Source of the DNA: Paracoccaceae bacterium
GTDB lineage: Bacteria > Pseudomonadota > Alphaproteobacteria > Rhodobacterales > Rhodobacteraceae
Length of the DNA stretch: 64,000 nucleotides
Assembly (NCBI GenBank): GCA_965200805.1
Contig: OZ241384.1
Span: 763,305 to 827,304 of the forward strand
Reading direction: 5' to 3'
The notes beneath the pieces are model-generated. The model was given only the letters and a program-made list of their open reading frames with translations. It was not told the DNA's origin and did no database searches. The translations under genes were made by a program, and so were the position numbers. Of this stretch, positions 1 through 64,000 are shown one piece after another (position 1 is the stretch's first letter; every line of letters starts with the position of its first letter).

Positions 1-2
1 AG

Positions 3-515
3 ATGGGCATCGAGATGATCTATCAGGATCTGGCGCTGGCACCCCAGCAGGATGTGGCCAACAATATTTTTCTGGGCCGGGAGCCAACCAGGCGGCTTTT
101 CGGTGTTCTGCCCGCATTCGTTGACAAGGCGCGGATCGACAGGGAAGCCCAGGCAATGATTGATCGCCTTGGTGTCCATGTCCCGTCCATCCACATCCCG
201 GTCGGTCTGCTCTCGGGCGGCCAACAGCAGACCATTGCCATTGCCCGGGCCCTGACCTTCAAACCCAAACTTGTCATCATGGATGAGCCGACGGCAGCAC
301 TGGCAGTCCGTGAGGTCGAGAGCGTCCTCAAGCTCATCAAGCAGATGAAGGATGAAGGAATCGCGATCATCCTCATCAGCCACCGCCTGAATGACGTCTT
401 TGAGGCCTGCGAACGCATCGTCGTGCTTCGTCAGGGCAACGTTATCGCGGACATGTCCCGCTGCGGGACGGATATGTCCGAGGTCGTCTCATATATTGTT
501 GGAGCCCATAGCTGA
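3..515 (+). CDS. ABC transporter ATP-binding protein (sugar type), C-terminal part; 5' end lies outside the window
   Basis: ORF is open at the left window edge. It has the ABC signature LSGGQQQ, Walker B LVIMDEPTAAL and H-loop ISHRL. Architecture matches the ATPase at 10701-11480. Confidence 0.85.
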   Translation: MGIEMIYQDLALAPQQDVANNIFLGREPTRRLFGVLPAFVDKARIDREAQAMIDRLGVHVPSIHIPVGLLSGGQQQTIAIARALTFKPKLVIMDEPTAALAVREVESVLKLIKQMKDEGIAIILISHRLNDVFEACERIVVLRQGNVIADMSRCGTDMSEVVSYIVGAHS

Positions 516-590
516 CGCATTCCCCGAAATCGTAATGTCCGGAATGCATCCAGGGGTCAGCCACCGGTCATTATCCTGGGCATTCCCGCC

Positions 591-1424
591 TCATTTGAGC
601 TTGGACAGCCAGTCCTCCAGCACGTCAAAGAATTTCTTTTGTTCTTCAATGAATGGGTAATGGGCGGCCTGCTCGAAGAGCCTGAGTGTTGCATTCGGCA
701 GGAGACCGGCGATGCGCTCGGCACCTGGACCCGGAGGGGTGATTTTGTCATGGAGCCCCCCCATGACAAGTGCTGGCACCTTCAGGTCGGGAAGCGCGTC
801 CAGCATGTTGAAGTCGCCCAGCAGCGCGTTCCCGGCATTCCAGGCACGGTGCTCATAGACAGTGCTCGCATCCAGTGCAGCGCCAACCGCCGCATCATAG
901 CTCTTGAAGTACAGCTGGATGACCCGACCCCAGGTGGATTGCCAGTCGGAATTGTCGGCCATCGGTTGGCTGAAGAGTTTTTCGAAAGCCGTCATGAGAT
1001 GCCGGGCTCCTGATATTGGGGGGGCATAGTCAAGAGTCGGGATCGTGTTGAGGAGGACCAGACCATTCAGTCGCTCGGGGTGCATTGCCGCCAGCATCTG
1101 AGCGATAAATCCACCATAGGAATGACCGATAAGGGTGAATTTTTCGTGCCCGAAATGATCCATCAGCGCAATCCCGTCAGACACGAGCCGGGGGAATGTG
1201 AGGTCCGAAAACTTCGCCGGACGGGCTGATCGACCATTGCCCAGGTGATCATAGTAGATGATTTTGCTGGTCCTGGCGAGCGTGTCGAAATAGGGGCGCA
1301 AATAATCGTGACTCAAGCCAAGCCCGCCATGCATGAGAAGGATCGGCGGGCCATCCCCCATCGTCAGGGTATAGAGCGGCTCACCATTGATCTTGACCGT
1401 CATTTCCTGCTTTTCCACAGTCAC
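591..1424 (-). CDS. Alpha/beta-fold hydrolase
   Basis: 277-aa ORF with LLMHGGLG near the N-terminus, nucleophile elbow GHSYGG and a C-terminal AAHYPF His region. Confidence 0.85.
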   Translation of the reverse strand: MTVEKQEMTVKINGEPLYTLTMGDGPPILLMHGGLGLSHDYLRPYFDTLARTSKIIYYDHLGNGRSARPAKFSDLTFPRLVSDGIALMDHFGHEKFTLIGHSYGGFIAQMLAAMHPERLNGLVLLNTIPTLDYAPPISGARHLMTAFEKLFSQPMADNSDWQSTWGRVIQLYFKSYDAAVGAALDASTVYEHRAWNAGNALLGDFNMLDALPDLKVPALVMGGLHDKITPPGPGAERIAGLLPNATLRLFEQAAHYPFIEEQKKFFDVLEDWLSKLK

Positions 1425-1538
1425 CTTCCTCCTTGTCTATATGAATGGATTGCTGTCCCGGGGTGGCGGGCTGTCACAGATTTCCCTGAACTGCAATGAA
1501 ATCCGTATCCGGAATCCAGTTACAGTCATGGCCCCGCA

Positions 1539-4358
1539 TCAGTGTGCATCGGCCCAGTTGTCGGCAACACCGGCATCGACCACGAGATGCGGCTCAATTG
1601 CCAGGGCCGGCCGGTCGGCTGATTCCATGAGTGGCTTGGCCAGGGCAATGAACTCTTCAACAAAATGATCCCGGACCTCAAAGACCAGCTCATCATGAAC
1701 CTGAAGCAGCATCCTGACCGGCAGCGCACGCATCGCAGGAGCCAATCGGATCATGGCGCGGCGGATGATGTCTGCGGCGGATCCCTGGATGGGTGCATTG
1801 ATTGCAGCCCGGCGCGCAAACTGTCCCTGCGGGCCGCCGGAGTTGATGGATGGTGTGTGGATTTTACGGCCGAAGAGAGTTGTGACGTATCCATCCTTCT
1901 TTGCGGATCGAACAACCTGATCCATATAGCCCCGAATCCCCGGAAAGCGTTGAAAGTACAGGGTGATAAAATCCTGGGCCTGGTGACGCGAGATGCCGAG
2001 ATTCCGGGCAAGACCATATGCCGAGATTCCGTAGATCACACCAAAATTGATCGCCTTGGCCTGCCGACGGTTGTCTGGATCAACATCGGAAAGCGGAACT
2101 TCGAAAACCTGGCTTGCGGTCATCGCATGGATGTCCTGCCCCGCACTGAAAGCCTCCTTGAGAGATGTGATGTCCGCCTTGTGCGCCAGGACACGAAGTT
2201 CGATCTGGCTGTAATCAAGTGAGACGAGCTTATATCCCTCTTCCGCAACAAAGGCCTCGCGGATGCTTCGGCCCTCGGATGTTCGAATCGGGATGTTCTG
2301 CAGATTGGGTTCTGAGGAGGCGAGACGTCCTGTGTTCGCGCCGGCAATACGATAGGAGGTATGCACACGGTCAGTCTGCTCGTTGATATGTGCAGGCAGG
2401 GCCTCAGTATAGGTTGAACGCAGTTTTGACAGATGCCGCCAGTCCAGGACGAGTTTTGGAAAGTCGTATCCGGCAGCTGCAAGATCTTCCAGAATCCGGG
2501 CATCGGTTTTGTACCCGCGCAGGGTCCGCTCCTCCCCTCCGGGGAGATTCAGATCCTCAAACATGACCCGTCCAAGCTGCATGGGGCTGCCAATGTTGAA
2601 TGACTGACCGGCAATCTTGAATATGGACGATTCCAGCTGGGCAAGATTGCTCCCAAACCGCTGGGACAGCCGGTGGAGATGATCAGCATCAACCCTGATT
2701 CCGTGACGCTCCATATCCACAAGCACGGGGATCAGGGGTCGATCAAGGGTCTCATAAACTGTAGCGACCCGCTCCATCGGCAACCGGGGCTTGAAAGTCT
2801 GCCACAAGCGCAGGGTAATATCTGCATCCTCGGCAGCGTAGCGGGTGGCATCAGCAATTTTGGTATTCTGGAATGGAATTGCCTTGCGTCCCTTGCCGAT
2901 CAGATCCTCAATTGGAATTGGCTTGTGGTTGAGATACTTCTCCGAGAGGAGAGTCATGTTGAGATTGTGCAAACCACTGTGCAGGGCATAGGCGAGCAGC
3001 ATCGTGTCATCAACCGGCTCGACCGTGACACCATGCTGCTTGAATATCTTGAGATCGAACTTGATGTTCTGGCCAATCTTCAGGATGGCAGGATCCGTGA
3101 GCATCGGTGTCAGGCGCTCAAGGGCGTGATCAAGACCAAGCTGGCCATCTATCGGCCGGTTGGCTGCGCCAAAAAGACTGTCCCGCTCCTTGTGTTGAAG
3201 CGGGATATAACAGGCCTGGCCCGGGGCACAGCAGAGGCTGATGCCAACCAGCCTGTCCTCCATTTCATTCAGCCCGGTCGTTTCCGTATCAATCGCCACG
3301 AAGCCACAATCATTGATGGTCGCAAGCCAGCGGTCAAGAGCGGCATCGTCGATGACACATTCATAGCCTGCCGGATCAATCGGCATGATGTCAGCCATCG
3401 TCCCGCTGCCTGAAGGAGCAATCATGTCCCGACGGATTTCAGGCATCTGCGGCGGGTCGACCTTCATCAAACGGGCGGCGCGGCGCACGATGGTCCGGAA
3501 TTCCTGTTCCAGCAGGAATGCAAAAACCGTGTTTGGATCAGGATCCCGGATGGCGAGTTCGTCAAGACAGACCGACAGCGGTGCATCCCTGCGCAACTGA
3601 ACGAGTTCCTTGCACATCCGAATCTGATCAGCGTGTTCGGTCAGAACCGCCCGACGCTTCTCCTGGGGGATTTGATCCGCATTTGCCAGCAGACTTTCAA
3701 GGTCACCGAACTCCTCGATCAGCTGCGGTGCAGTCTTGGCCCCGATCCCTGGTGCGCCGGGAATGTTGTCACTGCTGTCACCGGTCAGCGCCTGGACATC
3801 GACAACACGCTCGGGATAGACCCCGAATTTGTCATGAACCTCCTCACGACCGATCTCCTTTCGCTTCATGCTGTCATACATCACCACGCCACCACCCACC
3901 AATTGCATCAGATCCTTGTCAGATGAGATTATGGTGACCTGTCCACCAGCCCGATCAGCCTGATCGGCCAGGGTGGCGATGACGTCATCGGCTTCAAATC
4001 CCTCGAGCTCAAGACATGGAATATTGAAGGCACGGGTTGCAGCACGGGTCGATGCAAACTGGGGAACGAGGTCGTCCGGTGGTGCATGCCGGTTTGCCTT
4101 GTATTCCGAATAGATATCATTCCGGAATGTCTTTGATGAGTAGTCGAACACCACGGCACAGTGCGTTGGATCACGATCATTTTCCAGGACATCCTTGAAA
4201 AGCATATTGCAAAAGAAATGCAGGGCACCCACCGGTGTGCCGTCCGAGCGATAACGCTGTTCAGTCCGCAGACTGCGCTCTGCCATGTAAAAGGCCCGAA
4301 AGATAAACCCCGATCCATCAACCAGCAGCAGGTGGTGATTTTCGCCGAATTCTGACAT
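1539..4358 (-). CDS. polA: DNA polymerase I
   Basis: ~940-aa ORF. It has a 5'-3' exonuclease N-terminus (LLLVDGSGFIFRAFY), a 3'-5' exonuclease domain (FVAIDTETTGL) and polymerase motifs (LVSLDYSQIELRVLAH, INFGVIYG, QVHDELVFE). The longest ORF reaches 4385; I prefer the ATG at 4358 (MSEFGENHH). Confidence 0.95.
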   Translation of the reverse strand: MSEFGENHHLLLVDGSGFIFRAFYMAERSLRTEQRYRSDGTPVGALHFFCNMLFKDVLENDRDPTHCAVVFDYSSKTFRNDIYSEYKANRHAPPDDLVPQFASTRAATRAFNIPCLELEGFEADDVIATLADQADRAGGQVTIISSDKDLMQLVGGGVVMYDSMKRKEIGREEVHDKFGVYPERVVDVQALTGDSSDNIPGAPGIGAKTAPQLIEEFGDLESLLANADQIPQEKRRAVLTEHADQIRMCKELVQLRRDAPLSVCLDELAIRDPDPNTVFAFLLEQEFRTIVRRAARLMKVDPPQMPEIRRDMIAPSGSGTMADIMPIDPAGYECVIDDAALDRWLATINDCGFVAIDTETTGLNEMEDRLVGISLCCAPGQACYIPLQHKERDSLFGAANRPIDGQLGLDHALERLTPMLTDPAILKIGQNIKFDLKIFKQHGVTVEPVDDTMLLAYALHSGLHNLNMTLLSEKYLNHKPIPIEDLIGKGRKAIPFQNTKIADATRYAAEDADITLRLWQTFKPRLPMERVATVYETLDRPLIPVLVDMERHGIRVDADHLHRLSQRFGSNLAQLESSIFKIAGQSFNIGSPMQLGRVMFEDLNLPGGEERTLRGYKTDARILEDLAAAGYDFPKLVLDWRHLSKLRSTYTEALPAHINEQTDRVHTSYRIAGANTGRLASSEPNLQNIPIRTSEGRSIREAFVAEEGYKLVSLDYSQIELRVLAHKADITSLKEAFSAGQDIHAMTASQVFEVPLSDVDPDNRRQAKAINFGVIYGISAYGLARNLGISRHQAQDFITLYFQRFPGIRGYMDQVVRSAKKDGYVTTLFGRKIHTPSINSGGPQGQFARRAAINAPIQGSAADIIRRAMIRLAPAMRALPVRMLLQVHDELVFEVRDHFVEEFIALAKPLMESADRPALAIEPHLVVDAGVADNWADAH

Positions 4359-4399
4359 GACTTCGCCTTGTCCTGCGTCAGGCAATCAAGTGGAAGATG

Positions 4400-4609
4400 C
4401 TAAACACTGTCCCCCTGATCAATCTCAAGGGCCGCTTCAGCCTTGGAACCGGCCAGAACAAATCGACGATCACAATAGCCGCATTCGACCCAGCCCGTGT
4501 CCTCCGGAATCTGGTACCAGACCTTTGGATGACCCAGCGCCGCACCCTGCCCCACACAGCTGATACGCCGATTGGTCACAACAACAATATCCGGCGGATC
4601 CTTCTCCAT
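4400..4609 (-). CDS. Small zinc-finger (zf-CHCC / NDUFS6-like) protein
   Basis: C-terminal [37 protein letters not shown] fits the CHCC zinc-finger pattern. I use the internal ATG ([11 protein letters not shown]) because the longer ORF would overlap the HIT gene. Confidence 0.6.
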
Positions 4610-4613
4610 CACG

Positions 4614-5036
4614 TCAGCCTGCACTCGTGCCGGCCTGCACATGGATATCCTCGGCTTCACGGACCGGAAGCACCGCACCAAGATTGCGACCGGCAAAGAT
4701 GTGGACATGATAATGCGGGACCATCTGTATGCCGTCGGGTCCAGCATTCGAGAGGATGCGATAACCGCTGTTTCCGGACCCGGGGTCCGCATCAATGTGC
4801 TGAATCACAGTGCTCACCGCACGGGTGAGATCCACAATCTCCGCATCGCTGGCGTTATCGGCAAAGTCATCATAGGTGACGTAGGCGCCCTTGGGAATCA
4901 CCAGGACATGATCCGGCGCCAGAGGAGCAATGTCGTTAAAAGCCAGACTGTGTTCTGTTTCGTGGACTTTCGTGCAGGGCACCTCTCCCCGCAGAATTCG
5001 GGCAAAGATATTCTGATTATCGTATTGATAGGCCAT
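4614..5036 (-). CDS. HIT-family (histidine triad) nucleotide hydrolase/transferase
   Basis: 140-aa ORF with the histidine triad HYHVHIF near the C-terminus. Confidence 0.9.
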
Positions 5037-5618
5037 GGCTTCGGCAGTCCTTCAGACAGTTAACCCTCCACACCATAGGCGAAAGCATCGGGCAGTCAAA
5101 TTATCCGCAACTGCTGCCCGGCATTTCCCATCATTCCCTGTGGATGTATGAAATTTCATCCTGTCAGCAGCCGCCTGAATGATCATCCGACCATCACTGC
5201 CCGGACATGCCGGTTACAGCCCCGTTATCAGCGGCAAGGCAGGGGTGGAGGTATGAGATGCGATTCCCGATGCTCCGCTTGCTCCCATTTTTCATACCCC
5301 TTTGATCGAAACGCCATCGACAGAATTCACAGGGCGTGTTTACTAAATTCGATTTTTTTTCGATATTGTTCTTGACCTTGACCGGAATTATCGGCATCCT
5401 CGCGTCAAGGCCTGAATCTGCCCATTCACCATTAAATGCGGATTGTGGTGTCGCCTGAAGAACTCCGTACACATCAAAGTCCTCCCGAGGTCTTGACCGC
5501 AGATGAAAGGCGTTTTGCCGGGTGTTGCATGAATGCATGCGACCGGGGGCGATGCGATGTGCCATTCTGTCACCCGGAGAACTGGCGTTGATATGTGAAT
5601 TGGAACAAGGGGGAAACA

Positions 5619-5999
5619 ATGCTAAACGCACTTCGAATTGACACTCTGGCCTTCAGCAAGAAACTTCGTGAAGCCGGGGCGGATGAGAAATTGGCTGAGG
5701 CCTTTGTTGAAGGTATCACTGCAATGGATACGTCAGATCTGGCGACGAAAAGCGAACTGCGGAAGGCGGAGACCGCTCTGAAGTCGGATATTGCTGAAGT
5801 CAAGGCTGAACTGAAGTCGGATATTGCTCAATTCAGGACCGAGTTGAAGTCGGATATTGCTGAAGTCAGGACCGAGTTGAAGTCGGATATTGCTGAAGTC
5901 AGGACCGAGTTGAAATGGATCAAGATCATCGGTGGTGCCATTCTTGCACTCTTGATCCTGCCCCTTCTCTCATCTTTGATCATCGGATACATTCAGTGA
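5619..5999 (+). CDS. Coiled-coil, C-terminally membrane-anchored protein (DUF1640-like)
   Basis: AAGGGGGA lies 5 nt before the ATG at 5619. The N-terminus is LNALRIDTLAFSKKLREAG, followed by 11-residue repeats LKSDIAEV(K/R)(A/T)E and a C-terminal TM segment IIGGAILALLILPLLSSLIIG. Confidence 0.7.
   Translation: MLNALRIDTLAFSKKLREAGADEKLAEAFVEGITAMDTSDLATKSELRKAETALKSDIAEVKAELKSDIAQFRTELKSDIAEVRTELKSDIAEVRTELKWIKIIGGAILALLILPLLSSLIIGYIQ
5778..5909 (+). repeat. Tandem repeat, 4 x 33 bp, in frame inside the coiled-coil gene
   Basis: Units start at 5778, 5811, 5844 and 5877. Units 3 and 4 are identical (ttgaagtcggatattgctgaagtcaggaccgag). Confidence 0.95.
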
Positions 6000-6274
6000 A
6001 CACGGGCATACGCATTCGACACGCCCGGCGGACGGCTCTTACCGGTTTGCAACATACCGGGGCCGTAATGCGGTCGAGGTGAATCGCCGTCGTTGTTATT
6101 CATCAGTTGTTGATTCAGATCTGCAGCGCATGGCTGCAAGGAGACCATCGAGACCTGCTGGAATGAGAGACAGGGTATCTCGCCATCACAATGTGAACGC
6201 CGGAAGGTTCTCATGCATTGAAATGGGAAAGGTCGAGTGCTCCCGGGTGGGGAAAACTGTCCTGATGACGGGAA

Positions 6275-6814
6275 TTATGTCCCTTGAAATTCACACGGGA
6301 CCACTCCCCATTGAAGAATCGGGACACCGAATCCGGTGTGTTGCGGGCTTTGTGAAACTGCGGGAGAATCCTCTCTGTGGGGTCGCGGGTCGATACGGGA
6401 GATCGCAGCAGCAGCCATGCGGAATCCGGTCTGTGCAGAGTCTGCATGACCGGGACCGTGTCCATGAAGAAATCCGGCAGCCTGACGGCGCGCCTCGTCA
6501 GCGAGTCCCCGGTCGAGACCGGCGGCACAACCCTCTGCGACGACGCTGTACATGATCCCGGCGAAACCATCGTTCTGACCTGGGGATCGGCGGGGCAATT
6601 CAGCGACCGAATGATGAACACCGCGGCGGCGCACTGTGCCGGCACGATGACCATCACCATCCACGACAGCAAGGGTCCTGCGACAGGGCAGATCGTCCTC
6701 CCGGTGCCACCAGGAACAGCTCTGCGCGGGGATGCGGGTGGGGAATGAGTAATCCATGGTCTGGAGACGCGCACCGGAAGATATCCGGGACTTTCTTGAG
6801 CGGTTGCTTTTCAC
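6275..6814 (-). pseudogene. PfkB-family sugar kinase fragment (C-terminal half, frame-disrupted)
   Basis: The tail AAGFLHGHGPGHADSAQTGFRMAAAAISRIDPRPHRED parallels the C-terminus of the intact PfkB kinase at 11561-12550. The DNA at 6345-6475 is visibly similar to 11565-11700. The upstream VVPPVSTGDS (a TGAGD-like motif) lies in a different frame. There is room for only ~190 of ~330 codons before the ROK gene. Confidence 0.55.
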
Positions 6815-6861
6815 AAATCGTCTGTCCTCAACTGTGCCAAATACACCAGTCGAAAGTGCAG

Positions 6862-8067
6862 CTATCCTGAAAGCAAAGTGTTTTGTTCAGGCATGTAGGC
6901 TGCGCTCACCAGGGTCGCGGCGGCACCTATTGTTCTCGCCTGTCGCCCAAAAGTACCCGCTTCCACCTCGGGCATCAGAACCCCCTGCAAATCCGTCTGT
7001 TGAAGCTGGGAAATGACCTCGGACACCAGTCTCCCCGTGACTTCTGTCGGCATGGCGCCATCGATGATAACTGCTTCAAAGTCGATGATGGATAATGATG
7101 ATATGACAGCATGAGCCAGGTTGCGTCCTGCTCGTGTGATCCAATCGGAAACCAGCGGTTCAAATCTTCCCCAGTCATCCGAGGCTTCATAAGGCGAAAA
7201 TGAGCGACCGGTGATATCCAGGACCATCCGTTCCAAGGTCACGAGGGAGGCATGATCCACCAACCTGTTCCCACCCTCCTGATCCGGAACCCGCATTGGT
7301 CCAAAACCACCGGCATTTCCCCTCCGCCCGCGAAACACATGCCCATTCAAAACAATGCCGCCACCGATGAAGGTGCCGACGTAAAAGTAGATCCAGTCCT
7401 GCTTGTCTGCATGGGATCCAAAAACCACCTCAGCCCGACAAGCCGCCGTCGCGTCGTTTTCCAGGACAACTTCCCATGGCACGATTTTTCCGATTTCGCG
7501 TTCGGCGTCAAAGTCCTGCCAGGCTTCCATTTCCTCGGCCGGAGCATCAAAGTCGTCAGTCCAGTGCCACAGTTCGAAAGGCATCGCTATGGCCATGCCA
7601 GAAATGGCCTTGCAGGTTCGCTTCGCCGAGCAAAGGAGATCCTGCAGTTCATCCTGCACAAATCTCAATGTGGTGGCCGGAGTTGGAAATGGCTGAAACA
7701 TCTCTTTTGACGTGACCACCTCACCCATAAAGTTGACCACCGCAAGTTCCATACTGCGGCGTCCTATTTTCAGGGCGACATAGGAGTGCGCCAGCGGATT
7801 GATTCGAAGAGGGGTCGAGGGCGCGCCAACTCTTCCACGAATCGGTTCGCCGCGCAGCAGCAAACCGTCGGCTTCCAGAGAGCGAAAAATCACGGAGATC
7901 GCATTCGCGGAAAGCCCGGTTGCACGAGTCGCCTCGGCTTTGGACAACTCTCCATGTTCTCGCACAAGTTGCAGCACAAGCCGCTCGTTGTAATTGCCTA
8001 CGGCAACCTGGTTCGTTCCCCTCTTGGGGTTCGCACACAACCGTTCTTCTTTGTCTTCCTGATCCAT
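6862..8067 (-). CDS. ROK-family transcriptional regulator
   Basis: N-terminal winged helix-turn-helix (NERLVLQLVREHGELSKAEATRATGLSANAISVIFRSLEADGLL) plus a ROK sugar-kinase-like body (GTFIGGGIVLNGHVFRGRRGNAGGFG). The start is taken at MDQEDKE. Confidence 0.85.
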   Translation of the reverse strand: MDQEDKEERLCANPKRGTNQVAVGNYNERLVLQLVREHGELSKAEATRATGLSANAISVIFRSLEADGLLLRGEPIRGRVGAPSTPLRINPLAHSYVALKIGRRSMELAVVNFMGEVVTSKEMFQPFPTPATTLRFVQDELQDLLCSAKRTCKAISGMAIAMPFELWHWTDDFDAPAEEMEAWQDFDAEREIGKIVPWEVVLENDATAACRAEVVFGSHADKQDWIYFYVGTFIGGGIVLNGHVFRGRRGNAGGFGPMRVPDQEGGNRLVDHASLVTLERMVLDITGRSFSPYEASDDWGRFEPLVSDWITRAGRNLAHAVISSLSIIDFEAVIIDGAMPTEVTGRLVSEVISQLQQTDLQGVLMPEVEAGTFGRQARTIGAAATLVSAAYMPEQNTLLSG

Positions 8068-8386
8068 ATCAATCCATTTGCATCCTGTTGACCATCCCCG
8101 GCAAGTGCCGCACGGGTTTATGCCCAATGCCAGCTGCAGTATTCACCGCAGACATGAGCAGATTAACATGATTATTAATTCATAAAGAAGTAATTATTGA
8201 CAGAGGTCAATTGTTTGCATAGGTCATGTGCTGACGGCGAAGTCGTCGGCGGGAGAATGGCCTGGGGAGCGGGGAAACCGTTATCTGGTATATCAGGGAC
8301 ATGACTCTCAGCAAATTGTGGGAGCCGATTCAATCCATTGGAATGGCTCGATTTTCAGGCTGATTAATTTTGGAGACCAAAATGAA

Positions 8387-8535
8387 GGGGATTATATACT
8401 TAAGTAACAATTATCATAATTTATTTCATATAATCAATGACATAGACCATCTGTGCTCATGGATAGCAATTCAAACATAAAATACTGATTATTATAGACT
8501 AATTTGATTTTTTGTTACTTAAGTATATAATTCCC
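8387..8535 (+). mobile_element. MITE copy 1 (149 bp, non-coding, AT-rich)
   Basis: Terminal inverted repeats GGGGATTATATACTTAAGTAAC ... GTTACTTAAGTATATAATTCCC. Flanked by the 8-bp direct repeat AAAATGAA (8379-8386 and 8536-8543). Homologous to the copies at 28992 and 30255. Confidence 0.85.
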
Positions 8536-8538
8536 AAA

Positions 8539-9549
8539 ATGAACTATATCAAAACCGGTGTTGCGGCTCTGGCAACCTCGATCTGCGTGGGAGGAGCCGC
8601 CGCAGACACCAGCGTTTGTCTCATCACCAAAGACGCGACAAATCCATTTTTCGTAAAGATGGCCCAGGGTGCATTTGCGAAAGCGGCCGAAATCGGCGTC
8701 GAACTGCGCTCTTATGCAGGCAAGTTTGACGGCGATCATGAAACTCAGGTTGCCGCCATCGAGACGTGCATTGCAGCGGGTGCCGGTGGTATCCTGTTGG
8801 CGGCATCGGACACCAAGGCGATCACGTCATCAGTTGAGCAGGCACGCAGTGCCGGTCTTGTGGTATTGGCATTGGACACACCGCTTGATCCAATTGACGC
8901 CGCAGACATGACGTTCGCAACTGACAATTTCCTCGCAGGTGAACTGATCGGTGCCTGGGCCGCGAAAACAATGGGTGACACCTCAGGTGCCAGAATCGGT
9001 CTGCTCAACATAAATGTCTCGCAGCCAACCGTCGGCGTCCTTCGCAACCAGGGATTCCTGACCGGTTTTGGGATTGATATTGGCGATCCTTCGAAATGGG
9101 GCGATGAAACCGACCCGCGCATCGTCGGCCACGAACTCTCCAATGGTAATGCCGAAGGTGGTCGTAAAGGTATGGAAAACCTCCTCGCCATTGATCCGGG
9201 AATCAATGTTGTCTACACGATCAATGAGCCTGCCGCCGCGGGCGCCCATGAGGCTCTCAAGGCTGTTGGACGCGAAGATGACGTCATCGTTGTATCGGTG
9301 GACGGCGGCTGTCCAGGTGTCGCCGATGTCGCCGCGGGCGTGATTGGTGCTACGGCCCAGCAGTATCCCCTGGACATGGCCAGTCTGGGAGTTGAGGCAA
9401 TTGTCAAAGCTGTTGAAACAGGTGAAATGCCGGTTGCGACAGAAGGAAAAGCCTTCTTCGACACTGGTGTTGGCCTCATCACCAATGCACCGGTTGATGG
9501 CCTTGACCAGCTGTCTGTTGCTGAAGGCGCAGACCTCTGCTGGGGCTGA
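8539..9549 (+). CDS. Sugar ABC transporter periplasmic substrate-binding protein (ribose/fructose-binding type)
   Basis: Signal peptide [22 protein letters not shown], then [19 protein letters not shown], typical of the Peripla_BP_4/RbsB-like fold. First gene of an SBP-permease-ATPase operon. Confidence 0.85.
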
Positions 9550-9639
9550 TTGTTCCCGGTATCGGCGAGGGTGCCCCGGCACCCTCGCACCCAGTTGTTC
9601 CTGAAACGGAAATGTGAAGCAAAGTCTCCGGGGAATGAG

Positions 9640-10701
9640 ATGATTTCTGACATTTCAGATCAGGCAGACGGGAAACTCCATAAAAACAGAACGGTGACCG
9701 AGTTTGATGGGCAGGATCAACCCGGCAACAGGATCGCTCATTTCCTGCACGACAATCCGGCAGTCGTTCCCCTGATCGTGCTGCTGGCCTCAACCACCAT
9801 CTTTAGCGTTCTGATCGGTGAGCGCTTCTTTTCAGCATTCACCTTGACCCTCATTCTTCAGCAAGTCGCAATTGTCGGGATTGTTGCCTGCGCACAATCG
9901 CTTGTCATACTGACCGCGGGGATCGATTTATCGGTGGGCGCGATCATGGTCCTGTCATCGGTGGTCATGGGAAAATTCACGTTCGATCTCGGGCTTCCTT
10001 CCGGCATTGCAATCTTCTTTGGCCTGGCCTGCGGTCTCCTCATTGGCGCGATCAATGGTGTGCTGGTCGCCTGTGTCAGACTGCCCCCATTCATTGTAAC
10101 CCTTGGTATGTGGCAGATCGCACTTGCTGCAAATTTCCTCTATTCCGGCAGCGAGGTCATCCGCAGCCAGGACATCGCAGCCCATGCGCCCCTCCTGCAA
10201 TTCTTTGGAAGAAAGGTTGAAATCGGTGGCGCGGTCTTCACGTATGGCGTCATACTCATGCTTCTTCTGGTCGGCTTTCTTTCCTATGTCCTGGGTCAGA
10301 CGGCCTGGGGTCGGCATGTATATGCGGTCGGCGATGATCCCGATGCAGCGGAACTGTCAGGCGTCAACATCAAGTCCACGCTGATCTCAGTCTATGCACT
10401 TGCCGGGCTGATCTGTGCATTCGCGGGATGGGTGCTGATTGGACGTTTGGGATCGGTGTCACCCCAGGCCGGACAACTGGCCAATATTGAATCCATCACG
10501 GCAGTTGTCATCGGAGGCATCTCACTGTTCGGGGGGCGCGGATCGATCGCCGGATCGCTCTTTGGTGCGCTGATCGTTGGTGTGTTTTCGCTCGGGCTGC
10601 GGCTGCTCGGTGCCGATGTCCAGTGGACCTATCTTCTCATCGGCATTCTTATCATTGTTGCGGTAACCGTGGACCAGTACATCAGAAAGGCAAGTGCATA
10701 A
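9640..10701 (+). CDS. Sugar ABC transporter permease (RbsC/FrcC-like, single polytopic subunit)
   Basis: Multiple hydrophobic segments and the motif TAGIDLSVGAIMVLS. Its stop overlaps the next start (TAATG at 10699-10703). The start is uncertain; the longest ORF begins at 9550. Confidence 0.85.
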   Translation: MISDISDQADGKLHKNRTVTEFDGQDQPGNRIAHFLHDNPAVVPLIVLLASTTIFSVLIGERFFSAFTLTLILQQVAIVGIVACAQSLVILTAGIDLSVGAIMVLSSVVMGKFTFDLGLPSGIAIFFGLACGLLIGAINGVLVACVRLPPFIVTLGMWQIALAANFLYSGSEVIRSQDIAAHAPLLQFFGRKVEIGGAVFTYGVILMLLLVGFLSYVLGQTAWGRHVYAVGDDPDAAELSGVNIKSTLISVYALAGLICAFAGWVLIGRLGSVSPQAGQLANIESITAVVIGGISLFGGRGSIAGSLFGALIVGVFSLGLRLLGADVQWTYLLIGILIIVAVTVDQYIRKASA

Positions 10702-11480
10702 TGGATCAGGCCGTTCTGAAAGGACGGGGACTCACCAAGCGTTACGGTCGGGTGACTGCGATGGAAAACAGTGATTTCGATCTTTTTTCAGGCGAAATTC
10801 TTGCCGTGATTGGTGACAACGGGGCGGGCAAATCGACGCTGATCAAGGCCCTGTCCGGAGCCATCAGGCCGGATAGCGGCGAGGTCATCCTTGATGGCGA
10901 GTTGGTCACTTTCAACTCACCCATTCACGCGCGGGAGTATGGCATCGAAACAGTCTACCAGACTCTGGCGATGTCACCTGCACTGTCCATAGCCGACAAC
11001 ATGTTCATGGGCCGGGAGATCCGGCGTCAGGGCGTAATGGGAAAAGTGTTCCGACAACTCGACAGGAAGGCGATGAATCGGATTGCCAGGGAAAAACTGT
11101 CGGAGCTGGGTCTCATGACGATCCAGAATATCGACCAAAAAGTCGAAACTCTTTCCGGAGGTCAAAGACAGGGTGTCGCAGTGGCACGTGCAGCTGCGTT
11201 CGGCTCCCGTGTTGTGATTCTTGACGAGCCGACAGCTGCATTGGGGGTGAAGGAAGGTCGCCGTGTTCTCGACCTGATCCTTGAAGTCAGGTCCCGGGGC
11301 ATTCCGATTATCCTGATCAGCCACAACATGCCTCATGTCTTCGAGGTGGCCGACCGTATCCATGTGCATCGTCTTGGTCGGCGCCTTTGCGTGATTGATC
11401 CCAGGGACATTTCCATGTCTGATGCGGTCGCGCTCATGACCGGTGCCATGCAACCGGAGGAAGTCGATGTTGCAGCGTGA
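10701..11480 (+). CDS. Sugar ABC transporter ATP-binding protein (single-cassette, FrcA-like)
   Basis: Walker A GDNGAGKST, signature LSGGQRQGV, Walker B VVILDEPTAAL and H-loop ISHNM. Confidence 0.9.
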   Translation: MDQAVLKGRGLTKRYGRVTAMENSDFDLFSGEILAVIGDNGAGKSTLIKALSGAIRPDSGEVILDGELVTFNSPIHAREYGIETVYQTLAMSPALSIADNMFMGREIRRQGVMGKVFRQLDRKAMNRIAREKLSELGLMTIQNIDQKVETLSGGQRQGVAVARAAAFGSRVVILDEPTAALGVKEGRRVLDLILEVRSRGIPIILISHNMPHVFEVADRIHVHRLGRRLCVIDPRDISMSDAVALMTGAMQPEEVDVAA

Positions 11481-11560
11481 ATCTGCTGTCGATAGCACGA
11501 CAATCTCCGGCCTGAAAAAGGCAGTGCCCGCATTCCGACCACCGACCTGGAGACATCTGG

Positions 11561-12550
11561 TCATTTGACTGAAATTGTGAGAACATCCTCTCTGTAGGGT
11601 CGCGGGCCGATATGGGAAATCGTTGCGGCAGCCATACGGCATCCAATCTGCGCAGAGTCTGCATGACCGAGACCGGCACAGTGTCCGTGAAGAAATCCGG
11701 CGGCAAACTGATCTCCTGCTCCGGTGGCATCAACGATATCCGTGGGGATTGCATCCACCTTGATGCTCGCATTGTTCTCAATGACCAGAACTCCATCCCC
11801 GGAACAGGTGCAGACGATCAGGATTGCCTCGCAGACAGCTCTGGAAACCACCGCTGGCAATGACGTGACCTCATAGAGCGCCATGAACTCTTCCTGATTG
11901 CCGATAACCATATCCGCGTTGTTTCTGATCAGATCCTGAAAAGCCTCCCGATGACGTTCAATGCAAAACGGATCTGACAGCGAAATGGCAACCCTTCCCC
12001 CTGCCCGGCGGCAAACCCGGGACGCATAGCGATAGGCCGCCTGGCTGTCCGGTCCATCAAATCGGTACCCTTCAAGAAACAGCCAGTTTGTCGCAGTCAC
12101 ACTCTCCTCATCAATGTCCTCCGGTGACAGGAATTCGGACGCGCCGAGATATGTGTTCATTGATCGCTCGCCATCGGGTGTGATGAGAATCATGGATCGT
12201 CCGGTTTCCTCTGCGGCACTGCCGACAAGTTTTGTCGTTGTGAAATCCACCCCGAGACCATGGAGGTCACCGGTGAAGATCCGGCCGAGAAAATCATCCT
12301 TGACCTTGCCGATATAGGCTGTTCTGCTGCCTAGGAGTGCCAGCCCAGCAGCTGTATTTGCCGCTGACCCGCCCGAACGCTCAACGGCACCACTCATGAG
12401 ATTGTACAACTTGCGGGCTCTTGTGATATCAACCAGCTGCATGACACCCTTGGTAACCCCATGCACTGTGAGAAATGATTCATCCACGTGACCCAGAACA
12501 TCAACGATGGCATTGCCGACCGAGACGACGTCGTATTTTTTCCCAATCAT
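11561..12550 (-). CDS. PfkB-family carbohydrate/adenosine kinase
   Basis: 329-aa ORF with an N-terminal VVSVGNAIVDV motif and C-terminal DATGAGDQFAAGFLHG. Confidence 0.85.
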   Translation of the reverse strand: MIGKKYDVVSVGNAIVDVLGHVDESFLTVHGVTKGVMQLVDITRARKLYNLMSGAVERSGGSAANTAAGLALLGSRTAYIGKVKDDFLGRIFTGDLHGLGVDFTTTKLVGSAAEETGRSMILITPDGERSMNTYLGASEFLSPEDIDEESVTATNWLFLEGYRFDGPDSQAAYRYASRVCRRAGGRVAISLSDPFCIERHREAFQDLIRNNADMVIGNQEEFMALYEVTSLPAVVSRAVCEAILIVCTCSGDGVLVIENNASIKVDAIPTDIVDATGAGDQFAAGFLHGHCAGLGHADSAQIGCRMAAATISHIGPRPYREDVLTISVK

Positions 12551-12702
12551 GGTGACCTCTCACGCCCGGACATCATTCCGTTGCACCGGATCAATGCTGC
12601 CATGACAAAAGGACGATGGAGGCAGACCAAGGCCTGGTGCTGATCGCAATGGAGGCACAGACAGGGAGCATCTCACACTGTCCGGTCAAGGCAACCGGAC
12701 GA

Positions 12703-13359
12703 TCAGCCATCAGGAACACCGTACCCTGCCAGCATCTCCGCCGTATCATCAATCTGCTCCCTGGTGAGGATGACCGGATCACCGGCCCGCATGGCAAGAT
12801 AATATTGCCGGGCAATTGTCTCGAGTTCGACGGCCCGCCACATTGCCTGCTCAATCCCCAGACCCGTTGCAACCATACCATGATTGGCCAGCAGGCAGGC
12901 AGTGCGCCCCTCAATCGCGGCAATCGCCAGATCCGCCAGTTCGGGAGAGCCGAATGTTGCATAGCCGGAACACCGCACATCAATACCGCCAAATGCGGCC
13001 ATCATGTAATGGCAGGCAGGGATGGGACGGCGCAAAATTGCAAGGCTCGTGCTGTAGGGCGGATGCGCATGGACAATGGCTGTGACATCGTTGCGGTTTT
13101 TCATCAGGCGCCAGTGGATTCGCCATTCGGTCGAGGGTTTGCGTGGACCGGTCCAGTCTCCTGTCATGGACCCGGCCAGATCCATGGCCGCAATCATGTC
13201 CGGCGTCATTTTCCTGTAGGGTGTCGCTGATGGTGAGATCAGCATGGTGTCCTCATGCCGAATGGAAATATTGCCCGATGTCCCCTGGTTCAGACCATTG
13301 GCATTCATCTCCAGGCAGGCATCGATGATATCCCTCCGGACATCGCTTTCCGTGGCCAT
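12703..13359 (-). CDS. Class II aldolase/adducin-family protein (fuculose-P aldolase / ribulose-5-P 4-epimerase-like)
   Basis: 218-aa ORF with GTSGNISIR, the metal-binding histidines IVHAHPPYS and LLANHGMVATG. Confidence 0.85.
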   Translation of the reverse strand: MATESDVRRDIIDACLEMNANGLNQGTSGNISIRHEDTMLISPSATPYRKMTPDMIAAMDLAGSMTGDWTGPRKPSTEWRIHWRLMKNRNDVTAIVHAHPPYSTSLAILRRPIPACHYMMAAFGGIDVRCSGYATFGSPELADLAIAAIEGRTACLLANHGMVATGLGIEQAMWRAVELETIARQYYLAMRAGDPVILTREQIDDTAEMLAGYGVPDG

Positions 13360-13362
13360 TTT

Positions 13363-14166
13363 CTATCCTTTCTCATGCGCTTCCAGCAAGTGGCTGACAA
13401 TTTCACGAAACCCGCTTCCACCTGCTGACTGTGCCACCCATTTTGGTGTCACGGTCATCTGATCAGCAAAATCACACACATTGGCAACCCCGCAGGCGTT
13501 GGCAAAGAAGGTGAACATCGGCGCATCATTCGGGCTGTCACCGACAAAGATGCATTCAGCATTTCGTTCATCGATTCTGATCTGCAGTCTTTCCATCGCA
13601 AACTGTCGGGTCATGGACAGCTTGTCATAATTCCCAAACCATCCGTTGACATGGATTGAGGAGATTTTGGCGATGGCTCCCTCTTCCATAAAAATCTGTT
13701 TGATGCGGGCAATGTCCTGATCGGCAAGCCGCGGAACATCCTCGCAGAAATCAACAGCGAGATCGGCAATACGGAAAGACTGGTCAGCCGAGAGAGCCGC
13801 GCCGGGCACTTCCGCCCTGATCCGGTCAATGATCCGGTCAAACCGATTGCTGTCACTGATATAGGGAGCAACATCCGGATGGAATGAGCGGATCATGCGT
13901 CGTGCCTGCCGGTCATAGGCGTAATAAAATGCCCCGTTTTCACCGACCACACCGGCAACCGGCCAAACGCGGGCAATCATGTCACACCAGCCGGCCGGCC
14001 GGCCCGTAACGGGGACAACGGCAATGCCGGCACGGTCAAGGTCCTCAAGGGCCTGGTAGGCAGCACCCGGCAGACGGCCCGCGGTTGTCAGGGTGTCATC
14101 AATATCACAGAAGGCAAACCGGACCGAGCGCGCAGTCTCTGGCGGCATTGAGGCAATCGGCTGCAT
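13363..14166 (-). CDS. HAD-superfamily hydrolase (subfamily IIB-like phosphatase)
   Basis: Motif I FCDIDDTLT and motif IV VGDSPNDAPMF. The ATG at 14166 lies 5 nt after the upstream stop. The longer ORF would overlap the upstream gene. Confidence 0.75.
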   Translation of the reverse strand: MQPIASMPPETARSVRFAFCDIDDTLTTAGRLPGAAYQALEDLDRAGIAVVPVTGRPAGWCDMIARVWPVAGVVGENGAFYYAYDRQARRMIRSFHPDVAPYISDSNRFDRIIDRIRAEVPGAALSADQSFRIADLAVDFCEDVPRLADQDIARIKQIFMEEGAIAKISSIHVNGWFGNYDKLSMTRQFAMERLQIRIDERNAECIFVGDSPNDAPMFTFFANACGVANVCDFADQMTVTPKWVAQSAGGSGFREIVSHLLEAHEKG

Positions 14167-14170
14167 CACC

Positions 14171-15598
14171 TCAGCGCTCCATCCGTGCCAGATCGGGCAG
14201 CACCCCCATTGCTGCTGCAAGGTCACAGAAGGAAAAGCGATCCCTGATCTCATGGGCGTGTGACACCGCCTCGTGATAGAATTCGAGCGGCACACCCAGA
14301 TCCTCCGCCGTTGTCGGACCTCCGGCTTCCCTGAGGCGTCTCTCCATCACCTCAACGGGGACGGCAATCTCCAGACACTCGGCCCGCAATTCAGGCCAGA
14401 TTCGGGCCAGTGTGTCGTTCACGTGTTCAATTCTCCGGGCATCAAGCGGTTTCTGCGCGAGTGCCCCGGCACATCGCTGCGCGACATCTTTGCCCATCCG
14501 CCGCGTCATGTCATCATGATCCACCGGGACCGGGGAGAGAGTCGGCGGTGCCTCGGAAGCCAGTATGTGTTGCTGAATTCGGCCCATGGTCAGTGTTGCC
14601 ACGCCCACCTGCTGACCATGCGTTGACCCGGGGTGCCGGTCACCGGCAAAACAATCAATGTAATGCGAGATTTGATGCTCTCCCATCGAACCGTGATTGG
14701 AGACGCCGGTGAAGGAAATTCCAAGTCCGCAGAGAGTGAGGACACGAAAGAGAAAACCCACAGCGTCGGGATTGCCTCTGGCGATTCCGGACGCATGGTC
14801 CATGAGGATCAGCTCATCGGGGATTTCAATCAGATAGGGTTCATGGCGATAGAATGTGCCAAGGAGTCGATGGGACATCCACCAGTCAATCTGGGCTGTC
14901 GAGCGGCAGAGTGAATCACCAAATCCGGCTGCATTGAGCCATGGCGGCGCCGAAGCACAGACCTCAAGATCGACAAAGAATCCCGCGGGCAGCTGTGCCG
15001 ACCTTGAAACCTTGAGACCGTCATCCAGGGTCATTGACGCGGTTGAGGACGTGTAGCCATTCATTGATCCGGCTGTCGCAAAGACACAATAACGCTGGCG
15101 CTGGCGGTATGTGGCAAACTTGACCAGATCGTTCACTGTTCCGGAGCCAACCGCAACCACGGACCGCTCGGGGTCAAGCCTTTGGGTGAGGGTCCGTGCT
15201 GTCGCCATATCGGCGTGCGGATGATCAAGAATGATTTCATCAACCGCACCTGTCCTGGCAAGACTCCTGGCAATCCGCTCACCGAGCGCACCGTGGGTCC
15301 CCGAGTCGGAGACAATGGTGTAGGGCGGTGCAAATCCAATCGACCGGACCAGTTCGGCATCCCTGTTTGCGAGCGAATCCTCAATGACAATGCGACTGGC
15401 GAACCCCGTCTGCAGACGCGAGCCGGTCAGGGGATTGATCCAGGTGCCCCTGCAGAACGCATCGATGAGGTCTGTCCAGGAGCGTGGTGTCATGACCGGG
15501 GACATCTGCGGTGCTGCCATGACCACGCGCTGGCCCGGTGTGAGGGAAATGGCTGCCATATCCGGTGGAACGGGTCGGAAGGTCGGGGCGTTTGCCAT
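14171..15598 (-). CDS. Iron-containing alcohol dehydrogenase-family protein (glycerol-1-phosphate dehydrogenase / AraM-like)
   Basis: Has VVAVGSGTVNDLVKFA and the His-rich metal site GSMGEHQISHY...HGQQVG. The start is uncertain. The longest ORF (to 15811) would overlap the divergent regulator gene, so I use the internal ATG at 15598. Confidence 0.7.
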   Translation of the reverse strand: MANAPTFRPVPPDMAAISLTPGQRVVMAAPQMSPVMTPRSWTDLIDAFCRGTWINPLTGSRLQTGFASRIVIEDSLANRDAELVRSIGFAPPYTIVSDSGTHGALGERIARSLARTGAVDEIILDHPHADMATARTLTQRLDPERSVVAVGSGTVNDLVKFATYRQRQRYCVFATAGSMNGYTSSTASMTLDDGLKVSRSAQLPAGFFVDLEVCASAPPWLNAAGFGDSLCRSTAQIDWWMSHRLLGTFYRHEPYLIEIPDELILMDHASGIARGNPDAVGFLFRVLTLCGLGISFTGVSNHGSMGEHQISHYIDCFAGDRHPGSTHGQQVGVATLTMGRIQQHILASEAPPTLSPVPVDHDDMTRRMGKDVAQRCAGALAQKPLDARRIEHVNDTLARIWPELRAECLEIAVPVEVMERRLREAGGPTTAEDLGVPLEFYHEAVSHAHEIRDRFSFCDLAAAMGVLPDLARMER

Positions 15599-15770
15599 GC
15601 ATTGACAGCGTTGCATGAATTGGTTTTTGACATGGGGAATTCCCGATTCGAGCGACACCCGTACCCAAAGCAGGATTGACGATTGCCACCATTTCATGGA
15701 AAATGTCAAGACTCTGTTGTGGTCATGCCACAGCAGACCGATCCGGAAAATGGAGTGACGGACAAGCGGT

Positions 15771-16709
15771 ATGGCCAAGGATTTTGCCGGCAATCCCATG
15801 CATGCAGCCATCTGGCTGTATTATGTTCAGGAGTGCACCCAGGACGAAATCGCCTCACTCCTCGGAACCAGTCGCCAAACAGTTGCCAAATACCTCAAGG
15901 AGGGGCGTAAACGGGGTCTGGTGACCACCCGGGTTGACCCTGATCTTCTGCAGGAACAGGAACTTGCCGCCCGCCTGCGTGCCGCATTCAATCTCAAGGG
16001 GGCTCATGTTGTGCCTGCAATGGAGAACGCGGACGCCATTCGACATGCTGTTGGCCGCGCCGGAGCCCGTGTCGTGACCCGGTGCATTGATGATGGTGCG
16101 ATTCTGGGGATTTCTTCCGGGCGAACAGTCGGCGCGCTGGTCCGGAACATGCCCCCTGTGACACATCCGGACTCAACCGTCATTGAAGTTGCAGGAAGTC
16201 CGATGCTTGGGGTTTTTGACACACCGGCCGGCTGCGCGGCAGAACTGGCCGGCTGTCTGACTGCCCGCTGCCGCGCACTCCATGCACCGGCCTATCTGTC
16301 GACACCGGAACTGGCCCGTGCCCTCTCCTCGGAGCCCCTGATTTCCGAGCATTTTTCTCTCATGGCAAAATGTCATCTCCTTGTATTCGGGATTGGTGAA
16401 CTGACGGCAGCGATCGACCTTCTGCGCCCGGCCGATCTGAATCAGACCATTTGTGATCATTATCTTGCTGCGGGTGCCCGGGGGATTGTCTTCGGCCGAT
16501 TCATCGACGCCAGGGGGGATGAGGTTCCAGGACCGCTCATCGACCGGACGATGGCCATTGCGCTGGATAGGGTCCGGTTGATCCCCAACCGGATCGGTAT
16601 CGGTGGCGGTGCCGTCAAATCCGATGCCGTGCGTGCGGCAGCGACGGGTGGAATCCTGACACATCTGGTCGTCGACACATCGCTGGCAACAGCACTTCTC
16701 GGCAGGTAA
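15771..16709 (+). CDS. SorC/DeoR-type sugar-binding transcriptional regulator
   Basis: N-terminal HTH (AAIWLYYVQECTQDEIASLLGTSRQTVAKYLKEGRKRGLV) plus a SorC-like sugar-binding domain. It is divergent from the Fe-ADH/HAD/aldolase genes. Confidence 0.8.
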   Translation: MAKDFAGNPMHAAIWLYYVQECTQDEIASLLGTSRQTVAKYLKEGRKRGLVTTRVDPDLLQEQELAARLRAAFNLKGAHVVPAMENADAIRHAVGRAGARVVTRCIDDGAILGISSGRTVGALVRNMPPVTHPDSTVIEVAGSPMLGVFDTPAGCAAELAGCLTARCRALHAPAYLSTPELARALSSEPLISEHFSLMAKCHLLVFGIGELTAAIDLLRPADLNQTICDHYLAAGARGIVFGRFIDARGDEVPGPLIDRTMAIALDRVRLIPNRIGIGGGAVKSDAVRAAATGGILTHLVVDTSLATALLGR

Positions 16710-16722
16710 ACATGCGGGTGTC

Positions 16723-18213
16723 ATGAAATTCGTTATCGGCATCGACAGTTCGACACAGTCCACCAAGGCCATTGCCTGGGACCCCGATGGACAAGCGCTT
16801 GGTGAGGGCCGGGCTGACATCCCGATGACACAGACCGCAGCCTGTCATTTTGAGCAGGAGCCGGATGACTGGTGGCATGCCTGCAGACAGGCGCTTCTCG
16901 ATCTCGGTCAGCATGTCGATATGGCAAAGGCGGAAGCGCTCGCGATTTCCAATCAACGCGAAACAATCGGTTTCCTGGGCACCGGGGGGGAGACGGTTCG
17001 CCCGTCCATCGTCTGGCTCGATGAACGGGCCCTTGACTCCGTCGCCGCGTTTTCCAGCAGTTTTGGTGGTCCGGAACTGCACCGGATCTCCGGCAAGCCT
17101 GTTGACCTGACACCGGTCGTCTACCGGCTGCACTGGCTCACGCAGCATGAACCCGAATCACTGGTCGCAACAGACCTGTTTGTCGATGTGCACAGCTACC
17201 TTACCGGCCGCTTCACGGGCCATCCGGCTGCAAGCTGGACAAGTGCAGACCCCATGGGAACCTTTGACATCCATTCACTCACCTGGTCCGATGCAATTCT
17301 CGCAGCACTGGATCTGTCCATTGATCAGTTTCCGACACCCTATGCTCCTGGAAGCACAGTGGGAGCAGTCAGTGAGGCTGCGGCGCGGGCAACGGGTCTC
17401 CCGGCAGGAGTGCCGGTTATTGCTGCCGGTGGTGATGGCCAGTGTGCCGGTCTGGGAATCAATGCCATGCGCTCGGGTCGTGCCTATCTCAATCTTGGCA
17501 CCGCCCTGATTACCGGTGCCTGGGGGGCTGATCCGGTGATCTCCCTTGATTGGCGCACCATGACGTCGCCAACAGGACACGGTTATTTCTATGAAGGCGT
17601 TCTGCGGGCCGGAACGTTCCTGATTGACTGGTTCATCAGGACATTTGTCAATGCCACACCAGACGCCGATATCTTTGCGAGGCTTGAGCGGCAGGCGACC
17701 AGCCTGCCGGTCGGAGCAGCAGGCGTCACAGTCAGCCCGTATCTTTCCGGGTGCATGAACCCGCACTGGACCATGGATGCATCGGCGGCAATCATGGGCA
17801 TGCGTTCAACCCACGAGACCGGACATGTCTATCGGGCCGTGCTGGAATCACTGACTGGAGAAGTGGCCCGCACAGTTCTGGCCATGACACGCAGCGGTGT
17901 CCCGATTGATCGCATCGTTGCCGTCGGCGGCGGTGCCAACTCATTACTCTGGCGGTCCATGATTGCTGATGCCACCGGGCTGCCACTCTTTGTCAGCCAC
18001 TCCCTTGAAGCCTCCTCCCTCGGAGCAGCAATCACCGCCGCCAAGGGGATCGGATGGTACCCGGATTTCGATACCGCCGCTGAAGCGATGTCGCGGATGG
18101 GAGATGCCGTTCTGCCCAACCCGCAACACCGGGATGACTGGAAAAAACTGCTGGACCGACAGGATCAGCTCAATCGCTCCCTTGTCACAGGCAGCCCCGC
18201 TTCCGCCGCGTGA
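16723..18213 (+). CDS. FGGY-family carbohydrate kinase (xylulokinase/rhamnulokinase-like)
   Basis: Begins MKFVIGIDSSTQSTKAIAWD. Has the second FGGY signature region VAVGGGANSLLWRSMIADATG. Confidence 0.85.
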   Translation: MKFVIGIDSSTQSTKAIAWDPDGQALGEGRADIPMTQTAACHFEQEPDDWWHACRQALLDLGQHVDMAKAEALAISNQRETIGFLGTGGETVRPSIVWLDERALDSVAAFSSSFGGPELHRISGKPVDLTPVVYRLHWLTQHEPESLVATDLFVDVHSYLTGRFTGHPAASWTSADPMGTFDIHSLTWSDAILAALDLSIDQFPTPYAPGSTVGAVSEAAARATGLPAGVPVIAAGGDGQCAGLGINAMRSGRAYLNLGTALITGAWGADPVISLDWRTMTSPTGHGYFYEGVLRAGTFLIDWFIRTFVNATPDADIFARLERQATSLPVGAAGVTVSPYLSGCMNPHWTMDASAAIMGMRSTHETGHVYRAVLESLTGEVARTVLAMTRSGVPIDRIVAVGGGANSLLWRSMIADATGLPLFVSHSLEASSLGAAITAAKGIGWYPDFDTAAEAMSRMGDAVLPNPQHRDDWKKLLDRQDQLNRSLVTGSPASAA

Positions 18214-18256
18214 GTGCCCACACATCGGGGTGAGGAATCACTGAATCAGCGTGCAT

Positions 18257-20305
18257 CTACCGCACCATCGCTGCGACGTTTCCACCATCAACGGTCAGAA
18301 CCGCGCCGCTGGTTTTGCGGGCCTTGGCAAGGTGAAGAAATGCCTCAGCGACATCCCGGGCAAGGACCTCGCGTCTGACAAGATTGCCCCGCATGTACTC
18401 TTCGGGAGAAATCCCGCGGGCAGCGGCCCGTTCCCTGACGAAATCATCAGTCAGCAGATTGGTGCGGATGCGGTCAGCGTTGACGGCGTTTGATGTGATC
18501 CCGGCGGCACCATGCTCAATGGCATACTGTTTGACCAGAGCAAGAAGGGCGGCCTTGGATGTCCCATAGGGACCAAGTCCGGCACCGGGGTTGAGGGCCT
18601 GCTTGCTGACATTGAAGACCAGTGCACCCCCGGTCCCCTGCTTCTCCATCACGGCAACGCACGCTCTGGCAACATAATGGTGGCTCCAGAAGTTCAGTTC
18701 ATGGGATGCCCGGAAAACCTCCTCATCGACATCAATGAGGCGTCCCTGATGGGCAGCACCGGCATTTGATATGAGAATGTCAATCCCGCCAAAACGCTCG
18801 ACGACCGCACGGATCGCACGCTCAACGGCCGCCTCATCAGTGACATCACAGGCGAACCCCGCTCCACCAATCGCCGCCGCGGTCTCCTCCAGCGCCGCGG
18901 TATTGACATCGAGCAGGGCAACTTCAGCGCCATCATCCAGAAAGACCCTGGCGGCTTCCCGACCAAGACCGCTTGCTGCGCCGGTGACCAGAACCACCTG
19001 GCGGTGGAGGGGCTTCTCGGCGGATTTTGCGATCTTTGCCTGCTCGAGCGACCAGTACTCGATATCAAACAGTTCCTCCTCACCCAGTGCCTCGAATGTG
19101 CCGATTCCCTCAGCCCGGGTGATGACATTGACTGTTGCCTCGGCAACATCCGCAGCAACCCTTGCCTCCTTCCCGGTCCGCCCGACCCCAAACAATCCGA
19201 CACCGGGGACATAAACAACTCTCGGTATCGGGTCGAGACATGTGCGATCACCACCGACACGGGCATTGTTGCGGTCAAAGTAGGCACAGTAGGCATCGGC
19301 ATAATCCCTGACTGCCCGCTTGAGACTGTCGGCATAGGCTGCAAGGGTCCCGGCACCGGGCGGCGGCGAGATCATGCCAAAGCGCTTGATGCGGATCGAG
19401 TGATCCGGTGTGGCATTGCCGCGGGTGGCATAATCGCCGATTTCCCGACCATCGACGAAATGACGGATTTCATCCGATGTCCGATGGTGCAGAATCCAGC
19501 GATCCGGACGCCCCTCGATCGCTGTTTCCCGGGCAAGAGCCCCCCGCAAAACCGGCGCAAAATCAGCAATGGGCGGTGATATGTCCGGGAGTGTCCTGGC
19601 AGCAAATGGCCGGGGATTGCCACCATCAAGACAGGCCTTGGCTTTGGTGCACATGGCAATCATGTCCTCGTAGGATTGGCGCGGGTCATCGTTGAAGGTA
19701 AAAATCCCATGGTTCAGGAGAACAAGGCTGCTGACCCCGGCCACAGAATCGAGAATGTCCTGGCAAGCCTTTGCCAGCAGGAAACCGGGGAACACATAGG
19801 GCACAATCGTCGTCTCCGGGAACAGATCACGGATTCGATCCTCACCATCAGGCTGGTTGGTAAGGGACACGATTGCATTGGCATGCGTATGGTCGACATG
19901 CTTGCACGGCAAAATCGCGTGCAGGACAGCCTCAATGGACGGGTTGGGAGCCATCGGGTCAAGGAGCATTCGACGCTGGGCGGCGACCAGATCATGATCG
20001 CTCAGGGATTCAAGCCGGGCCAGGGCAGCCAGAGGCTGCAATTCAACAGCCGGGAGGCCGGCCGGCTCAATGGTTCCCATGTCCCACCCGGATCCCTTGA
20101 CACAGAGGACATCATGGGTGATGCCGGTGGCATCGGTCATCCTTGTCTTGACCGAGGTGTTGCCGCCACCATGGAGAACCAGTTCCGGATCCTGACCCAG
20201 GAGTCGGGTTGTGTAGGTCCGGATTGCGAGATCCTCGCTGATCCCGTTGTCGGCACAGGTGGCTATCAGGGAGTCCAGTTCAGACTGATTCCACTGTGAA
20301 CGCAT
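18257..20305 (-). CDS. Bifunctional class II aldolase / short-chain dehydrogenase (rhamnulose-1-P aldolase/SDR-like)
   Basis: N-terminal aldolase domain (LHGGGNTSVK, HVDHTHANA) fused to a C-terminal SDR (VVLVTGAASGLG, YGTSKAAL). AGGAGAG lies 4 nt before the ATG at 20305. Confidence 0.85.
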   Translation of the reverse strand: MRSQWNQSELDSLIATCADNGISEDLAIRTYTTRLLGQDPELVLHGGGNTSVKTRMTDATGITHDVLCVKGSGWDMGTIEPAGLPAVELQPLAALARLESLSDHDLVAAQRRMLLDPMAPNPSIEAVLHAILPCKHVDHTHANAIVSLTNQPDGEDRIRDLFPETTIVPYVFPGFLLAKACQDILDSVAGVSSLVLLNHGIFTFNDDPRQSYEDMIAMCTKAKACLDGGNPRPFAARTLPDISPPIADFAPVLRGALARETAIEGRPDRWILHHRTSDEIRHFVDGREIGDYATRGNATPDHSIRIKRFGMISPPPGAGTLAAYADSLKRAVRDYADAYCAYFDRNNARVGGDRTCLDPIPRVVYVPGVGLFGVGRTGKEARVAADVAEATVNVITRAEGIGTFEALGEEELFDIEYWSLEQAKIAKSAEKPLHRQVVLVTGAASGLGREAARVFLDDGAEVALLDVNTAALEETAAAIGGAGFACDVTDEAAVERAIRAVVERFGGIDILISNAGAAHQGRLIDVDEEVFRASHELNFWSHHYVARACVAVMEKQGTGGALVFNVSKQALNPGAGLGPYGTSKAALLALVKQYAIEHGAAGITSNAVNADRIRTNLLTDDFVRERAAARGISPEEYMRGNLVRREVLARDVAEAFLHLAKARKTSGAVLTVDGGNVAAMVR

Positions 20306-20434
20306 ACATCTCTCCTCTCTCCGACTGCCTGCAAGCAGCCCGATTTCACATTTTCGCGATTTCACATCCCGATATTGCACTGGCAAACACAGATGCCGAA
20401 TTCGGCCCTGCAGTTCCAGAGGCAGCGGCCGTGT

Positions 20435-21508
20435 TCAGGTCACCAGGCGCCCACTGGTCTCTCCATCAAAGAGATGAACAGAATCCGGGTCGACCGTGAA
20501 TGACAGAGCATCCCCCCGCCTGCCCGCTGTTGACCGGGGGACGACAGCAACAAATTCAGTCCCTCCGGCGGTCTGCATGTGAAACTGCAGGTCGGTCCCG
20601 GTCTTCTCCACGATGACGATCGTGCCCGGCAGGGCTCCATCATCATCAATGACCATCTCATTCGGACGGATTGCCAGGGTCACGGATCTGCCATCATGAC
20701 TTTTGCAGGCGGCGGGCAAGGGAAGCGGCGACCCGAGACCGACAAATCGCGGACCCTCCGCATGAACCTCGATTGTTCCGGCAAAGCAGTTGATGGCAGG
20801 TGTCCCGATGAACTCTGCCGCGTACAGACAGTTGGGTTTGTCGTAGAGATCATCGGTCGAGCCAACCTGGACAATGTTGCCATCATGCATCAGCACGATC
20901 CGGTCAGCCATTGTCATGGCCTCAATCTGGTCGTGGGTCACATAGAGCGTTGTCGCGCCGAGACGGTCATGCAACTGACGGATTTCAACCCGCATATGGG
21001 CGCGCAGTTTGGCATCAAGATTCGAGAGAGGCTCATCAAAAAGAAAAACATCGGCAGCCCGGACCATGGCTCTGCCCATTGCAACGCGCTGGCGCTGCCC
21101 ACCGGAGAGTTCGGCCGGCTTCCTGTCCAGAAGTTCGGTGATGTTGAGTGTCCGGGCCGCCTCTTCGACTTTCATGCGAATTGCATCCGGCTTCATACGA
21201 GCCACTTCCAGACTGAACCCAATGTTATCCCGCACCTTCATCGTCGGGTAGAGAGCGTAATTCTGGAAGACCATGGCAATGTTCCGGTCTCGTGGATGAG
21301 TCTCATTCACAACCGTGCCATTGATCGCGATTTCGCCCTCGCTGATCGTCTCCAGCCCGGCCGTCATCCGCAGGAGTGTGGTCTTGCCGCAACCGGACGC
21401 ACCAAGCAGGACAATGAACTCGCCCGCGGCAATTTCCAGATTCAATCCCTTCAGGACCTCAACCGACCCGAATGACTTCCCGACATTGCGAAACTCGACT
21501 GCAGTCAT
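20435..21508 (-). CDS. Sugar ABC transporter ATP-binding protein (MalK/UgpC-like)
   Basis: Walker A GASGCGKTT, signature LSGGQRQRV, Walker B FLFDEPLSNLD and a C-terminal regulatory/TOBE-like domain. Confidence 0.9.
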   Translation of the reverse strand: MTAVEFRNVGKSFGSVEVLKGLNLEIAAGEFIVLLGASGCGKTTLLRMTAGLETISEGEIAINGTVVNETHPRDRNIAMVFQNYALYPTMKVRDNIGFSLEVARMKPDAIRMKVEEAARTLNITELLDRKPAELSGGQRQRVAMGRAMVRAADVFLFDEPLSNLDAKLRAHMRVEIRQLHDRLGATTLYVTHDQIEAMTMADRIVLMHDGNIVQVGSTDDLYDKPNCLYAAEFIGTPAINCFAGTIEVHAEGPRFVGLGSPLPLPAACKSHDGRSVTLAIRPNEMVIDDDGALPGTIVIVEKTGTDLQFHMQTAGGTEFVAVVPRSTAGRRGDALSFTVDPDSVHLFDGETSGRLVT

Positions 21509-21517
21509 GATGACGGA

Positions 21518-22240
21518 TCAATACCTCTGGCGTGTGGGGGTCAGACAGATTTCCTGGACGAGGGCTTTCTGCGGCAATTGATAGGCGTCAAGAATGAGTT
21601 TGCCGACGATGTCGGCTCCGATGCCACCTCCCATTGCGGCTTTGTTCTTTTTGTACGCTTCAAGTGTTTTTTGATCAAGAACACCCGAAAGAACCTCGGT
21701 CTCGATCACGCCGGGTGACACAACGAGAACCCGCACATTGTAATCGGACAGGAACTCCCGGATTGACTCCGAAACTGCGTGGACAAAGAACTTTGTCCCG
21801 CAATAGACTGCGTGATCAGGATAGACCTTGCGGCCGGCGATGGAGCTCATCATGACCAGTGTCCCGCACTGTCGCTCCATCATCCCATGCAGAACAGCAT
21901 GCACAGTATTCATGACACCCTTGGTGTTGATGTCAATCATCTCATCCCACTCTTCCGGAGGTTGCCTTCCAAGATCGGCAAGCCGGGCAATCCCCGCATT
22001 GGCAAACATCATGTCAACGGGTCCGTATTTCCTTTCAGCATCATCCACGGCACCCCTGATCTGATTCCGGTCCCTGACATCAACCTTTCGGCACATCGAA
22101 TCAGGAAGCCGCATGGCTTTCATTCTCTCAAGCCGTTGTGCCATCATGAGCACCGGGTGCCCGGCGGAGGCGAATGCCCGCGCCGTCTCGGCACCGATGC
22201 CCGAGCTTGCACCCGTGATTGCCACAAGCGGCTTGCTCAT
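21518..22240 (-). CDS. Short-chain dehydrogenase/reductase (SDR)
   Basis: Cofactor motif VAITGASSGIG and catalytic YCGTK (YxxxK). Confidence 0.85.
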   Translation of the reverse strand: MSKPLVAITGASSGIGAETARAFASAGHPVLMMAQRLERMKAMRLPDSMCRKVDVRDRNQIRGAVDDAERKYGPVDMMFANAGIARLADLGRQPPEEWDEMIDINTKGVMNTVHAVLHGMMERQCGTLVMMSSIAGRKVYPDHAVYCGTKFFVHAVSESIREFLSDYNVRVLVVSPGVIETEVLSGVLDQKTLEAYKKNKAAMGGGIGADIVGKLILDAYQLPQKALVQEICLTPTRQRY

Positions 22241-22316
22241 GATTCTTCCCTTTCAGTCCTTCAACCGCGCGCCGACATGACACCGCCGCACGGTTCTGTG
22301 TATCCTCCGACGATTG

Positions 22317-23819
22317 TCAGCCGACGACAACCCTGTCAGCGGCCTGCGCAATGTCATCCATGGCCTCCTTGGCTGAAGCGTACTCGCCAGCGAAGTACTT
22401 GCCAAGCCTGACGGGGATGGTGTCATTTGCCAACTCTGCCCATTGCGGCAAGTCAGGTTCTGACCCCATGTCATAGGCGATCGTATCCCGCACAACATTA
22501 AGATGGCGGGTTGTGCCGGCACCAACGCGGTTGTTCGCGATAATCCGCGGGTCATCATAGACACTCTTCCGGGTTGGGCCTGTGCCCCCCCCCAACGCCG
22601 TAATCAGGACCTGTGTGTCGTAGGATGTTGCCCACTGCATGAAGATCCATGCCGCATCCGGACTCTTTGAGTTTCTTGAGACCGCAAGCGACGAACCTCC
22701 CTGATGACCAACGCCCGGGATTTCACCAAATCCACAATCAGCCGGAGCACGAAGTGACTTGGGCTGCGGACACCGTGCCGCTTCCATCAGCCCGGAGACC
22801 TTGGTGGCATCCGGATCATCAAAGTACGGGAAGAACTCTCCCCAACTCATCATTGAGGCAGCAACACCCTGGGCTACGGATTGGCCCTGGCCATCCCAGG
22901 TCCATCCGGTCACACCCGGGGGCATTGTCGCATAGAGGCGATCCCAGTACTCCATTGCCGCGAGACCATTCTCATCATGACCCGAGAACCTCTCGTCAGC
23001 TCCGAAGATTGATCCACCATGACCCCAGAGCCATGCCGTCCAGTCACACTCCAGCGAATAGTGGCCGGACTTCATCTGACCGGTGGCACCATAGACATCA
23101 GGTGCCATGGCATCCGTGATTGCCTTTGCCTGCTCATAGTACCGCTCAAGCGTGGCTGGCGCCTCAAAGCCCATGTCATCCCAGATATCCCTGCGGTACT
23201 GCATGATGAAGATCGGAATGTCATACGGAACACCCACCCAACGTCCCTCATAATAGGCGATGCCGTCAACGAGCGCCGTCAGGAAATCGTCAATGTTGTA
23301 ATCCGGCATCGCCAGATCAGGCTTTTCGGCCAGCTGCTCGCGCGGGTCAAAGACATCACGCGACACCGATGCTGCCCATGACTGATCAATATAGTACAGA
23401 TCATAGGTCCCAAGCTGTGATGCGATATCAAGCGTGAGTTTTTGCAGGACCTGCTCAAGCGGCAACACCTCAATCTCGACAGTCATGCCGGATGCTTCCT
23501 CAAAATACTGCTTGAGCTGACTGTTGATCGCATTGGACGGCGGCGTTGACTCCGTCGCCAGCCGCAGCGTGGTTCCGGCAAACGGCTTCGACACATCCCT
23601 GACCCAGTCCAGGACATCAGCCGACGGCTGCAGTGCCATATCATCAGCAAAGGTCATGGACGGTCTCGCAAGGCCCGTTCCAAGCACCCCTGCACCCAAA
23701 CCAAGTGCCGACGCATTCCGCAGGAAAGACCTGCGGCTCATCCGGCCATGGACATAATCGTCCACAACCTTGGCGCGGTATAGTTTCTTATCAGCGTCGT
23801 TCATTGTCGCTCCTTTCAT
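22317..23819 (-). CDS. ABC transporter substrate-binding protein (family 1, Tat-type signal)
   Basis: Twin-arginine motif MSRRSFLRNASALGLGAGVLG. Its size and position are upstream of the SDR/ATPase genes and downstream of two permease genes. Confidence 0.85.
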   Translation of the reverse strand: MKGATMNDADKKLYRAKVVDDYVHGRMSRRSFLRNASALGLGAGVLGTGLARPSMTFADDMALQPSADVLDWVRDVSKPFAGTTLRLATESTPPSNAINSQLKQYFEEASGMTVEIEVLPLEQVLQKLTLDIASQLGTYDLYYIDQSWAASVSRDVFDPREQLAEKPDLAMPDYNIDDFLTALVDGIAYYEGRWVGVPYDIPIFIMQYRRDIWDDMGFEAPATLERYYEQAKAITDAMAPDVYGATGQMKSGHYSLECDWTAWLWGHGGSIFGADERFSGHDENGLAAMEYWDRLYATMPPGVTGWTWDGQGQSVAQGVAASMMSWGEFFPYFDDPDATKVSGLMEAARCPQPKSLRAPADCGFGEIPGVGHQGGSSLAVSRNSKSPDAAWIFMQWATSYDTQVLITALGGGTGPTRKSVYDDPRIIANNRVGAGTTRHLNVVRDTIAYDMGSEPDLPQWAELANDTIPVRLGKYFAGEYASAKEAMDDIAQAADRVVVG

Positions 23820-23840
23820 CGAAACCGGGCCGGAACGGCC

Positions 23841-24725
23841 CTATTGCTTGATCGATCCCAGCGTCAAGCCGCGGACCAGATGTTTCTGGACCAGCAGAAT
23901 GAACACAAAGGCCGGGACCACTGCTGCTGCACCGAGGGCTGCCATGCTTCCCCAGGCAGTTCCGGTCGACGTCACAAATGTGGAGGAGACGACCGGGACA
24001 GTCTTCAATCCGGTTTGGGTCAGAGTCAGGACAAACAGGAACTCTGTCCACGAAAAAATAAAACACAATACGGCTGTCGCAGCCATGCCACCCTTGACCA
24101 TCGGCAGGACAACACGGCGGAAGATCAGCCAACGCGAGGCTCCGTCAATCAGGGCACTTTCATCAATTTCCACGGGAATGTCATCAAAGAAACTTTTCAT
24201 CAGCAGAACCGCAAGCGGCAGGTTCATGAGGGCATGGATCAGGATGATGCCGGTGAAGGTATCAAGCAGGGAGATCTCCTTGTATATGAAGAAGACCGGG
24301 ATGGCGACTGCGACCGGTGGCATCATGCGCGTGGAGAGAATCCAGGCCACAAAATGATGACGCCCGCGGAACGTCATGCGGCTCAGGGCATAGGATGCCA
24401 GCGTGGAAATCGCTATGGCCAGTGCTGTCGAGAGAACCGCGACCACAATCGAATCCCAGAGGCGGGGTGCCATGCGCCAGTTGCCACCTCCCGGCAATAC
24501 CTCACGCTGCTCACCAAACCCATACCCAAAGGAGATGCCGAACACCTCTTCAAAATTGCGGAGTGTGGGTTCAAACGACCAGACATGGGGTGGCCAGTTG
24601 AAGATTTCCGACCCGTCCTTGAAGGCGATCGTCAGCCAGTAATAGAGCGGGAAGGCAAACAGTGCGACAACCGCCCATCCAACGACAGTCCGGAGCGTCC
24701 GAGAAAATCGGGATTGCGCAACCAT
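23841..24725 (-). CDS. Carbohydrate ABC transporter permease (MalG/UgpE-like)
   Basis: Six predicted hydrophobic segments and an EAA-like loop ESALIDGASRWLIFRRVVLP. Confidence 0.85.
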   Translation of the reverse strand: MVAQSRFSRTLRTVVGWAVVALFAFPLYYWLTIAFKDGSEIFNWPPHVWSFEPTLRNFEEVFGISFGYGFGEQREVLPGGGNWRMAPRLWDSIVVAVLSTALAIAISTLASYALSRMTFRGRHHFVAWILSTRMMPPVAVAIPVFFIYKEISLLDTFTGIILIHALMNLPLAVLLMKSFFDDIPVEIDESALIDGASRWLIFRRVVLPMVKGGMAATAVLCFIFSWTEFLFVLTLTQTGLKTVPVVSSTFVTSTGTAWGSMAALGAAAVVPAFVFILLVQKHLVRGLTLGSIKQ

Positions 24726-24732
24726 GCCCAGT

Positions 24733-25635
24733 TCACCAGCGCACTCTGGTCACGGCAATGAAGGCATTGGCGATGACCAGTATGATGACCAGGGTAAACA
24801 GGGAGAGTGTTGCTCCGTAACCCCATTTGATGAAACTGAAGGTCTGTTGCCAGGAGTAGAGCGACAGTGTGTATGTTGATGTCCCGGGGCCACCACTCGT
24901 CATGACAAAAACATAGTCGAACATCCGAAAGATGTCGATCCCGCGAATCAGCACCGCCACAGCGATCACCTTGCTCATGAGCGGCAGGGTGATCCTGCGA
25001 AATGTCATGAAGGTCGAAGCGCCATCAAGCATGGCCGCCTCATAGGGTTCCGCGGGGAGGGATCGCAACCCGGCCAGAAAAATCAGAAACATGAATGGCG
25101 TCCACTGCCAGATGTCAGCCAGCATGACACCCCAGAGAGCCGTGGAGCTGGTGGCCAGGATGGGGACTGATTTGTCAAGAATCCCAAGCACATCAAGAAC
25201 GTATGTCAGAACTCCAAATTCGGGGTCCTGGATCAGGAGATACATCATTCCGACAATAGCGGGCGGAATCACCAGTGTCAGGGTCAACACGACACGCAAA
25301 AGGCCAAAGCCGAATTCTTCTGCATCAAGCAGGAGGGCAAGCCCCATGCCGAGGACCAGTTCGACGGAAAGCACAATGATGAAATAGAACATCGTTGTCC
25401 ACAGGGCTTCCCACATGCGGCTGTCCGCAAAGAGCATCTGCCAATTTTGCCACCCCACGAAAACAAGCTGGCGCTTGAAGGGCGCGTACTCATGAAAGCT
25501 GAGCCAGATGTTGTAGATCACAGGAATGATTGTGAATGCCACAAGCATGGCAACCAGAGGGAGAATCCAAATCAGAGGACGATCAGTTGACAAGACCCCG
25601 ATCTTCAAAGTGCCTCCCCCATTCGCATTGAACAT
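24733..25635 (-). CDS. Carbohydrate ABC transporter permease (MalF/UgpA-like)
   Basis: Hydrophobic profile and an EAA loop YEAAMLDGASTFMTFRRITLP. Confidence 0.85.
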   Translation of the reverse strand: MFNANGGGTLKIGVLSTDRPLIWILPLVAMLVAFTIIPVIYNIWLSFHEYAPFKRQLVFVGWQNWQMLFADSRMWEALWTTMFYFIIVLSVELVLGMGLALLLDAEEFGFGLLRVVLTLTLVIPPAIVGMMYLLIQDPEFGVLTYVLDVLGILDKSVPILATSSTALWGVMLADIWQWTPFMFLIFLAGLRSLPAEPYEAAMLDGASTFMTFRRITLPLMSKVIAVAVLIRGIDIFRMFDYVFVMTSGGPGTSTYTLSLYSWQQTFSFIKWGYGATLSLFTLVIILVIANAFIAVTRVRW

Positions 25636-25836
25636 GCCTGACTGGAGTATCGCACGATCTTCCCATCAACGCAACATTTTTCTGACACCGGTTGCATTTG
25701 TTAACTTTCACGTCATGGGCCGGACGCAACCCGCCTCTTTTCCGTGCACATCCTGCCACCGGGCGAACAGCCAGTACGCCGGAAGACTTTCTCCCTGCAC
25801 GAAGCATGCATGAACGATTTCCACATGCAGTGGGTG

Positions 25837-26901
25837 CTAACCCATCATCGCAATCTGTTTTTCTGCCGCCCGAAAAGCCTTTCGCATGAGGACAGGGAGG
25901 GCGTTCGGGTTGAAGCGTTCAGCGGGGACAAATGCACCGCGCGCTGGTGTGCAGCCACTGGCAAGCAGTGCGGTCCGCACCTCGATCTCGGCTCTGAAAT
26001 GCGTGAAACCGTGATGAACTGCTGTCCCAACCGTGCGCCAGTCGCCATCACACGGCGGCCCGCCGGGTGGACTTCGGTCCCAGATGCACCCGGGCCAGCC
26101 ATAGAGGCCCCCCAAAAGCCCGTTCCCCGGTCGTTTTTCCAACAACCAGGCTCCATCTTCACGGCAACCGACATAGAGAATGCCCTTGCGCAGAGGGATC
26201 CCGGGTCGCTTTTTCCTGACGGGGAATTCGGATTGTCTGCCAAGTGCATGGGCCTCGCAGAATGGGACGCAGGGACACAGTGCACATTGCGGCGTCACCG
26301 GTCGACAGATCATGGCGCCAAGATCCATGAGAGCCTGAACAACATCTCCCGATCGTATGGGCGAGACCAGAGATTCGGCATGCCGGCGAAGGTCTTTCCT
26401 GGCGGTCGGGAGGGGCGTTTCCACGGCAAAGAGGCGCGCCAGTACGCGCTCGATGTTGCCATCAATCGCAATCACCGGATAATCATGGGCGATCGCTGCG
26501 ATTGCGGCAGCAGTATAGTCACCAATGCCCGGAAGCTGTTTGAGTGCCGATGGGTGCTCCGGGAACACGCCTCCATAATCCTTGACGAGAATCCTGGCAC
26601 ATCTGTGCAGGTTCCGGGCCCGCGTGTAGTAGCCAAGACCTGCCCAGGCCGCCAGAACATCGGCTTCATCAGCGTCGGCAAGTGCATCGACCGTTGGCCA
26701 GGTCTGCAGGAATTTTACGAAGTAGCGTTCAACAACTGTCACTGTCGTCTGCTGCAGCATGATCTCGGAGAGCCAGACCCTGTAGGGGTCTGGACGGATG
26801 TTTGTGCCTGGACGATATCGCCATGAAAGGTCACGACCATGGCTGTCATACCAGGACAGGAGCCGGAGATGAATCTCCGGGATCACCTCAGAGGATGGCA
26901 T
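25837..26901 (-). CDS. mutY: A/G-specific adenine DNA glycosylase
   Basis: HhH-GPD core (VWLSEIMLQQTTV, LPGIGDYTAAAI) and the 4Fe-4S cluster loop CRPVTPQCALCPCVPFC, with a C-terminal NUDIX-like domain. I use the start at MPSSEVI. The longer ORF overlaps the upstream esterase gene. Confidence 0.85.
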   Translation of the reverse strand: MPSSEVIPEIHLRLLSWYDSHGRDLSWRYRPGTNIRPDPYRVWLSEIMLQQTTVTVVERYFVKFLQTWPTVDALADADEADVLAAWAGLGYYTRARNLHRCARILVKDYGGVFPEHPSALKQLPGIGDYTAAAIAAIAHDYPVIAIDGNIERVLARLFAVETPLPTARKDLRRHAESLVSPIRSGDVVQALMDLGAMICRPVTPQCALCPCVPFCEAHALGRQSEFPVRKKRPGIPLRKGILYVGCREDGAWLLEKRPGNGLLGGLYGWPGCIWDRSPPGGPPCDGDWRTVGTAVHHGFTHFRAEIEVRTALLASGCTPARGAFVPAERFNPNALPVLMRKAFRAAEKQIAMMG

Positions 26902-27778
26902 CAACAAACTGCCCGACCTCCCGAACAGCCCGATCGGCCTCCGGCATTGTCCCGGCAAAAAAGTGAAATGCGTGCAGCATGCCCGGGAAATGCTTGTGCT
27001 GGATTGATGATGCATCAGGCCATCCATCAACAAGACGGGCGGCATCCTCTCGCAGGAGATCCATTTCGACTGAGTGCACCAGGGTGGGCGGAAGACCATC
27101 AAACCTGTTCCAAAGCGGTGATGCATCTGGACTCCGGACATCCCGACCGTTGAGATAGAGTTCAGCGCAGCAGCGCAGATTCTCGACAATCAGCATCGGG
27201 TCGTCAATCGCACCGGCCCCAAGCTCGGGACCGGAGAGCGAGAGATCAAGCCACGGCGACAGAAGGACCACGGAATCGGGCAAGACCTCACCACCATCGC
27301 GAAGACTGCAGACACTTGACAGTGCCAGACCGCCCCCGGCACTGTCGCCGATAAGGACCAGCCTGTCGACGCCAGCGGCACGGCGGGCCCGGATCAATTC
27401 ACTGCACTGATCGCGGGCAGCCGGAAATGGAGACTCTGGAGCCAGTGCATAATCCGGGACCAGAACCTCATCTGCAATGGCATTGGCAAGATGCCCGGCA
27501 AGTCGATGATGCGTCCAGGACGACATCATGCAAAAGGCTCCGCCATGCAGGTAGATCGTCTCACAACGGAATCGGGGACGGGCCGGTGTCATGCGCAGAC
27601 ATGCAACATCGGCAATCATCTCTTCCCGAATGACAATACGTGAGGGAATGTTGGCCATCTCGTAGGCTCTGGCATTGACGTCACGCTCCGTGTACAAATT
27701 GAACGCCGCGGGTTTCTCCCGGGAGCGAAACATCTCCTCAATCTCCCGCGCACGATCAGACTGGGTTGTCCCGGTCAT
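26888..27778 (-). CDS. Alpha/beta hydrolase, esterase/lipase (HSL / Abhydrolase_3 type)
   Basis: Oxyanion motif YLHGGAF and nucleophile GDSAGG. The 3' end overlaps the mutY start by 14 nt. The start codon is uncertain. Confidence 0.8.
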   Translation of the reverse strand: MTGTTQSDRAREIEEMFRSREKPAAFNLYTERDVNARAYEMANIPSRIVIREEMIADVACLRMTPARPRFRCETIYLHGGAFCMMSSWTHHRLAGHLANAIADEVLVPDYALAPESPFPAARDQCSELIRARRAAGVDRLVLIGDSAGGGLALSSVCSLRDGGEVLPDSVVLLSPWLDLSLSGPELGAGAIDDPMLIVENLRCCAELYLNGRDVRSPDASPLWNRFDGLPPTLVHSVEMDLLREDAARLVDGWPDASSIQHKHFPGMLHAFHFFAGTMPEADRAVREVGQFVDAIL

Positions 27779-28572
27779 TCCTGATCTTTCCACCTCCGCA
27801 TTTCGAATGATGCCGTCACGACCCGAATCGTGAGAGGAAAGAGTGCCGTCAGCATGAAACTGCGTTGACACCCCTGTCCGATCATTGATCCCCAAAAATA
27901 TCATAGGCCCCGGCAAGGCCAAAGAACAGGACCGCAAGGGTAAAGAATTCTCTCCCCTCTGTCATGTTTTCTTCAGATTCTGCAGAATCACCATAAGAGA
28001 ACTGGCATCAGTGTTTTGGCTCCTCACGTCAACATTTTGACATCGGCACGACCTCATAATCGCAACAACAGGCATGGTTCCAAATGAAGGCGTCTACTTC
28101 CCTGAGTCTCCCTGCAACCCAGGTTTCCCCACAACATATGAACTGCCCGACAGGAGATGCCCAATGCAGGATTCTCGATGAAGGCACATGCCCCGGCATT
28201 CAGTGGCACGATTATTGATCTCGACAGTCCCAACGAACCGGTTCATCAAGTTTCCGCAGCGATCTCATTCTGACCCGCCCGGCACTGATGCAGAATACAG
28301 GTCAAGTCCTGAAAATAGCCATTATCACACCTTTCACATGGCCCATGATACAGCATGAATGGCATCTTGGACAGAGGTCCATGAGGGCGGATGTCTTGAG
28401 AGTATGGTGTTCAGGAATTGTCGCCGCACGTGAACCCCTTGGAGGCTGTTGTGTTCTGGCATCATGTGACCACCGATCAGCACCAAATCAGAGGGCACCG
28501 TCCTACATCTTGGGTGAATTATATCCGGTTGGGTCGTGCGGGCATCTCTATAATTGGTACTGATACAATAAG

Positions 28573-28827
28573 TCAGCCATGATGCACATGGGGCAGGATC
28601 AAGAGAGGCTGATCCTGTTCGGCCATGGCAGTATCAAGATAGTCACGACCGCTGATTCCCTGTATCTGCAACTGTTCACACAACATCAGAGTTGACAAAA
28701 ACCGCCTCCGGGTTTCAGCAGCATCTCCGGCAATCCGCTGTGCGGTTTCTGCCTCGAATCCGAACTGGGACTGCATGACATCCCGCGGCATGAGTAATGC
28801 CAATCGCTCAAGCTTTTCGATCTGCAT
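28573..28827 (-). CDS. Hypothetical protein (possible last gene of the AT-rich membrane-protein operon)
   Basis: 84-aa ORF with a helical-looking sequence and no motif I recognise. The same frame stays open upstream, apart from one TGA, back to the MITE-2 target site. Confidence 0.3.
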   Translation of the reverse strand: MQIEKLERLALLMPRDVMQSQFGFEAETAQRIAGDAAETRRRFLSTLMLCEQLQIQGISGRDYLDTAMAEQDQPLLILPHVHHG

Positions 28828-28991
28828 GCGGGCACGATGACATCATAAAGCCTTCGTATCGTCGAGCATAAGAAGAGCCTTGGATTGCACCGATCCACAC
28901 ATGGCAAGACCACGCAATAGGGTTTCAAGCCATAGAGCATCCAGCCCCCCATCTTGCGGAGATCCATGATCCGTTCGTTTATCCTATTAAA

Positions 28992-29140
28992 GGGGATTAT
29001 ATACTTGAGTGACCAATTTCCTAATTTATCTCATATAATCAATAACATAAACCAACTGTATCCATAGATGGGAATTAAAGCATAAAATACTGATCCTTAT
29101 GGACTAATTTAATTTTCTGTCACTTAAGTATATAATCCCC
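28992..29140 (+). mobile_element. MITE copy 2 (149 bp)
   Basis: Same TIRs as copy 1 (GGGGATTATATACTTGAGTGAC ... GTCACTTAAGTATATAATCCCC). The 8-bp direct repeat is CTATTAAA (28984-28991 and 29141-29148). It is inserted in the 3' part of ORF A. Confidence 0.85.
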
Positions 29141-29703
29141 CTATTAAAGCACAGAGGCATTTCTTCCTCTGCACTGCGAAGAACTGGGGACGAATCCTGT
29201 CGTAACGAGGCCTCATCAAGACGCTCAAGATGCGTTTCAATCCCAACCAGAATATCAATCAATGTGTTCAGTCTGAGATCTGTCGGAATACGATCTACCT
29301 TCTCTTCGATCGTGGCAAGATCAGTCTTAAGGCCCCGCAGACGGTTCAGAATCATTGCTGTGCTTGCAACAGTGACGCCAATTCCAACAATGGACGACAC
29401 CAATGTCGCCAGCTGCAAAGTCTGCAAGCTGCCCATCATGCCCTGCATGATATCCAGGCGGGATTTGATCTGTTCATTCTGCACGATGCCATAGATCCCG
29501 CTCGTCGAATTAAGCATGCCCAGAGGACTGAGGCGACCGGCATTACTGATGAGTGCGTTCAGCGCGCCGGTCTCCTGCACATGTGCGACAATACGCCCCG
29601 TACCAGCATCGTGCAGCATGGCTCCGATGCGCCTGATGTCCCCAGTTGCCACACCGGCAGCAAATTTATTAGGGATCTCAAACGGAATATTTGAAAAGAT
29701 CAT
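29104..29703 (-). CDS. Hypothetical single-pass membrane protein 'A'; C-terminus replaced by MITE-derived codons
   Basis: The start ATG overlaps the stop of ORF B (ATGA at 29700-29703). It has an N-terminal module GVATGDIRRIGAMLHDAGTGRIVAHVQETG, a TM helix LATLVSSIVGIGVTVASTAMIL and a coiled-coil tail. The last 12 codons (GIIYLSDRKLN) are MITE sequence. Confidence 0.55.
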   Translation of the reverse strand: MIFSNIPFEIPNKFAAGVATGDIRRIGAMLHDAGTGRIVAHVQETGALNALISNAGRLSPLGMLNSTSGIYGIVQNEQIKSRLDIMQGMMGSLQTLQLATLVSSIVGIGVTVASTAMILNRLRGLKTDLATIEEKVDRIPTDLRLNTLIDILVGIETHLERLDEASLRQDSSPVLRSAEEEMPLCFNRGIIYLSDRKLN

Positions 29704-30550
29704 GCTGTTCCTTTCAGCATTATGTCTCGTGCTCTATCGATTTCTTGCCTAAAGTGAGCCCAGGAAGATTGAGATTTCACTTTGTCACACTCAGCCAAGA
29801 GATTGTAGTGTATAGTCTTTTTCAGATTATTTTTATGACGGTCTTTGGACAAGCGTCCCGCTTTCTTGAGGAGGGTGGGCGAAAGATAAGCCAGTGACGC
29901 GGCTGCGGCACCAACAACGAGAAATACCGGCCAAGAAAACGTGACAACCGGTATGACAAAAAATATTGTGGATGTTGTTGTCGCCAACGATGTAGCCCCC
30001 AAGGCAAGACCGCCTGAAGCAAGAGCGGCGGCGGCACCTGCGGAAGCGACAGACATTTCCACCTTACTTGCATTCAGTGACGTGTCCAGATTCCCAAAAC
30101 GCTCCAGAGATTCTGCAAGGGACATCTGAAGATCTGCTGCAAGGGATCTGTTGACTGCCATGATGCTTTCTTCAATCTGCTGATGGACAGGCCTTAGAGC
30201 CTCTTCCCGGCGCAACAACAGATCTCTGTCAGGTATTGACTCAACCTTCTCAAGGGGGATTATATACTTGAGTAACCAAAAAAAAATTAAATTAGTTCAT
30301 AAGGATCAGTATTTTATGCTTTAATTCCCATCTATGGGTACAGTTGGTTTATGTCATTGATTATATGAGATAAATTAGGAAATTGGTTACTCAAGTATAT
30401 AATCCCCTTCTCAAGGGTCAATTGAGAAATCCGCTCTGCGGCTGTCCGGCATTCATTGAAGGCTTGTTGACGTATTTTCTCCCACCATTCAATGATTTCC
30501 ATGCGCTGGAGATAATGAAAAGAGAGGGGATCATTGCATGAAGCGTTCAT
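29700..30550 (-). pseudogene. Hypothetical membrane protein 'B', split by MITE copy 3
   Basis: GGAGG lies 6 nt before the ATG at 30550. Deleting 30255-30415 (the element plus one TSD copy) joins ...AAERISQLTLEK to VESIPDRDLLLRREEAL... in frame, giving ~230 aa. It contains a Gly/Ala-rich double hydrophobic segment. It is a paralogue of ORF C at both termini. Confidence 0.6.
30255..30407 (-). mobile_element. MITE copy 3 (153 bp, inverted relative to copies 1 and 2)
   Basis: Its reverse complement is nearly identical to copy 2. The 8-bp direct repeat is TTCTCAAG (30247-30254 and 30408-30415). Confidence 0.85.
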
Positions 30551-30588
30551 GCGTTGCCTCCGCCCCATATTGGCCTGTTATGGTGCAG

Positions 30589-31062
30589 TCATGGTATGAT
30601 GTCATTACTCTCTACTTGCCTCAAACGGATATCCCTCGCATCATCGATTACTTTTTTGAAATGAGCCCAAACCGTGGGCGGGGTGCTGTCATCTTCGGTC
30701 AGCGGATGGTTGCGGATAGTTGTTTGCAAATGGATTTTATTGTTTGTGAAGGGGACTTCCATCTTAACGGACAGTGGTTTTGGCATGTGCAGCGATGCGG
30801 CCAGAGCACGGCAGAATGTCTCAATCCCTGCTTCAACCACTCCCCGCATCCTTTCCTGCTTCTTTTGCCCAAAGATATTATCATAAACGGTATCCTCGAG
30901 ACCCATCTTCTCCTCTTCGTTTTCGAAGCAGGCTTTGGAAATCTTCTCTGCAGCTTTGCAACAAGCATCAAAGACACGAGCGTGCTCTGCCTCCCACCAT
31001 TCAATGATTTCCATGCGTTTAAGCTCTGGAGGATTCGCAGGCACAGCAGTCCTCTCATTCAT
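30589..31062 (-). CDS. Hypothetical soluble protein 'C', paralogue of B without the membrane segment
   Basis: Shares with B the N-terminal RMEIIEWWE...F..C..AAEKIS and the C-terminal WAHFKKVIDDARDIRL. AAAGGGA lies upstream of the ATG. Confidence 0.5.
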   Translation of the reverse strand: MNERTAVPANPPELKRMEIIEWWEAEHARVFDACCKAAEKISKACFENEEEKMGLEDTVYDNIFGQKKQERMRGVVEAGIETFCRALAASLHMPKPLSVKMEVPFTNNKIHLQTTIRNHPLTEDDSTPPTVWAHFKKVIDDARDIRLRQVESNDIIP

Positions 31063-31822
31063 GAAGTGATCCCTTTTGACACTTGCGACAGTGAGTGCTG
31101 GACCATGGGAATGTCCCGCTCTCTGTTAAAACTTCTCTGAGCGGCAATGCCTTGTCTGCGTTTGTCAGCTTTTACTTCCCCGCACAACCCGGTTCTTCTG
31201 ACGGTGCCTGATCAGGGTCTCACAGAGTGTGGGGATCTGGCCGCACGCCCTCCGATGCCGGAATCCCGCCTCGGCCCCAACATCCCTGCCATGGCCCAAC
31301 GCAGGGCCATCTTCACATCCCCCATCCCATCCACCACAGACTGGTGCTTCACACTGCAACCCATCCCGGGATAACACCGTTCGGAGTTCGATGATGCTGG
31401 TACTCGCCAAGGAACGCCGCAACTCCGGGTGGCTGGTTTCCGTTGGTATTGTAAGGCACCGCATGTCATCGTGACACATGACAAATTTCAGGACCGCACC
31501 GAAGACACAATCGATTTTGCAAGTGAAAGCCAGACTGCTGGGAATCAGCCCGATAATAGTCCTTGACCAGCATGGGTGAAGAATCCGCTATAGAAAGACC
31601 CGCTCCATTCTGATTTATCGTTAGCAGCATATCAGAGTGGAATGAGGGTGATGATGTTTCTTGCCCATTACTTTGCGTTCTTGTACTGCTGGATGTCACA
31701 ATCCGCACGAATAAAGAAGGGAGCGTTGTGTCGGACATCACGCCAACCTGAGAAGTTTCTTTTTTTGGAATCCCAATTCCTAAAACCAACTTGTTTGTGA
31801 GTTGCCTTCCTGGAGACACCCC

Positions 31823-33396
31823 ATGACCCGTAAGTCTCTGCCCATCGGCATCCAGGACTTCGCAACGATCAGGAGCGAAGACTTCTACTGTGTCGACAAG
31901 GCCCCCTCATCCGGCAGCTGGTGGCGGGTGGCCGCCACCACTTCCTCTCCCGTCCCCGCCGCTTCGGCAAGAGCCTGCTCCTCGACACGCTCCGGGCCCT
32001 CTTCGCGGGACAGGAGGCCCTGTTCCGGGGCCTGGCCATCCATGACCACCGGGACTGGGCCGCACCGCCGCATCCGGTGCTGCGACTGAGCTTTGACGGG
32101 AGATACAGCACACCGGGGGAGATCGAAGGAGATGTTCTTGAGCAGCTGGAGGCCGTCGAGGATGAGTATGGCCTCACGCCAGGGAGCATGTCCAATACAG
32201 GACCGCGGCGGCTCCGCAACCTTCTGGACCGTCTCCACCACACGACCGGGCAGCAGGTGGTGGTCCTCGTGGATGAGTATGACAAACCCATCCTCGATGC
32301 ATTGCCCGACCCCGACCGGGCCCGCGCCAACCGGGAGTCCCTGCGCAGTGTGTACGGCATCATCAGGGGCAGCGCCGCCCATGTCCGCTTCGTCCTCGTC
32401 ACCGGTGTCGGCATGGTCTCCAGGGTCGGCCTGCTCTCCGATCTCAACAACCTCAAGGACATCAGCCTCGATCCCCGCTTCGCCGCCATCTGCGGCTGCA
32501 CGGACGCCGATCCCGACACGGTGTTCGCGCCCGAGCTTGACGGATTGGACCGGGAGGCCATCCGCACCCGGTGCAACGGCTACAGCCGGCGGGGGGACGC
32601 GCGTCTCCGCAATCCCTTCGATGTCCTGCCTCTCCTGCGGAAACGGGAGTTCCGCCCCTACCGGTTCCGGGCCGGCGCCCCGCGCTTCCTCTTCGAGACA
32701 TTGAAGGCCGGATCGGTCGGCCCCATGGAGCCGGAGGGATGCCTGGCCGACCGGTCCCCGGTCGCGAGGTTCGAAGGGGGCGACATCAGTGCCGAGGCCC
32801 TCCTCTTCCAGACCGGGCCCCTCACCGTCACAGGCGAGCGGAGCGACGGCTTCGACACCCTCCACAAGCCGGACCATCCCAACCGGGAGGTGCGCATCAG
32901 CCTGAACCGGGGACTGCTCCGGCATCTGGGCAGGGCGGTCACGGAAGCCGCCGGCCAGGGCCGTGATCTCTGCACCCGTCTCGGGACAGGTGACCCCGAA
33001 GGCTTCGCGGAGACCCTCAGGGCCTGGCCGGCCGGCATTCCCTGCCAGTGGCACGCCGCAGGCGCCCGCGCCCGCTACGCGGCCTGGCATGCCGGTCTCC
33101 TGCACATGGCCTTCCGTTCCATCGGGGTGGAGGTGCAGAGTGAGGCGGCCTCCGGCCATGGCCGGGCCGACATGGTGGTCCATCTCGGGGATCAGGTGTT
33201 CATCCTCGAGTTCAAGATGGCGGACAGTGCGGATGCCGCACTGGACGCCGCACTCGACGCCGCCTTCACCCGGATGCGGGAGAAGGGGTATGCGGAGGGA
33301 TGCCGGGACCATGACGGGCCCGTCCATCTCATCGCCATCGCCTGCGGGCGGGAGGCGCGCAACCTCTTGGAGGTGCGGGCGGAGCCCGCGTCCTGA
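31823..33396 (+). pseudogene. AAA-ATPase-like / PD-(D/E)XK nuclease-family protein (DUF1703-type), frameshifted
   Basis: GGAGA lies 7 nt before the ATG at 31823. MTRKSLPIGIQDFATIRSEDFYCVDKA is in one frame and PLIRQLVAGGRHHFLSRPRRFGKSLLLDTL is in the next. The switch is at the C5 run 31902-31906. The C-terminal GRADMVVHLGDQVFILEFK is a PD-(D/E)XK-like core. The DNA is very GC-rich. Confidence 0.75.
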
Positions 33397-33671
33397 TCGT
33401 CTGATATGGATTGACCGCTGAGATTTCTCTATTATGGCATCATGCGACTCCTCACAATATCATGACCGTGTCGGGATGCAGGCAGTGATTGCGACGGTGG
33501 ATCATACTGATATTCGCGGGTTGGGTACCGCCAGACGTCACTTTCGTCACGGAGCTGCCTCTCTCTGAGATCGCGGGTCGCAGGCTTCAGACTGTGCCGC
33601 ATAGCGTGATCGAGGGTTCTCCTTCCGGGCTGCCTGCATCCTGACTCGGTCATGGTTGGCTTCCGTGTCTT

Positions 33672-34844
33672 TCAGGGCAGGGCCCGGCTGGCATGCGGGC
33701 GGGCGTTGACCTCACAGACAATGGCCCAGATGAAGCCGACGAGCTCCCGGGCGACGGCTGTGGTGACCTTGCAGTGGTGCTTGCGGACGGCACTGAGACG
33801 GCTGGTGCGCGTGCAGAGTCGCCCAAAGGGTCTCTTGGCGGGGCATGCCAGGCGATGCCCTGCACCCGATCCGGCGCAGCGGCGGCCCTGGCCTGCAGGT
33901 GCCGTGTCTTGCGGGCCGGGAAACGGCAGTTCCACGCTGCTTCCACCAGGATCCGCCGGACATGGCCGTTGCCGGTCCTGGTGATCCCGCCGGTGCGGCG
34001 CTTGGGTCCCGGGGAGCGTTCGCTGGGAACCGGGCCGAGGAAGCTCATCAACTGCCGCGGTGTGTCGAAGCGGGTGATGTCACCCAGCTCGGCCAGGATG
34101 GTGACAGCACTCAGGATATGGATGCCGCGCAAGCTGATCAGGGCGGTCACCATCCTGTCAATCATATCCCCGGGGGCCAGAGACCAGTCCCGGGCGGCGG
34201 CGTGGATCTGATTCTCGAGATCCGCCACCCGCCGCGTGGCCTCCCGGGCGGCATCGACATATTCCTGGAAGACGATCTGCTGGACCGGACTGTCGAAGGC
34301 CTGGGCCTCCAGCCAGCGCGTGTGGGCCTGTGTCCAGCGGCTGCGGCCCGGATAGATGCGGTCGTGCCGGAGGAGGAAGGCACCGAGGCGGGTGGCGGGC
34401 TTTTGTCTGCAGGGCCTTCATGTCCTCCCGGGCCCGGGTCAGATCCCGCATCGCCTCCTGTTCCGGGTCGGGAACCCGGACAGGCGTGAGCGATCCGGAC
34501 CGGTGCTCACGCGCCAGCATCGTCGCATCCCGCCGATCCGTCTTGATGCGATCCGTGGCGCCCCGCGGCGCAAGCCCCGGCGCGACGACCACGCAGTGAT
34601 GACCCGTCTCCGTGATCTCCCGAGTGATGCCATACCCACAGGGCCCGGCCTCATAACAGAAGCTGAGCACGAGCCCATCCGGGCTCAGACGCCTGATCAG
34701 GTGCCGGAGGGCGGATCGATGGTTGGGAATCGTCCCCTGCCACTCCGGTCCGGTCCGGCCGGGCCGGGCAATGGCCACCGCAATCGAATCCTTGTGGACA
34801 TCAAGACCCACATAGGCACTGTATTCAAAGTCTGACATTGACAT
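33672..34844 (-). pseudogene. IS110-family transposase, two frameshifts (IS remnant)
   Basis: N-terminal DEDD domain YVGLDVHKDSIAVAI. Homology continues in a second frame (RLGAFLLRHDRIYPGRSRWTQAH ... LISLRGIHILSAVTILAELGDITRFDTPRQLMSFLG ... GITRTGNGHVRRILVEAAW). It then moves to a third frame (KRPFGRLCTRTSRL...VTTAVARELVGFIWAI). The shifts are near 34390-34392 and 33837-33843. Confidence 0.8.
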
Positions 34845-34935
34845 GTCCTCCGTAACGGGGCCCTCTTCAGGGCCATGCACTGGATCCTGTATACAGGGAC
34901 AGGATCGGGACAGGTCAATCCATGATGTCTAAACC

Positions 34936-35041
34936 GAAGTTCCAGAGTCCTGCCAGCACAAGTCCCTGATCCTGAACAGATCTGATTTTTCTGGAGGAGA
35001 TCCCGCCAGGTACGTTTGAGCTGGCAGGACTCTGGAACTTC
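34936..35041. repeat. Perfect 22-bp inverted repeat (long hairpin) in the non-coding DNA upstream of the IS110-family transposase
   Basis: GAAGTTCCAGAGTCCTGCCAGC (34936-34957) pairs with GCTGGCAGGACTCTGGAACTTC (35020-35041). The loop is 62 nt and one further C-G pair extends the stem to 23 bp. Confidence 0.6.
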
Positions 35042-35302
35042 GTTGGAGATTTGCTTTTGAAGAAATGACTTTTGATACTCTGTTGCATATGATGAAAGTA
35101 TGTGGTGAAGACAAATTGTCGCTTGAATTTACAAGCGTTTCCCCATCGAAACACGTACGCTTTGAAACGTTTGGAATTGCCTGACTTGAGCGGGAGAACA
35201 GAGTCCTCATGTTATCCGGGGACAGGATGCTTGATCCGCAATGTGGCGATCAATCGGTCGATGGACACCATGAGCCGCAGATTTGCGGTGATGCTGCAAC
35301 AA

Positions 35303-36742
35303 TCAATGCGAATCCCGGGTTCTGTGGTATGCGTTCAGGGCCCGTTTGCGGGCCATTGCATGATCAACGATCGGATGAGGCCATGTTTCCCCGAGGATTA
35401 CGTCGGCATCCCTGAGGATATCCCTTGGAGCTTTCCAGGGTGCATGGAGGTGTCTGACCGGCAATGCCCGCAGCTCCGGGAGCCATTGGCGAAGATAGTG
35501 TCCGTTTGCGTCAAAGCGTTCGGACTGGGCGACCGGATTGAAGATGCGAAAATACGGAGCAGCATCGGCTCCAGATCCGGCAACCCATTGCCAGCCGGCC
35601 GAATTATTGGCACGGTCGGCATCAACAAGTGTGTCAACAAACCACTCGGCACCCCGCCGCCAGTCAATGAGTAGGTGCTTGATCAGAAACGACGCCACAA
35701 CCATCCGGACGCGGTTGTGCATCCAGCCCGTTGACCAAAGTTCGCGCATTCCGGCATCAACCAGCGGATAACCGGTCTTGCCGCGTTGCCATTGCCGCAA
35801 CGCGTCAGGATCCTCACGCCATTCCATGCGATCAAACTGACTGCGGATGTTGACCGTTTCCATCTCCGGATTGTGATAGAGCAGGTGGTGGGAAAATTCC
35901 CTCCAGCCCAATTCACGCACAAAAGCTTCCCCATTCTGCCCTGCCACACATGCTCCGATGGCTGCTGCCACTTGCCTTGGACCGATTTCACCAAAACGCA
36001 GATGGGGCGACAGGAAGCTTGTCAGCGGCTCACCGGGTCTGTCCCGACCCGCACTGTAGTTCTCCAGAGCCGTCTGAATAAAGCAGGCAAGGCGATCCTC
36101 TGCCCCGGTCTCGCCGGGTTGCCATATCTGCCGTAACCCCCCGGCCCAATCCGGATTGTCGGGGCGCAATGTCCAGTCATCAAGACTTGCGCCCGGAGGC
36201 CAGACATCGGGAGAGCAAAGGCAGGACACCGATCCGTCTGGAGCAGCATGTCCGCGCTCAAGACACGCCCGCCAGAATGGTGTGAAGACCTGATACGGCC
36301 TGTTGCCGCCGGTACAGATCTCCCATGGCTCATGGAGGAGCGATGCATTGAATGACCGGATCTCAAGACCGCCCCCCTTGAGCTCCGCCTTGATTTGGCG
36401 ATCACGTTCCATTGTCCTGGGTTCGTAGAGACGATTCCAGACCACAGTCCCGGCACCGGTCTCGCTGATGAGGTCTGACAGGACTGATGAAGCCGGTCCA
36501 CGACGAAGAACAAGACGACTGTTGAGTGCTTCGAACCGTGATGCGAGCGCCTCAAGGCTGCCATGCAGCCACCAGTGTGACGCAGCACCAAGAACACAGT
36601 CTTCGGTCTCTTCGTCCAGGATGAAGACAGGCAGAACGCTCCGGCCTGTTTGGGAAGCCCAGAGCAGAGCCGGGTTGTCGGCAATCCGCAAATCCCTCCG
36701 AAACCAGACGATAACGGTATGGTGTCCAGTATCGGATGACAT
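35303..36742 (-). CDS. phr: Deoxyribodipyrimidine photolyase (cryptochrome/photolyase family)
   Basis: N-terminal VIVWFRRDLRIADNPAL and the FAD-binding region DADRANNSAGWQWVAGSGADAAPYFRIFNP. Confidence 0.9.
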   Translation of the reverse strand: MSSDTGHHTVIVWFRRDLRIADNPALLWASQTGRSVLPVFILDEETEDCVLGAASHWWLHGSLEALASRFEALNSRLVLRRGPASSVLSDLISETGAGTVVWNRLYEPRTMERDRQIKAELKGGGLEIRSFNASLLHEPWEICTGGNRPYQVFTPFWRACLERGHAAPDGSVSCLCSPDVWPPGASLDDWTLRPDNPDWAGGLRQIWQPGETGAEDRLACFIQTALENYSAGRDRPGEPLTSFLSPHLRFGEIGPRQVAAAIGACVAGQNGEAFVRELGWREFSHHLLYHNPEMETVNIRSQFDRMEWREDPDALRQWQRGKTGYPLVDAGMRELWSTGWMHNRVRMVVASFLIKHLLIDWRRGAEWFVDTLVDADRANNSAGWQWVAGSGADAAPYFRIFNPVAQSERFDANGHYLRQWLPELRALPVRHLHAPWKAPRDILRDADVILGETWPHPIVDHAMARKRALNAYHRTRDSH

Positions 36743-36981
36743 CGGGACATCTCCAATCAACAGCGAGTCGGCTGAACGTCAATATCGCCCTGAAACCGCA
36801 GAGGCAGCAATGCGCGGGCATTCGGCAGGAAGCAGGGGGCGGGTTCGGATACACACCAGATTGTCGTTGTCTGCTTGACATTCATCCAGTACATTCATCA
36901 AATCGCAGCCTGTCTCACAGCGGACATTGCCCGTGCCCGCCTGATTAAACAGATCACGATTGTAATGGAATTCGTATCACC

Positions 36982-38598
36982 GTGACCGCATTGACGCCAG
37001 AGTCTGTCAGTGATTTGTTTATCATTGGTGGAGGGATTAATGGTTGCGGCATCGCCCGCGATGCCGCGGGGCGCGGGCTGACCGTTCGCCTTGCCGAAAT
37101 GGGTGATCTCGGCTCGGCAACATCTTCAGCCTCAACAAAACTGTTTCATGGGGGTCTGCGCTATCTTGAGCACTTCGAGTTCCGTCTGGTCAGGGAAGCC
37201 CTGATTGAGCGTGAGGTCCTCCTGCGAATGATGCCGCATATCAGCTGGCCCATGCGCTTTGTTCTCCCCCATGCCACCCAACCCCCCAAACGGCTGAAGT
37301 CTCTCCTGCCCCGACCCGGGCAGTCGCGTCCAGCCTGGATGATCAGAGCCGGTCTCCTGCTTTATGACACCCTCGGCGGCCGAAGGATCCTCCCGGGCAC
37401 CCGTACACTCGATTTGACCACGGCACCGGAGGGAAAGCCGCTGCAGGAACGTTTTCGCAAGGGTTTTGAATATTCCGATTGCTGGGTTGATGACGCCCGG
37501 CTCGTTGTTTTGAATGCAAGGGACGCCGCTGAACATGGGGCTGATATTCTGACGCGTACAAAAGTCACCCATACGGAACGCCGGAATGGTTTCTGGGAGA
37601 TCACCACCAGGGATCTCATCACCGACCGGACCTGTGCCTATCGTGCCCGCGCCCTCATCAATGCGGCCGGTCCCTGGGTCGCGGAGATTCTTCATGAAAC
37701 GCTGGGGTTGCCCTCAAAATCATCAATCCGGCTCGTCCGCGGCTCGCACATCGTCACCCGCAAACTCTTCGATCATGACCGGAGCTATATTCTCCTGGGT
37801 GACGACCGCCGGGTGATCTTTGCGATTCCCTACGAAAACGAATTCACCCTGATCGGGACCACGGATGCGGATCACGACAGTCCGAACACCGCGCCCCGTT
37901 GCACCCCGGCTGAACAGGACTATCTGATTGATGTTGTCAATCAGCACTTTCGCCAGCCAATCACCCGGGAGGATGTGATCTGGAGTTACTCAGGTGTCCG
38001 ACCGCTGCATGACGATGGTGCAAATGATGCCAGCTCCGTCACCCGCGACTATTCATTTGAGCTCGACACCCGCAACAACCTGCCAGCCCTCAGTGTCTTT
38101 GGCGGCAAGATCACAACCTACCGCCGCCTTGCCGAGAATGCCGTCAACCGTCTGGCGTCCGACTTCCCAAATCTCACAGAGCCCTGGACATCGCATGCGC
38201 CACTCCCGGGTGGAGACTTTCCCCATGATGGTGTCCCGGACCTCGTTGATGCACTGATGTCAGTGCACCCTTTTCTTGATGCCCCCTGGGCTCATCGACT
38301 TGTTCGCAACTATGGCACGGATGCGGCACGACTTCTCAATCAGGCACGCACCCGCGACGAACTCGGAACCCGCTTCACCGGGAACCTGACTGCAACCGAG
38401 GTCAACTGGCTGATTGGCAGGGAATACGCACGCACCAGCGATGACATTCTCTGGCGGCGCACCAAACTCGGTCTTCATGCCTCAGCCGATGAGATCGCCA
38501 AGCTTGATCACTACATCCGCAAGCTGTCAGATCCGAAGGACGAAAAGGATGCCCTGCGGGCTTCGCTATGTTCGCGATTGACGAGATTGGGCTGTTGA
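36982..38598 (+). CDS. glpD: FAD-dependent glycerol-3-phosphate dehydrogenase
   Basis: GTG start. Dinucleotide-binding motif DLFIIGGGINGCGIARDAAGRGL, then SSASTKLFHGGLRYLE. Length is ~540 aa. Confidence 0.9.
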   Translation: MTALTPESVSDLFIIGGGINGCGIARDAAGRGLTVRLAEMGDLGSATSSASTKLFHGGLRYLEHFEFRLVREALIEREVLLRMMPHISWPMRFVLPHATQPPKRLKSLLPRPGQSRPAWMIRAGLLLYDTLGGRRILPGTRTLDLTTAPEGKPLQERFRKGFEYSDCWVDDARLVVLNARDAAEHGADILTRTKVTHTERRNGFWEITTRDLITDRTCAYRARALINAAGPWVAEILHETLGLPSKSSIRLVRGSHIVTRKLFDHDRSYILLGDDRRVIFAIPYENEFTLIGTTDADHDSPNTAPRCTPAEQDYLIDVVNQHFRQPITREDVIWSYSGVRPLHDDGANDASSVTRDYSFELDTRNNLPALSVFGGKITTYRRLAENAVNRLASDFPNLTEPWTSHAPLPGGDFPHDGVPDLVDALMSVHPFLDAPWAHRLVRNYGTDAARLLNQARTRDELGTRFTGNLTATEVNWLIGREYARTSDDILWRRTKLGLHASADEIAKLDHYIRKLSDPKDEKDALRASLCSRLTRLGC

Positions 38599-38638
38599 CA
38601 GGTCAAAGTCCGGCACAGGCGGACAAAGGACGGGGTCA

Positions 38639-38689
38639 CCGGGGGTCAACCCTCGCCCGGGCTCCGCCCTCCCTCCGGTTGACCCCCGG
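38639..38689 (+). terminator. 13-bp perfect inverted repeat 40 nt downstream of glpD (possible terminator-like stem-loop, no U-tract)
   Basis: CCGGGGGTCAACC (38639-38651) pairs with GGTTGACCCCCGG (38677-38689). The loop is 25 nt and C-rich. Confidence 0.3.
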
Positions 38690-38715
38690 CTGTTGCACTT
38701 CAGAGTGGCAGTGGG

Positions 38716-39108
38716 GTGACAAATAATACCGGCAATATTCCATCTCCCCACGCTGAAAAAGCACTGCGATCATTGGGTGAAAATCTGAGGGTCGCCCGCC
38801 TCAATCGCCGCATTTCAATGCGCGGACTCGCCGAACGCATGGGTGTCTCGGAAAGGACTGTTTCCAGACTTGAGAAGGGTGAATGCGGAGTCGGTATCGG
38901 GACACTCGCCATGGCCTGTCTTGTGCTTGGCGAGATTGATCGGATCACCCATTTCCTTGATGTGGCAAGTGATGAGATGGGAATACGACGCGCAAGGCAG
39001 AATCCGCCAAAGCGTATTCGGGAATGTCGAAGTCCGGCATTGAACCCGACAGATGATCACGGGCCTTCCCGCGCACCGGAGGCGAACAGCCATGGGATGG
39101 CGTTTTGA
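38716..39108 (+). CDS. hipB: XRE-family HTH regulator, HipB-like antitoxin
   Basis: HTH region LRVARLNRRISMRGLAERMGVSERTVSRLEKGE. Its stop overlaps the ATG of the hipA remnant (TGATG at 39106-39110). Confidence 0.75.
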   Translation: MTNNTGNIPSPHAEKALRSLGENLRVARLNRRISMRGLAERMGVSERTVSRLEKGECGVGIGTLAMACLVLGEIDRITHFLDVASDEMGIRRARQNPPKRIRECRSPALNPTDDHGPSRAPEANSHGMAF

Positions 39109-39660
39109 TGCCGCGGGTCAGGGTCGTTCTTGGAGCAGCCATGCGGGAGGCGGGATGGTTGCGGTTTGAAAGTGATGGCCGTCGCCAGAACTCACAATTC
39201 GAATACGCTGATGACTGAACCCGGATCCTGCACAGAAATCGCCGACGTAATCCGGCGGATCTCATCGCGTTGTGGCTGAGGATCGTATTCTCAATCCTGG
39301 TTTCGAACACGGACGATCACCTTAAAAAACCACGGATTCCTTTATGTCGGCAACAATCGCTGGCGACTGTCGCCAGCCTTTGACATCAATCCGTCACCAT
39401 CACGACATCACTATCTTGAGACAGCAATTGTGCCGGACGGACCATTTGATGCATCGTTCGATCTGGCTCTTGAGTCATGCCCATATTTTGGTCTGGAGCC
39501 AGACCAGGCACGCCATCGGGCCCGGAGGATGACGGCAAGCGTCGCCGAATTCTGGAAATCCGAGCTTCGGGGTGCCGGGCTCGCCGGCAACGAGATCCGA
39601 ACCTACGCGGACGCATTCGGGCATGCCGAGGCTGAGAGTGCTTTGCGAACGACTGATTGA
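39108..39660 (+). pseudogene. hipA: HipA-type kinase toxin remnant (internal deletion, in-frame stop, frameshift)
   Basis: 36 N-terminal codons are followed by TGA at 39216. Next comes ...LIALWLRIVFSILVSNTDDHLK, then a frameshift at the A6 run 39324-39329. After that the sequence reads NHGFLYVGNNRWRLSPAFDINP...YFGLEPDQA... to 39660. About 185 of ~440 expected codons are present. Confidence 0.7.
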
Positions 39661-39806
39661 ACTCCGATCCCTGCGTGAAGGATGCAGGCCATCATCCGCA
39701 ACGATGGTCTTGCAGGACAACCCGCCTCCGGCATGCAATGGCACCGCTGAAAAGAGCCCGGTTCGGCTTCCCGAACGCAGTCACGCATATTGCCCGGCGG
39801 GGCCGT

Positions 39807-40277
39807 TCAGATTGAGCGATAGCACATCAGGGTGTTGGTCCCGCTTTGCACGACATCATTGTTCTGATTGGTAACAACAACATCGAGTGTTAGCAGACCG
39901 CGTTTCTGATCCGACAATGATCGCTTTTCGGCGACGGTGATCTGGGCACGAATCGTATCCTGTGCGAGAACAGGTCGTTTGAAGGACCAGTGCCAACCCA
40001 GTGATGCCTGGGCGTGAATGCGGGCGGAGGCCCTGCATTTCAGGCCGTCAACCAGGGCAAGAACGAGCAGTCCATGGGCAACACGGTCGGAAAATCCATG
40101 CCGAACAGCGGCATTACGGTCAAGATGGATCTCGAAATCGTCACCGCTGAAATCGGCAAACGCATCAATGACCTCAGCTGAGACAATGGCACTTCCGGTT
40201 TCGATGCGATCACCCGGGGTGAGATCGTCAAGAGCATAGAGACCCGGCGGCAGGAGGCGGATGTCGGACTGTTCCAT
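39807..40277 (-). CDS. MaoC-like (R)-specific enoyl-CoA hydratase / hotdog-fold dehydratase
   Basis: 156-aa ORF with the hydratase-2-like region FADFSGDDFEIHLDRNAAVRHGFSDRVAHGLLVLALVDG. Confidence 0.8.
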   Translation of the reverse strand: MEQSDIRLLPPGLYALDDLTPGDRIETGSAIVSAEVIDAFADFSGDDFEIHLDRNAAVRHGFSDRVAHGLLVLALVDGLKCRASARIHAQASLGWHWSFKRPVLAQDTIRAQITVAEKRSLSDQKRGLLTLDVVVTNQNNDVVQSGTNTLMCYRSI

Positions 40278-40540
40278 GAATACCCCATTGCGTTTTTTTC
40301 ATTACTGCCACAAGTTGACCTGAGAGGAAATCTTCACCCGTGCGGCCGGGAGTCTGAATGTTTTGTGGTCGTGATCCGGAATGCGTTCGTTTGATCGTGC
40401 GGGATGTTTGAATTGTTGAGGGGTTTGATCTAGATTTACTCTGGAGGATGGGGGCGGAAGATCCCTGCATCTGCATTCTTGACAGGAGTTATGGTGCCAG
40501 CGGGCAGTTGTGTTCCGCGTGGACCGAGGAGGAGAACAAA

Positions 40541-41854
40541 ATGAGGAAATCAGCAATTGTTGCCCTGGCTATGCTTGTCCCAATGGCAGGCACAACCGCA
40601 AAGTCAGCCGATCTGACCTTGTGCTGGGCAGCCTGGGATCCGGCCAATGCCCTGGTCGAACTGTCCAAGGACTTTGAGGCCCAGAGCGGGCACAACATGA
40701 GTTTTGAATTTGTCCCGTGGCCCAATTTTGCTGACCGGATGCTCAACGAGCTCAATTCCGGCGGCAAACTGTGTGACCTGATGATCGGGGACAGCCAGTG
40801 GATCGGTGGTTCTGCAGAATCCGGCCATTATGTGAAGCTCAATGACTTCTTTGACGCGGAAGGAATCACCATGGATGATTTCATTCCGGCCACAGTGACC
40901 GGCTATGCTGAATGGCCGAAGGGGACGCCCAATTACTGGGCACTTCCTGCATTTGGTGATGTGGTGGGCTGGACATACCGCAGGGACTGGCTTGAGCGAC
41001 CGGAGTTGCAGGCTGAGTTCAAGGCGGCCTACGGGCGGGATCTGGATGTCCCGCAGACACTTGCCGAGCTGAAGGACATTGCCGAATTCTTCCAGGGTCG
41101 CGAGATTGACGGAAAAACCGTCTACGGTGCAGCGATCTACACGGAGCGTGGCTCAGAAGGCATCACCATGGGCGTGACCAACGCACTATACAACTACGGA
41201 TTCGAATACGGGAATCCTGATTCACCCTATGAGTTGGAGGGATTCGTCAATTCTGATGGTGCTGTCGCCGGACTTGAGTTCTACAGGGAACTTTATGAGT
41301 GCTGCACGCCGCCGGGATCATCCGACTGGTATATGTCCGAGTCAATTGATGCCTTCAGGTCAGGACTGGTCGCGCTGCAAATGAATTTTGCCTTCATCTG
41401 GCCCGGTGTCCACGCCGACCCGAATGTGGGTGGAGACCGTTCGGGATACTTCCCGAATCCCGCTGGCCCGGGTGGCCATTTTGCCCAGCTGGGTGGTCAG
41501 GGGATTTCGGTTGTGTCGTATTCGGACAACCAGGATGCAGCACTTGAGTACATCAAGTGGTTTGCTCAACCCGAAATCCAGAAGCAATGGTGGGAGCTCG
41601 GCGGGTATTCAGCCCTGCGGGCCGTTGTTGAGGATCCCGCTTTTGCGACCAGCCAGCCTTACGCCCAGACATTTCTCGATTCGATGGCGATCGTGAAGGA
41701 TTTCTGGGCTGAGCCAGCCTACGCTTCGCTGCTGCTGGCAATGCAGGATCGTGTCCACACATATGTTATCGCCGGTCAGGGAACTGCCAGGGAAGCACTT
41801 GACGGACTGGTCGAGGATTGGATCGAAGTCTTCGAGGACGAGGGTAAACTCTGA
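40541..41854 (+). CDS. ABC transporter substrate-binding protein (family 1, sugar/polyol type)
   Basis: GAGGAGGAG lies before the ATG at 40541. Signal peptide MRKSAIVALAMLVPMAGTTAKSA. First gene of a transporter operon. Confidence 0.85.
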   Translation: MRKSAIVALAMLVPMAGTTAKSADLTLCWAAWDPANALVELSKDFEAQSGHNMSFEFVPWPNFADRMLNELNSGGKLCDLMIGDSQWIGGSAESGHYVKLNDFFDAEGITMDDFIPATVTGYAEWPKGTPNYWALPAFGDVVGWTYRRDWLERPELQAEFKAAYGRDLDVPQTLAELKDIAEFFQGREIDGKTVYGAAIYTERGSEGITMGVTNALYNYGFEYGNPDSPYELEGFVNSDGAVAGLEFYRELYECCTPPGSSDWYMSESIDAFRSGLVALQMNFAFIWPGVHADPNVGGDRSGYFPNPAGPGGHFAQLGGQGISVVSYSDNQDAALEYIKWFAQPEIQKQWWELGGYSALRAVVEDPAFATSQPYAQTFLDSMAIVKDFWAEPAYASLLLAMQDRVHTYVIAGQGTAREALDGLVEDWIEVFEDEGKL

Positions 41855-41945
41855 TTCCTGCAGAGCATTTCCATGCATCATTCTGAATGCCCGACCGCCG
41901 CTCATCGGCGGTCGGGTGCAAGCCATACATAGCCTCACGCACGAT

Positions 41946-42893
41946 ATGGGACTCTCGCCCATCGAGAGAATTGCCGAGGGAACGCCAAAGGGTTTCCGAA
42001 GACGGATACGGGGACTTTCTGATCGTGCCATTGCCTGGCTGTTCGTCGGTCCAACGATTGCGCTGCTGCTGCTGATCAACATCTTCCCCCTGATCTGGAC
42101 GATTCGTCTCAGTTTCACCAACTTTCGGGCCAACCGCCCGAATGTGGATGTGAAATTCATCGGCCTGCGGAACTATGAACGCATTCTGTCCGACAGCGAT
42201 ATCTGGCAGACCATGCAGGCAACGGCCCATTTTCTTTGCTGGACCCTGTTTTTGCAGGTGCTGCTTGGCTTTACCCTGGCCTGGTTGATCAACAGGAAGT
42301 TCAGGGGGAATGATCTCTGGACCACGATCATCGTGCTGCCGATGATGCTGTCACCAGCTGTTGTCGGCAATTTCTGGACGTTTTTGTACCAACCGCAAAT
42401 TGGCCTGTTCAACTACGTGATCTCGTTCCTTACGGGCGTCGATCCCAGCGGTTTTACCATGATTGGCGAAGTTGATCTCGCACCCTGGGCGATTGTGATT
42501 GTGGATACATGGATGTGGACACCGTTTATCATGCTCATCTGTCTGGCCGGACTCCGCTCGATACCGGATTACATCTATGAGGCGGCAGAGTGTGATCGGG
42601 CATCAAAATGGCGGCAGTTCTGGACCATCACCATTCCGATGGTGCTGCCGTTTCTGATGCTGGCCGTACTGTTTCGCGGCATTGAGAATTTCAAGATGTT
42701 CGATCTCGTGGTCCTGCTCACCGGCGGCGGCCCCGGCTCGACAACGGAACTGACATCAATCAATCTCAAGCGTGAAGCCTTTGAGAAATGGCGGACAGGC
42801 TATGCATCGGCCTATGCCGTCATTCTCTTTGTGACAATCTTCGGCCTGGCATCAATCTACGTCAAGGCCCTCAACAGGGTCAAGGACCGATGA
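41946..42893 (+). CDS. ABC transporter permease (MalF/UgpA-like)
   Basis: Hydrophobic profile and EAA loop YEAAECDRASKWRQFWTITIP. The start is uncertain; the longest ORF begins at 41751 and overlaps the SBP gene. Confidence 0.8.
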   Translation: MGLSPIERIAEGTPKGFRRRIRGLSDRAIAWLFVGPTIALLLLINIFPLIWTIRLSFTNFRANRPNVDVKFIGLRNYERILSDSDIWQTMQATAHFLCWTLFLQVLLGFTLAWLINRKFRGNDLWTTIIVLPMMLSPAVVGNFWTFLYQPQIGLFNYVISFLTGVDPSGFTMIGEVDLAPWAIVIVDTWMWTPFIMLICLAGLRSIPDYIYEAAECDRASKWRQFWTITIPMVLPFLMLAVLFRGIENFKMFDLVVLLTGGGPGSTTELTSINLKREAFEKWRTGYASAYAVILFVTIFGLASIYVKALNRVKDR

Positions 42894-43828
42894 GCAGCTG
42901 GTCGCCGATACAGCCGAGCGGTTTGCAGAAGTGGGTCGCCGGAACACTGGTTGTCATCTATGCGCTGGTGACAATCTTGCCGCTCCTCTGGATCATCTCA
43001 ACCGGCTTCAAGACGTCAGTCGACTCGATTGCCTACCCGCCAAAGATCGTGTTTGCGCCCTCACTGGAGGGATATGTCAATCTCTTCACCACGCAGACAC
43101 GGCAAACCGAGGACTACCTGGCCAGCAATCCACCCGGCAACTGGTATGAGAAAATCGTGCACGACAAGGGCATGGTGATCGCCGGGCCATCGCGCTTCGG
43201 CGAGCGTTTTATCAATTCCGTTATCATCGGCTTCGGTTCAACTTTCCTCTCGGTGTTCCTCGGCACGCTGGCAGCCTATGCGTTCTCGCGTTTCCGGGTT
43301 CCCCTGAAGGATGACCTGCTGTTCTTCATCCTGTCCACGCGCATGATGCCGCCCATCGCAGTCGCCATTCCGATCTTTCTCATGTTCCGGACGCTGGGAC
43401 TGTCCGACACCCATCTTGGAATGATCCTTCTCTACACAGCCGTGAACCTGTCCCTGGCTGTCTGGCTGCTGAAGGGATTCATTGACGAAATTCCGCTTGA
43501 ATACGAAGAGGCCGCCCTCATTGACGGTTACACGCGCCTGCAAGCCTTCATCAAGGTTGTCCTGCCGCAGTCAATGACGGGGATCGCTTCAACCGCGATC
43601 TTCTGTCTGATCTTTGCCTGGAATGAGTATGCCTTTGCCGTGCTCCTGACATCCGGCACCGCACAGACGGCACCGCCATTCATACCGACAATCATCGGTG
43701 TGAGCGGTCAGGACTGGCCGGCTGTTGCCGCAGGTGCAACGCTGTTTCTGGTCCCGGTGATGGTCTTTACCATCCTGTTGCGGCGACATCTGCTGCGCGG
43801 CATCACATTCGGAGCTGTCCGCAAATGA
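42890..43828 (+). CDS. ABC transporter permease (MalG/UgpE-like)
   Basis: ATGA overlap with the upstream stop. EAA loop EEAALIDGYTRLQAFIKVVLP. Confidence 0.85.
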   Translation: MSSWSPIQPSGLQKWVAGTLVVIYALVTILPLLWIISTGFKTSVDSIAYPPKIVFAPSLEGYVNLFTTQTRQTEDYLASNPPGNWYEKIVHDKGMVIAGPSRFGERFINSVIIGFGSTFLSVFLGTLAAYAFSRFRVPLKDDLLFFILSTRMMPPIAVAIPIFLMFRTLGLSDTHLGMILLYTAVNLSLAVWLLKGFIDEIPLEYEEAALIDGYTRLQAFIKVVLPQSMTGIASTAIFCLIFAWNEYAFAVLLTSGTAQTAPPFIPTIIGVSGQDWPAVAAGATLFLVPVMVFTILLRRHLLRGITFGAVRK

Positions 43829-44013
43829 ACCGCATGATGCAGGACCTTTTGCATCTGCGCCGGGGCGCATGGGAGATGGTGGCCTCCATCATCATCGCTG
43901 TCGGTGTGATCATGCTGATGCAGCCCTTTCTGCTTGTGGTCTACACCTGGTCGTTTCTGGTCACTCTGACCGGTACGGTCATGTTCATCATCGTCAGTCA
44001 TCTTCCGGAATAG
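43825..44013 (+). CDS. Small (62 aa) two-helix membrane protein, translationally coupled to the permease gene
   Basis: ATGA overlap at 43825-43828. Two hydrophobic stretches (MVASIIIAVGVIMLMQPFLLVVY and SFLVTLTGTVMFIIV). No family assigned. Confidence 0.45.
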   Translation: MNRMMQDLLHLRRGAWEMVASIIIAVGVIMLMQPFLLVVYTWSFLVTLTGTVMFIIVSHLPE

Positions 44014-44080
44014 ACCATGATGCCGGATCACCTCCGAACGCTGACACCGGCAGGCATGGACGGCTGAGGCGAACGGTTCC

Positions 44081-45175
44081 ATGGCAGAGATCATCATCAG
44101 GAATCTACGCAAGGAGTTCGGTGATTTTGTCGCCGTCGAGTCCTCCTCGTTTACCGTCGGTGATGGTGAGTTTTTCATGTTGCTTGGTCCCTCTGGCTGC
44201 GGAAAAACAACCACCCTCCGGATGATTGCCGGTCTTGAGTTACCGACCTCCGGCGAGATTCTCATTGATGGGGACGAGGTCGGCCAGCGGCCTGCCAGCC
44301 AGCGTGACATCGCCTTTGTCTTCCAGATGTTCGCTCTCTATCCCCATATGAATGTCCGCAAGAACATTCGCTATCCACTTGTCAGCCAGGGCATGCCGGC
44401 AGATGAAGTTCGCGCCAGGGTCGACGAAGTTGCCCGGATCCTTGGCATCGAAGCGATTCTTGATCGTCCCGTCGGTGGTCTCTCAGGCGGTGACCGGCAA
44501 CGCGTGGCCCTCGGACGGGCCATTGTCAGAAATCCAAAATGCTTCCTCATGGACGAACCGCTTGGTGCTCTTGATGCCGAATTTCGTGAACATATGGCCA
44601 GCGAGTTGCGCAGCCTGCATGACCGGATGGGCGCGACAACAGTCTATGTCACGCACGATCAGCGGGAAGCGATGCAGATGGGTGACAGGATTGTTGTCAT
44701 GAACCATGGCATCATTGAACAGTTTGGTGCGCCCCAGGAAATCTACGACTATCCGGCGACCCTCTTTGTTGCCGACTTTATCGGATCCCCACCGATGAAC
44801 ACCCTTGACCTTGACGGCACGCTGCCAACCGGAAGCGCACATGTCACCCTTGGCGACCAGAGCTTCGCGATCCGCCCACTGACCGAACCCGCCACGGGCG
44901 CACTGGCGCTCGGTGTGCGCCCCGAACATGTGTCCTTTGATGATCAATCAGCCTATCGGGGCACCGTCACAGCGATCGAGTATCTCGGCACAACCCAGAT
45001 CATAACCCTGGATTCCCCCAATGGCACAATGAAGGCACGCCAGCCATCCGGCATCCCGATCCGGGAGGGTGAGAGCGTCGGCCTGGCATTCCGCTCCGAA
45101 CTGGTCACAATCTTTGACAGGGATACCGGCACTGCGATTGGGTCCGAAAGACCTGCAGGTGGTGATAATGGCTGA
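44081..45175 (+). CDS. ABC transporter ATP-binding protein (MalK/UgpC-like), first of two
   Basis: Walker A GPSGCGKTT, signature LSGGDRQRV and Walker B FLMDEPLGALD. Confidence 0.9.
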   Translation: MAEIIIRNLRKEFGDFVAVESSSFTVGDGEFFMLLGPSGCGKTTTLRMIAGLELPTSGEILIDGDEVGQRPASQRDIAFVFQMFALYPHMNVRKNIRYPLVSQGMPADEVRARVDEVARILGIEAILDRPVGGLSGGDRQRVALGRAIVRNPKCFLMDEPLGALDAEFREHMASELRSLHDRMGATTVYVTHDQREAMQMGDRIVVMNHGIIEQFGAPQEIYDYPATLFVADFIGSPPMNTLDLDGTLPTGSAHVTLGDQSFAIRPLTEPATGALALGVRPEHVSFDDQSAYRGTVTAIEYLGTTQIITLDSPNGTMKARQPSGIPIREGESVGLAFRSELVTIFDRDTGTAIGSERPAGGDNG

Positions 45176-46163
45176 AGTCGTCCTCCAGAATATCTCAAAA
45201 TCTTTCGGCACAATTGCCGCTGTGGATGATGTCAGCCTGACCATTGAGGATGGCGATTTTCTGGTCCTGCTCGGGCCAACCGGTGCCGGCAAGACAACCC
45301 TGCTGCGTCTTGTTTCCGGCCTCGAGAACCCCGACAAGGGAACTGTGTCCATTGGTGGCCGGGATGCCACCACAGACATTCCGGCGATGCGCAATGTCGC
45401 CATGGTGTTTCAGCAGTACTCCCTCTATCCCCATATGACTGTGGCCGAAAATCTTGCCTTCCCGCTTCGTTCACCCCTGTTGCGGACACCGGATGCGGAA
45501 ATCCAGCGCAAAATCCGGGAGATTGCCGAGATTCTTCAGATTGATCACAAGCTTGAAAACCGGACAACAGCCCTGTCAGGCGGTGAGATGCAGCGGGTGG
45601 CGATCGGTCGCGCACTGGTGCGGGATCCGGCGATTTACCTTATGGATGAACCCCTCAGCTCCCTTGATGCCAAACTCCGGGCCGACCTGCGGATCGAGCT
45701 CAAACGGATCCAGGCCCAGCTTGGTGCGACCCTTCTCTATGTCACCCATGACCAGATCGAGGCGATGACGATGGCCAACCGAATTGGCGTTCTCGAATCC
45801 GGACACCTGGTGCAGGTCGGCTCGCCCCGGGAGATCTATGAAGATCCCGTCAGTCTCTATGTCGGCAGTCGGCTGGGTCTGCCGCGCATCAATGCCATAC
45901 CCGCCAGCCTCTTTGGCGGCGCACCCGCGGGTGCCGCCCTGATCGGTCTGCGTCCCGAGCATATTGAGCAGGGACAGGGCAAACCCTCCAAGGTCCTCCG
46001 GCTGGAACATCTTGGTGACCAGACGCAATTGCATCTTGATCTTGATGGGCACAGAATCATCACCCTGACGGATATCCATTCCAGGCTGCAACCGGGCGAC
46101 ACCATTCGCATCCGGCCCCGGGATCCATTATTTTTCGACGCATCAGGGCAACGCATTCGATAG
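45168..46163 (+). CDS. ABC transporter ATP-binding protein (MalK/UgpC-like), second of two
   Basis: 8-nt overlap with the upstream gene. Walker A GPTGAGKTT, signature LSGGEMQRV and Walker B YLMDEPLSSLD. Confidence 0.9.
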   Translation: MAEVVLQNISKSFGTIAAVDDVSLTIEDGDFLVLLGPTGAGKTTLLRLVSGLENPDKGTVSIGGRDATTDIPAMRNVAMVFQQYSLYPHMTVAENLAFPLRSPLLRTPDAEIQRKIREIAEILQIDHKLENRTTALSGGEMQRVAIGRALVRDPAIYLMDEPLSSLDAKLRADLRIELKRIQAQLGATLLYVTHDQIEAMTMANRIGVLESGHLVQVGSPREIYEDPVSLYVGSRLGLPRINAIPASLFGGAPAGAALIGLRPEHIEQGQGKPSKVLRLEHLGDQTQLHLDLDGHRIITLTDIHSRLQPGDTIRIRPRDPLFFDASGQRIR

Positions 46164-46175
46164 GATCAAACCAGC

Positions 46176-47798
46176 ATGAACCAGTTCATCAACCAACGCG
46201 ACACCATCGTCACGGACGCCATCGATGGCCTCCTCAGATCCTCCGAAGGGCGTCTGGCCCGACTTGATGGCTTTCCGCATATCAAGGTCGTCATCCGAAC
46301 CGACCGGAATCCCTCCCATGTTGCACTCATCTCCGGCGGTGGGTCCGGTCATGAACCCAGCCATGCCGGATTCGTCGGTGAGGGAATGCTGAGTGCCGCC
46401 ATCTGTGGTGATATCTTTGCCTCGCCATCAGTTGATGCTGTCCTTGCCGGGATCCTCGCCGTCACTGGCGCGGCCGGATGCCTTCTCATCGTCAAGAACT
46501 ACACCGGTGATCGGCTGAACTTCGGCCTCGCCGCCGAGCGGGCCCGAGCCCTCGGTCTCAAGGTCAGAATGGTTGTTGTCGGTGATGACATTGCCCTGCC
46601 CGATCTCCCCCAACCCCGCGGCGTCGCCGGAACGCTGTTCGTGCACAAGATCGCCGGTGCCCTTGCGGCATCCGGAGCCAGCCTCGCAGCCGTTGCCGAT
46701 ACCGCCCAACGTGTGGCCGGTCAGGTCCGCTCCATTGGCATGTCGCTTGATACATGCACAATTCCCGGCTCACCCCGGGAGGACCGGATCCCGGCAGGCC
46801 AGGCTGAACTCGGGCTGGGCATTCATGGCGAACCCGGTGTGGATCGTGTTGATTTCTCCACGGCCGAAACCGCCATGGCTCTCGTTCTGGAACGGCTGGA
46901 GACCCATTCGAGCGAGGGTCCTCTCATTGCCCTCCTCAACAATCTTGGTGGTTGCACACCCCTTGAGATGAGTGTCTTGGCCCATGCCCTCCACCGTGCC
47001 CCCCTCGCGGACCGGATCGAGGGCATCCTGGGCCCGGCCCCCCTCATGACATCACTCGACATGAAGGGGTTCTCTGTCTCACTCCTTGCTCCGACCGAAA
47101 ATGATCGCGCCGCCCTGCAATCTCCTGTATCCCTGCCTGCCTGGGCACCCCTTCGCGCCACAGGGACACCCGTGACCGTCGCCCTGCCCGATGGGCTGCA
47201 ACCCCGCAAACCCACCCCATCGACCCATCCCCAGGCTCACGCGATCATGCAGACATGCTGCCATGCGCTTCTCGATGCCGAAGCCGATCTCAATGCCCTT
47301 GATGCAAAATCGGGCGATGGTGACACCGGCAGCACCCTGGCCACAGCTGCGCGTTCGCTCCAGGCCAGGCTTGACCAGCTCCCGTTGGCCGTGACCCCGG
47401 AACTCTTCAGTGCCATCGGGCAGGAACTCAGCGAAACCATGGGCGGCTCCTCAGGTGTCCTGATGGCGATCTTTTTCGCTGCTGCCGGTGAAGCATCCGC
47501 CCGGGGCGACACAATCCCGAATTCACTCAAGGCCGGTCTTGACCGGATCATGCACGTTGGCGGCGCTCACCCCGGTGACCGCACCCTGATCGATGCCCTT
47601 GAACCCGCCCTCGCGCAACTCAGGCACGGCTGCGGCCCGGCAGCTGCAGCAGCACGGCACGGTGCCAATGCAACGGCCGCCCTCACGCAAGCGAGAGCCG
47701 GACGCGCCAGTTATGTTTCCGCCGAAAACCTCACAGGTCACAACGATCCCGGAGCCGAAGCCGTCGCACGTCTTTTCGAGGCCCTGGCTGCAACGTGA
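46176..47798 (+). CDS. Dihydroxyacetone kinase, fused DhaK-DhaL type (ATP-dependent)
   Basis: DhaK motif ALISGGGSGHEPSHAGFVG and C-terminal DhaL domain with DAKSGDGDTGSTL. Confidence 0.9.
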   Translation: MNQFINQRDTIVTDAIDGLLRSSEGRLARLDGFPHIKVVIRTDRNPSHVALISGGGSGHEPSHAGFVGEGMLSAAICGDIFASPSVDAVLAGILAVTGAAGCLLIVKNYTGDRLNFGLAAERARALGLKVRMVVVGDDIALPDLPQPRGVAGTLFVHKIAGALAASGASLAAVADTAQRVAGQVRSIGMSLDTCTIPGSPREDRIPAGQAELGLGIHGEPGVDRVDFSTAETAMALVLERLETHSSEGPLIALLNNLGGCTPLEMSVLAHALHRAPLADRIEGILGPAPLMTSLDMKGFSVSLLAPTENDRAALQSPVSLPAWAPLRATGTPVTVALPDGLQPRKPTPSTHPQAHAIMQTCCHALLDAEADLNALDAKSGDGDTGSTLATAARSLQARLDQLPLAVTPELFSAIGQELSETMGGSSGVLMAIFFAAAGEASARGDTIPNSLKAGLDRIMHVGGAHPGDRTLIDALEPALAQLRHGCGPAAAAARHGANATAALTQARAGRASYVSAENLTGHNDPGAEAVARLFEALAAT

Positions 47799-48059
47799 TG
47801 CGGGCGGCATTCAGTCGCTCCGGGCTCTCCGGTGTTCAGGGAGGACAATTCGGGCGCAAGCATGAAATTGACTGCACCAGACTCCGAATCGGAGTGAAAT
47901 CAATTTCTGTTTGCCGGATCCATCACAGATCAAGGTCTCAGATGACACTTCTCCGTTTACCCATTTGAATCACTGAATTCCTTTCAACAATCCCGCATGG
48001 TGATGTGCATCGCTCCTGTCGGTGTTTGGTCATTTCCAGGAACCGGCGGCTTGCACTCC

Positions 48060-49640
48060 TCAGGAAGATTCGCCTCCGATCATCTGCCATTGCCTTGTTC
48101 CCGCATCGGCCAAAAATTCTGCAAAGGGTCGGATGTCACCCTGCACACTTGCCGCTTCCAGTGTACGCATGTAGTCGTTTCTTTCCTCGACACGGATGAC
48201 CGTCCAGGATTGACCCGCTGCGGCCCGCATCACATTCATCAGGAAGCGCGCGATGCGACCGTTGCCATCCAAAAATGGGTGGATGAACACGAAGATGAAG
48301 TGGCCCAACACAATCCGGGGCGCCGGGTTCTCCTCCGCCTTGAGAAGATCGAAAAAGACCGGCATGCAGTCCCGGACAGCTTCGGCGCTCATGGGCACAT
48401 GCCGCGATTGCCTGATGAAGACCGGCAAGGATCGGTAACCGGCCAACTGCGAGGCCTTCAGGATGCCAGCCGTCACGGATGGTGCAAACAGACCGCGATA
48501 CCAATTGATCAGATCCTGTTCGATGACCTCACCCGCATCAGCACCTCCCAGAATCGTTCGGACGCTCTCTTTCACTGCAATGAAAGCTTCCCAGTATCCA
48601 CGGGCCGCAAGCGCATCTTTCAGCACGCGGTCTTCGTCACCCGCTTCCGGATTCCATGCACCCGATCGCACCTTCTCGATCAGTTCCGGTGACACCCGAT
48701 AGCCCTCGATGGAGAGCGAGTGATATGCATCCTCGGCATAGATGTCGTCGATCTGGTTGAGGTATGCCTCGATATTCCCGGTAATGGGTTGCGCCTTTGG
48801 AAAGATCTCAATTACATCCCCGCGCATGCTCTCCCACTTCAGTCGGATGCGATGCACATGGGGTGAAGTTATCCGCCCGGCATTGGCCACAGAAACTGAT
48901 TGCTCAAATGGATTGATCTCACGCACATCGTGGAACGCCGCCTTCATGGCTGACACGATCTCGTCGGCTATTTTTTCTGCACCAATGCTGCGAAAAGCAC
49001 CGGCGAGACGGCCTGCGGCACGCGTATGTCCCCCATCCAGGAGTCTGCCCAGGAGGCGCAATACGTCCGGCATCATCGCAAGAACGGCACGGACCTCTGT
49101 CGGGTGATTCCCAAAATGGGCTCCGGGGACAAGGATCAGCGCATCCTCGACCGAGAACAGTCGCAGCCCGTCTGATATCCGCAGCGCATCGCCCGACGCG
49201 ACAGTGGCGCGTGCTTCAAGGAGCGATGTGTTGTGAGGCAGATCAGTCTTCGAATTGCCGCCCTTGTTTGACCGGACTAAGAGTTGTGCGGGAACGGTGT
49301 TGTCTCCAGCATGCAGAGCAAGTGACTGTTCGGGTGATAGAGACCAGTCCTCACCAAACCGGTCCGAGAGATACTGGGCGCAAAAGCTCCAGTAGGATGT
49401 GTACCATGCGGTGCTTGCACCGGTGTTTTCGTCCGGTGACGACGGGATATACCATCCTTTCATGACCTTCTTGAGGAAGCCCGACTTCACAAGACGCTCC
49501 CGGTGTATGCGCGAGAGATCCCTGGAGCGAATGGCGACCCTGCCCTCTGATTGCAGGAAGTTCAGAACTTCCAGCGCGTTTGCAAGCTTTTCCGCTGCAC
49601 CTGGCACGACACCCCCGCCTCCGATCAATGATTGAAACAC
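48060..49640 (-). CDS. Fic-family protein (AMPylase-type) with a long N-terminal winged-helix-like extension
   Basis: Fic motif HPFLDGNGRIARFLMN. An upstream inhibitory-helix-type motif SLSIEG fits (S/T)xxxE(G/N). The N-terminal ~230 aa include VAIRSRDLSRIHRERLVKSGFLKKVMKGWYIP. Confidence 0.85.
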   Translation of the reverse strand: MFQSLIGGGGVVPGAAEKLANALEVLNFLQSEGRVAIRSRDLSRIHRERLVKSGFLKKVMKGWYIPSSPDENTGASTAWYTSYWSFCAQYLSDRFGEDWSLSPEQSLALHAGDNTVPAQLLVRSNKGGNSKTDLPHNTSLLEARATVASGDALRISDGLRLFSVEDALILVPGAHFGNHPTEVRAVLAMMPDVLRLLGRLLDGGHTRAAGRLAGAFRSIGAEKIADEIVSAMKAAFHDVREINPFEQSVSVANAGRITSPHVHRIRLKWESMRGDVIEIFPKAQPITGNIEAYLNQIDDIYAEDAYHSLSIEGYRVSPELIEKVRSGAWNPEAGDEDRVLKDALAARGYWEAFIAVKESVRTILGGADAGEVIEQDLINWYRGLFAPSVTAGILKASQLAGYRSLPVFIRQSRHVPMSAEAVRDCMPVFFDLLKAEENPAPRIVLGHFIFVFIHPFLDGNGRIARFLMNVMRAAAGQSWTVIRVEERNDYMRTLEAASVQGDIRPFAEFLADAGTRQWQMIGGESS

Positions 49641-50481
49641 GCTTCTATACAGAATTCAGGTTTATATGTCGAGCAAAAATTAGGTTATTGTGATGTTCAT
49701 CAGTTCGGAAAAGGCGATGGGCATATTTTCGGTTATCATGGCCGTCAACGTTTGGCTACCGGAATTTCTCTGGAGAATCCGCAGCAAGGCCACGGTCAAA
49801 TGGGGCGGGCGGTTCCGGTCAGGGCTCATTCCGGACTGTCCTGATGACTGTTTGATGAAGGTCTTCATCCTGTTCACTCCTTCACCGCCCGGATGAGAAA
49901 ATCCTGGATTGGTACAAACGAAAGGCTGTCATGACTTCGACGGTGTGAATCTGCAGTGGATTGGGATCTCTGCCCCCGGCGATCCAGACAATCTCTCACC
50001 CGGATTCGATCAACCCGTTCGATCATCGGAGAGATTGATCTGCAGCATGCGGTCAATCGTCCTGGTCGCGGTCGTGATCCGGGCCAATCGGAGCACCGCA
50101 TGTCGGTTCTGCATTCAAGGAATGAACCCTGCCGCCGCAAGAGACCTGCCCGTGCGCGCCGAAACACTGCCACCATGCCGGATCAGGGTTTCGCTGAAAT
50201 CGAAAGCAGGGAGGCCGGTGGACGACCGTCACGGTTGAGAGGCATCCTGTGCACACAACTCAGATCCGAAACCCATCGCAACGGGATTCTGGAGGCAGAT
50301 GCCTGTGGTGCCGCTCCGACAGCAATCGGCCCCATCACAACAACGGGTGCAGGGACCGTCGCAGGTCCATCGGTGGCGTCACGGACAGCAAAACACATCA
50401 TCATGCGACAGGGGACAACCATCCGGTGCCAGTGTGAAATGATCAAACCGCGGGCAGAATCTCAGGGTGAGACGTGGCGGC

Positions 50482-51996
50482 CTAGCGGTCGACTGTGTCC
50501 ATCCGGGGAGTGACTTGAGCAGGATCGGGCATGGAATCGTGCGGGTTCTCGTCAATCGGCCAGATCTTTCTCTTGAGATTGTGGTAGCTGTTCGTGGCTG
50601 GATTGTTCGGATACGGCCCGTCGACAGAGGCATAGAGGACATGGGCGGCGATGGCGGAAAACGCATCATGGAAGTGATTGGTGGACTTGACCACAAGCAG
50701 GGCCCTTCTCGAGGGATTGATACCAAAGCTTGCAAACACATCCGGATGGAAGACCTGACTGCGTACGGTGTTCAGGATGACATCGATACCCCCGATCATG
50801 ATCCGGACACTGTCACCGAGTGGCACGACACTTGCACCAAAGCTCTGAACCGCATCAGGCAGAATGCGGCGCACCGTGACGTTTGCGTCAAGCGGTTCGC
50901 CGCCTGAATGGGACATCTTCCCCCCGAAGCGCAGACGCAATTCGGTGCCTTCGCCGGCTGACATGCAGGTGCGGACTGCGATTGGATCCCAGATGGTTGC
51001 CAACGCGGCATTGCCCATCTTGCGCTGGATCATCTCACGCAGAATGACTGTGGAGTCTCCAGGGGCACCGCCGCCCGGATTGTCCCACACATCGGCAACC
51101 ACAACCGGTTTGCTGGTCAGCGAGCAGGCTTTGTCCAGAGCCTCGCATGGCGTCAGAAAATCCGGCCGTGTCCGACCCCTCATCGAAAACACCTCCATCC
51201 CGAGTTTTTGGGCGAGCCGATCCCCCTCATCCTTTGCATCATCGGTAATCACAATGATCCTGGCCCCAAGATCCGGGACATCGCCCGCCATGAACCCATG
51301 AATGAGCGAAACGGACAGGATTCCGCCGCAGCCCTCGATCGCCCTCAACGCATCAATAAAACTGCGCATCGGCTCCTGACTTGTTGGAAAGACATCAATG
51401 AGCCGACAATCGAAGGTCGATATCACGGGCACGATCCGCCCCGTTGCCGCACTGTCCACAAGGTCGACAAGGTCCTCCGCTGCCCTGACGAAGTCGGTAT
51501 GGGGGAACTCCTTGAAGACTGTGATCAGATCGGCATTCTCGACACGTCTGGCAGACAGGTGGCTGTGCGGGTCAAATGTGACCCCGACAATGACATCAGG
51601 CCCGACAACAGAGCGCACGGCTTCGAGCAACTCGCCCTCGCAATCGAGACAATCCTGGGCCACCATCGCGCCATGCAATCCAAGCAGCACGATGTCCACC
51701 GGGAGCGCCAGGTGAAGCTCTTCAAGGAGTTGGTCACGCAGGGTTTCCCAGGTCCTCTGGTTGATTATGCCACCCGGCTCGGCCCAGGTCGCCGTCCCCT
51801 CGATCAATGTCCAATGCATTTTTTCGGCTTTTGCCCGGGCAACCGGATAGATCGCACTGCACAATGTTGGTGTCGAGGGGTGCAGACCGGGGGGTGCGTA
51901 GAAACTGTCCCTGAAATCACGCAAGTCCGTCCGCAACGGCGAAAAGGTGTTGGTTTCCGTAGCGATTGATCCGAGGAAGACACGTCTCGGGCTCAT
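50482..51996 (-). CDS. M81-family metallopeptidase (MlrC / microcystinase C-like)
   Basis: 504-aa ORF. The N-terminus RVFLGSIATETNTFSP is typical of the MlrC N-terminal domain. A 4-nt overlap couples it to the upstream ABC ATPase gene. Confidence 0.8.
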   Translation of the reverse strand: MSPRRVFLGSIATETNTFSPLRTDLRDFRDSFYAPPGLHPSTPTLCSAIYPVARAKAEKMHWTLIEGTATWAEPGGIINQRTWETLRDQLLEELHLALPVDIVLLGLHGAMVAQDCLDCEGELLEAVRSVVGPDVIVGVTFDPHSHLSARRVENADLITVFKEFPHTDFVRAAEDLVDLVDSAATGRIVPVISTFDCRLIDVFPTSQEPMRSFIDALRAIEGCGGILSVSLIHGFMAGDVPDLGARIIVITDDAKDEGDRLAQKLGMEVFSMRGRTRPDFLTPCEALDKACSLTSKPVVVADVWDNPGGGAPGDSTVILREMIQRKMGNAALATIWDPIAVRTCMSAGEGTELRLRFGGKMSHSGGEPLDANVTVRRILPDAVQSFGASVVPLGDSVRIMIGGIDVILNTVRSQVFHPDVFASFGINPSRRALLVVKSTNHFHDAFSAIAAHVLYASVDGPYPNNPATNSYHNLKRKIWPIDENPHDSMPDPAQVTPRMDTVDR

Positions 51997-52077
51997 GATC
52001 GCCTCTTCAGGTCAATTCGGGGAATCGAATCCAGCAGACTTTGCGTATAAGCATGTTGCGGTGCCTGGAAGATTTGC
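51902..52077. repeat. Copy A of a 176-bp dispersed direct repeat (end of ATPase gene plus start of mlrC-like gene)
   Basis: Matches 61518-61693 with 5 mismatches by eye, in the same orientation. Confidence 0.9.
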
Positions 52078-52799
52078 TGCTTCGCAGCTGTTTCCACGAG
52101 TTTCCCATTGTACATGACAGCAACCCGGTCGCTTATATGGCGGATTGTACCAAGATCGTGGCTGATAAACAACATTGATACACCGCTGTCACGTTGAAGT
52201 TTTTTCATCAGGTTCAGAACCTGAGCCTGGATGGAGATATCCAGAGCCGACACCGGCTCGTCTGCTATGATCAGTCGCGGTTGCAGAATCATGACTCTGG
52301 CTATGCCGATACGCTGTCGCTGACCACCGGAAAATTCATGTGGATAGCGATCCATCGAACCTGCATCCATGCCGACACGCTCAAGCATCGATGCAATCCT
52401 CTGCCGTGCTTCCGAACGGTTGTGCACAAGTTTGTGAATAAGGAGGGGTTCGGCCAGCATCTGCTCAATGCGAAGGCGCGGATTCAGGGAAGCAAACGGA
52501 TCCTGAAAAATCATCTGGATATCACGACGCAATGGACGGAATTCAGAGGATGACAGATGCAGGATCTCCTGTCCATCGAACACCACATGTCCATCTGTGG
52601 CCGCTTCAAGGCGGGTCAGGGTCCGACCGACCGTCGATTTACCGCAACCGCTCTCGCCAACGAGGCCAAGCACCTCCCCATCATGAATATGGAATGAAAC
52701 ACCATCAACCGCCTTGAGTACGGATCGCCTGCCCATCATGGCCCGACCAACATGAAAATATGTCCTGAGGTCATGCACTTCCAATAGCGGACGGGTCAC
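51993..52799 (-). CDS. Peptide ABC transporter ATP-binding protein (DppF/OppF-like)
   Basis: GTG start overlapping the upstream stop (GTGA at 52796-52799). Walker A GESGCGKST, signature FSGGQRQRI and Walker B LIIADEPVSALD. Confidence 0.85.
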   Translation of the reverse strand: MTRPLLEVHDLRTYFHVGRAMMGRRSVLKAVDGVSFHIHDGEVLGLVGESGCGKSTVGRTLTRLEAATDGHVVFDGQEILHLSSSEFRPLRRDIQMIFQDPFASLNPRLRIEQMLAEPLLIHKLVHNRSEARQRIASMLERVGMDAGSMDRYPHEFSGGQRQRIGIARVMILQPRLIIADEPVSALDISIQAQVLNLMKKLQRDSGVSMLFISHDLGTIRHISDRVAVMYNGKLVETAAKQQIFQAPQHAYTQSLLDSIPRIDLKRRS

Positions 52800-53770
52800 G
52801 ACAGGGATCCTTGCGGATAATGGCAACGCAGGGAATGTGTCGGCGCGAGAACCGCAGCGCCCGGATCTTTCGTTCTGCATTCTGCCTTTGCTGCAAAACA
52901 GCGGGGATGGAACGGGCAGCCTGGCACCGCTTCTTCCAGCGTTGGCATGCGACCGGGAATTGCGTCAAGCCATTCGACATCGCGATCAATCGAGGGGATC
53001 GAGCCGAGCAGTCCCAATGTGTACGGATGGCTCATGTTGGAGAAGAGGGTTGAGGTCGATGCCTGCTCAACGATCCTGCCACGGTACATCACGGCGATCC
53101 TGTTGCAGGTTTCGGCAATCACCCCCAGATCGTGCGAGATCAGAATGATCGACATACCGGTCTGGTTCTGCAGCCGACACATCAGATCCAGCACATCCCT
53201 CTGGACTGTGACATCAAGCGCCGTTGTCGGTTCATCGGCAATCAGGAGTTTTGGATCACATGCCAGGGCCATGGCAATCATGACCCGTTGCCTTTGTCCC
53301 CCCGATAGCTGATGCGGGAAACTATTGATCCGACGGGATGGATCGGGAATATGCACACGCTCCATCAAATCCAGTGCATGTTGATGCACCTGTTTTCTGG
53401 ACAGGCTGCGATGTTGCAGAATTGCTTCCTTGATTTGATCGCCAACGCGGTAAACAGGATTGAGACTGGTCATTGGTTCCTGAAATATCATGGCCATCCG
53501 GTTGCCCATAATCCGCCGACGCTCCCCCGGCGGAAGTGCCAGCAGATCCTGCCCCTGAAAGTGGATTGATCCGCCCGTAATCCGCACAGCCGATCCTTCG
53601 AGGAGACCCATGATCGCAAGGGCTGTCAGGCTTTTTCCGCAGCCACTCTCACCGACGATTCCCAGTGTTTCATCCTCCTCGACAGACAGGGATACACCCT
53701 GCACCGCCGGCAGGACTCCATGCCCGCGCACAATGCACACATCCAGCTCTCTTACGTCAAGCAACACCAA
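52796..53770 (-). CDS. Peptide ABC transporter ATP-binding protein (DppD/OppD-like)
   Basis: Walker A GESGCGKSL, signature LSGGQRQRV, Walker B LLIADEPTTALD and the C-terminal oligopeptide-type extension (CPFHPRC). Confidence 0.9.
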   Translation of the reverse strand: MVLLDVRELDVCIVRGHGVLPAVQGVSLSVEEDETLGIVGESGCGKSLTALAIMGLLEGSAVRITGGSIHFQGQDLLALPPGERRRIMGNRMAMIFQEPMTSLNPVYRVGDQIKEAILQHRSLSRKQVHQHALDLMERVHIPDPSRRINSFPHQLSGGQRQRVMIAMALACDPKLLIADEPTTALDVTVQRDVLDLMCRLQNQTGMSIILISHDLGVIAETCNRIAVMYRGRIVEQASTSTLFSNMSHPYTLGLLGSIPSIDRDVEWLDAIPGRMPTLEEAVPGCPFHPRCFAAKAECRTKDPGAAVLAPTHSLRCHYPQGSLS

Positions 53771-53773
53771 GAT

Positions 53774-54625
53774 TCAGATACCTGCTATATCGTCCTTGAA
53801 TCGGGGATCAATGTTGTCGCGCAACGCATCACCGACAAGATTCATTGAAAAGACCGTAAGGATAATCAGTGCTCCAGGGAAAATCAGTAACCATGGTGCT
53901 CTGGTCACATAGATCCGTTCTTCACTCAACATGTTGCCCCAACTTGGAACTTCTGGCGGTAAACCCAGACCCAGGAAGTCAAGTGCTGCTGCCTGCAGTT
54001 GTGCGAATGCAAAGATGAAGCTCGCCTGCACAAGCATGGGTGACATGAGATTCGGCAGAATATGACGGAACAGAATTGATGCATGTCCCGCACCCGAACA
54101 TATGGCGGCATCGACAAAGATGTCACGTTTCAGCTTCAAAGTCATGCCAAAGATGATTCGGGCTGTTGTCGTCGCGTAGACAATACCGATCACGATGATC
54201 GTATTCAGGACACTGCGCTCCAGAAGCGTCATCAGAACCAGCGCAAGGAGCAGTGCCGGGAATGCCATCAGCACATCGACAATTCGCATCAGAAAATGAC
54301 CGAGCCTCACAAAATAAGCGGAAAGCATGCCGATCAGGCTTCCCGAGAGCAGAGCGATCAACACGCTTCCCAATCCAATCAGAATTGCCATTCGTGCACC
54401 ATAAATCGCACGGGAAAGCGTATCGCGCCCAAAATGGTCGGTACCAAGGATATGGGGCCAGGAGGGTTTGGTAAGGCGAATGAGCGGGTCGAATTCCAGC
54501 GGATTGAACGGCACCAGCACCGGGGCACCGATAGCCGCAATGCCAACGATCAGCAGCCAGCACAATCCGATTGATGCCAGCAGACGACCACGGAAGACTG
54601 GTGCAACGGCGGACTGTATGCTCAT
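53774..54625 (-). CDS. Peptide ABC transporter permease (DppC/OppC-like)
   Basis: Hydrophobic profile. Position is between the DppB-like and ATPase genes, with a 4-nt overlap with the upstream gene. Confidence 0.85.
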   Translation of the reverse strand: MSIQSAVAPVFRGRLLASIGLCWLLIVGIAAIGAPVLVPFNPLEFDPLIRLTKPSWPHILGTDHFGRDTLSRAIYGARMAILIGLGSVLIALLSGSLIGMLSAYFVRLGHFLMRIVDVLMAFPALLLALVLMTLLERSVLNTIIVIGIVYATTTARIIFGMTLKLKRDIFVDAAICSGAGHASILFRHILPNLMSPMLVQASFIFAFAQLQAAALDFLGLGLPPEVPSWGNMLSEERIYVTRAPWLLIFPGALIILTVFSMNLVGDALRDNIDPRFKDDIAGI

Positions 54626-55569
54626 TTTAGTGATATTCTTGGATCAAGGCCGGCATAGGCGAGATCCACAAGAAAATTGACCAGCAGATAAAACACGACA
54701 ATGATCAGGATCACACCCTGGATCACAGGATAGTCGCGCCGCAGAATTGATTGTATGACAAGCCTGCCGATACCGGGAAGTGAAAAGACAGTCTCTGTCA
54801 CCACTGCCTCACTGACCAATGTGGCAAAGGTGAAGCCGAATGCAGCTGCGACAGCAATGAGTGCGTTGCGGAAGATGTGCCTGATGGCTACCCGAATCGG
54901 ATGCAGGCCCTTGGAACGGGCTGTTCGAACATGATCCTCCCTTGCAACATCAAGCATGGAAGCACGGATCAGGCGAATGATAAGGGCAGCATTTGGTGCA
55001 GCCAGCGTCAGACTGGGCAGGATGAGGTAGCGCAGGTTCAAGATGCCACCTTCATCCACCAGCGACGGGAACCCTGAGGAGGGCAGCCAGCCGAGCCCGA
55101 CAGAGAAAATCAGAATCAGATAGAGTCCCAGCCAAAATGTCGGCACAGATGCGAATAACATGGCACCGCCCGAGGTCGCCTGATCAATCCATGACCCATG
55201 ATGACTTGCGGCAACAATACCAATTGGAACGCCGAACAGGACAATCCAGAACATTGTCATGACTGCCAGCAGAATCGACGTTTCGGCACCAGCTGCGATG
55301 ACGGAAAGAACTGGTTCATGAAAGAAGACTGACGTCCCGAGATCGCCCTGCAAGACATTGCCAAGCCACAGGAGATACTGTGTCCATAGAGGTTCGCTTA
55401 AACCGAGTTCGCGCGAGAGTTCGGCGATTTCTTCCGGCGTTGCTGTATCACCGAGCAGGATTGAAGCCGGGTCACCCGGAATCAGGTGGACAAACATAAA
55501 GACCAGAAATGAGGCAGCCAGAAGAGTTGGAATGAGTGTCAGCAGCCGTCTCAGGGCATAGATCAGCAT
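54622..55569 (-). CDS. Peptide ABC transporter permease (DppB/OppB-like)
   Basis: Typical N-terminus MLIYALRRLLTLIPTLL. The longest ORF begins 7 codons earlier, at 55590. Confidence 0.85.
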   Translation of the reverse strand: MLIYALRRLLTLIPTLLAASFLVFMFVHLIPGDPASILLGDTATPEEIAELSRELGLSEPLWTQYLLWLGNVLQGDLGTSVFFHEPVLSVIAAGAETSILLAVMTMFWIVLFGVPIGIVAASHHGSWIDQATSGGAMLFASVPTFWLGLYLILIFSVGLGWLPSSGFPSLVDEGGILNLRYLILPSLTLAAPNAALIIRLIRASMLDVAREDHVRTARSKGLHPIRVAIRHIFRNALIAVAAAFGFTFATLVSEAVVTETVFSLPGIGRLVIQSILRRDYPVIQGVILIIVVFYLLVNFLVDLAYAGLDPRISLK

Positions 55570-55594
55570 GAAGCGACCTGATGAAAGCACTTGG

Positions 55595-55621
55595 CCTCCC
55601 TGCCGTCACACGGCAGGGAGG
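55595..55621 (-). promoter_or_regulatory. Intercistronic stem-loop between the binding-protein gene and the first permease gene
   Basis: Perfect 11-bp stem CCTCCCTGCCG / CGGCAGGGAGG with a 5-nt loop. It starts 10 nt after the SBP stop codon on the minus strand. Confidence 0.4.
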
Positions 55622-55631
55622 TCGGTGTTTT

Positions 55632-57173
55632 TTATTTTGAAACATTCCAGAAGTGCGGCCAGATCAATGTTGCCTCGCCAAGCCCCTCAAGACCTGGTGA
55701 TGCGATGTTGTAGGTATAGACATCACCCGTCTTCATCGTTGGAACCTGATCATAGATCAACGCCTGAATCTCAGCCCAGATCGCCTGCCGCTCGGCTGGG
55801 TCAGAACTCTCCGTGAACCTGGCCTTCAAGGCATTCTTTTCCTCAGTTGTCCACCAACCGGGATAGTTGTCATTCATCACCGAAATCAGGATCGGGTCCG
55901 GCACAAATCCATGATGGGTGAAGAACATGTCCCATTGGTCCGGCTGTGCCCGCTTCTCAATCAGTGTGGCCCAATCATAGACCTGCAGATCAATATTGAA
56001 GCCCGCTCCTGCCAACTGTCTCGTGTAGACAATCGCCTTGTCGTAATGAAATGGGTAGTTTGTCGAGACCATGAATTTGATTGGTTCACCATCATACCCT
56101 GCTTCCTCTGCCATGCTGCGTGCAGTTTCAGTATCACCCATGCTGAAGTGCTCAGTGCCGGCATCCGAATACCAGACATTTCCATCAGGCAGGAATGAAC
56201 CGTTCGAGCGCCACAACCCCTCGGGACCGATTGCGACCTGCAGTGCGGGCACCTTGTCCAATGCGGTCTGAATTGCACGCCGAAGTCCGAAGTTGTCCTG
56301 CAACGGGCCATCCTTGGAGTTCATGAACACAAGACCAAAGATCGGGCCGCCATTCAGGATTGTCACAACCGAGGGATCGGCCTCAAGATCGGCATACAGA
56401 TCGCCTGGAATGCTTTCGGCATAGTCATAATCACCGGCCCTCAACCCCGCGACGCGTGTTCCGACATCAGGGACAGGGATAAATCGCAGTGCGTCAAACG
56501 CAGCAACACGCATGCCACCGTAGCCGTCGGCGTCACCGTCGGGTGATGCGTAGTCATCAAATCTTACCAGCTCGACATGACGATTTGGTTTCCACTCACT
56601 GAACATATAAGGTCCTGTGCCAATGTAGTTCTCCGGTGCGATTGGTTCCTTGCCAGCTCCGCCGACCACAGATTCCGGATAGATTGCCGGGCCGCCATTG
56701 ATGAAGGCAAGAAGATTTTTCCAGGGACCAAAGGGGCGGGCAAGTTTGATTGTGACTGCATGATCACCCGCAGCCGAAACGCTTTCGACATTCGAAAACA
56801 GCAGACCGCCCCGTGAACCGAATTCGCCCCATCGGTTCAGGGATGCGACAACATCCGCCGATGTCATATCCTGCCCATCGTGGAACTTCACGCCCTTTCG
56901 GAGCATGATCGTGATCGTCTTCCCGTCATCCGAGACCTCCTCGCCGGTGGCAAGCAGGCCAACGGGAGAATTCGAAGCATCAAATGTGTAGAGCCCCTCA
57001 AACATATGATGGGCAATTGTCGTCGACAGATCAGACGTGACGACTTGCTGGTCAAGAGTTGGTGGCTCGCCGACGGTTGCATAACGCAATGTCCCGGTCG
57101 CGAATGCCGCATTGGCCAGTGTGGTGAACGCTCCCAGAGCAACCACCGAGAACAAGCAGATTCTGAGGTTCAT
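55632..57173 (-). CDS. Peptide/nickel ABC transporter substrate-binding protein (family 5, DppA/OppA-like)
   Basis: Signal peptide MNLRICLFSVVALGAFTTLANA. 513 aa, and the first gene of the dpp-like operon. Confidence 0.85.
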   Translation of the reverse strand: MNLRICLFSVVALGAFTTLANAAFATGTLRYATVGEPPTLDQQVVTSDLSTTIAHHMFEGLYTFDASNSPVGLLATGEEVSDDGKTITIMLRKGVKFHDGQDMTSADVVASLNRWGEFGSRGGLLFSNVESVSAAGDHAVTIKLARPFGPWKNLLAFINGGPAIYPESVVGGAGKEPIAPENYIGTGPYMFSEWKPNRHVELVRFDDYASPDGDADGYGGMRVAAFDALRFIPVPDVGTRVAGLRAGDYDYAESIPGDLYADLEADPSVVTILNGGPIFGLVFMNSKDGPLQDNFGLRRAIQTALDKVPALQVAIGPEGLWRSNGSFLPDGNVWYSDAGTEHFSMGDTETARSMAEEAGYDGEPIKFMVSTNYPFHYDKAIVYTRQLAGAGFNIDLQVYDWATLIEKRAQPDQWDMFFTHHGFVPDPILISVMNDNYPGWWTTEEKNALKARFTESSDPAERQAIWAEIQALIYDQVPTMKTGDVYTYNIASPGLEGLGEATLIWPHFWNVSK

Positions 57174-57587
57174 AGCCCCCTCCTTGTAAGGAAATTTTGT
57201 AAGTATATTATATTAATCACAAAATATGTCAAATTTGAATCCGAATAATTCCTGTGAATTAATAGAAGAATATTTTTTATTACATGATTTTATTGTATTA
57301 TTTTACAAATAATAATTCATTTCCAAAATGTTATTTTCTTTCTTTTTATTCCAAGATACGCTGATTTGCACATTGCCATATTGCTCACGGATTGAGAACA
57401 TCATTCATCCTGTCCGCTGTGCCTGCACCGCCACCAAACCCTGTTCCTTGTTTCGCCTGTCCATGATCGGTCGGCGTGACGGATTTTTGCACCGTCAGCA
57501 TAGGGTCTTGTGGACCCGGACCATCTGGATCGGCACGCTCGGCACTGTCTCACCTTGAGACCCGCTTCCTGTCGGCCTTGGGACGGT

Positions 57588-58178
57588 TCAGCTTCGGCGC
57601 GCGGGCATCGTCAGGCCCGCGATCCATTCCATGTCATGCAACATGTCGGTCACACCGGCCACCATCGCGGCGTGCAGCGCAGGGATGCGTGGACCCGCAC
57701 GAAGTTGTAGCGGACGAAATACAGGCTGAGCATGTGGATGTGGTTCCCGATCCTCTTGCTGAACGCATTGGTCAGCCACGTGGTCAGGCTCCGGCGTTCG
57801 ACACAGCTGGTCGGGATGTGATCTTGATCCGGCTTGCCCTCAATCACACGGGGCCGTGCGCCATTGAAGGCCGAGGGGCTGCACTTGCGTTCAGGTGACT
57901 TCGGCATCTTGACCAGCATGGCATGGTCCGCGGCTTCGAGATACGCCCTGCGGCCATCGGTGGTCAACCTGACGCGGCGGGCGATGCGGTGCTCCACACT
58001 GTCCATGAAACCGGTCGCTGTCCAGGTCCAGACATCCCCGGCCTCAACCGACATTCCGGTGACGGTGTTGATCAAGACCCCGACGGTGCGGGAGATCGAC
58101 CGCATGGACATCCCCTCAACCAGGCAGGTTGAGGATCATGACGCGTTTTCCTGTGGGCAGTCTGTTCATGCCAGACAT
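57588..58178 (-). pseudogene. DDE transposase remnant (IS1-family-like; assignment tentative), frameshifted and internally deleted
   Basis: MNRLPTGKRVMILNL is followed, after a frame change, by VEGMSMRSISRTVGVLINTVT (HTH). Next come GDVWTWTA, RVRLTTDGRRAYLEA and TSCVERRSL...LTNAFSKRIGNHIHMLSLYFVRYNFVRVH. After a second frame change the sequence ends AAMVAGVTDMLHDMEWI. Large blocks expected between these motifs are absent. Confidence 0.6.
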
Positions 58179-58230
58179 GACAGGGGCTTCAACCCCCCTT
58201 GTCAAGCATGAGTTCGGTTTTATTTTTGAA

Positions 58231-58347
58231 TCAGGTGGCAAGAGGCATTCCGGGAACCCGGTCCGCAAAGTAATCGTCAATGGTGTAAATCTGGACTCGC
58301 GGAACGTCCATGAAGCGGCCGATGGTTAAATCGCCCGCCGCAGGGGA
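58231..58347 (-). pseudogene. 38-codon C-terminal gene remnant (possibly of a DNA methyltransferase)
   Basis: GC-rich frame ...DLTIGRFMDVPRVQIYTIDDYFADRVPGMPLAT-stop lies directly in frame behind the stop codon of the AT-rich small ORF. The family guess rests only on my memory of similar C-terminal tails. Confidence 0.25.
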
Positions 58348-58557
58348 TTATCCCAAAGTGGGAAACACGGAGGTTGCATCATCCTCCCGCGGATTTGGCT
58401 CTCCGATGTTCATCGGCACATAACCGACATTTGGTTCAACAAGAAAATCTTGAGAAAGAAGTTGACGCAGTGGAAGTTCACCGCGAGCGAGCAACTCACG
58501 CTCCGCCTCCATCCATTTTGCCTTATGCGAAATTGTGTCATTTTGGCTGATGATCAT
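58348..58557 (-). CDS. Hypothetical 69-aa protein, overlaps the end of the Ntn-hydrolase gene
   Basis: GAGGAAA precedes the ATG at 58557. It overlaps the upstream ORF by 20 nt. The DNA is AT-rich. No motif recognised. Confidence 0.35.
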   Translation of the reverse strand: MIISQNDTISHKAKWMEAERELLARGELPLRQLLSQDFLVEPNVGYVPMNIGEPNPREDDATSVFPTLG

Positions 58558-59256
58558 TTTCCTCATTCTCCCCGTCAGGAATCTCGACAAATGTTGTTTC
58601 CGCTCCAACTCCAGGCGCTACCTCGCTTCTTTCTTTTGCCTCATTGACTAAATCAGTCACCTCCTTCTTGCTCATCGATTTTCTGTATGAACCTTCAATC
58701 AGTGAGTACATGGCGTGAGGGGAACCGGAACCAATGCATCCGCACCCAATTGGTGCATGGTCATTGACAACACCGGGGTCAACAATCGAGTGTATCGTAT
58801 GGCGTCCGGAACTGGGACCTGCAACCAACATTTGAACCCCCAGATCAACGTTGTGCATAGCCTGATCAACCATTTGCACAATTTGAGGAGACAACCTTTG
58901 CTGCATGTCATGGTAACTGCTTAAATTCAAACCTCTCGGCTCCAATTCCTGATGCACGATTTTAGTGAGTCTGACCTTCTGGTATGCCTGTCGAACAATT
59001 TCACTAACCTTTGAAGCTGGAATATCGGCATCACACTGGGTTATTTCATCTCTAGCAACATTCAAGACTTCGTTGCCAAGCAAAACATCACCAGCAATCA
59101 TGATATGTGTCGCGTTTTTCCATCCAGAGCAATGATCTTCGTGTCTTCTTGATGCTCAAACTCATATCCAATCGGAAAATGTGCAGTGACCATCCGGTCT
59201 GACACCAAAACAGAACCTTTACCGTTCCCATAAATTGCGGCAATGCAGACAGTCAC
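58538..59256 (-). pseudogene. Proteasome-type (T1 / Ntn-hydrolase) protein, single frameshift
   Basis: GAAGGA lies 8 nt before the GTG at 59256. Thr follows the initiator directly (M-TVCIAAIYGNGKGSVLVSDRMVT). The motifs DTKIIAL and GCIGSGSPHAMYSL are present. The frame changes at the T5 (A5 on the coding strand) run 59115-59119. The joined length is ~238 aa. Confidence 0.6.
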
Positions 59257-59298
59257 AATATCAGTCCTTCTTTTTGCATTTATCGGCGGTACGGGAGG

Positions 59299-59727
59299 TC
59301 ATGGGTCCGGGTTTTGAATCTCGCAACCGAGACGAGCTGCCGGGCGATGATCGGATTTGTCTGCGCTTTCGTGCCGACCGGAAAAATCGTGGTAAGCACC
59401 ACCACAATCCGGCCAGATTGTAAAACCATAATCCCAAATACCTTCGTTTACTTCGTTAGGATCATTCCACCGCCATTCATGCTTTACCCCTTCTACTTCG
59501 TAGAGCGTTGTAACTTCCGGCAGGGCATCCGGTCCAAAGATACCTATACTAAAACCCATATCATCGTCTAAAAAATTCTTCAAATTCTTCAGCGTTGCAC
59601 TCCATCCCGCACCGCATGTCCCCTCGCAGTGCCATACGTCTATCCAATCCTGATTCTGGGTCAAGGCAGACTGCGCGTTGGCCGACACAGGAAACAAAGC
59701 GATTGTGAGAAAGAATTTGTATACCAT
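59299..59727 (-). CDS. Hypothetical secreted protein (142 aa)
   Basis: Signal-peptide-like MVYKFFLTIALFPVSANA-QS with four Cys in the mature part. It lies 42 nt upstream of the Ntn-hydrolase gene. No SD is visible. The start sits at the AT-rich/GC-rich boundary. Confidence 0.45.
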   Translation of the reverse strand: MVYKFFLTIALFPVSANAQSALTQNQDWIDVWHCEGTCGAGWSATLKNLKNFLDDDMGFSIGIFGPDALPEVTTLYEVEGVKHEWRWNDPNEVNEGIWDYGFTIWPDCGGAYHDFSGRHESADKSDHRPAARLGCEIQNPDP

Positions 59728-59962
59728 GGCGGATTGAACCGCACCAACGGGCCTTCGCTGCGACTTGCGCAATCTCGCTGTGCCGCTCGGATGTCGGGGA
59801 TGCTGCACGCCGCTTGCCACCGATCCGACAGCCGTTGGCCTTCTGCGGCTGACGGGTCTTGACAGCGGTTTCCTCAATCTCGCCAGTGGCAATCTTGGCG
59901 ACATGGACGGCGCGACCGACCACATCACCAAGGCGGTTCTGCCCTTGTGGTCCTTGGAGCAA
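59561..59962 (-). CDS. Small basic protein ending in a ...GGKRRAA...SEIA..AAKARW motif, 3' end fused by read-through into the AT-rich islet
   Basis: GAGGA lies before the TTG at 59962. The sequence QNRLGDVVGRAVHVAKIATGEIEE...IGGKRRAASPTSERHSEIAQVAAKARW looks like a complete small protein. The remaining ~50 codons overlap the secreted-protein ORF and are probably not native. Confidence 0.35.
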   Translation of the reverse strand: MLQGPQGQNRLGDVVGRAVHVAKIATGEIEETAVKTRQPQKANGCRIGGKRRAASPTSERHSEIAQVAAKARWCGSIRHGIQILSHNRFVSCVGQRAVCLDPESGLDRRMALRGDMRCGMECNAEEFEEFFRR

Positions 59963-60452
59963 AGGAGGTATCCTCAGTGTTGATCGGTCATAAAATGTGT
60001 CGTTTCAATCAAAAAATAAACAATATGTCAGAAAAATGGCGATTCGCCATCTTTTAGACTGAGATACTACCGTGCGATCAGGCTACTTGCAGCCTTGTCG
60101 TCGGAGCACTAAATGGAGGCGGACAGGGCACGATGTTTCGGATCTGCAGATCCGCCTATCAACTGGTCTTTGACATCTTGGTCTGCCACCATCAGTTACG
60201 ATCATACAAATCTTGTCAAAAAACCTTTTGGCGGTCAACACAGAATGGCAGATTCAGACAACAGTCACCCGGGTGCTTGGTCATATGGAGCCGTGTCATA
60301 TGCCGGGGCAAGCATCCCGCCGAATGACGCCTGTGACATTATCATGCGAGAACTTCGTTCGAACGCACTGGCCAATGTCAAACGCTGATCCACTCTTCAT
60401 CATCCCTCCGTATCCGCAAGAAGCACGACCTCATCAAAATCAGCAGCAGATC

Positions 60453-61331
60453 ATGATCAAGATCCTTGATGTCATATCCCAGATACGAAGGCTGGACGGA
60501 ACATTCCACAAGCGAGAGCAGCGTGTGGCTGACTTTGTGCTCTCGAATCTGGAGCAGGCAACACGCCTCACACAAAATGAAATTGCGGAATCGGCTGAAG
60601 TTTCGGTCGCGACTGTGAATCGGTTTTGTCAAACACTTGGCTGCGAGGGCTACCGTGACTTCAACATCAGGCTCGCGCAAAGTGTCGCGGTCAGTCTACA
60701 GTATCTGGGCGGACCAAGCCGGACGGATTCCGAGTCTGAGCAGCTCATAACGCAAGTCTTTGGTGCGCTCGTCGACACCCTCAACCTCGTACGCTTCCAG
60801 CTTGTCAACGATACCATTCAGCAAAGTGTTTCGTTGCTGACAACTGCAAGGCGGATTTCGTTCATTGGCGTTGGTGGAGGTTCTGCGAACGTCGCCCGCG
60901 AAGGAGCCAACAGGTTCTTTCGTCTCGGGATTCCGACAGAGGCTCATGCAGATGGATACTTTCAGCGTATGCTCGCTTCAACCCTGTCTGAAGGCGATGT
61001 CATATTCGCCATATCCGCGAGTGGTCACCCGGCCGAGCTTGTTGACAGTGTTGCAATTGCCCGACAGTACGGTGCCAGATCAATCAGCCTGACCAAGACT
61101 GGCACACCTCTTGCCAAAGCCGCTGACATCACGATTGGTGTCGACATTCCCGAGGATCAGGATATCTTCAAGCCGTCAGCCTCACGGCTTGTCTTCATGG
61201 CCATAATTGATGTGCTTGCCGCGGGTACTGCGCGCAAGCGACCGGAGATGGTGAAAGAATACATGCGTCGTATCCGGACCTCTATCGTCTCCGTTACAGA
61301 AGACACTGGACCAAAACCAATCGGCGATTGA
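60453..61331 (+). CDS. RpiR/MurR-family transcriptional regulator (HTH_6 + SIS domain)
   Basis: HTH region TQNEIAESAEVSVATVNRFCQTLGCEGYRDF and SIS domain ISFIGVGGGSANVA...VIFAISASGHP. Confidence 0.85.
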   Translation: MIKILDVISQIRRLDGTFHKREQRVADFVLSNLEQATRLTQNEIAESAEVSVATVNRFCQTLGCEGYRDFNIRLAQSVAVSLQYLGGPSRTDSESEQLITQVFGALVDTLNLVRFQLVNDTIQQSVSLLTTARRISFIGVGGGSANVAREGANRFFRLGIPTEAHADGYFQRMLASTLSEGDVIFAISASGHPAELVDSVAIARQYGARSISLTKTGTPLAKAADITIGVDIPEDQDIFKPSASRLVFMAIIDVLAAGTARKRPEMVKEYMRRIRTSIVSVTEDTGPKPIGD

Positions 61332-61517
61332 GTGTGCGATCTGGGGTTCATCTCATCCCTGCCATCATTTGCCATGAATTCGGGACAATCATTGCGACCC
61401 GCTTCCGGTCGGGGTCGACCCGCCCTCATCCGAAAAAGAGGATCCAGGGCCCGGATGATCGCGTCCATCTGCCGGCAGGCGGTCTGGAGATAGAAATGCA
61501 TAAGCGGGCGATGCATA

Positions 61518-61693
61518 AAACTGTCCCTGAAATCACGCAAGTCCGTCCGCAACGGCGAAAAGGTGTTGGTTTCCGTAGCGATTGATCCGAGGAAGACATG
61601 TCTCGGGCTCATGATCGCCTCTTCAGGTCAATTCGGGGGGTCGAATCCAGCAGACTTTGCGTATAAGCATGTTGCGGTGTCTGGAAGATCTGC
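61518..61693. repeat. Copy B of the 176-bp dispersed direct repeat
   Basis: Near-identical to 51902-52077. It encodes only ...QIFQTPQHAYTQSLLDSTPRIDLKRRS-stop and MSPRHVFLGSIATETNTFSPLRTDLRDFRDSF, with no gene bodies attached. Confidence 0.9.
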
Positions 61694-61801
61694 AATTGAT
61701 CAGTCGCGCCATTGCGAGAGTTTTCCCGTTGAGAAGCTGCACTCACTGCATGAAGGCAGATTGCAACCCTGCATCCATTTGTTTCATGCAAGTGGTTCCT
61801 G

Positions 61802-62348
61802 TCATTTTTTCAGAAGGTTGAACTCCTGACAGGACAGGATCAATGATTGAGGAACAGCTTCGCGAAATTTCTGACTCCGGCACATTCTCGCCGGTTCATG
61901 TACATGTTTCCTGCAATCACGGGGACGGTTCAGCTTGGGATAACTTCGGCAGTTTTCATCAACATCTTGACCATCAAGATAGGCAAACCACGTTTCGATT
62001 TTCCAGGTTGGAACAAATGCAGCGACCTCATCATCGCTTGCACGGGGATTGACACCTCTCTGGCCACATTCCCTGTCAAGCTCCTCGATTCGGCGATGAG
62101 CACCCCAACTGTCGCCGTCAATCATCACGGCGAGATTTGACCGAACACGGCTGCGACGGCTGCGATACGCCTTGAGTTCTTCGGGAAATTTTTCTCTTAC
62201 CTTACATGCTGTTCACCTGATCCCCCTCGGGGCAGGGGAACAGTCCGAATCCTGCGTTTCTCCCAACCCATCTTGGCAAAAACCGCAACATGAAAGCTGA
62301 TTGCCGCTGATCCTCACAGAGCAAAATCAGGGCCGCCCTCCAACTCAC
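61802..62348 (-). pseudogene. Small TOPRIM-like protein (DUF4276/RloB/AriB-like partner of the ATPase), at least two frameshifts
   Basis: GTG overlaps the ATPase stop (GTGA). SWRAALILLCEDQRQSAFMLRFL carries the conserved Glu. GSGEQHV lies in a second frame. KVREKFPEELKAYRSRRSRVRSNLAVMIDGDSWG... (DxD) ...VAAFVPTWKIETWF lies in a third frame. Confidence 0.45.
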
Positions 62349-63385
62349 GCCTCCCAGCCTCTTGCCAGGAGTTCGGAGAGTTTAAGGCTGTTTGCAGAAA
62401 CATGCGATATTTCGGAAAGTTTTTTGAGCTGGGTTGCACCAGACCTTTCCCGAAGAAGGTGCACACCATGCTCAGCACCCAGAAAATCAATCACCTCGGG
62501 GTGGTGGGCACAAATGACGGTCTGGGGAATCGAATCTCCGCACCTGTCTTCCAGTTCCATCAGCCAGGGTTGAATTTCAGCCAGTGCGATATGGTTTTCC
62601 GGCTCGTCAAGAAGCAGTGTATAACCAAGCCCTGCAGACAGGTGGATCAGTGCGTACAATGCCATCAGTGCCCTCTGACCATCAGAGATCTCGTTCAATG
62701 GCAGTTCATACCGGTGGCCGGAGCCTGCAAAACTGACCATCAGTGTGCGTCTGTTCAATCCTGACTGCTGAAGACGTATCTGATCAAGACCATCAATGAC
62801 TTCCACAATTGATTTTCTGAATGCCTCGACCCGACCCGGATCGTCGAGTTGAACATGCTGATACCACGAACTGAAGTTGCTTGCATTTCTGTCAAGCAGG
62901 AGTTCAGGACGTGTCGTCTCCTGTTCGAAACTGGCGGGATAAAGGCCGCATACGAGTATTTTTCTCACAACATCCAAAAATTTTGACAGGCGCTGATTGT
63001 CATCCCGTTCCGGAACACGGGCCATGGCTGAATCCAGCCAGTCTGCAGCATAGACAGGCCCCTCAGAGTGGTCGTCACGGAACAGTTTGACATTACCCAT
63101 TTGGAATTCAAAAAGCGGGCTTCCCCTGCTGTCGGTCAATGATTCATTCGAGATGCGCACGAGGTTCTGTCGCTTGTGATGCTCAACCTCCAGTCGGTAG
63201 CATAGCCTGTCCCCATAAAAATCGGCGTGGAGTTCGATGGTCTGAACACTTGCCAGTTGCCATGCCGTCCTGCTGCTTGGGGGGAACATCATCGGGTCCG
63301 TGATCTTGGCCCGGCCGCCAGCAGTTCACGAAGAGCATGCATGACATCAAGGATCGAGGTCTTGCCGACACCGTTGCGACAGGCC
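62345..63385 (-). pseudogene. ABC-like AAA_21-type ATPase, N-terminally truncated and frameshifted
   Basis: Walker A remnant RNGVGKTSILDVMHALRELL (63320-63380). A frame change near 63313-63318 is followed by a 315-aa ORF with the signature-like ISDGQRALMAL, Walker B LLLDEPENHIAL and H-loop ICAHHPEV. About 30 N-terminal codons are missing. Confidence 0.65.
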
Positions 63386-64000
63386 GCAGCCGATGTCCGG
63401 CAATTGCTTCTGCATGCCGCCGCACGTGATCTCGTTATTGAGGCAGCAGTTCTCGAAACAGATGAGGGGCATATCATCAGCCCGGACGGCAGGCATCATG
63501 CCTATGGCACATTCATTGCAACGGCCGCCACACTTGATCTGTCGGTATCGACACCCCTCAAACCACGCCATGCATGGAAATATATCGGGCAGGACTTCCC
63601 TCGCGTGGACGGCGTTGCCAAAGCCACAGGAACAGCCCTGTTCGGTATTGATGTCGACCTTCCTGACCTGCACCGGGCGGTGATTCGCCGCCCCCCCCTG
63701 TTGCAGGTGCCACCCTGCGCCGGCTTGATGCAGGCAAGGCCCGTGCGATGCCGGGTGTCATTCATATCTCGGAGATCAGTTTCGGGGTGGCAGTTGTCGC
63801 CAAGCAGTACTGGCAGGCGAAAACCGCCGCTGAAGCCCTTGAGCTTGACTGGGACCTGCCGGACCATGCTGACATGAACACGGACCGTATCAAGGCCGAC
63901 TATAAAGCGGCCCTTGCAACCGATGACGGGGTGGAAACAGAAACGGACGGCGATCTTGAGGCTGGCTTTGCCGCGGCCCGTCGTGTCGTGAATCTTGAAT
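63375..64000 (+). pseudogene. Molybdopterin-binding oxidoreductase large subunit (IorB / aldehyde-oxidase-like), 5'-truncated and frameshifted; runs off the window
   Basis: LRQAAADVRQLLLHAAARDLVIEAAVLETDEGHIISPDGRHHAYG...KYIGQDFPRVDGVAKATGTALFGIDVDLPDLHRAVIRRPP is followed by a frame change at the C8 run 63691-63698. The sequence then reads GATLRRLDAGKARAMPGVIHISEISFGVAVVAKQYWQAK... No N-terminal or Tat-signal part is present. Confidence 0.6.

Follow-up and report, generated by a model that had tools for sequence, protein, structure and literature searches.

What becomes of an operon when a mobile element settles exactly on the start codon of its first gene? This question is raised by a sugar transport locus in a 64,000-nt stretch of DNA from a Paracoccaceae bacterium (the whole stretch is referred to here as the window), where a MITE had been predicted at the start of a sugar-binding-protein gene. 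On the forward strand, the locus encodes a periplasmic sugar-binding protein (FrcB/RbsB-like; 8539-9549, 336 aa), an ABC permease (9640-10701) preceded by its own Shine-Dalgarno sequence, GGGGA, and an ABC ATPase (10701-11480), the start of which overlaps the permease stop codon as TGATG and the length of which, 259 aa, is that of its orthologues. All three genes are intact. A full-length gene for a ROK-family regulator is oriented divergently (6862-8067, reverse strand), an arrangement shared with the orthologous loci L062 and L145, and the gene order of the operon is identical in L062. Searches with NCBIfam and Pfam assigned the products to Peripla_BP_4, a BPD_transp_2 permease, an ABC ATPase and, upstream, a ROK regulator, and relatives of the binding protein are annotated at source as 'fructose transport system substrate-binding protein'. 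We identify the operon as a predicted FrcB/RbsB-type sugar ABC transporter with the binding-protein gene first. In a four-locus alignment of orthologues, a conserved palindromic operator-like box (8171-8202, forward strand) overlaps the native -35 hexamer TTGACA (8197-8202). The region of the native promoter and operator-like box is intact, and the insertion leaves both untouched.

The element, designated W1 (8387-8535, forward strand), is 149 bp long and carries no transposase. Its GC content is 25%, with values across it of 24-27%, compared with 56% for the window. W1 is flanked by two copies of AAAATGAA, a perfect 8-bp target-site duplication. The left copy (8379-8386) includes a first ATG (8382-8384), and the right copy (8536-8543) includes the ATG at 8539-8541, the native start of the binding-protein gene. 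The left terminal inverted repeat, GGGGATTATATACTTAAGTAACAA (8387-8410, forward strand), is matched at 23 of 24 positions by the right one, GGGAATTATATACTTAAGTAACAA (8512-8535, reverse strand), which holds a TATAAT 4 nt from its tip. A repeat finder traced the inverted arms over 50 nt (8387-8436 and 8486-8535; 74% complementarity overall, 23/24 in the outer 24 nt) and also reported a 10-nt direct repeat, CCAAAATGAA, at this site. The only ORF that enters W1 is a 32-codon frame discussed below. The features of bacterial MITEs are all present, as W1 is short, has inverted repeats and a fixed-length duplication, occurs in multiple copies and has an empty counterpart site. Direct reading of the DNA bears out every coordinate originally given for the 149-bp element and its 8-bp repeats, and it places TTGATT at 8504-8509 and, after a 16-nt spacer, TATAAT at 8526-8531, 7 nt short of the ATG, just as had been described. 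An Rfam scan of the whole window returned no family.

Nearly all of the best 60 relatives of the binding protein, which are 76-89% identical to the 336-aa product, start within 1-2 residues of the same position, and the closest begin MNYIK or MKYLK. Because orthologous proteins begin in this way, ATG 8539 can be assigned as the native start, in agreement with the earlier proposal that the real coding sequence begins at the second ATG copy. An extended start at TTG 8512 was rejected; no Shine-Dalgarno sequence precedes this codon, and the orthologues start at MNYIK. The orthologous loci also reveal what the site looks like when empty. The closest of them, L124 (89% protein identity; start region ctagGGAGACCAAAATGAAATATATC), which carries a frameshift and was compared for its 5' region only, reads GGGAGACCAAAATGAAATAT, exactly the predicted empty site. 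In L062 (Celeribacter halophilus; GGGAGGACCACATGAACTACATCAAAACC), L145 (GGGAGGACCAGATGAAC) and L144 (GGGAGTAGAAAAATGAAC), a Shine-Dalgarno sequence is followed after 5-6 nt by ATGAA, without an insert of about 150 bp, and GGGAG(A/G) occupies the position of the native Shine-Dalgarno sequence in orthologues. Deleting 8387-8543 from the window in silico gives GGAGACCAAAATGAACTATATCAAAACC, with the junction sequence GGAGACCAAAATGAACTAT; precise excision of W1 recreates the orthologous empty site. The original prediction had proposed looking in related genomes for a single copy of the octamer at this junction, and this is what L124 has, GGGAGACC followed by a single AAAATGAA, while the three further orthologues are uninterrupted.

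The window contains two sister copies of W1. Allowing up to three mismatches, the window has six occurrences of the terminus GGGGATTATATACTTAAGTAACAA, compared with none in 100 shuffles, and the six termini belong to three elements within 64 kb. W2 (28992-29140, forward strand, 149 bp; duplication CTATTAAA) and W3, in the opposite orientation (30255-30407, reverse strand, 153 bp; duplication TTCTCAAG), each interrupt an ORF, and their excision in silico restores ORFs of 286 aa and 235 aa. The identity between W2 and W3 is 93%, compared with 83% between W1 and either of them. Each element has a perfect 8-bp duplication, and the three duplications differ in sequence. W1, W2 and W3 are separate insertions.

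These copies bear on whether there is a real insertion at all, or only an assembly artefact or a chance A+T-rich palindrome. Doubt of this kind could draw on exact-protein look-ups of the locus in other assemblies of the species, which found nothing: searches with the permease, the ROK regulator and the binding protein in versions with two alternative starts recovered no conspecific copy of the insertion site. When just the N-terminal half of the binding protein was used for a homology search, no match exceeded 84% identity, and a metagenome scan for the locus found other species only, the best being L124 at 89%. Among the genes looked up, only the neighboring pfkB had a recorded product identical in every residue, encoded on three contigs from GCA_026709725.1, ERZ27276890 and ERZ23500216; these match the window at 99.87% identity and cover 10531-15337 only, stopping at 10531 or 10794. 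An artefact or a chance palindrome is nevertheless extremely improbable, given three copies with differing perfect 8-bp duplications, a terminus that is absent from shuffled sequence and common to transposase-bearing elements in other genomes, and an excision product that matches the orthologous empty site.

The wider family of the element emerged from a scan for exact matches to GGRATTATATACTTRAGTRAC in one genome per prokaryotic species, which yielded 61 loci. By our estimate, about two chance matches of the terminus pattern are expected in this genome collection, so isolated single-terminus matches need caution. At loci with both ends, elements with the W1 terminus span 172 bp to 5.4 kb. 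The 22-nt W1 terminus also bounds elements of 2.5-4.6 kb that encode transposases with the Pfam domains DDE_Tnp_IS1595 and Zn_ribbon_IS1595, and the exact 21-nt terminus pattern bounds the loci L035, L057 and L050, whose ORFs match PF12762 and PF12760. A 2,748-bp parent form is present in many copies in one Ruegeria MAG and has three products: a 341-aa protein with Pfam matches to DDE_Tnp_IS1595 (E = 5e-42) and Zn_ribbon_IS1595, an N6_N4 DNA methylase, and a 222-aa ORF product with no Pfam match. Cargo in other family members includes a D12 methylase or a methylase-Mrr fusion. The 8-bp duplications at 14 family elements (13 perfect, one with a single mismatch) are 87% A+T.

A MITE of the same kind is found in Haloquadratum walsbyi, where an ISHwa6-related, IS1595-derived element of 165 bp has a 25-nt inverted repeat and an 8-bp direct repeat (PMC3852290, Table 4). 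W1 falls in the same size class (149 versus 165 bp), and the two are alike in their inverted repeats of about 24-25 nt, their 8-bp direct repeats, their lack of a transposase and the sharing of termini with IS1595-family elements. W1 differs in its host, a marine alphaproteobacterium that is probably sponge-associated; in its terminus, GGGRATTATATACTTRAGTRAC, whose clade has no close counterpart among PLSDB plasmids; and in its internal sequence, which past the terminus matched no fetched element and, among the DNA searched, occurs in this genome only. Because of its terminus, its transposase-bearing relatives, its 8-bp A+T-rich duplications and the precedent of described IS1595 MITEs, W1 is, as judged from sequence, a non-autonomous derivative (MITE) of an IS1595-family transposon, inserted at the binding-protein start codon. 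The original identification as a MITE is also upheld by the several copies with differing 8-bp duplications and by a terminus identical to that of IS1595-family transposons elsewhere. No transposase-bearing copy with the W1 terminus lies within the 64-kb window, and W1 was presumably mobilized by a resident transposase. Searches of PLSDB plasmids with the locus, the MITE and the 2.7-kb parent gave no useful match. The closest transposase relative on a plasmid, at 47% identity, does not have the terminus.

Siguier, Gagnevin and Chandler (2009, Res Microbiol 160:232) are reported to have described IS1595-family transposons that carry passenger genes. The candidate parents of W1 resemble these in combining a zinc ribbon with a DDE_Tnp_IS1595 transposase, in their 8-bp A+T-rich duplications and in carrying passengers. 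They differ in that the passengers are DNA methyltransferases or restriction-modification genes, and in that an identical terminus occurs in MAGs of many phyla while the family transposases are mutually just 35-57% identical. The MAGs with the 22-nt terminus are labeled as Alpha- and Gammaproteobacteria, Verrucomicrobiota, Bacteroidota and Rhodothermales, Acidobacteriota, Actinomycetota and Candidatus Entotheonella. Several of these matches sit on megabase-scale contigs, and transposase-linked copies of the terminus were confirmed in Alphaproteobacteria, Gammaproteobacteria and Acidobacteriota.

Why the start codon was hit can be seen from the composition of the target. Octamers with at least 7 of 8 A+T positions make up just 1.2% of those in the 56% GC window, and a group of them at 8361-8390 surrounds the ribosome-binding site and the Met-Asn-Tyr-Ile-Lys codons. 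Since A+T-rich octamers are rare yet clustered at the start site, insertion in the start codon is an expected by-product of an A+T target preference in a GC-rich genome and does not itself point to design. In a survey of other genomes, element ends near ORF starts mostly marked interrupted ORFs rather than true starts. A duplicated start codon together with a short ORF is a neat configuration that will not surprise specialists.

The 8-bp duplication regenerated an ATG downstream. The native Shine-Dalgarno sequence GGAGA (8372-8376, forward strand) now serves just the first ATG copy, at a spacing of 5 nt, and together with that ATG it heads a 32-codon ORF made by the insertion (8382-8480, forward strand). 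This ORF continues into element sequence with the translation MKGIIYLSNNYHNLFHIINDIDHLCSWIAIQT, and 58 nt separate its stop codon (8478-8480) from the true start. Upstream of ATG 8539 there is nothing but A+T-rich element DNA, with no purine-rich tract. The original prediction had noted both the ORF headed by the native GGAGA, which is seen in the sequence and in the ORF list, and the lack of a Shine-Dalgarno sequence before ATG 8539, which can be read directly.

The original prediction had offered two alternatives, silencing of the operon or an outward promoter yielding a leaderless mRNA. The arrangement is suggestive of a knock-down of the transporter. An IS1595-family MITE moved into the A+T-rich octamer spanning the binding-protein start codon, the target duplication regenerated the start codon downstream, and the native Shine-Dalgarno sequence was kept by the upstream copy. 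The first AUG is optimally placed and therefore should capture initiating ribosomes. On transcripts from the native promoter, the 32-codon ORF would be translated efficiently and the binding protein poorly, so that the transporter would be knocked down, though not necessarily abolished. Residual expression could come from Shine-Dalgarno-free initiation at an unpaired AUG, or from the TTGATT-16-TATAAT of the element by way of a leaderless or near-leaderless mRNA. The insertion is probably recent or weakly selected, and its host probably tolerates other disruptive insertions of this MITE too. A pfkB fragment nearby (6353-6481), about 81% identical to 11570-11704, suggests a genome tolerant of gene loss. 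Because W2 and W3 interrupt ORFs, we judge reduced translation of the binding protein to be the most likely outcome of the insertion and give it somewhat better than an even chance.

Several observations temper this reading. None of the genes for the binding protein, permease, ATPase and regulator is truncated, lineage-specific substitutions are not in excess in the binding protein, and expression could be restored by the strong promoter-like site (10/12), which stops 7 nt short of the ATG. Translation without a Shine-Dalgarno sequence is common among alphaproteobacterial genes, so its loss need not be severe. At columns that are otherwise invariant, the binding protein has one lineage-specific substitution, compared with 0-2 in ten orthologues (L124 excluded); intact genes and a single substitution fit a recent insertion and retained function equally well.

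The predicted structure of the read-through RNA raises the question of whether the insertion could instead be nearly neutral, with the ROK-regulated native transcript still giving enough binding protein. In such RNA, the element is predicted to fold into a hairpin (-62 kcal/mol, z = -6.4) that closes at the element ends, with AUG 8539 lying immediately 3' of it and free of pairing. A search for intrinsic terminators within or beside W1 found none. The stable hairpin might leave the native Shine-Dalgarno sequence and the second AUG about 13 nt apart (10 + 3 nt across the helix base), forming a split ribosome-binding site of the sort found in phage T4 genes 25 and 38. Alternatively, ribosomes that finish the 32-codon ORF might re-initiate 58 nt downstream, or the AU-rich unpaired leader might allow initiation free of a Shine-Dalgarno sequence. 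The exact closure of the hairpin at the element ends, the intact native promoter and operator box and the intact genes would all be expected under near-neutrality. Nevertheless, the first AUG, at an optimal 5 nt from the same Shine-Dalgarno sequence, should outcompete the second, an effective spacing of 13 nt is at the edge of the working range, and 58 nt is a long gap for re-initiation. We regard a near-neutral insertion as unlikely.

A further reading looks to the right end of W1 as a source of transcription. The candidate outward promoter TTGATT-16 nt-TATAAT (8504-8531, forward strand), followed by TCCCAAA and ATG, has a predicted start at 8537-8539 and could drive transcription from 0-2 nt before ATG 8539. 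The operon mRNA would then be leaderless, translated without a Shine-Dalgarno sequence and freed from the upstream ROK operator. The hexamers match at 10 of 12 positions, the -10 being perfect and the spacer 16 nt long, and the 7 nt from the -10 to the ATG is the canonical start-site distance, as fits the geometry of a leaderless mRNA. Only W1 has the G that gives TTG in the -35, W2 and W3 reading TTAATT, and the intact operon genes and the lack of excess substitutions in the binding protein are again compatible with continued expression. Other points speak against it. Promoter-like hexamers are common at 25% GC, with 4 sites in the region compared with 2.1 expected. TATAAT, which every family member has 4 nt from each of its tips, belongs to a conserved terminus found across hosts from many phyla, so that transposase binding accounts for it. 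The -35 lacks such conservation, since TTAATT in W2 and W3 matches at only 3/6 and the spacer of W3 differs in length, and among the three elements promoter conservation is limited to the TATAAT inside the inverted repeat. The sister copies also lie inside ORFs, unlike what selection for promoter delivery would produce. Donation of a promoter by W1, with the leaderless operon it entails, is possible, and we put its chance at about one in four. Bolder still would be an adaptive rewiring in which the MITE turned a repressor-controlled, Shine-Dalgarno-led sugar-uptake operon into a constitutive leaderless one, the A-to-G change that gives TTG in W1 was a selected promoter-up mutation, and the terminus serves as a portable -10 box for symbionts across phyla; we think this improbable.

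In function, W1 may resemble Correia elements and the outward promoters of insertion sequences. Correia repeat-enclosed elements of Neisseria are MITEs of about 100-155 bp with inverted repeats that lie beside or inside genes and are co-transcribed as hairpins. Their ends carry promoter-like -10 and -35 boxes able to drive neighboring genes, and both the promoter effects and those of RNase III have been demonstrated experimentally; we know of no transposase for them. W1 is similar in size, inverted repeats, gene-adjacent site, hairpin and end boxes, but its effects are predicted from sequence alone, and it duplicates 8 bp where Correia elements duplicate TA. The insertion sequences ISAba1, ISEcp1, IS1 and IS10 (pOUT) have outward or hybrid promoters in which a terminal -10, or a -35 with a -10, transcribes the adjacent gene. 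Those elements are autonomous, their start sites have been mapped and their transcripts usually have a normal leader, whereas W1 is a MITE with a candidate promoter and a predicted leaderless mRNA. A literature search for sponge-symbiont MITEs or MITE-derived leaderless mRNAs found nothing relevant.

The W1 site is a clean case of a target-site duplication that regenerates a start codon while cutting off its ribosome-binding site. As a natural construct, it could separate the contributions of the Shine-Dalgarno sequence, the upstream ORF, the MITE hairpin and the element -10 in a marine alphaproteobacterium. The possible impairment of a fructose/ribose-type transporter in a probable symbiont also bears on metabolic reconstructions that rely solely on which genes are present. 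Beyond this locus, the parent family, with one terminus in many phyla and methyltransferase or restriction cargo, may help to trace horizontal transfer in host-associated marine communities. The names of several terminus-bearing MAGs point to sponge metagenomes, and Entotheonella is linked with sponges. The SB0670 bins are counted among the sponge-associated Entoporibacteria (PMC7883664).

The two sister copies of the 149-bp MITE, W2 (28992-29140) and W3 (30255-30407), are inserted 1.1 kb apart in opposite orientations, and each interrupts a minus-strand ORF. When the element and one duplication were removed in silico, a frame of 286 aa was regained at W2 and one of 235 aa at W3. The neighboring ORF at 30589-31062 is a paralogue of the frame restored at W3, with the peptide RMEIIEWWE present in both.

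The terminus GGGRATTATATACTTRAGTRAC is common to a family of IS1595-type transposons in other genomes. We observed members at L035 3095-5842 (also in L032, L036, L046, L055 and L058), L057 4659-7202, L050 24-4606, L049 1409-4894 and L003 4801-6992, and the family carries passenger genes of DNA methyltransferase or restriction type. While the termini are nearly identical, the family transposases share only 35-57% identity. The MAGs that contain members bear the labels of a wide range of phyla, and several of these copies sit on megabase contigs. The family may mark horizontal transfer within sponge-associated communities.

A further family member of 5 kb, in a Ruegeria MAG (L038 466-5531), is flanked by the duplication TTTCATTG (reverse complement CAATGAAA). 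Within this duplication lies a candidate ATG opening an adenylate-cyclase-like ORF (MKRMSTT...). This may represent a second start-codon hit by the IS1595-type family, the true start of the ORF being uncertain.

Alignment of the regions upstream of the binding-protein operon revealed a palindromic box, ATTATTAATTCATA...AATTAATTATTGACA, at 8171-8202, overlapping the -35 element and conserved in five taxa (the window and the orthologous loci L124, L062, L144 and L145). The divergently encoded ROK regulator probably uses this box as its operator. Between the binding-protein and permease genes we found a predicted GC-rich stem-loop with a 10-bp stem, GCGAGGGTGC-CCCG-GCACCCTCGC (9565-9588), with no T run 3' of the stem; it may act as an mRNA stabilizer or attenuator.

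The three contigs L146-L148 (99.87% identity), each from an independent short-read assembly of this species, have ends that map to window positions 10531, 10794, 14791 and 15337. Shared break points among them lie at 10794, inside the ATPase gene, and at 14791, and no obvious repeat was found in the window sequence at either.

We also noted other repeats and an AT-rich stretch in the window. The intergenic 270 bp at 57141-57410, upstream of the minus-strand gene 55632-57173, fall to 16% GC; examination for terminal inverted repeats and a duplication found neither, so the stretch was ruled out as a MITE. A 130-bp stretch at 6353-6481, within 2.4 kb devoid of long ORFs (4385-6862), is 81% identical to 11570-11704, the 3' end of a pfkB-family kinase gene, and is probably a pseudogene remnant. 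Elsewhere, a 190-bp direct repeat with 95% identity occurs at 51888-52077 and 61505-61693, the former copy straddling the junction of two minus-strand ORFs. Lastly, the ORF at 5595-5999 encodes tandem peptide repeats of the form ELKSDIAEV[KR]T...

Follow-up and report, generated by a model that had tools for sequence, protein, structure and literature searches.

A decayed operon in a Paracoccaceae genome pairs a putative JukB-like gene with a candidate new membrane partner

Juk, the anti-jumbo-phage system of Pseudomonas aeruginosa PA14 described by Li et al. (bioRxiv 2022; Cell 2025), is the described system closest to the locus analysed here. According to published work the sensor JukA recruits the effector JukB (PADLOC PDLC04114/04115; PDB 9JHT), whose tetrameric pores make the early-infection vesicle of the jumbo phage permeable. 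JukB reportedly leaves the host inner membrane unpermeabilised, with survival of the cell; JukA is regarded as a widespread modular sensor, found in ~21% of genomes, and JukB as a narrow effector, found in ~1% (PMC13434031). Two other defence systems offer looser parallels. In Dionysus the alpha-PFT DinC works with DinA/DinB and an action on phage-derived membranes has been proposed, so that the concept of a helical pore-former with membrane-associated partners is shared with our locus; gene number and domains (MAEBL, TerB) are different, and the likeness is one of concept. Eleos, a dynamin-like defence system, contains the protein LeoBC, to whose C-terminal helical, membrane-binding part our gene B shows a weak HMM similarity.

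The locus lies in a 64-kb window (the whole stretch of DNA that was analysed) and had been singled out in an earlier note, made from the sequence of the window, as a candidate for an undescribed membrane-acting system. We regard it as a decayed, horizontally acquired C-B-A operon, encoding a pore-forming defence module of the Juk type with B as its new partner, and would put the probability of this reading at roughly 0.6.

Gene structure and lesions of the C-B-A locus

Three co-directional genes on the minus strand form the locus, and their ORFs were found as the earlier note had described them: an intact gene C (30589-31062, 157 aa), gene B, whose frame is split by a MITE into the ORF pieces 30332-30568 and 29700-30218, and gene A, whose first ORF spans 29104-29703. 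A fourth ORF had been counted at 28573-28827, but this is the C-terminus of A. The impression of AT-rich DNA is borne out by GC contents of 0.466 and 0.464 at 29-31 kb, where the rest of the window has ~0.55-0.60, and the stop codon of B does overlap the start codon of A in the sequence ATGA (29700-29703). Together with the hydrophobic segments described below, the overlap and the GC content of 46-47% agree with the idea of a translationally coupled, membrane-acting module of foreign composition. A promoter and terminator scan of 28300-31900 gave nothing beyond the shuffled expectation.

The terminal repeat GGGGATTATATACTTGAGT occurs six times in the window, in three elements, against 0.00 expected occurrences. 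These elements are 149-153 bp long and possess terminal inverted repeats of 22-25 bp and 8-bp target duplications. One lies at 8387-8535 (duplication AAAATGAA), copy 2 (149 bp) lies at 28992-29140 inside A (duplication CTATTAAA at 28984-28991 and 29141-29148), and copy 3 (153 bp, with perfect 25-bp terminal inverted repeats) lies at 30255-30407 and interrupts B (duplication TTCTCAAG at 30247-30254 and 30408-30415). Both insertion points in A and B are empty in three loci that are 99.7-99.9% identical to ours (L003-L005). By their size, terminal inverted repeats, duplications, copies and empty sites the three elements qualify as MITEs.

The 5' part of B (30408-30568, minus strand, codons 1 to ~54) includes the duplication copy at 30408-30415 and starts at ATG 30568 or ATG 30550, the second of which is the first codon of the MITE-free allele P0002. 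Its 3' part (29700-30254, minus strand) codes for a Gly/Ala-rich double hydrophobic segment (~29892-30053) and the C-terminal helices, and matches the B-family HMM with an E value of 1e-41. Excision of MITE copy 3 together with one duplication copy gives a 235-aa frame reading ...ERISQLTLEKVESIPDRD..., and the restored junction occurs naturally in the protein P0002 and in L003-L005, all of them MITE-free. The splitting of B by this MITE and the continuous frame of ~230 aa after its removal, both proposed from the sequence of the window, are thereby confirmed.

Gene A is a single gene of ~324 aa, reconstructed by joining the ORF of A to 28573-28827 through the repair of a frameshift. The 5' part (29141-29703, minus strand, codons 1 to ~187) codes for a small N-terminal beta-rich domain (~29566-29703) with the invariant motif ...TGRIV.H.QETG, the conserved VQNEQIK helix, a hydrophobic transmembrane helix (~29347-29418) with an invariant IGV and the start of a helical bundle; the 3' part (28573-28991, minus strand) codes for the C-terminal helical bundle, which comprises ~200 aa in all and closes with the conserved ...GISGRDYL...PLLILP end. 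We collected 67 homologues of A, and the full-length ones (313-345 aa) align collinearly over 97-99% of the reconstruction, with the conserved motifs retained. MITE copy 2 was inserted mid-gene, after ~codon 187 of ~324, and has not replaced the 3' end of A as had been assumed. The suspicion of a further lesion at the C6 run 28945-28950 proved correct, as one nucleotide has been lost there: the coding (minus) strand has G6 where G7 is needed for the frame (...RKMGG/LDALW...), and the homologues have ...G(E/Q)xxLDAxWL... here. A third lesion of A, absent from the earlier note, is an in-frame TGA at 28843-28845 (minus strand), where the window reads ...TKAL-stop-CHRAR.... This codon is one codon extra compared to the homologues, which show an alignment gap at this place, and it looks like a 3-nt tandem duplication (TTATGATGTCAT).

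The order of these events can be read from the nearly identical loci L003-L005, in which the G-run frameshift and the TGA of A are both present and the MITEs are not. As the sole indel between the window and L003 is an extra G in B of L003, the two point lesions of A are common to both, and because the MITE-free alleles have them as well, the death of A predates the MITEs. The B gene of the sister alleles has a +1 frameshift instead of a MITE, and the polymorphic MITE insertions into A and B in the window strain came later. The module in the window is dead, with lesions in A and B, in accordance with the earlier view. The MITEs do interrupt both genes, but the knockout cannot be ascribed to them throughout, as A had already been killed by its frameshift and TGA.

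Gene C shares the N- and C-terminal helices with the B family, aligns with a gap across the hydrophobic hairpin and is matched by the B-family HMM (E 5.4e-11), which upholds the proposal that B and C are paralogues with the hairpin in B only. C is a soluble, hairpin-less copy of B that is specific to this lineage. Besides the window, only its closest relative L002 was found to have a C-type gene ahead of (upstream of) B, and extra C-type copies are confined to the window, L002 and a tandem fusion in L029. The 663-aa ORF of L029 was considered as an informative domain fusion and rejected, as it consists of two tandem B-family units with no further domain.

Gene A and JukB

Nearly all A-family members (39 of 41) match the PADLOC JukB model PDLC04114 with a best E value of 1.4e-17, and these matches are collinear and cover profile positions 6-162 of 323, that is the N-terminal half only. 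The reconstructed A of the window matches PADLOC JukB with an E value of 7.5e-6 over residues 77-139 (63 residues). An AF2 model of the homologue P0006, which is 61% identical to A (pLDDT 73.9, pTM 0.68, low confidence for residues 47-110), was matched by Foldseek to the 9JHT chains 9jht_A and 9jht_B with a probability of 0.99-1.00, TM scores of 0.41-0.51 and E values of 0.08-0.1. This match spans 293-301 columns, and among the highest-ranking matches only the 9JHT chains were close to full length. A-family queries run against the PDB sequences gave coiled-coil or chance matches only, and 9JHT was not retrieved with the full A-family profile, its N-terminal half or the most JukB-like member.

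The HMM matches and, more tentatively, the predicted fold point to A as a distant member of the JukB-like family. Like A, JukB has ~320 aa, is encoded by the second gene of a two-gene operon and shows a patchy accessory distribution, partly adjoining defence genes. The A branch is different in that the similarity is remote, the A-family profiles missing the 9JHT sequence, in that its upstream partner is an unrelated membrane-anchored protein and never JukA/YaaW, and in that its hosts are mainly Rhodobacterales and Sphingomonadales, with some Beta- and Gammaproteobacteria in addition. As A would belong to the JukB-like family, the locus is not an undescribed system made up of unassignable proteins only. 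This claim of the earlier note stands for B and C, for which Pfam, NCBIfam and PHROGs gave no described family, but not for A, which resembles the Juk effector JukB.

Gene B and the conserved B-A pair

Pfam-type searches and structure prediction, put forward in the earlier note as a check, left B and C without a family and gave models for homologues of A and B. Neither Pfam nor NCBIfam contains a family above threshold for B, C, A or 32 B-family members, and no PHROGs family matches A, B or C. Searched exhaustively with a profile, 1.84 billion representatives (50%-identity clusters) yielded 71 relatives of B, none of which connects B to a known family, and a word-indexed search with the 32-sequence B profile returned just 10 proteins. 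On this basis the B family appears to be undescribed, as Pfam, NCBIfam, PADLOC and PHROGs hold no entry dedicated to it. The AF2 model of the B homologue P0004, of low confidence overall (pLDDT 64.4), shows long helices around a low-confidence hairpin and found no match with E <=0.001 in fold searches against the PDB and BFVD. B (~230 aa) is a predicted helical bundle in two halves parted by the Gly/Ala-rich hydrophobic hairpin, which should anchor the protein in the inner membrane and leave its two ends on the cytoplasmic side.

Within its operon JukA/YaaW (DUF3944 plus a Cbp3-like chaperone domain) takes the place that B has here, upstream of a JukB-like gene, and is of similar size (237 aa against ~230 aa). 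The two differ in that a hydrophobic hairpin lies in the middle of B, while JukA is reported to be diffuse in the cytoplasm. The possibility of B being a divergent JukA was rejected, as none of the 32 B-family members matches any JukA model. An hhalign comparison of the B family with E. coli YaaW gave a probability of 0.18%, and YaaW itself scores an E value of 1.3e-57 on PADLOC JukA. A phmmer search (E up to 10) of the 60 loci, over 7-8 kb on each side and less at contig ends, and of the 64-kb window detected no YaaW homologue. By all these comparisons B is unrelated to JukA, and since JukA is absent from the 60 loci and the window, the trigger logic of Juk is not transferable to this locus.

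A check for conserved gene order elsewhere, also proposed before, showed that a B-family gene lies directly upstream of A and ends at its start in 58 of 60 loci, which come from Alpha-, Beta- and Gammaproteobacteria together with a few other groups, ~57 host genomes in all, with a stop/start overlap of the two genes in L001, L002, L006 and L007. Examples of intact B-A operons are those of Sulfitobacter mediterraneus CP081109 (L007, at 7336-8942, within record 3467802-3484743), of Methylotuvimicrobium buryatense 5G and of the Sphingomonas sp. NBWT7 plasmid. The conserved unit is the translationally coupled B-A pair and not, as the earlier note had assumed, a soluble/membrane paralogue pair with a third protein, C being rare. 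A census of the neighbours revealed no third conserved gene. The dN/dS values between L001 and L002 (0.19 for A and 0.34 for B) identify both as real genes under selection.

The variable neighbours include resolvases, transposases, an integrase, BrxA/BrxC/PglZ, DruA, type I RM and McrBC, and five copies are located on plasmids. The association with defence islands or prophages that was to be looked for is found in part, with defence genes adjoining a minority of loci, many housekeeping neighbours and no recurrent endolysin or structural phage genes. An enrichment of BrxL near the pair was considered and dropped, being mostly housekeeping Lon: two of the three "BrxL" matches are ordinary Lon proteases, because the Lon substrate-binding domain also matches. 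Low GC, patchy distribution and the mobile-element context fit an accessory function.

Possible functions of the B-A pair

We infer an anti-phage function for the B-A module, and defence, which had been among the roles suggested earlier, is kept as our best guess. If A works as JukB does, it would be a pore-forming effector of the alpha-helical kind, and B might be its partner, either sensing an infection cue close to the membrane or restraining and recruiting A; gene C could be a soluble modulator. More tentatively, and with a chance that we see as a little short of even, B-A may represent a distinct two-gene defence system in which a JukB-like effector has been rewired to the inner-membrane-anchored sensor or gatekeeper B and to which some lineages add soluble, hairpin-less B paralogues, namely C in the window and the Comamonadaceae type.

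An alternative that we find unlikely, yet the one that fares best, is a self-targeting toxin/immunity or abortive-infection pair, in which A, once released by B, would permeabilise the inner membrane of its own cell and kill or arrest the infected cell, with no attack on a phage vesicle. Given the predicted transmembrane helix of A and the membrane anchor of B, the host inner membrane is where both proteins would be expected, and translational coupling as tight as theirs is characteristic of toxin-antidote pairs. The repeated decay of the module (window, L003-5, L008, L028 and L030) would fit a costly toxic function, and the family is present in marine Rhodobacterales and Sphingomonadales, from which, to our knowledge, nucleus-forming jumbo phages have not been documented. 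JukB, the sole characterised relative, argues against such a role, as it is reported to spare the host inner membrane, so that the cell lives on (PMC13434031). That A died before B in the MITE-free alleles is expected if B is an essential antidote, but equally so under neutral decay.

It is improbable that the pair is a membrane-remodelling or envelope-stress module outside of defence, with B resembling a dynamin stalk or paddle and related to the C-terminal part of LeoBC. The matches of 11 of the 32 B-family members to PADLOC LeoBC (positions ~341-555 of 601, best E 8.2e-7) suggest it, but they include the Gly/Ala-rich hydrophobic stretch of low complexity, and this marginal similarity may be due to composition. 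The weak fold matches of B include LeoA and the stalks of MxA/MxB, but with E values of ~1 or worse and below designed helical bundles. B has ~230 aa and lacks a GTPase domain; no such domain is present in C or A or recurrent among the neighbours, the pair has no LeoA-like partner as in Eleos, and the 71 B relatives are only 118-416 aa long, mostly 200-250 aa, with no dynamin-sized protein among them. The housekeeping genes adjoining many loci would agree with such a module, but the patchy distribution, mobile-element context and low GC speak for an accessory one.

A prophage lysis cassette or holin-like module, a role suggested before and brought to mind by small genes with membrane-protein products, is effectively refuted, as the weak Pfam match of B to Phage_holin_3_6 (E 0.013) reaches 16 bits against a 28.4-bit cut-off, holin families gave no match at E <=0.01 with any of the 32 B-family members, A, B and C have no PHROG match, no A homologue occurs in 50,697 phage records, and endolysin or structural phage genes are not recurrent beside the pair.

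The window copy is a dated case of stepwise decay, with point lesions followed by polymorphic MITE insertions, in a MITE-bearing Rhodobacteraceae/Paracoccaceae genome. If B-A is a defence system of its own, pores of the JukB type would form a modular class of effectors that reaches beyond JukA and Pseudomonas-type jumbo phages. This would be the converse of the view of JukA as modular sensor, with a coherent JukB-like branch coupled to a different and apparently undescribed membrane partner. Should the pair function in defence, it would also offer a second entry point to the triggering and safe-keeping of JukB-type pores, and the effector class would extend to marine Alphaproteobacteria, methanotrophs and Comamonadaceae.

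Structure and decay of the operon

By ORF calling, the region 28573–31062 contains three genes in the order C-B-A, all on the minus strand, in DNA with a GC content of 46–47%, whereas the rest of the window shows ~55–60%. The operon proposed in the earlier note is thus real, but it comprises three genes and not four. Using the reconstructed A as query we found 67 homologues, the full-length ones with 313–345 aa and a coverage of 97–99%, and the multiple alignment of the A family is collinear from end to end including the conserved C-terminal ...GI.GR..L...E...PLL.LP, so that the presumed fourth ORF (28573–28827) is the C-terminus of A. When MITE copy 2 and one copy of its duplication are removed, the frame of A runs on toward this ORF, which is reached by a shift at a G run (28945–28950, plus strand coordinates) and readthrough of a TGA (28843–28845). 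A is therefore a single gene of ~324 aa with three lesions, namely a G6 run instead of the G7 that the frame needs, an additional TGA codon in frame (TTATGATGTCAT), opposite a gap of the homologues in the alignment, and the insertion of MITE copy 2 after about codon 187.

The terminal repeat GGGGATTATATACTTGAGT matches six times in the window (0.00 expected from shuffles), corresponding to three elements, each of 149–153 bp with inverted ends of 22–25 bp and a direct duplication of 8 bp on either side, and this short repeated element is a MITE. Copy 1 (8387–8535, 149 bp, target duplication AAAATGAA) is more diverged than the other two; copy 2 (28992–29140, CTATTAAA) lies within A and copy 3 (30255–30407, TTCTCAAG) splits B. 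Removal of copy 3 and one duplication copy gives an uninterrupted B frame of 235 aa. The reconstruction is not hypothetical, as both insertion points are empty in three metagenomic contigs (L003–L005) from an uncultured Rhodobacteraceae/Paracoccaceae bacterium with 99.7–99.9% identity to the window, and their B protein (P0002) reads ...ERISQLTLEKVESIPDRD... in exact agreement with the predicted MITE-free junction.

Only one indel separates the window from L003 over the operon: B of L003 has an extra G, near 29898. The loss in the G run and the TGA of A are therefore common to all four sequences and A was dead before either MITE inserted, which overturns the earlier view that a MITE had knocked it out. 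B was inactivated independently in two lineages of one species, by the MITE in the window and in the sister alleles L003–L005 by the extra G, a +1 frameshift leaving a product of 185 aa. C is intact in the window and in all three sister alleles. Two plus-strand ORFs (95 aa with the start MTRKSLPIGIQDFATIRSEDFYCVDKAP; 491 aa from 31921) overlap in different frames at 31802–33396, immediately upstream of the operon. They appear to be pieces of a single gene broken by a frameshift, the N-terminus of which may resemble AAA-ATPase-like/PD-(D/E)XK proteins.

Likeness of A to JukB

No match to A was found in Pfam or NCBIfam. The PADLOC model of JukB matches A of the window weakly (E 7.5e-6, residues 77–139 on profile positions 75–137 of 323), and 39 of 41 members of the A family match the same model (best E 1.4e-17), collinearly along the N-terminal half (e.g. 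residues 6–149 of the family member P0069 on profile positions 8–150). An AlphaFold2 model was made for P0006, a member 61% identical to A, from a 40-sequence alignment (pLDDT 73.9, pTM 0.68). Its parts are a small beta domain and, over residues 111–308, a helical bundle predicted with confidence; residues 47–110, where the VQNEQIK helix lies and the hydrophobic helix begins, are poorly defined. In a Foldseek search of the PDB, ranks 2 and 3 were chains B and A of 9JHT, "Jumbo phage Killer B" (probability 1.00 and 0.99, TM 0.41–0.51, 293–301 columns, Foldseek E 0.08–0.1). Among the leading PDB matches no other natural protein aligned near full length at comparable TM; the designed helical assembly 8fbj (rank 15) aligned as well (299 columns, TM 0.36–0.38). 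As the Foldseek E values are those of a remote link and the A-family sequence profiles did not retrieve the 9JHT sequence from the PDB, we call A JukB-like and not a typical JukB. In the published two-gene system JukB acts as the effector: on recognising an early protein of a jumbo phage, the sensor JukA (formerly YaaW) recruits JukB, whose tetrameric pores are reported to permeabilise the early-infection vesicle of the phage and not the host inner membrane (bioRxiv 10.1101/2022.09.17.508391; PMC13282480; PMC13434031).

The partner family B and its pairing with A

B and C have N-terminal (...RMEIIEWWE...) and C-terminal (...W.HF+..ID.ARD...) helices in common, and a Gly/Ala-rich double hydrophobic segment lies between these ends in B and not in C; the alignment bears out that they are paralogues and that the segment is limited to B. 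Neither matches a Pfam, NCBIfam or PHROG family. An exhaustive search of 1.84 billion representatives with a B profile gave 71 relatives of 118–416 aa, mostly 200–250 aa, with no larger multidomain protein among them. That B is JukA was ruled out: none of 32 B-family members matches a JukA model, while E. coli YaaW, taken as reference, matches PADLOC JukA with E 1.3e-57, and hhalign gives the B family and YaaW a probability of 0.18%. YaaW/JukA of E. coli K-12 (L065) carries a Gly-rich hydrophobic C-terminal stretch, ...GLLRGAGLGGPVGAALNGVKAV..., which is similar to the B hairpin in composition, but the two are not collinear and hhalign does not relate them.

A one-genome-per-species scan identified 57 loci with A relatives, to which an exact look-up added four. 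In 58 of 60 of these loci a B-family gene ends at the start of A, and B stop and A start overlap in the loci having called genes. The hosts are mostly Rhodobacterales and Sphingomonadales, besides Methylomicrobium, Methylotuvimicrobium, Pseudomonas MAGs, Comamonadaceae, Ottowia, Thauera and a few more. Compared between the intact copies L001 and L002, the latter being the closest relative of the window, A has a dN/dS of 0.19 and B one of 0.34 at a dS of ~0.75; intact B-A copies are under purifying selection. A second, C-type copy of the B family is present in three places only, as a separate gene in the window and in L002 and as a tandem fusion in L029, a Rhodobacteraceae MAG, where an ORF of 663 aa (2102–4093) upstream of the A homologue consists of a B-like and a C-like unit and no further Pfam domain. 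In Ottowia, Comamonadaceae, Rubellimicrobium, Pseudacidovorax and Burkholderiaceae (L037, L045, L048, L049 and L051) the one B-family protein encoded upstream of A has a longer N-terminus and no hairpin, showing that a membrane anchor of A's partner is not universal. Neither a conserved third gene beside B-A nor, in any locus compared or in the window, a JukA/YaaW homologue was found. Several MAGs contain degraded or split B homologues, with a scrambled hairpin in L008 (6357–7010) and two fragments each in L028 (6223–7010) and L030 (1043–1663), which suggests either repeated decay of the module or frameshift errors in these assemblies.

Genomic surroundings and possible function

The flanks of B-A vary by locus and often hold genes of mobile elements (resolvase, IS110, IS66 and IS1595 transposases, integrase). 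Defence genes are neighbours in L002 (AAA_15/AAA_21 ATPase, DruA, Peptidase_M78, Beta_protein), in L007 (BrxA) and at further loci (BrxC, PglZ, type I RM, McrBC, DprA-like ShosA/PsyrA), and some loci lie amid housekeeping genes. Two of three apparent BrxL neighbours were discarded as ordinary Lon proteases. Just 3' of B-A in two related loci (L006 9583–10308, L008 8596–9321) is a DprA-like protein of 242 aa matching Pfam DNA_processg_A as well as PADLOC ShosA and PsyrA, which may be part of an adjacent Shosta- or PsyrTA-like system. Five A homologues lie on plasmids, all annotated as hypothetical. B-A is thus an accessory, horizontally mobile module with a partial, not strong, defence-island association.

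A combines an N-terminal domain and one conserved hydrophobic helix with a helical bundle like that of JukB, B consists of two helical halves with a hydrophobic hairpin between them, and both genes are translationally coupled and co-inherited. We infer that A would form oligomeric alpha-helical pores and that B, anchored in the inner membrane, might gate or recruit A on an infection cue at the membrane, with C-type paralogues modulating their action. The chief alternative is that B and A act in abortive infection or as toxin and immunity protein, in which case the target would be the host's own membrane. Membrane remodelling by a dynamin-like stalk is unlikely: 11 of 32 B-family members weakly match PADLOC LeoBC, a dynamin-like defence protein, in its C-terminal part (best E 8.2e-7), but a GTPase domain is found nowhere in the locus, and fold searches with an AF2 model of the B homologue P0004 (pLDDT 64.4) gave no significant match, LeoA and Mx stalks appearing at E ~1 or worse only. 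A holin role is also unlikely, as B and C have no PHROG family and none of 50,697 phage records contains an A homologue. The earlier interpretation of a membrane-acting module, inactivated here, therefore stands and the module is probably defensive, but its proteins are not all unassignable, since A has a published and structurally solved relative. What would be new here is the obligatory partner family that is not JukA, together with a coherent branch of JukB-like proteins linked to B.

What the first reader, a model, noticed from the sequence alone, without database searches (positions are those of the whole stretch)
58348..59735. 1.4-kb AT-rich islet encoding a proteasome-type Ntn hydrolase flanked by a secreted protein and a small ORF
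A sharply AT-rich segment is wedged between GC-rich gene debris. It contains three co-directional ORFs:
- A 142-aa protein with a signal-peptide-like N-terminus (MVYKFFLTIALFPVSANA) and four cysteines.
- 42 nt later, a ~238-aa protein with hallmarks of the proteasome beta/HslV (T1) fold:
  - GAAGGA-N8-GTG start;
  - Thr directly after the initiator (TVCIAAIY...);
  - an early Asp (VLVSDRM);
  - a Lys in DTKIIAL;
  - a GSGS motif (GCIGSGSPHAMYSL).
- A 69-aa ORF overlapping its end by 20 nt.

The hydrolase frame is broken once, at an A5 run (59115-59119 on the plus strand as T5). One extra A restores ...IIALDGKNATHIMIAGDVLL.

There is no HslU, no Anbu-type ATP-grasp or transglutaminase neighbour, and no 20S alpha subunit. 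It does not look like any of the standard bacterial proteasome-homologue operons. The islet boundaries cut other genes: the small ARW-motif protein on one side and a 38-codon gene tail in frame with the islet's last stop codon on the other. A stand-alone, horizontally moving T1 peptidase cassette with a secreted partner is unusual.
Basis: partly seen in the sequence, partly recalled or inferred. Interest (0 to 1): 0.65.

Follow-up and report, generated by a model that had tools for sequence, protein, structure and literature searches.

The report
Proteasome-like enzyme carried by a dead transposon
The AT-rich patch is the cargo of a decayed IS1-type jumping gene: a proteasome-like enzyme gene and a small partner gene that travel between distant bacterial phyla, and the enzyme copy here carries a real frameshift.

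Summary
The three ORFs, the proteasome-type motifs and the A-run frameshift are all present. The frameshift is identical in four other assemblies, so it is a real mutation.

The repaired 239-aa protein (HYD) has a proteasome fold:
- AlphaFold2 gives pLDDT 81.
- All top PDB matches are 20S proteasome subunits.
- Thr1, Asp, Lys and Gly-Ser-Gly are conserved.

The islet is not a stand-alone cassette. It is the cargo slot of a decayed 2.5-kb IS1-family insertion sequence at window 57541-60071, minus strand. That element has terminal inverted repeats (GGTAGTRTCTCAGTYTRAA).

Intact elements show the order ARW, HYD, SM (small partner), transposase. One Acidobacteriota genome holds three near-identical copies plus one interrupted copy, each with a different 8-bp target duplication.

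The conserved partner of HYD is SM, the 55-65-aa downstream protein, found in 33 of about 46 loci. The 142-aa "secreted" ORF is an orphan.

Related elements carry other cargo in the same slot: XRE-M78 peptidases, a ClpP-like serine protease, an NYN RNase and P63C proteins.

Function is inferred only. HYD-SM is most likely a self-contained mobile protease module regulated by SM. This is a new variant of known kinds.

The parts
60053..60071 (-). Left terminal inverted repeat of the IS1-family element (GGTAGTATCTCAGTCTAAA)
   Evidence: It is the only match in the window to the repeat consensus derived from intact copies; 0.04 matches are expected by chance. The same repeat bounds the elements in L002, L004, L006, L012, L033, L044 and L052-L055.
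59747..59962 (-). ARW gene: small basic backbone protein of the element. The conserved part is listed here. The ORF has lost its normal stop and runs on to 59561.
   Evidence: It is 53% identical to the L002 ARW protein and scores 1.6e-35 against the family HMM. An ARW gene is present in 49 of 49 complete related elements.
59299..59727 (-). 142-aa orphan ORF with a signal-peptide-like N-terminus, lying in a roughly 0.45-kb insert between ARW and the hydrolase
   Evidence: The ORF is seen. It has no homologue other than itself. Only L001 has a diverged counterpart, 35-44% identical with a broken frame. It is absent from all other HYD-bearing elements.
58538..59256 (-). HYD: proteasome-type T1 Ntn hydrolase, here a pseudogene through a 1-nt deletion in an A-run (A6 to A5 at 59115-59119)
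   Evidence: AlphaFold2 gives pLDDT 80.9. Foldseek finds 803 PDB hits at E<=1e-3, and all listed top hits are 20S subunits. The frameshift is reproduced in 4 other assemblies. dN/dS against L001 is 0.075.
58348..58557 (-). SM: 69-aa partner protein with an invariant W-x2-A-E-R helix motif (KWMEAERELLARG) and a variable proline-rich tail. Its start overlaps the end of HYD by 20 nt.
   Evidence: It lies directly downstream of HYD in 33 of about 46 loci. dN/dS against L001 is 0.23.
58231..58347 (-). 38-codon open stretch, in frame after the SM stop codon. It acts as a spacer between SM and the transposase and is shared only with L001. Its origin is unresolved.
   Evidence: The DNA alignment to L001 spans it. 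It is absent in L002 and L006, where SM abuts the transposase gene.
57612..58205 (-). Remnants of the single-ORF IS1-family DDE transposase, with several frameshifts and about 90 codons deleted
   Evidence: tblastn hits lie in three frames and cover residues 1-287 of a 312-aa transposase in only about 590 nt. HMM score 1.7e-57.
57541..57560 (+). Degenerate right terminal inverted repeat (GGCACTGTCTCACCTTGAGA on the plus strand)
   Evidence: It differs from the 12-nt repeat core by 2 substitutions. The flanking 8-mers GATCGCAC and GAGCGTGC match at 5 of 8 positions, so the target duplication is no longer clear.

Best explanation
Window 57541-60071 (minus strand) is a dead copy of a roughly 2.3-kb IS1-family insertion sequence that carries passenger genes (a 'transporter IS', tIS).

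The backbone has three parts:
- 19-20-bp terminal inverted repeats that begin GGTAGTG;
- a gene for a small basic protein of about 75 aa (ARW), which ends ...ERRSEIAxxAAxARW;
- a single-ORF DDE transposase of about 300 aa.

Between ARW and the transposase lies a cargo slot. Here it holds a two-gene module.
- HYD is a 234-239-aa proteasome-type Ntn hydrolase without a propeptide. Its Thr1 would be exposed by removal of the initiator Met. The Asp, Lys, oxyanion Gly and Gly-Ser-Gly are conserved, and extra helices sit after helices H1/H2.
- SM is a translationally coupled 55-65-aa protein with one invariant helix motif and a variable tail.

The HYD-SM module is AT-richer than its host and about 1 kb long. 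It occurs either inside this insertion sequence or alone, in genomes from many phyla.

In this window the element can no longer move: the transposase is fragmented and the right end is degenerate. HYD has recently acquired a real 1-nt frameshift. An extra orphan 142-aa ORF was inserted between ARW and HYD.

Shown: the anatomy, the fold, the conserved residues, the mobility of intact copies, the variable cargo slot and purifying selection on HYD and SM.

Inferred: HYD-SM is a self-contained, selfish or conflict-type protease module (addiction, abortive-infection or defence-like). In this reading SM controls the Thr protease as an inhibitor, adaptor or cognate substrate. The module is cargo and not part of the transposition machinery.
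For: Fold and active site:
- Sequence matches are weak but specific: Pfam Proteasome E=1e-3, NCBIfam archaeal beta subunit E=1.4e-4, family profile against PDB best at yeast beta2 E=2e-4.
- hhalign places GSGAP on the GSGSP of Thermoplasma beta.
- AlphaFold2 gives pLDDT 80.9 and pTM 0.79.
- Foldseek finds 803 PDB hits at E<=1e-3. All listed top hits are 20S subunits, TM 0.55-0.76.
- T2, D20, K40, G56, GSG and RSEVAPGVG are conserved in 38 members.

Insertion-sequence anatomy:
- Three copies 99.96-100% identical over 2304 bp, plus one interrupted copy, lie in one Acidobacteriota genome.
- Their inverted repeats read GGTAGTGTCTCA[A/G]TTTGAA. The four 8-bp target duplications differ: CAGCAGCG, GACCTGGC, CGATATTA, AGAAAACG.
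- The same repeats and the order ARW, HYD, SM, transposase occur in Alpha- and Gammaproteobacteria, Acidobacteriota and Acidimicrobiia.
- The window has the left repeat intact and the right one degenerate.
- Transposase relatives 58-68% identical: three of the four plasmid copies examined are annotated 'IS1 family transposase'.

Cargo slot:
- 49 of 49 complete related elements have the repeats, ARW and the transposase. They measure 1.95-4.9 kb.
- Their cargo differs: P63C protein (10), a 163-aa protein plus XRE-Peptidase_M78 (9), another XRE-M78 (5), ClpP-like SDH protease (3), NYN (2).
- L048 and L051 hold a much more divergent HYD-like gene (28-31% identity) in the same slot. In L051 it is in the opposite orientation.

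Independence from transposition:
- HYD-SM occurs without ARW, transposase or inverted repeats in about 19 loci, as a sharp GC dip about 1.0-1.2 kb long.
- dN/dS between the window and L001 is 0.075 for HYD and 0.23 for SM, although both transposase genes are damaged.

No conserved ATPase or other neighbour was found.
Against: - No experiment or known family links a proteasome homologue to toxin-antitoxin or defence functions. PADLOC gave no hit for HYD, SM or the 142-aa ORF.
- In the HYD-bearing elements all four genes are co-directional and tightly packed. ARW overlaps HYD, and SM overlaps the transposase start in L002. A role in regulating transposition therefore cannot be excluded.
- HYD-SM interaction is inferred only from synteny and translational coupling.
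- Some cargo types in sibling elements are unannotated, so the 'conflict module' theme rests on a subset.
- The window copy itself is non-functional.
Confidence: 0.6

Rival explanations
1. HYD-SM is part of the transposition apparatus. The element encodes its own protease, which controls the level or activity of the transposase or of the ARW protein, much as host Lon limits some transposases. SM would be the adaptor or inhibitor.
For: - The genes lie in line as ARW, HYD, SM, transposase, with overlapping stop and start codons.
- The association with the backbone spans HYD divergence down to 28% identity (L048).
- HYD-bearing copies are demonstrably active.
Against: - None of the 80 closest transposase relatives from metagenomes carries HYD, and the complete elements among them keep both inverted repeats.
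- About 19 HYD-SM loci lack transposase, ARW and inverted repeats.
- HYD stays under purifying selection after the transposase has decayed.
- The HYD-like gene in L051 is inverted relative to the backbone.
Confidence: 0.12
2. This is the first reader's model: a stand-alone, horizontally moving three-gene cassette (secreted 142-aa protein, T1 peptidase, small ORF) whose insertion truncated neighbouring genes.
For: - The three ORFs are co-directional and lower in GC than their surroundings.
- HYD-SM does occur as a compact solo islet in other phyla.
Against: - The 142-aa ORF has no homologue and is absent from all but one related locus.
- The 'truncated neighbours' are the conserved backbone of an insertion sequence with inverted repeats.
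Confidence: 0.05
3. HYD is a housekeeping self-compartmentalising protease for protein quality control, like HslV, Anbu or BPH. It merely happens to lie next to an insertion sequence.
For: It has the proteasome fold and an intact catalytic set.
Against: - Distribution is sporadic: 46 loci among 185,579 species genomes.
- It is compositionally foreign in nearly every host checked.
- In 14 loci it lies inside the inverted repeats of a multicopy element.
- No unfoldase or Anbu-operon neighbour is conserved.
- The family profile finds no HslV, Anbu or BPH chain in the PDB at E<=1.
Confidence: 0.05
4. HYD is not a protease. It is a sequence-specific transpeptidase or ligase, or a processing enzyme (connectase-like), and SM, with its invariant W-x2-AER motif, is its dedicated substrate.
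For: - SM has a single short invariant motif followed by a free-evolving tail, as expected of a recognition tag.
- A precedent exists: connectase is a proteasome homologue with a specific ligase function (PMC8665760).
Against: No sequence similarity to connectase was found. No modification or product is known. This is purely an analogy.
Confidence: 0.15

Closest known systems
20S proteasome beta subunit (MEROPS family T1), archaeal type
   Same: - Same Ntn alpha-beta-beta-alpha fold.
- The nucleophile Thr sits at the mature N-terminus. The acidic residue is at the end of strand S2, Lys at the start of S3, the oxyanion Gly at the end of S4 (IAG), and Gly-Ser-Gly before H3.
- The topological assignment rests on established knowledge of the Thermoplasma beta subunit.
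   Different: - There is no propeptide and no alpha-subunit partner.
- The S2-S3 loop is longer and was modelled with low confidence.
- Extra helices (residues 112-136) follow H1/H2.
- The Asp166/Ser169 positions are replaced by an invariant S-E-V-A-P-G motif.
- The gene is carried on a mobile element together with a small partner protein.
Uncharacterised prokaryotic proteasome homologues of Fuchs, Alva and Lupas 2021 (PMC8665760). By architecture, PHI (helical insertion after H1/H2) or WPH. PPH and AAH are precedents for homologues carried on mobile elements.
   Same: - The family is about equally similar to alpha and beta subunits, as that paper describes for WPH and its group II.
- It has an insertion at the H1/H2 site and no propeptide.
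- It has a wide, patchy distribution that includes an archaeon.
- PPH and AAH show that proteasome homologues can travel on phages.
   Different: - I could not map this family to a named cluster, because their sequences and the HHpred database were not available to me.
- The paper's main text contains no word beginning 'transpos' and no 'insertion sequence', and its sections as read describe no small partner protein.
- This family is rare in viral contigs: 2 hits.
HslV, Anbu and BPH (bacterial proteasome homologues)
   Same: T1 fold and Thr1 chemistry.
   Different: - No HslU, and no conserved neighbour that could be an Anbu-type ATP-grasp or transglutaminase gene, in about 46 loci.
- The family profile finds none of these proteins in the PDB at E<=1.
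- The gene is not chromosomal housekeeping.
IS1-family insertion sequences with a single-ORF transposase and passenger genes (tIS)
   Same: - The ends begin GGTAGTG, which fits the GGnnnTG ends of IS1 (my knowledge of ISfinder).
- Target duplications are 8 bp.
- It is a DDE transposase whose close relatives NCBI names 'IS1 family transposase'.
- Insertion sequences that carry passenger genes are a recognised class (PMC7986276).
   Different: - There is no InsA/InsAB' frameshift arrangement.
- A conserved extra backbone gene (ARW) is present.
- A defined cargo slot holds alternative modules, three of them peptidases of different catalytic classes.
- I found no description of this lineage or of a proteasome-homologue cargo.
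Two-gene toxin-antitoxin or abortive-infection modules, such as XRE-Peptidase_M78 (ImmA/IrrE) pairs
   Same: - HYD-SM is a compact, AT-rich, sporadically distributed two-gene unit with overlapping genes, carried on a mobile element.
- It occupies the same slot that XRE-M78 pairs occupy in sibling elements.
   Different: - No toxicity or neutralisation has been shown.
- No PADLOC model matches.
- The enzyme class (Thr Ntn hydrolase) is, to my knowledge, not known in such systems.

Membership tests
Proteasome-type (T1) Ntn hydrolase | Four-layer alpha-beta-beta-alpha Ntn fold | tested here: met
   AlphaFold2 gives pLDDT 80.9 and pTM 0.79. Foldseek against the PDB finds 803 hits at E<=1e-3, and all listed top hits are 20S alpha or beta subunits.
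Proteasome-type (T1) Ntn hydrolase | Nucleophile Thr at the mature N-terminus | tested here: met
   The N-terminus reads M-T-[VI]-C-I-A-A, with T2 in at least 90% of 38 members and no propeptide. That Thr is exposed by removal of the initiator Met is inferred.
Proteasome-type (T1) Ntn hydrolase | Equivalents of Asp/Glu17, Lys33, Gly47 and Gly128-Ser129-Gly130 | tested here: met
   D20 is nearly invariant. K40, G56 and G176-S177-G178 are invariant. GSG was aligned to the GSG of Thermoplasma beta. D20, K40 and G56 were placed by strand topology of the model, not by a residue-level superposition.
Proteasome-type (T1) Ntn hydrolase | Peptidase activity and ring assembly | not testable with these tools
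   No multimer prediction or biochemistry was available.
HslVU | Adjacent HslU AAA+ unfoldase | tested here: not met
   The only conserved neighbours within 3.5 kb on either side in about 46 loci are SM, ARW and the transposase.
Anbu | Operon with ATP-grasp, alpha-E and transglutaminase-like genes | tested here: not met
   Neighbour clustering found no other conserved neighbour family. Neighbours listed for L001-L003 show no such domains.
IS1 family insertion sequence | DDE transposase related to IS1 InsB | tested here: inconclusive
   NF033558 transpos_IS1 gives E=1.1e-19 and 71 bits, below the cut-off of 100. Three of four plasmid relatives 58-68% identical are annotated 'IS1 family transposase'.
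IS1 family insertion sequence | Terminal inverted repeats with GGnnnTG ends and 8-9-bp target duplications | tested here: met
   The inverted repeats read GGTAGTGTCTCA[A/G]TTTGAA. Four different 8-bp duplications flank four copies. The family definition is from my knowledge of ISfinder.
IS1 family insertion sequence | InsA plus InsAB' produced by programmed -1 frameshifting | tested here: not met
   The transposase is a single ORF of about 300 aa in L002, L004, L006, L016, L048 and L052-L055. This fits the single-ORF subgroups of the family and not classical IS1.
Insertion sequence with passenger genes (tIS) | Non-transposition genes lie inside the inverted repeats and move with the element | tested here: met
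   HYD and SM lie inside the repeats of three identical copies with distinct target duplications. Sibling elements carry alternative cargo.
Type II toxin-antitoxin or abortive-infection module | One product is toxic and the cognate partner neutralises it, or the pair gives a phage-defence phenotype | not testable with these tools
   Only circumstantial evidence exists: a compact overlapping gene pair, foreign composition, carriage on a mobile element, and the same slot as XRE-M78 pairs. PADLOC gave no hit.

The most novel reading that the evidence does not exclude
HYD-SM is a previously unrecognised class of mobile, protease-based conflict module (addiction, abortive infection or anti-defence) built on a proteasome-family Thr hydrolase held in check by a mini-protein. 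It is spread between phyla as cargo of a large, undescribed lineage of cargo-carrying IS1-family transposons. The interchangeable cargo of that lineage includes three catalytic classes of peptidase.
Probability: 0.3. Interest if true: 0.75.

Novelty: new variant of a known kind. Interest (0 to 1): 0.55.

Why it matters
Proteasome homologues in bacteria are usually discussed as housekeeping or ancestral proteases. Here one family behaves as a selfish, horizontally transferred two-gene module. It is often carried inside an active insertion sequence, and it has a dedicated mini-protein partner. That gives a concrete, testable handle on what at least one of the many orphan proteasome homologues does.

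The work also exposes a widespread IS1-family lineage. More than 593 transposase relatives were found in one metagenome scan. The lineage has a conserved small ARW protein and a defined cargo slot. This makes it a natural vehicle for small conflict or defence-type modules, and a place to look for new ones.

For this window specifically, the outcome is more ordinary. The copy is a decaying relic, with a broken hydrolase gene and a fragmented transposase.

Tried and rejected
- PADLOC models for HYD, SM and the 142-aa ORF gave no hits.
- Pfam and PDB profile searches for the ARW protein gave nothing meaningful. The only finding is that its C-terminal motif recurs at the N-terminus of PHROG 2384 and of the P63C cargo proteins.
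- HYD gave no hit in 72,556 plasmids and only 2 hits in viral contigs. It is therefore not mainly a plasmid or phage gene.
- A search for inverted repeats around solo HYD-SM loci found only chance-level matches, so these are not miniature non-autonomous elements of the same kind. Their upstream and downstream DNA shares no conserved motif, except between two close relatives.
- Natural HYD-SM fusions were sought among longer homologues. The extra length turned out to be mis-called N-termini or frameshifts.
- I tested the idea that SM is the split-off C-terminal helix seen in the wider family of about 270-aa relatives. hhalign gave probability 0.1, so the idea is rejected.
- Promoter and terminator scans and Rfam were at chance level.
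- Literature searches for an IS1-family element carrying a proteasome homologue found nothing.
- A metagenome scan seeded with the ARW alignment failed because the alignment was too divergent. It was replaced by a scan seeded with the transposase alignment.
Full report
**1. What is in the sequence**

On the minus strand of 58348-59735 there are three co-directional ORFs.
- A 142-aa ORF lies at 59299-59727. Its N-terminus MVYKFFLTIALFPVSANA looks like a Sec signal peptide, but no predictor was available to test this.
- A hydrolase reading frame (HYD) is split into 52 aa (59098-59256) and 187 aa (58538-59101).
- A small ORF (SM) lies at 58348-58557. Its conserved start overlaps the end of the hydrolase by 20 nt.

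GAAGGA-N8-GTG precedes the hydrolase start.

The frame break is at GGAAAAACG (A5). The 96%-identical intact homologue P0001/L001 has A6 there and reads GKNATHIMIAGD.

The same A5 allele occurs, within 100%-identical DNA and beside the same RpiR/SIS neighbour gene, in four other assemblies. These are one NCBI MAG labelled Rhodobacteraceae, two ENA assemblies and one Logan assembly. The frameshift is therefore a real mutation and not a homopolymer error, although some of these assemblies may share a sample.

'Sharply AT-rich' is overstated. GC is 43-51% inside against 53-64% outside.

**2. The hydrolase is a proteasome-type Ntn hydrolase**

Sequence evidence alone is weak but specific:
- Pfam Proteasome, E=1e-3, below the gathering score.
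- NCBIfam archaeal beta subunit, E=1.4e-4.
- The family profile against the PDB scores best on yeast beta2 (2e-4), Thermoplasma alpha (1e-3) and Thermoplasma beta (9e-3). No HslV, Anbu or BPH chain appears at E<=1.

Structure evidence is stronger. An AlphaFold2 model built on 38 homologues has pLDDT 80.9 and pTM 0.79. Foldseek finds 803 PDB chains at E<=1e-3. All the listed top hits are 20S subunits, with TM 0.55-0.76.

Across the family, the invariant or nearly invariant residues are T2, D20, K40, G56, G176-S177-G178 and an RSEVAPGVG motif.

In the model these residues sit where the Thermoplasma beta subunit has its catalytic set. This comparison uses established knowledge of that enzyme.
- Thr is at the start of strand S1.
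- Asp is at the end of S2.
- Lys is at the start of S3.
- The IAG glycine is at the end of S4.

hhalign aligns the GSG motifs.

The protein has no propeptide. Extra helices (residues 112-136) follow H1/H2.

**3. The family**

A search of 5.8 billion proteins returned 290 relatives. Most are about 234 aa, and nearly all are unnamed or 'hypothetical'.

A profile search of 1.84 billion cluster representatives found 178 clusters at E<=1e-30 and 1680 at E<=1e-10. The more distant ones are mostly 262-283 aa and carry a C-terminal helical tail.

In one-genome-per-species data there are only 46 loci. They are spread over Alpha- and Gammaproteobacteria, Acidobacteriota, Dehalococcoidia/SAR202, Latescibacterota, Acidimicrobiia, Thermodesulfobacteriota, Aminicenantes, Saccharibacteria and a Lokiarchaeon. 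Identities of 50-68% between phyla indicate horizontal transfer.

**4. The real unit is an insertion sequence**

Mapping of flanking genes showed a recurrent four-gene order in 14 loci:
- a small protein of about 75 aa ending ...ERRSEIAxxAAxARW (ARW);
- HYD;
- SM, about 60 aa;
- a transposase of about 300 aa.

One Acidobacteriota MAG holds three copies that are 99.96-100% identical over 2304 bp, plus a fourth copy interrupted by another insertion. Each is bounded by the inverted repeats GGTAGTGTCTCA[A/G]TTTGAA. Each is flanked by a different 8-bp direct repeat: CAGCAGCG, GACCTGGC, CGATATTA, AGAAAACG. That is the signature of a recently active transposable element that includes HYD and SM.

The same repeats bound the elements in other phyla.

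In the window, the left repeat is intact at 60053-60071; only 0.04 matches are expected by chance. A degenerate right repeat lies at 57541-57560. The 'ARW-motif protein' (59747-59962) and the transposase fragments (57612-58205) are therefore the backbone of the same element, not genes that were cut by it.

The window transposase is badly decayed, with three frames and about 90 codons missing.

The transposase hits the IS1 NCBIfam model below its cut-off. Of the four plasmid relatives examined, 58-68% identical, three are annotated 'IS1 family transposase'. GGnnnTG ends and 8-9-bp duplications are IS1-family traits (my knowledge of ISfinder). The single-ORF transposase departs from classical IS1.

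**5. HYD-SM is cargo in a defined slot**

HYD has no match in 72,556 plasmids, yet four plasmids carry sibling elements. These have the same inverted repeats, an ARW homologue (annotated 'histone H1' in one record) and the transposase, but other genes in between. Those genes include XRE-Peptidase_M78 proteins with small partners and a ClpP-like SDH serine protease.

A metagenome scan with the transposase alignment found more than 593 relatives. None of the best 80 loci carries HYD.

All 49 complete elements (45 from metagenomes and 4 from plasmids) have the repeats, ARW and the transposase, and measure 1.95-4.9 kb. Their cargo clusters are:
- a P63C-domain protein (10 elements);
- a 163-aa protein plus XRE-M78 (9);
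- another XRE-M78 (5);
- an SDH protease (3);
- an NYN domain protein (2).

L048 and L051 carry a far more divergent HYD-like gene (28-31% identity) in the same slot. In L051 it is in the inverted orientation.

Insertion sequences that carry passenger genes are a recognised class, called tIS (PMC7986276).

**6. The conserved partner is SM, not the 142-aa ORF**

SM directly follows HYD in 33 of about 46 loci. It has an invariant W-x2-A-E-R motif within KWxEAERELAxRG, followed by a variable proline-rich tail.

The 142-aa ORF matches only itself among 5.8 billion proteins. Only L001 has a counterpart, 35-44% identical and with a broken frame. It lies in an extra insert of about 0.45 kb that removed the normal ARW stop codon.

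**7. HYD-SM also exists alone and is under selection**

In Dehalococcoidia and other lineages the pair occurs without ARW, transposase or detectable inverted repeats. There it appears as a sharp GC dip about 1.0-1.2 kb long.

In nearly all loci checked, HYD-SM has lower GC than its host flanks, by about 6-22 points.

Between the window and L001, HYD shows 33 synonymous against 10 non-synonymous differences (dN/dS 0.075). SM gives 0.23. Both transposase genes are damaged. The module was therefore maintained independently of transposition, and the window's frameshift is recent.

A rough neighbour-joining tree puts the insertion-sequence-borne HYDs in one clade. The Dehalococcoidia solo forms fall outside it. 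This suggests capture of a pre-existing module, but the tree is only tentative.

**8. Mechanism**

Shown: the anatomy, the fold, the catalytic residues, the mobility of intact copies, the cargo slot and purifying selection.

Inferred: HYD-SM is a self-contained selfish or conflict-type protease module. A Thr1 enzyme that lacks a propeptide would need some control, and SM is the obvious candidate as inhibitor, adaptor or dedicated substrate. The genes are translationally coupled, and SM has a single invariant helix.

Sibling elements fill the same slot with modules typical of toxin-antitoxin, abortive-infection or phage-related systems.

Rival readings are a regulator of transposition, a connectase-like enzyme acting on SM, and a housekeeping protease. 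They are listed separately with the tests that would refute each.

I put about 0.9 on the anatomical statement and about 0.4 on the functional one.

**9. Comparison with what is known**

Fuchs, Alva and Lupas (2021, PMC8665760) catalogued 22 new families of proteasome homologues. These include PHI, which has a helical insertion after H1/H2, and WPH, which is widespread. They showed that PPH and AAH travel on phages.

The present family resembles PHI or WPH in architecture and in being about equally similar to alpha and beta subunits.

Their main text contains no word beginning 'transpos' and no 'insertion sequence'. The sections I read describe no mini-protein partner. My literature searches found no description of this insertion-sequence lineage.

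**10. Verdict**

The finding is a decayed copy of a cargo-carrying IS1-family transposon. Its cargo is a proteasome-homologue plus mini-protein module.

The window copy itself is a relic. The module and its vehicle are, as far as I could check, undescribed, which makes this a new variant of known kinds. Interest: 0.55.

Noticed in passing
window 57200-57400: An intergenic stretch of 23.5% GC lies upstream of the ABC-transporter substrate-binding gene (55632-57173, minus strand). It is much more AT-rich than the reported islet and lies just outside the right end of the element.
   Followed up: no
window 60035-60049: The perfect hairpin ATGGCGA-A-TCGCCAT, followed by T5, sits just inside the left inverted repeat. 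It could act as a terminator that blocks read-through from outside, or as a protein-binding site. The terminator scan does not list it because its loop is shorter than 3 nt.
   Followed up: no
window 58867 (mid-HYD); L136-L138: Three short-read contigs are 100% identical to the window up to 58867 and then diverge for their last 55 nt or so (HYD fragment ...QMVGGLYRLVDRI). This suggests an assembly break, or structural heterogeneity caused by other HYD copies in the community.
   Followed up: partly
window 58231-58347: A 38-codon open stretch lies in frame after the SM stop codon (…GRFMDVPRVQIYTIDDYFADRVPGMPLAT*). It is conserved with L001 but absent from other HYD-bearing elements. Its origin is unknown.
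   Followed up: no
L034 5418-6933: The fourth copy of the Acidobacteriota element is interrupted inside HYD by an insertion of about 1.5 kb. The insertion has its own inverted ends (CTAGCAGCCCGTGGTG ... CACCACGGGCTGCTAG), so it is a second insertion sequence nested in the first.
   Followed up: no
L002 7070-7792; L016 1538-4721: Some HYD-bearing elements hold extra DNA between the left inverted repeat and ARW. In L002 it is 0.7 kb and contains a minus-strand ORF with a signal-peptide-like N-terminus (MRRVAAALLALFASVAHA). In L016 it is about 3.2 kb. Small secreted-looking ORFs therefore recur in these elements, but they are not homologous to each other.
   Followed up: no
L075 1315-2367 and related loci; PHROG 2384: The C-terminal ARW motif (GGxARAxxLTxEERxEIAxxAAxxRW) also forms the N-terminus of the 350-aa P63C-domain cargo proteins and of phage family PHROG 2384. 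It therefore seems to be a portable module.
   Followed up: partly
L052 4485-5269 (Hoeflea plasmid NZ_CP011481): This sibling element carries two further genes (60 aa and 201 aa, no Pfam match) between the transposase gene and the right inverted repeat. Cargo can therefore also sit downstream of the transposase.
   Followed up: no
L033, L035, L037, L044, L012: Several related copies are also decayed. HYD is interrupted or frameshifted in two Paracoccaceae MAGs, HYD is truncated in L037 and L044, and the transposase is interrupted in L012. Decay of these elements is common.
   Followed up: partly
record names of L136, P0080, P0122: Several hosts come from the same MAG projects. One record is named ROBB21-1_SAMN13943198_METAG, and the MCY42... 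and MCY44... accessions carry OXC, OXE and OXG locus tags. From memory, these are marine-sponge microbiome datasets. If so, cross-phylum transfer may be happening within one habitat. I did not verify this.
   Followed up: no
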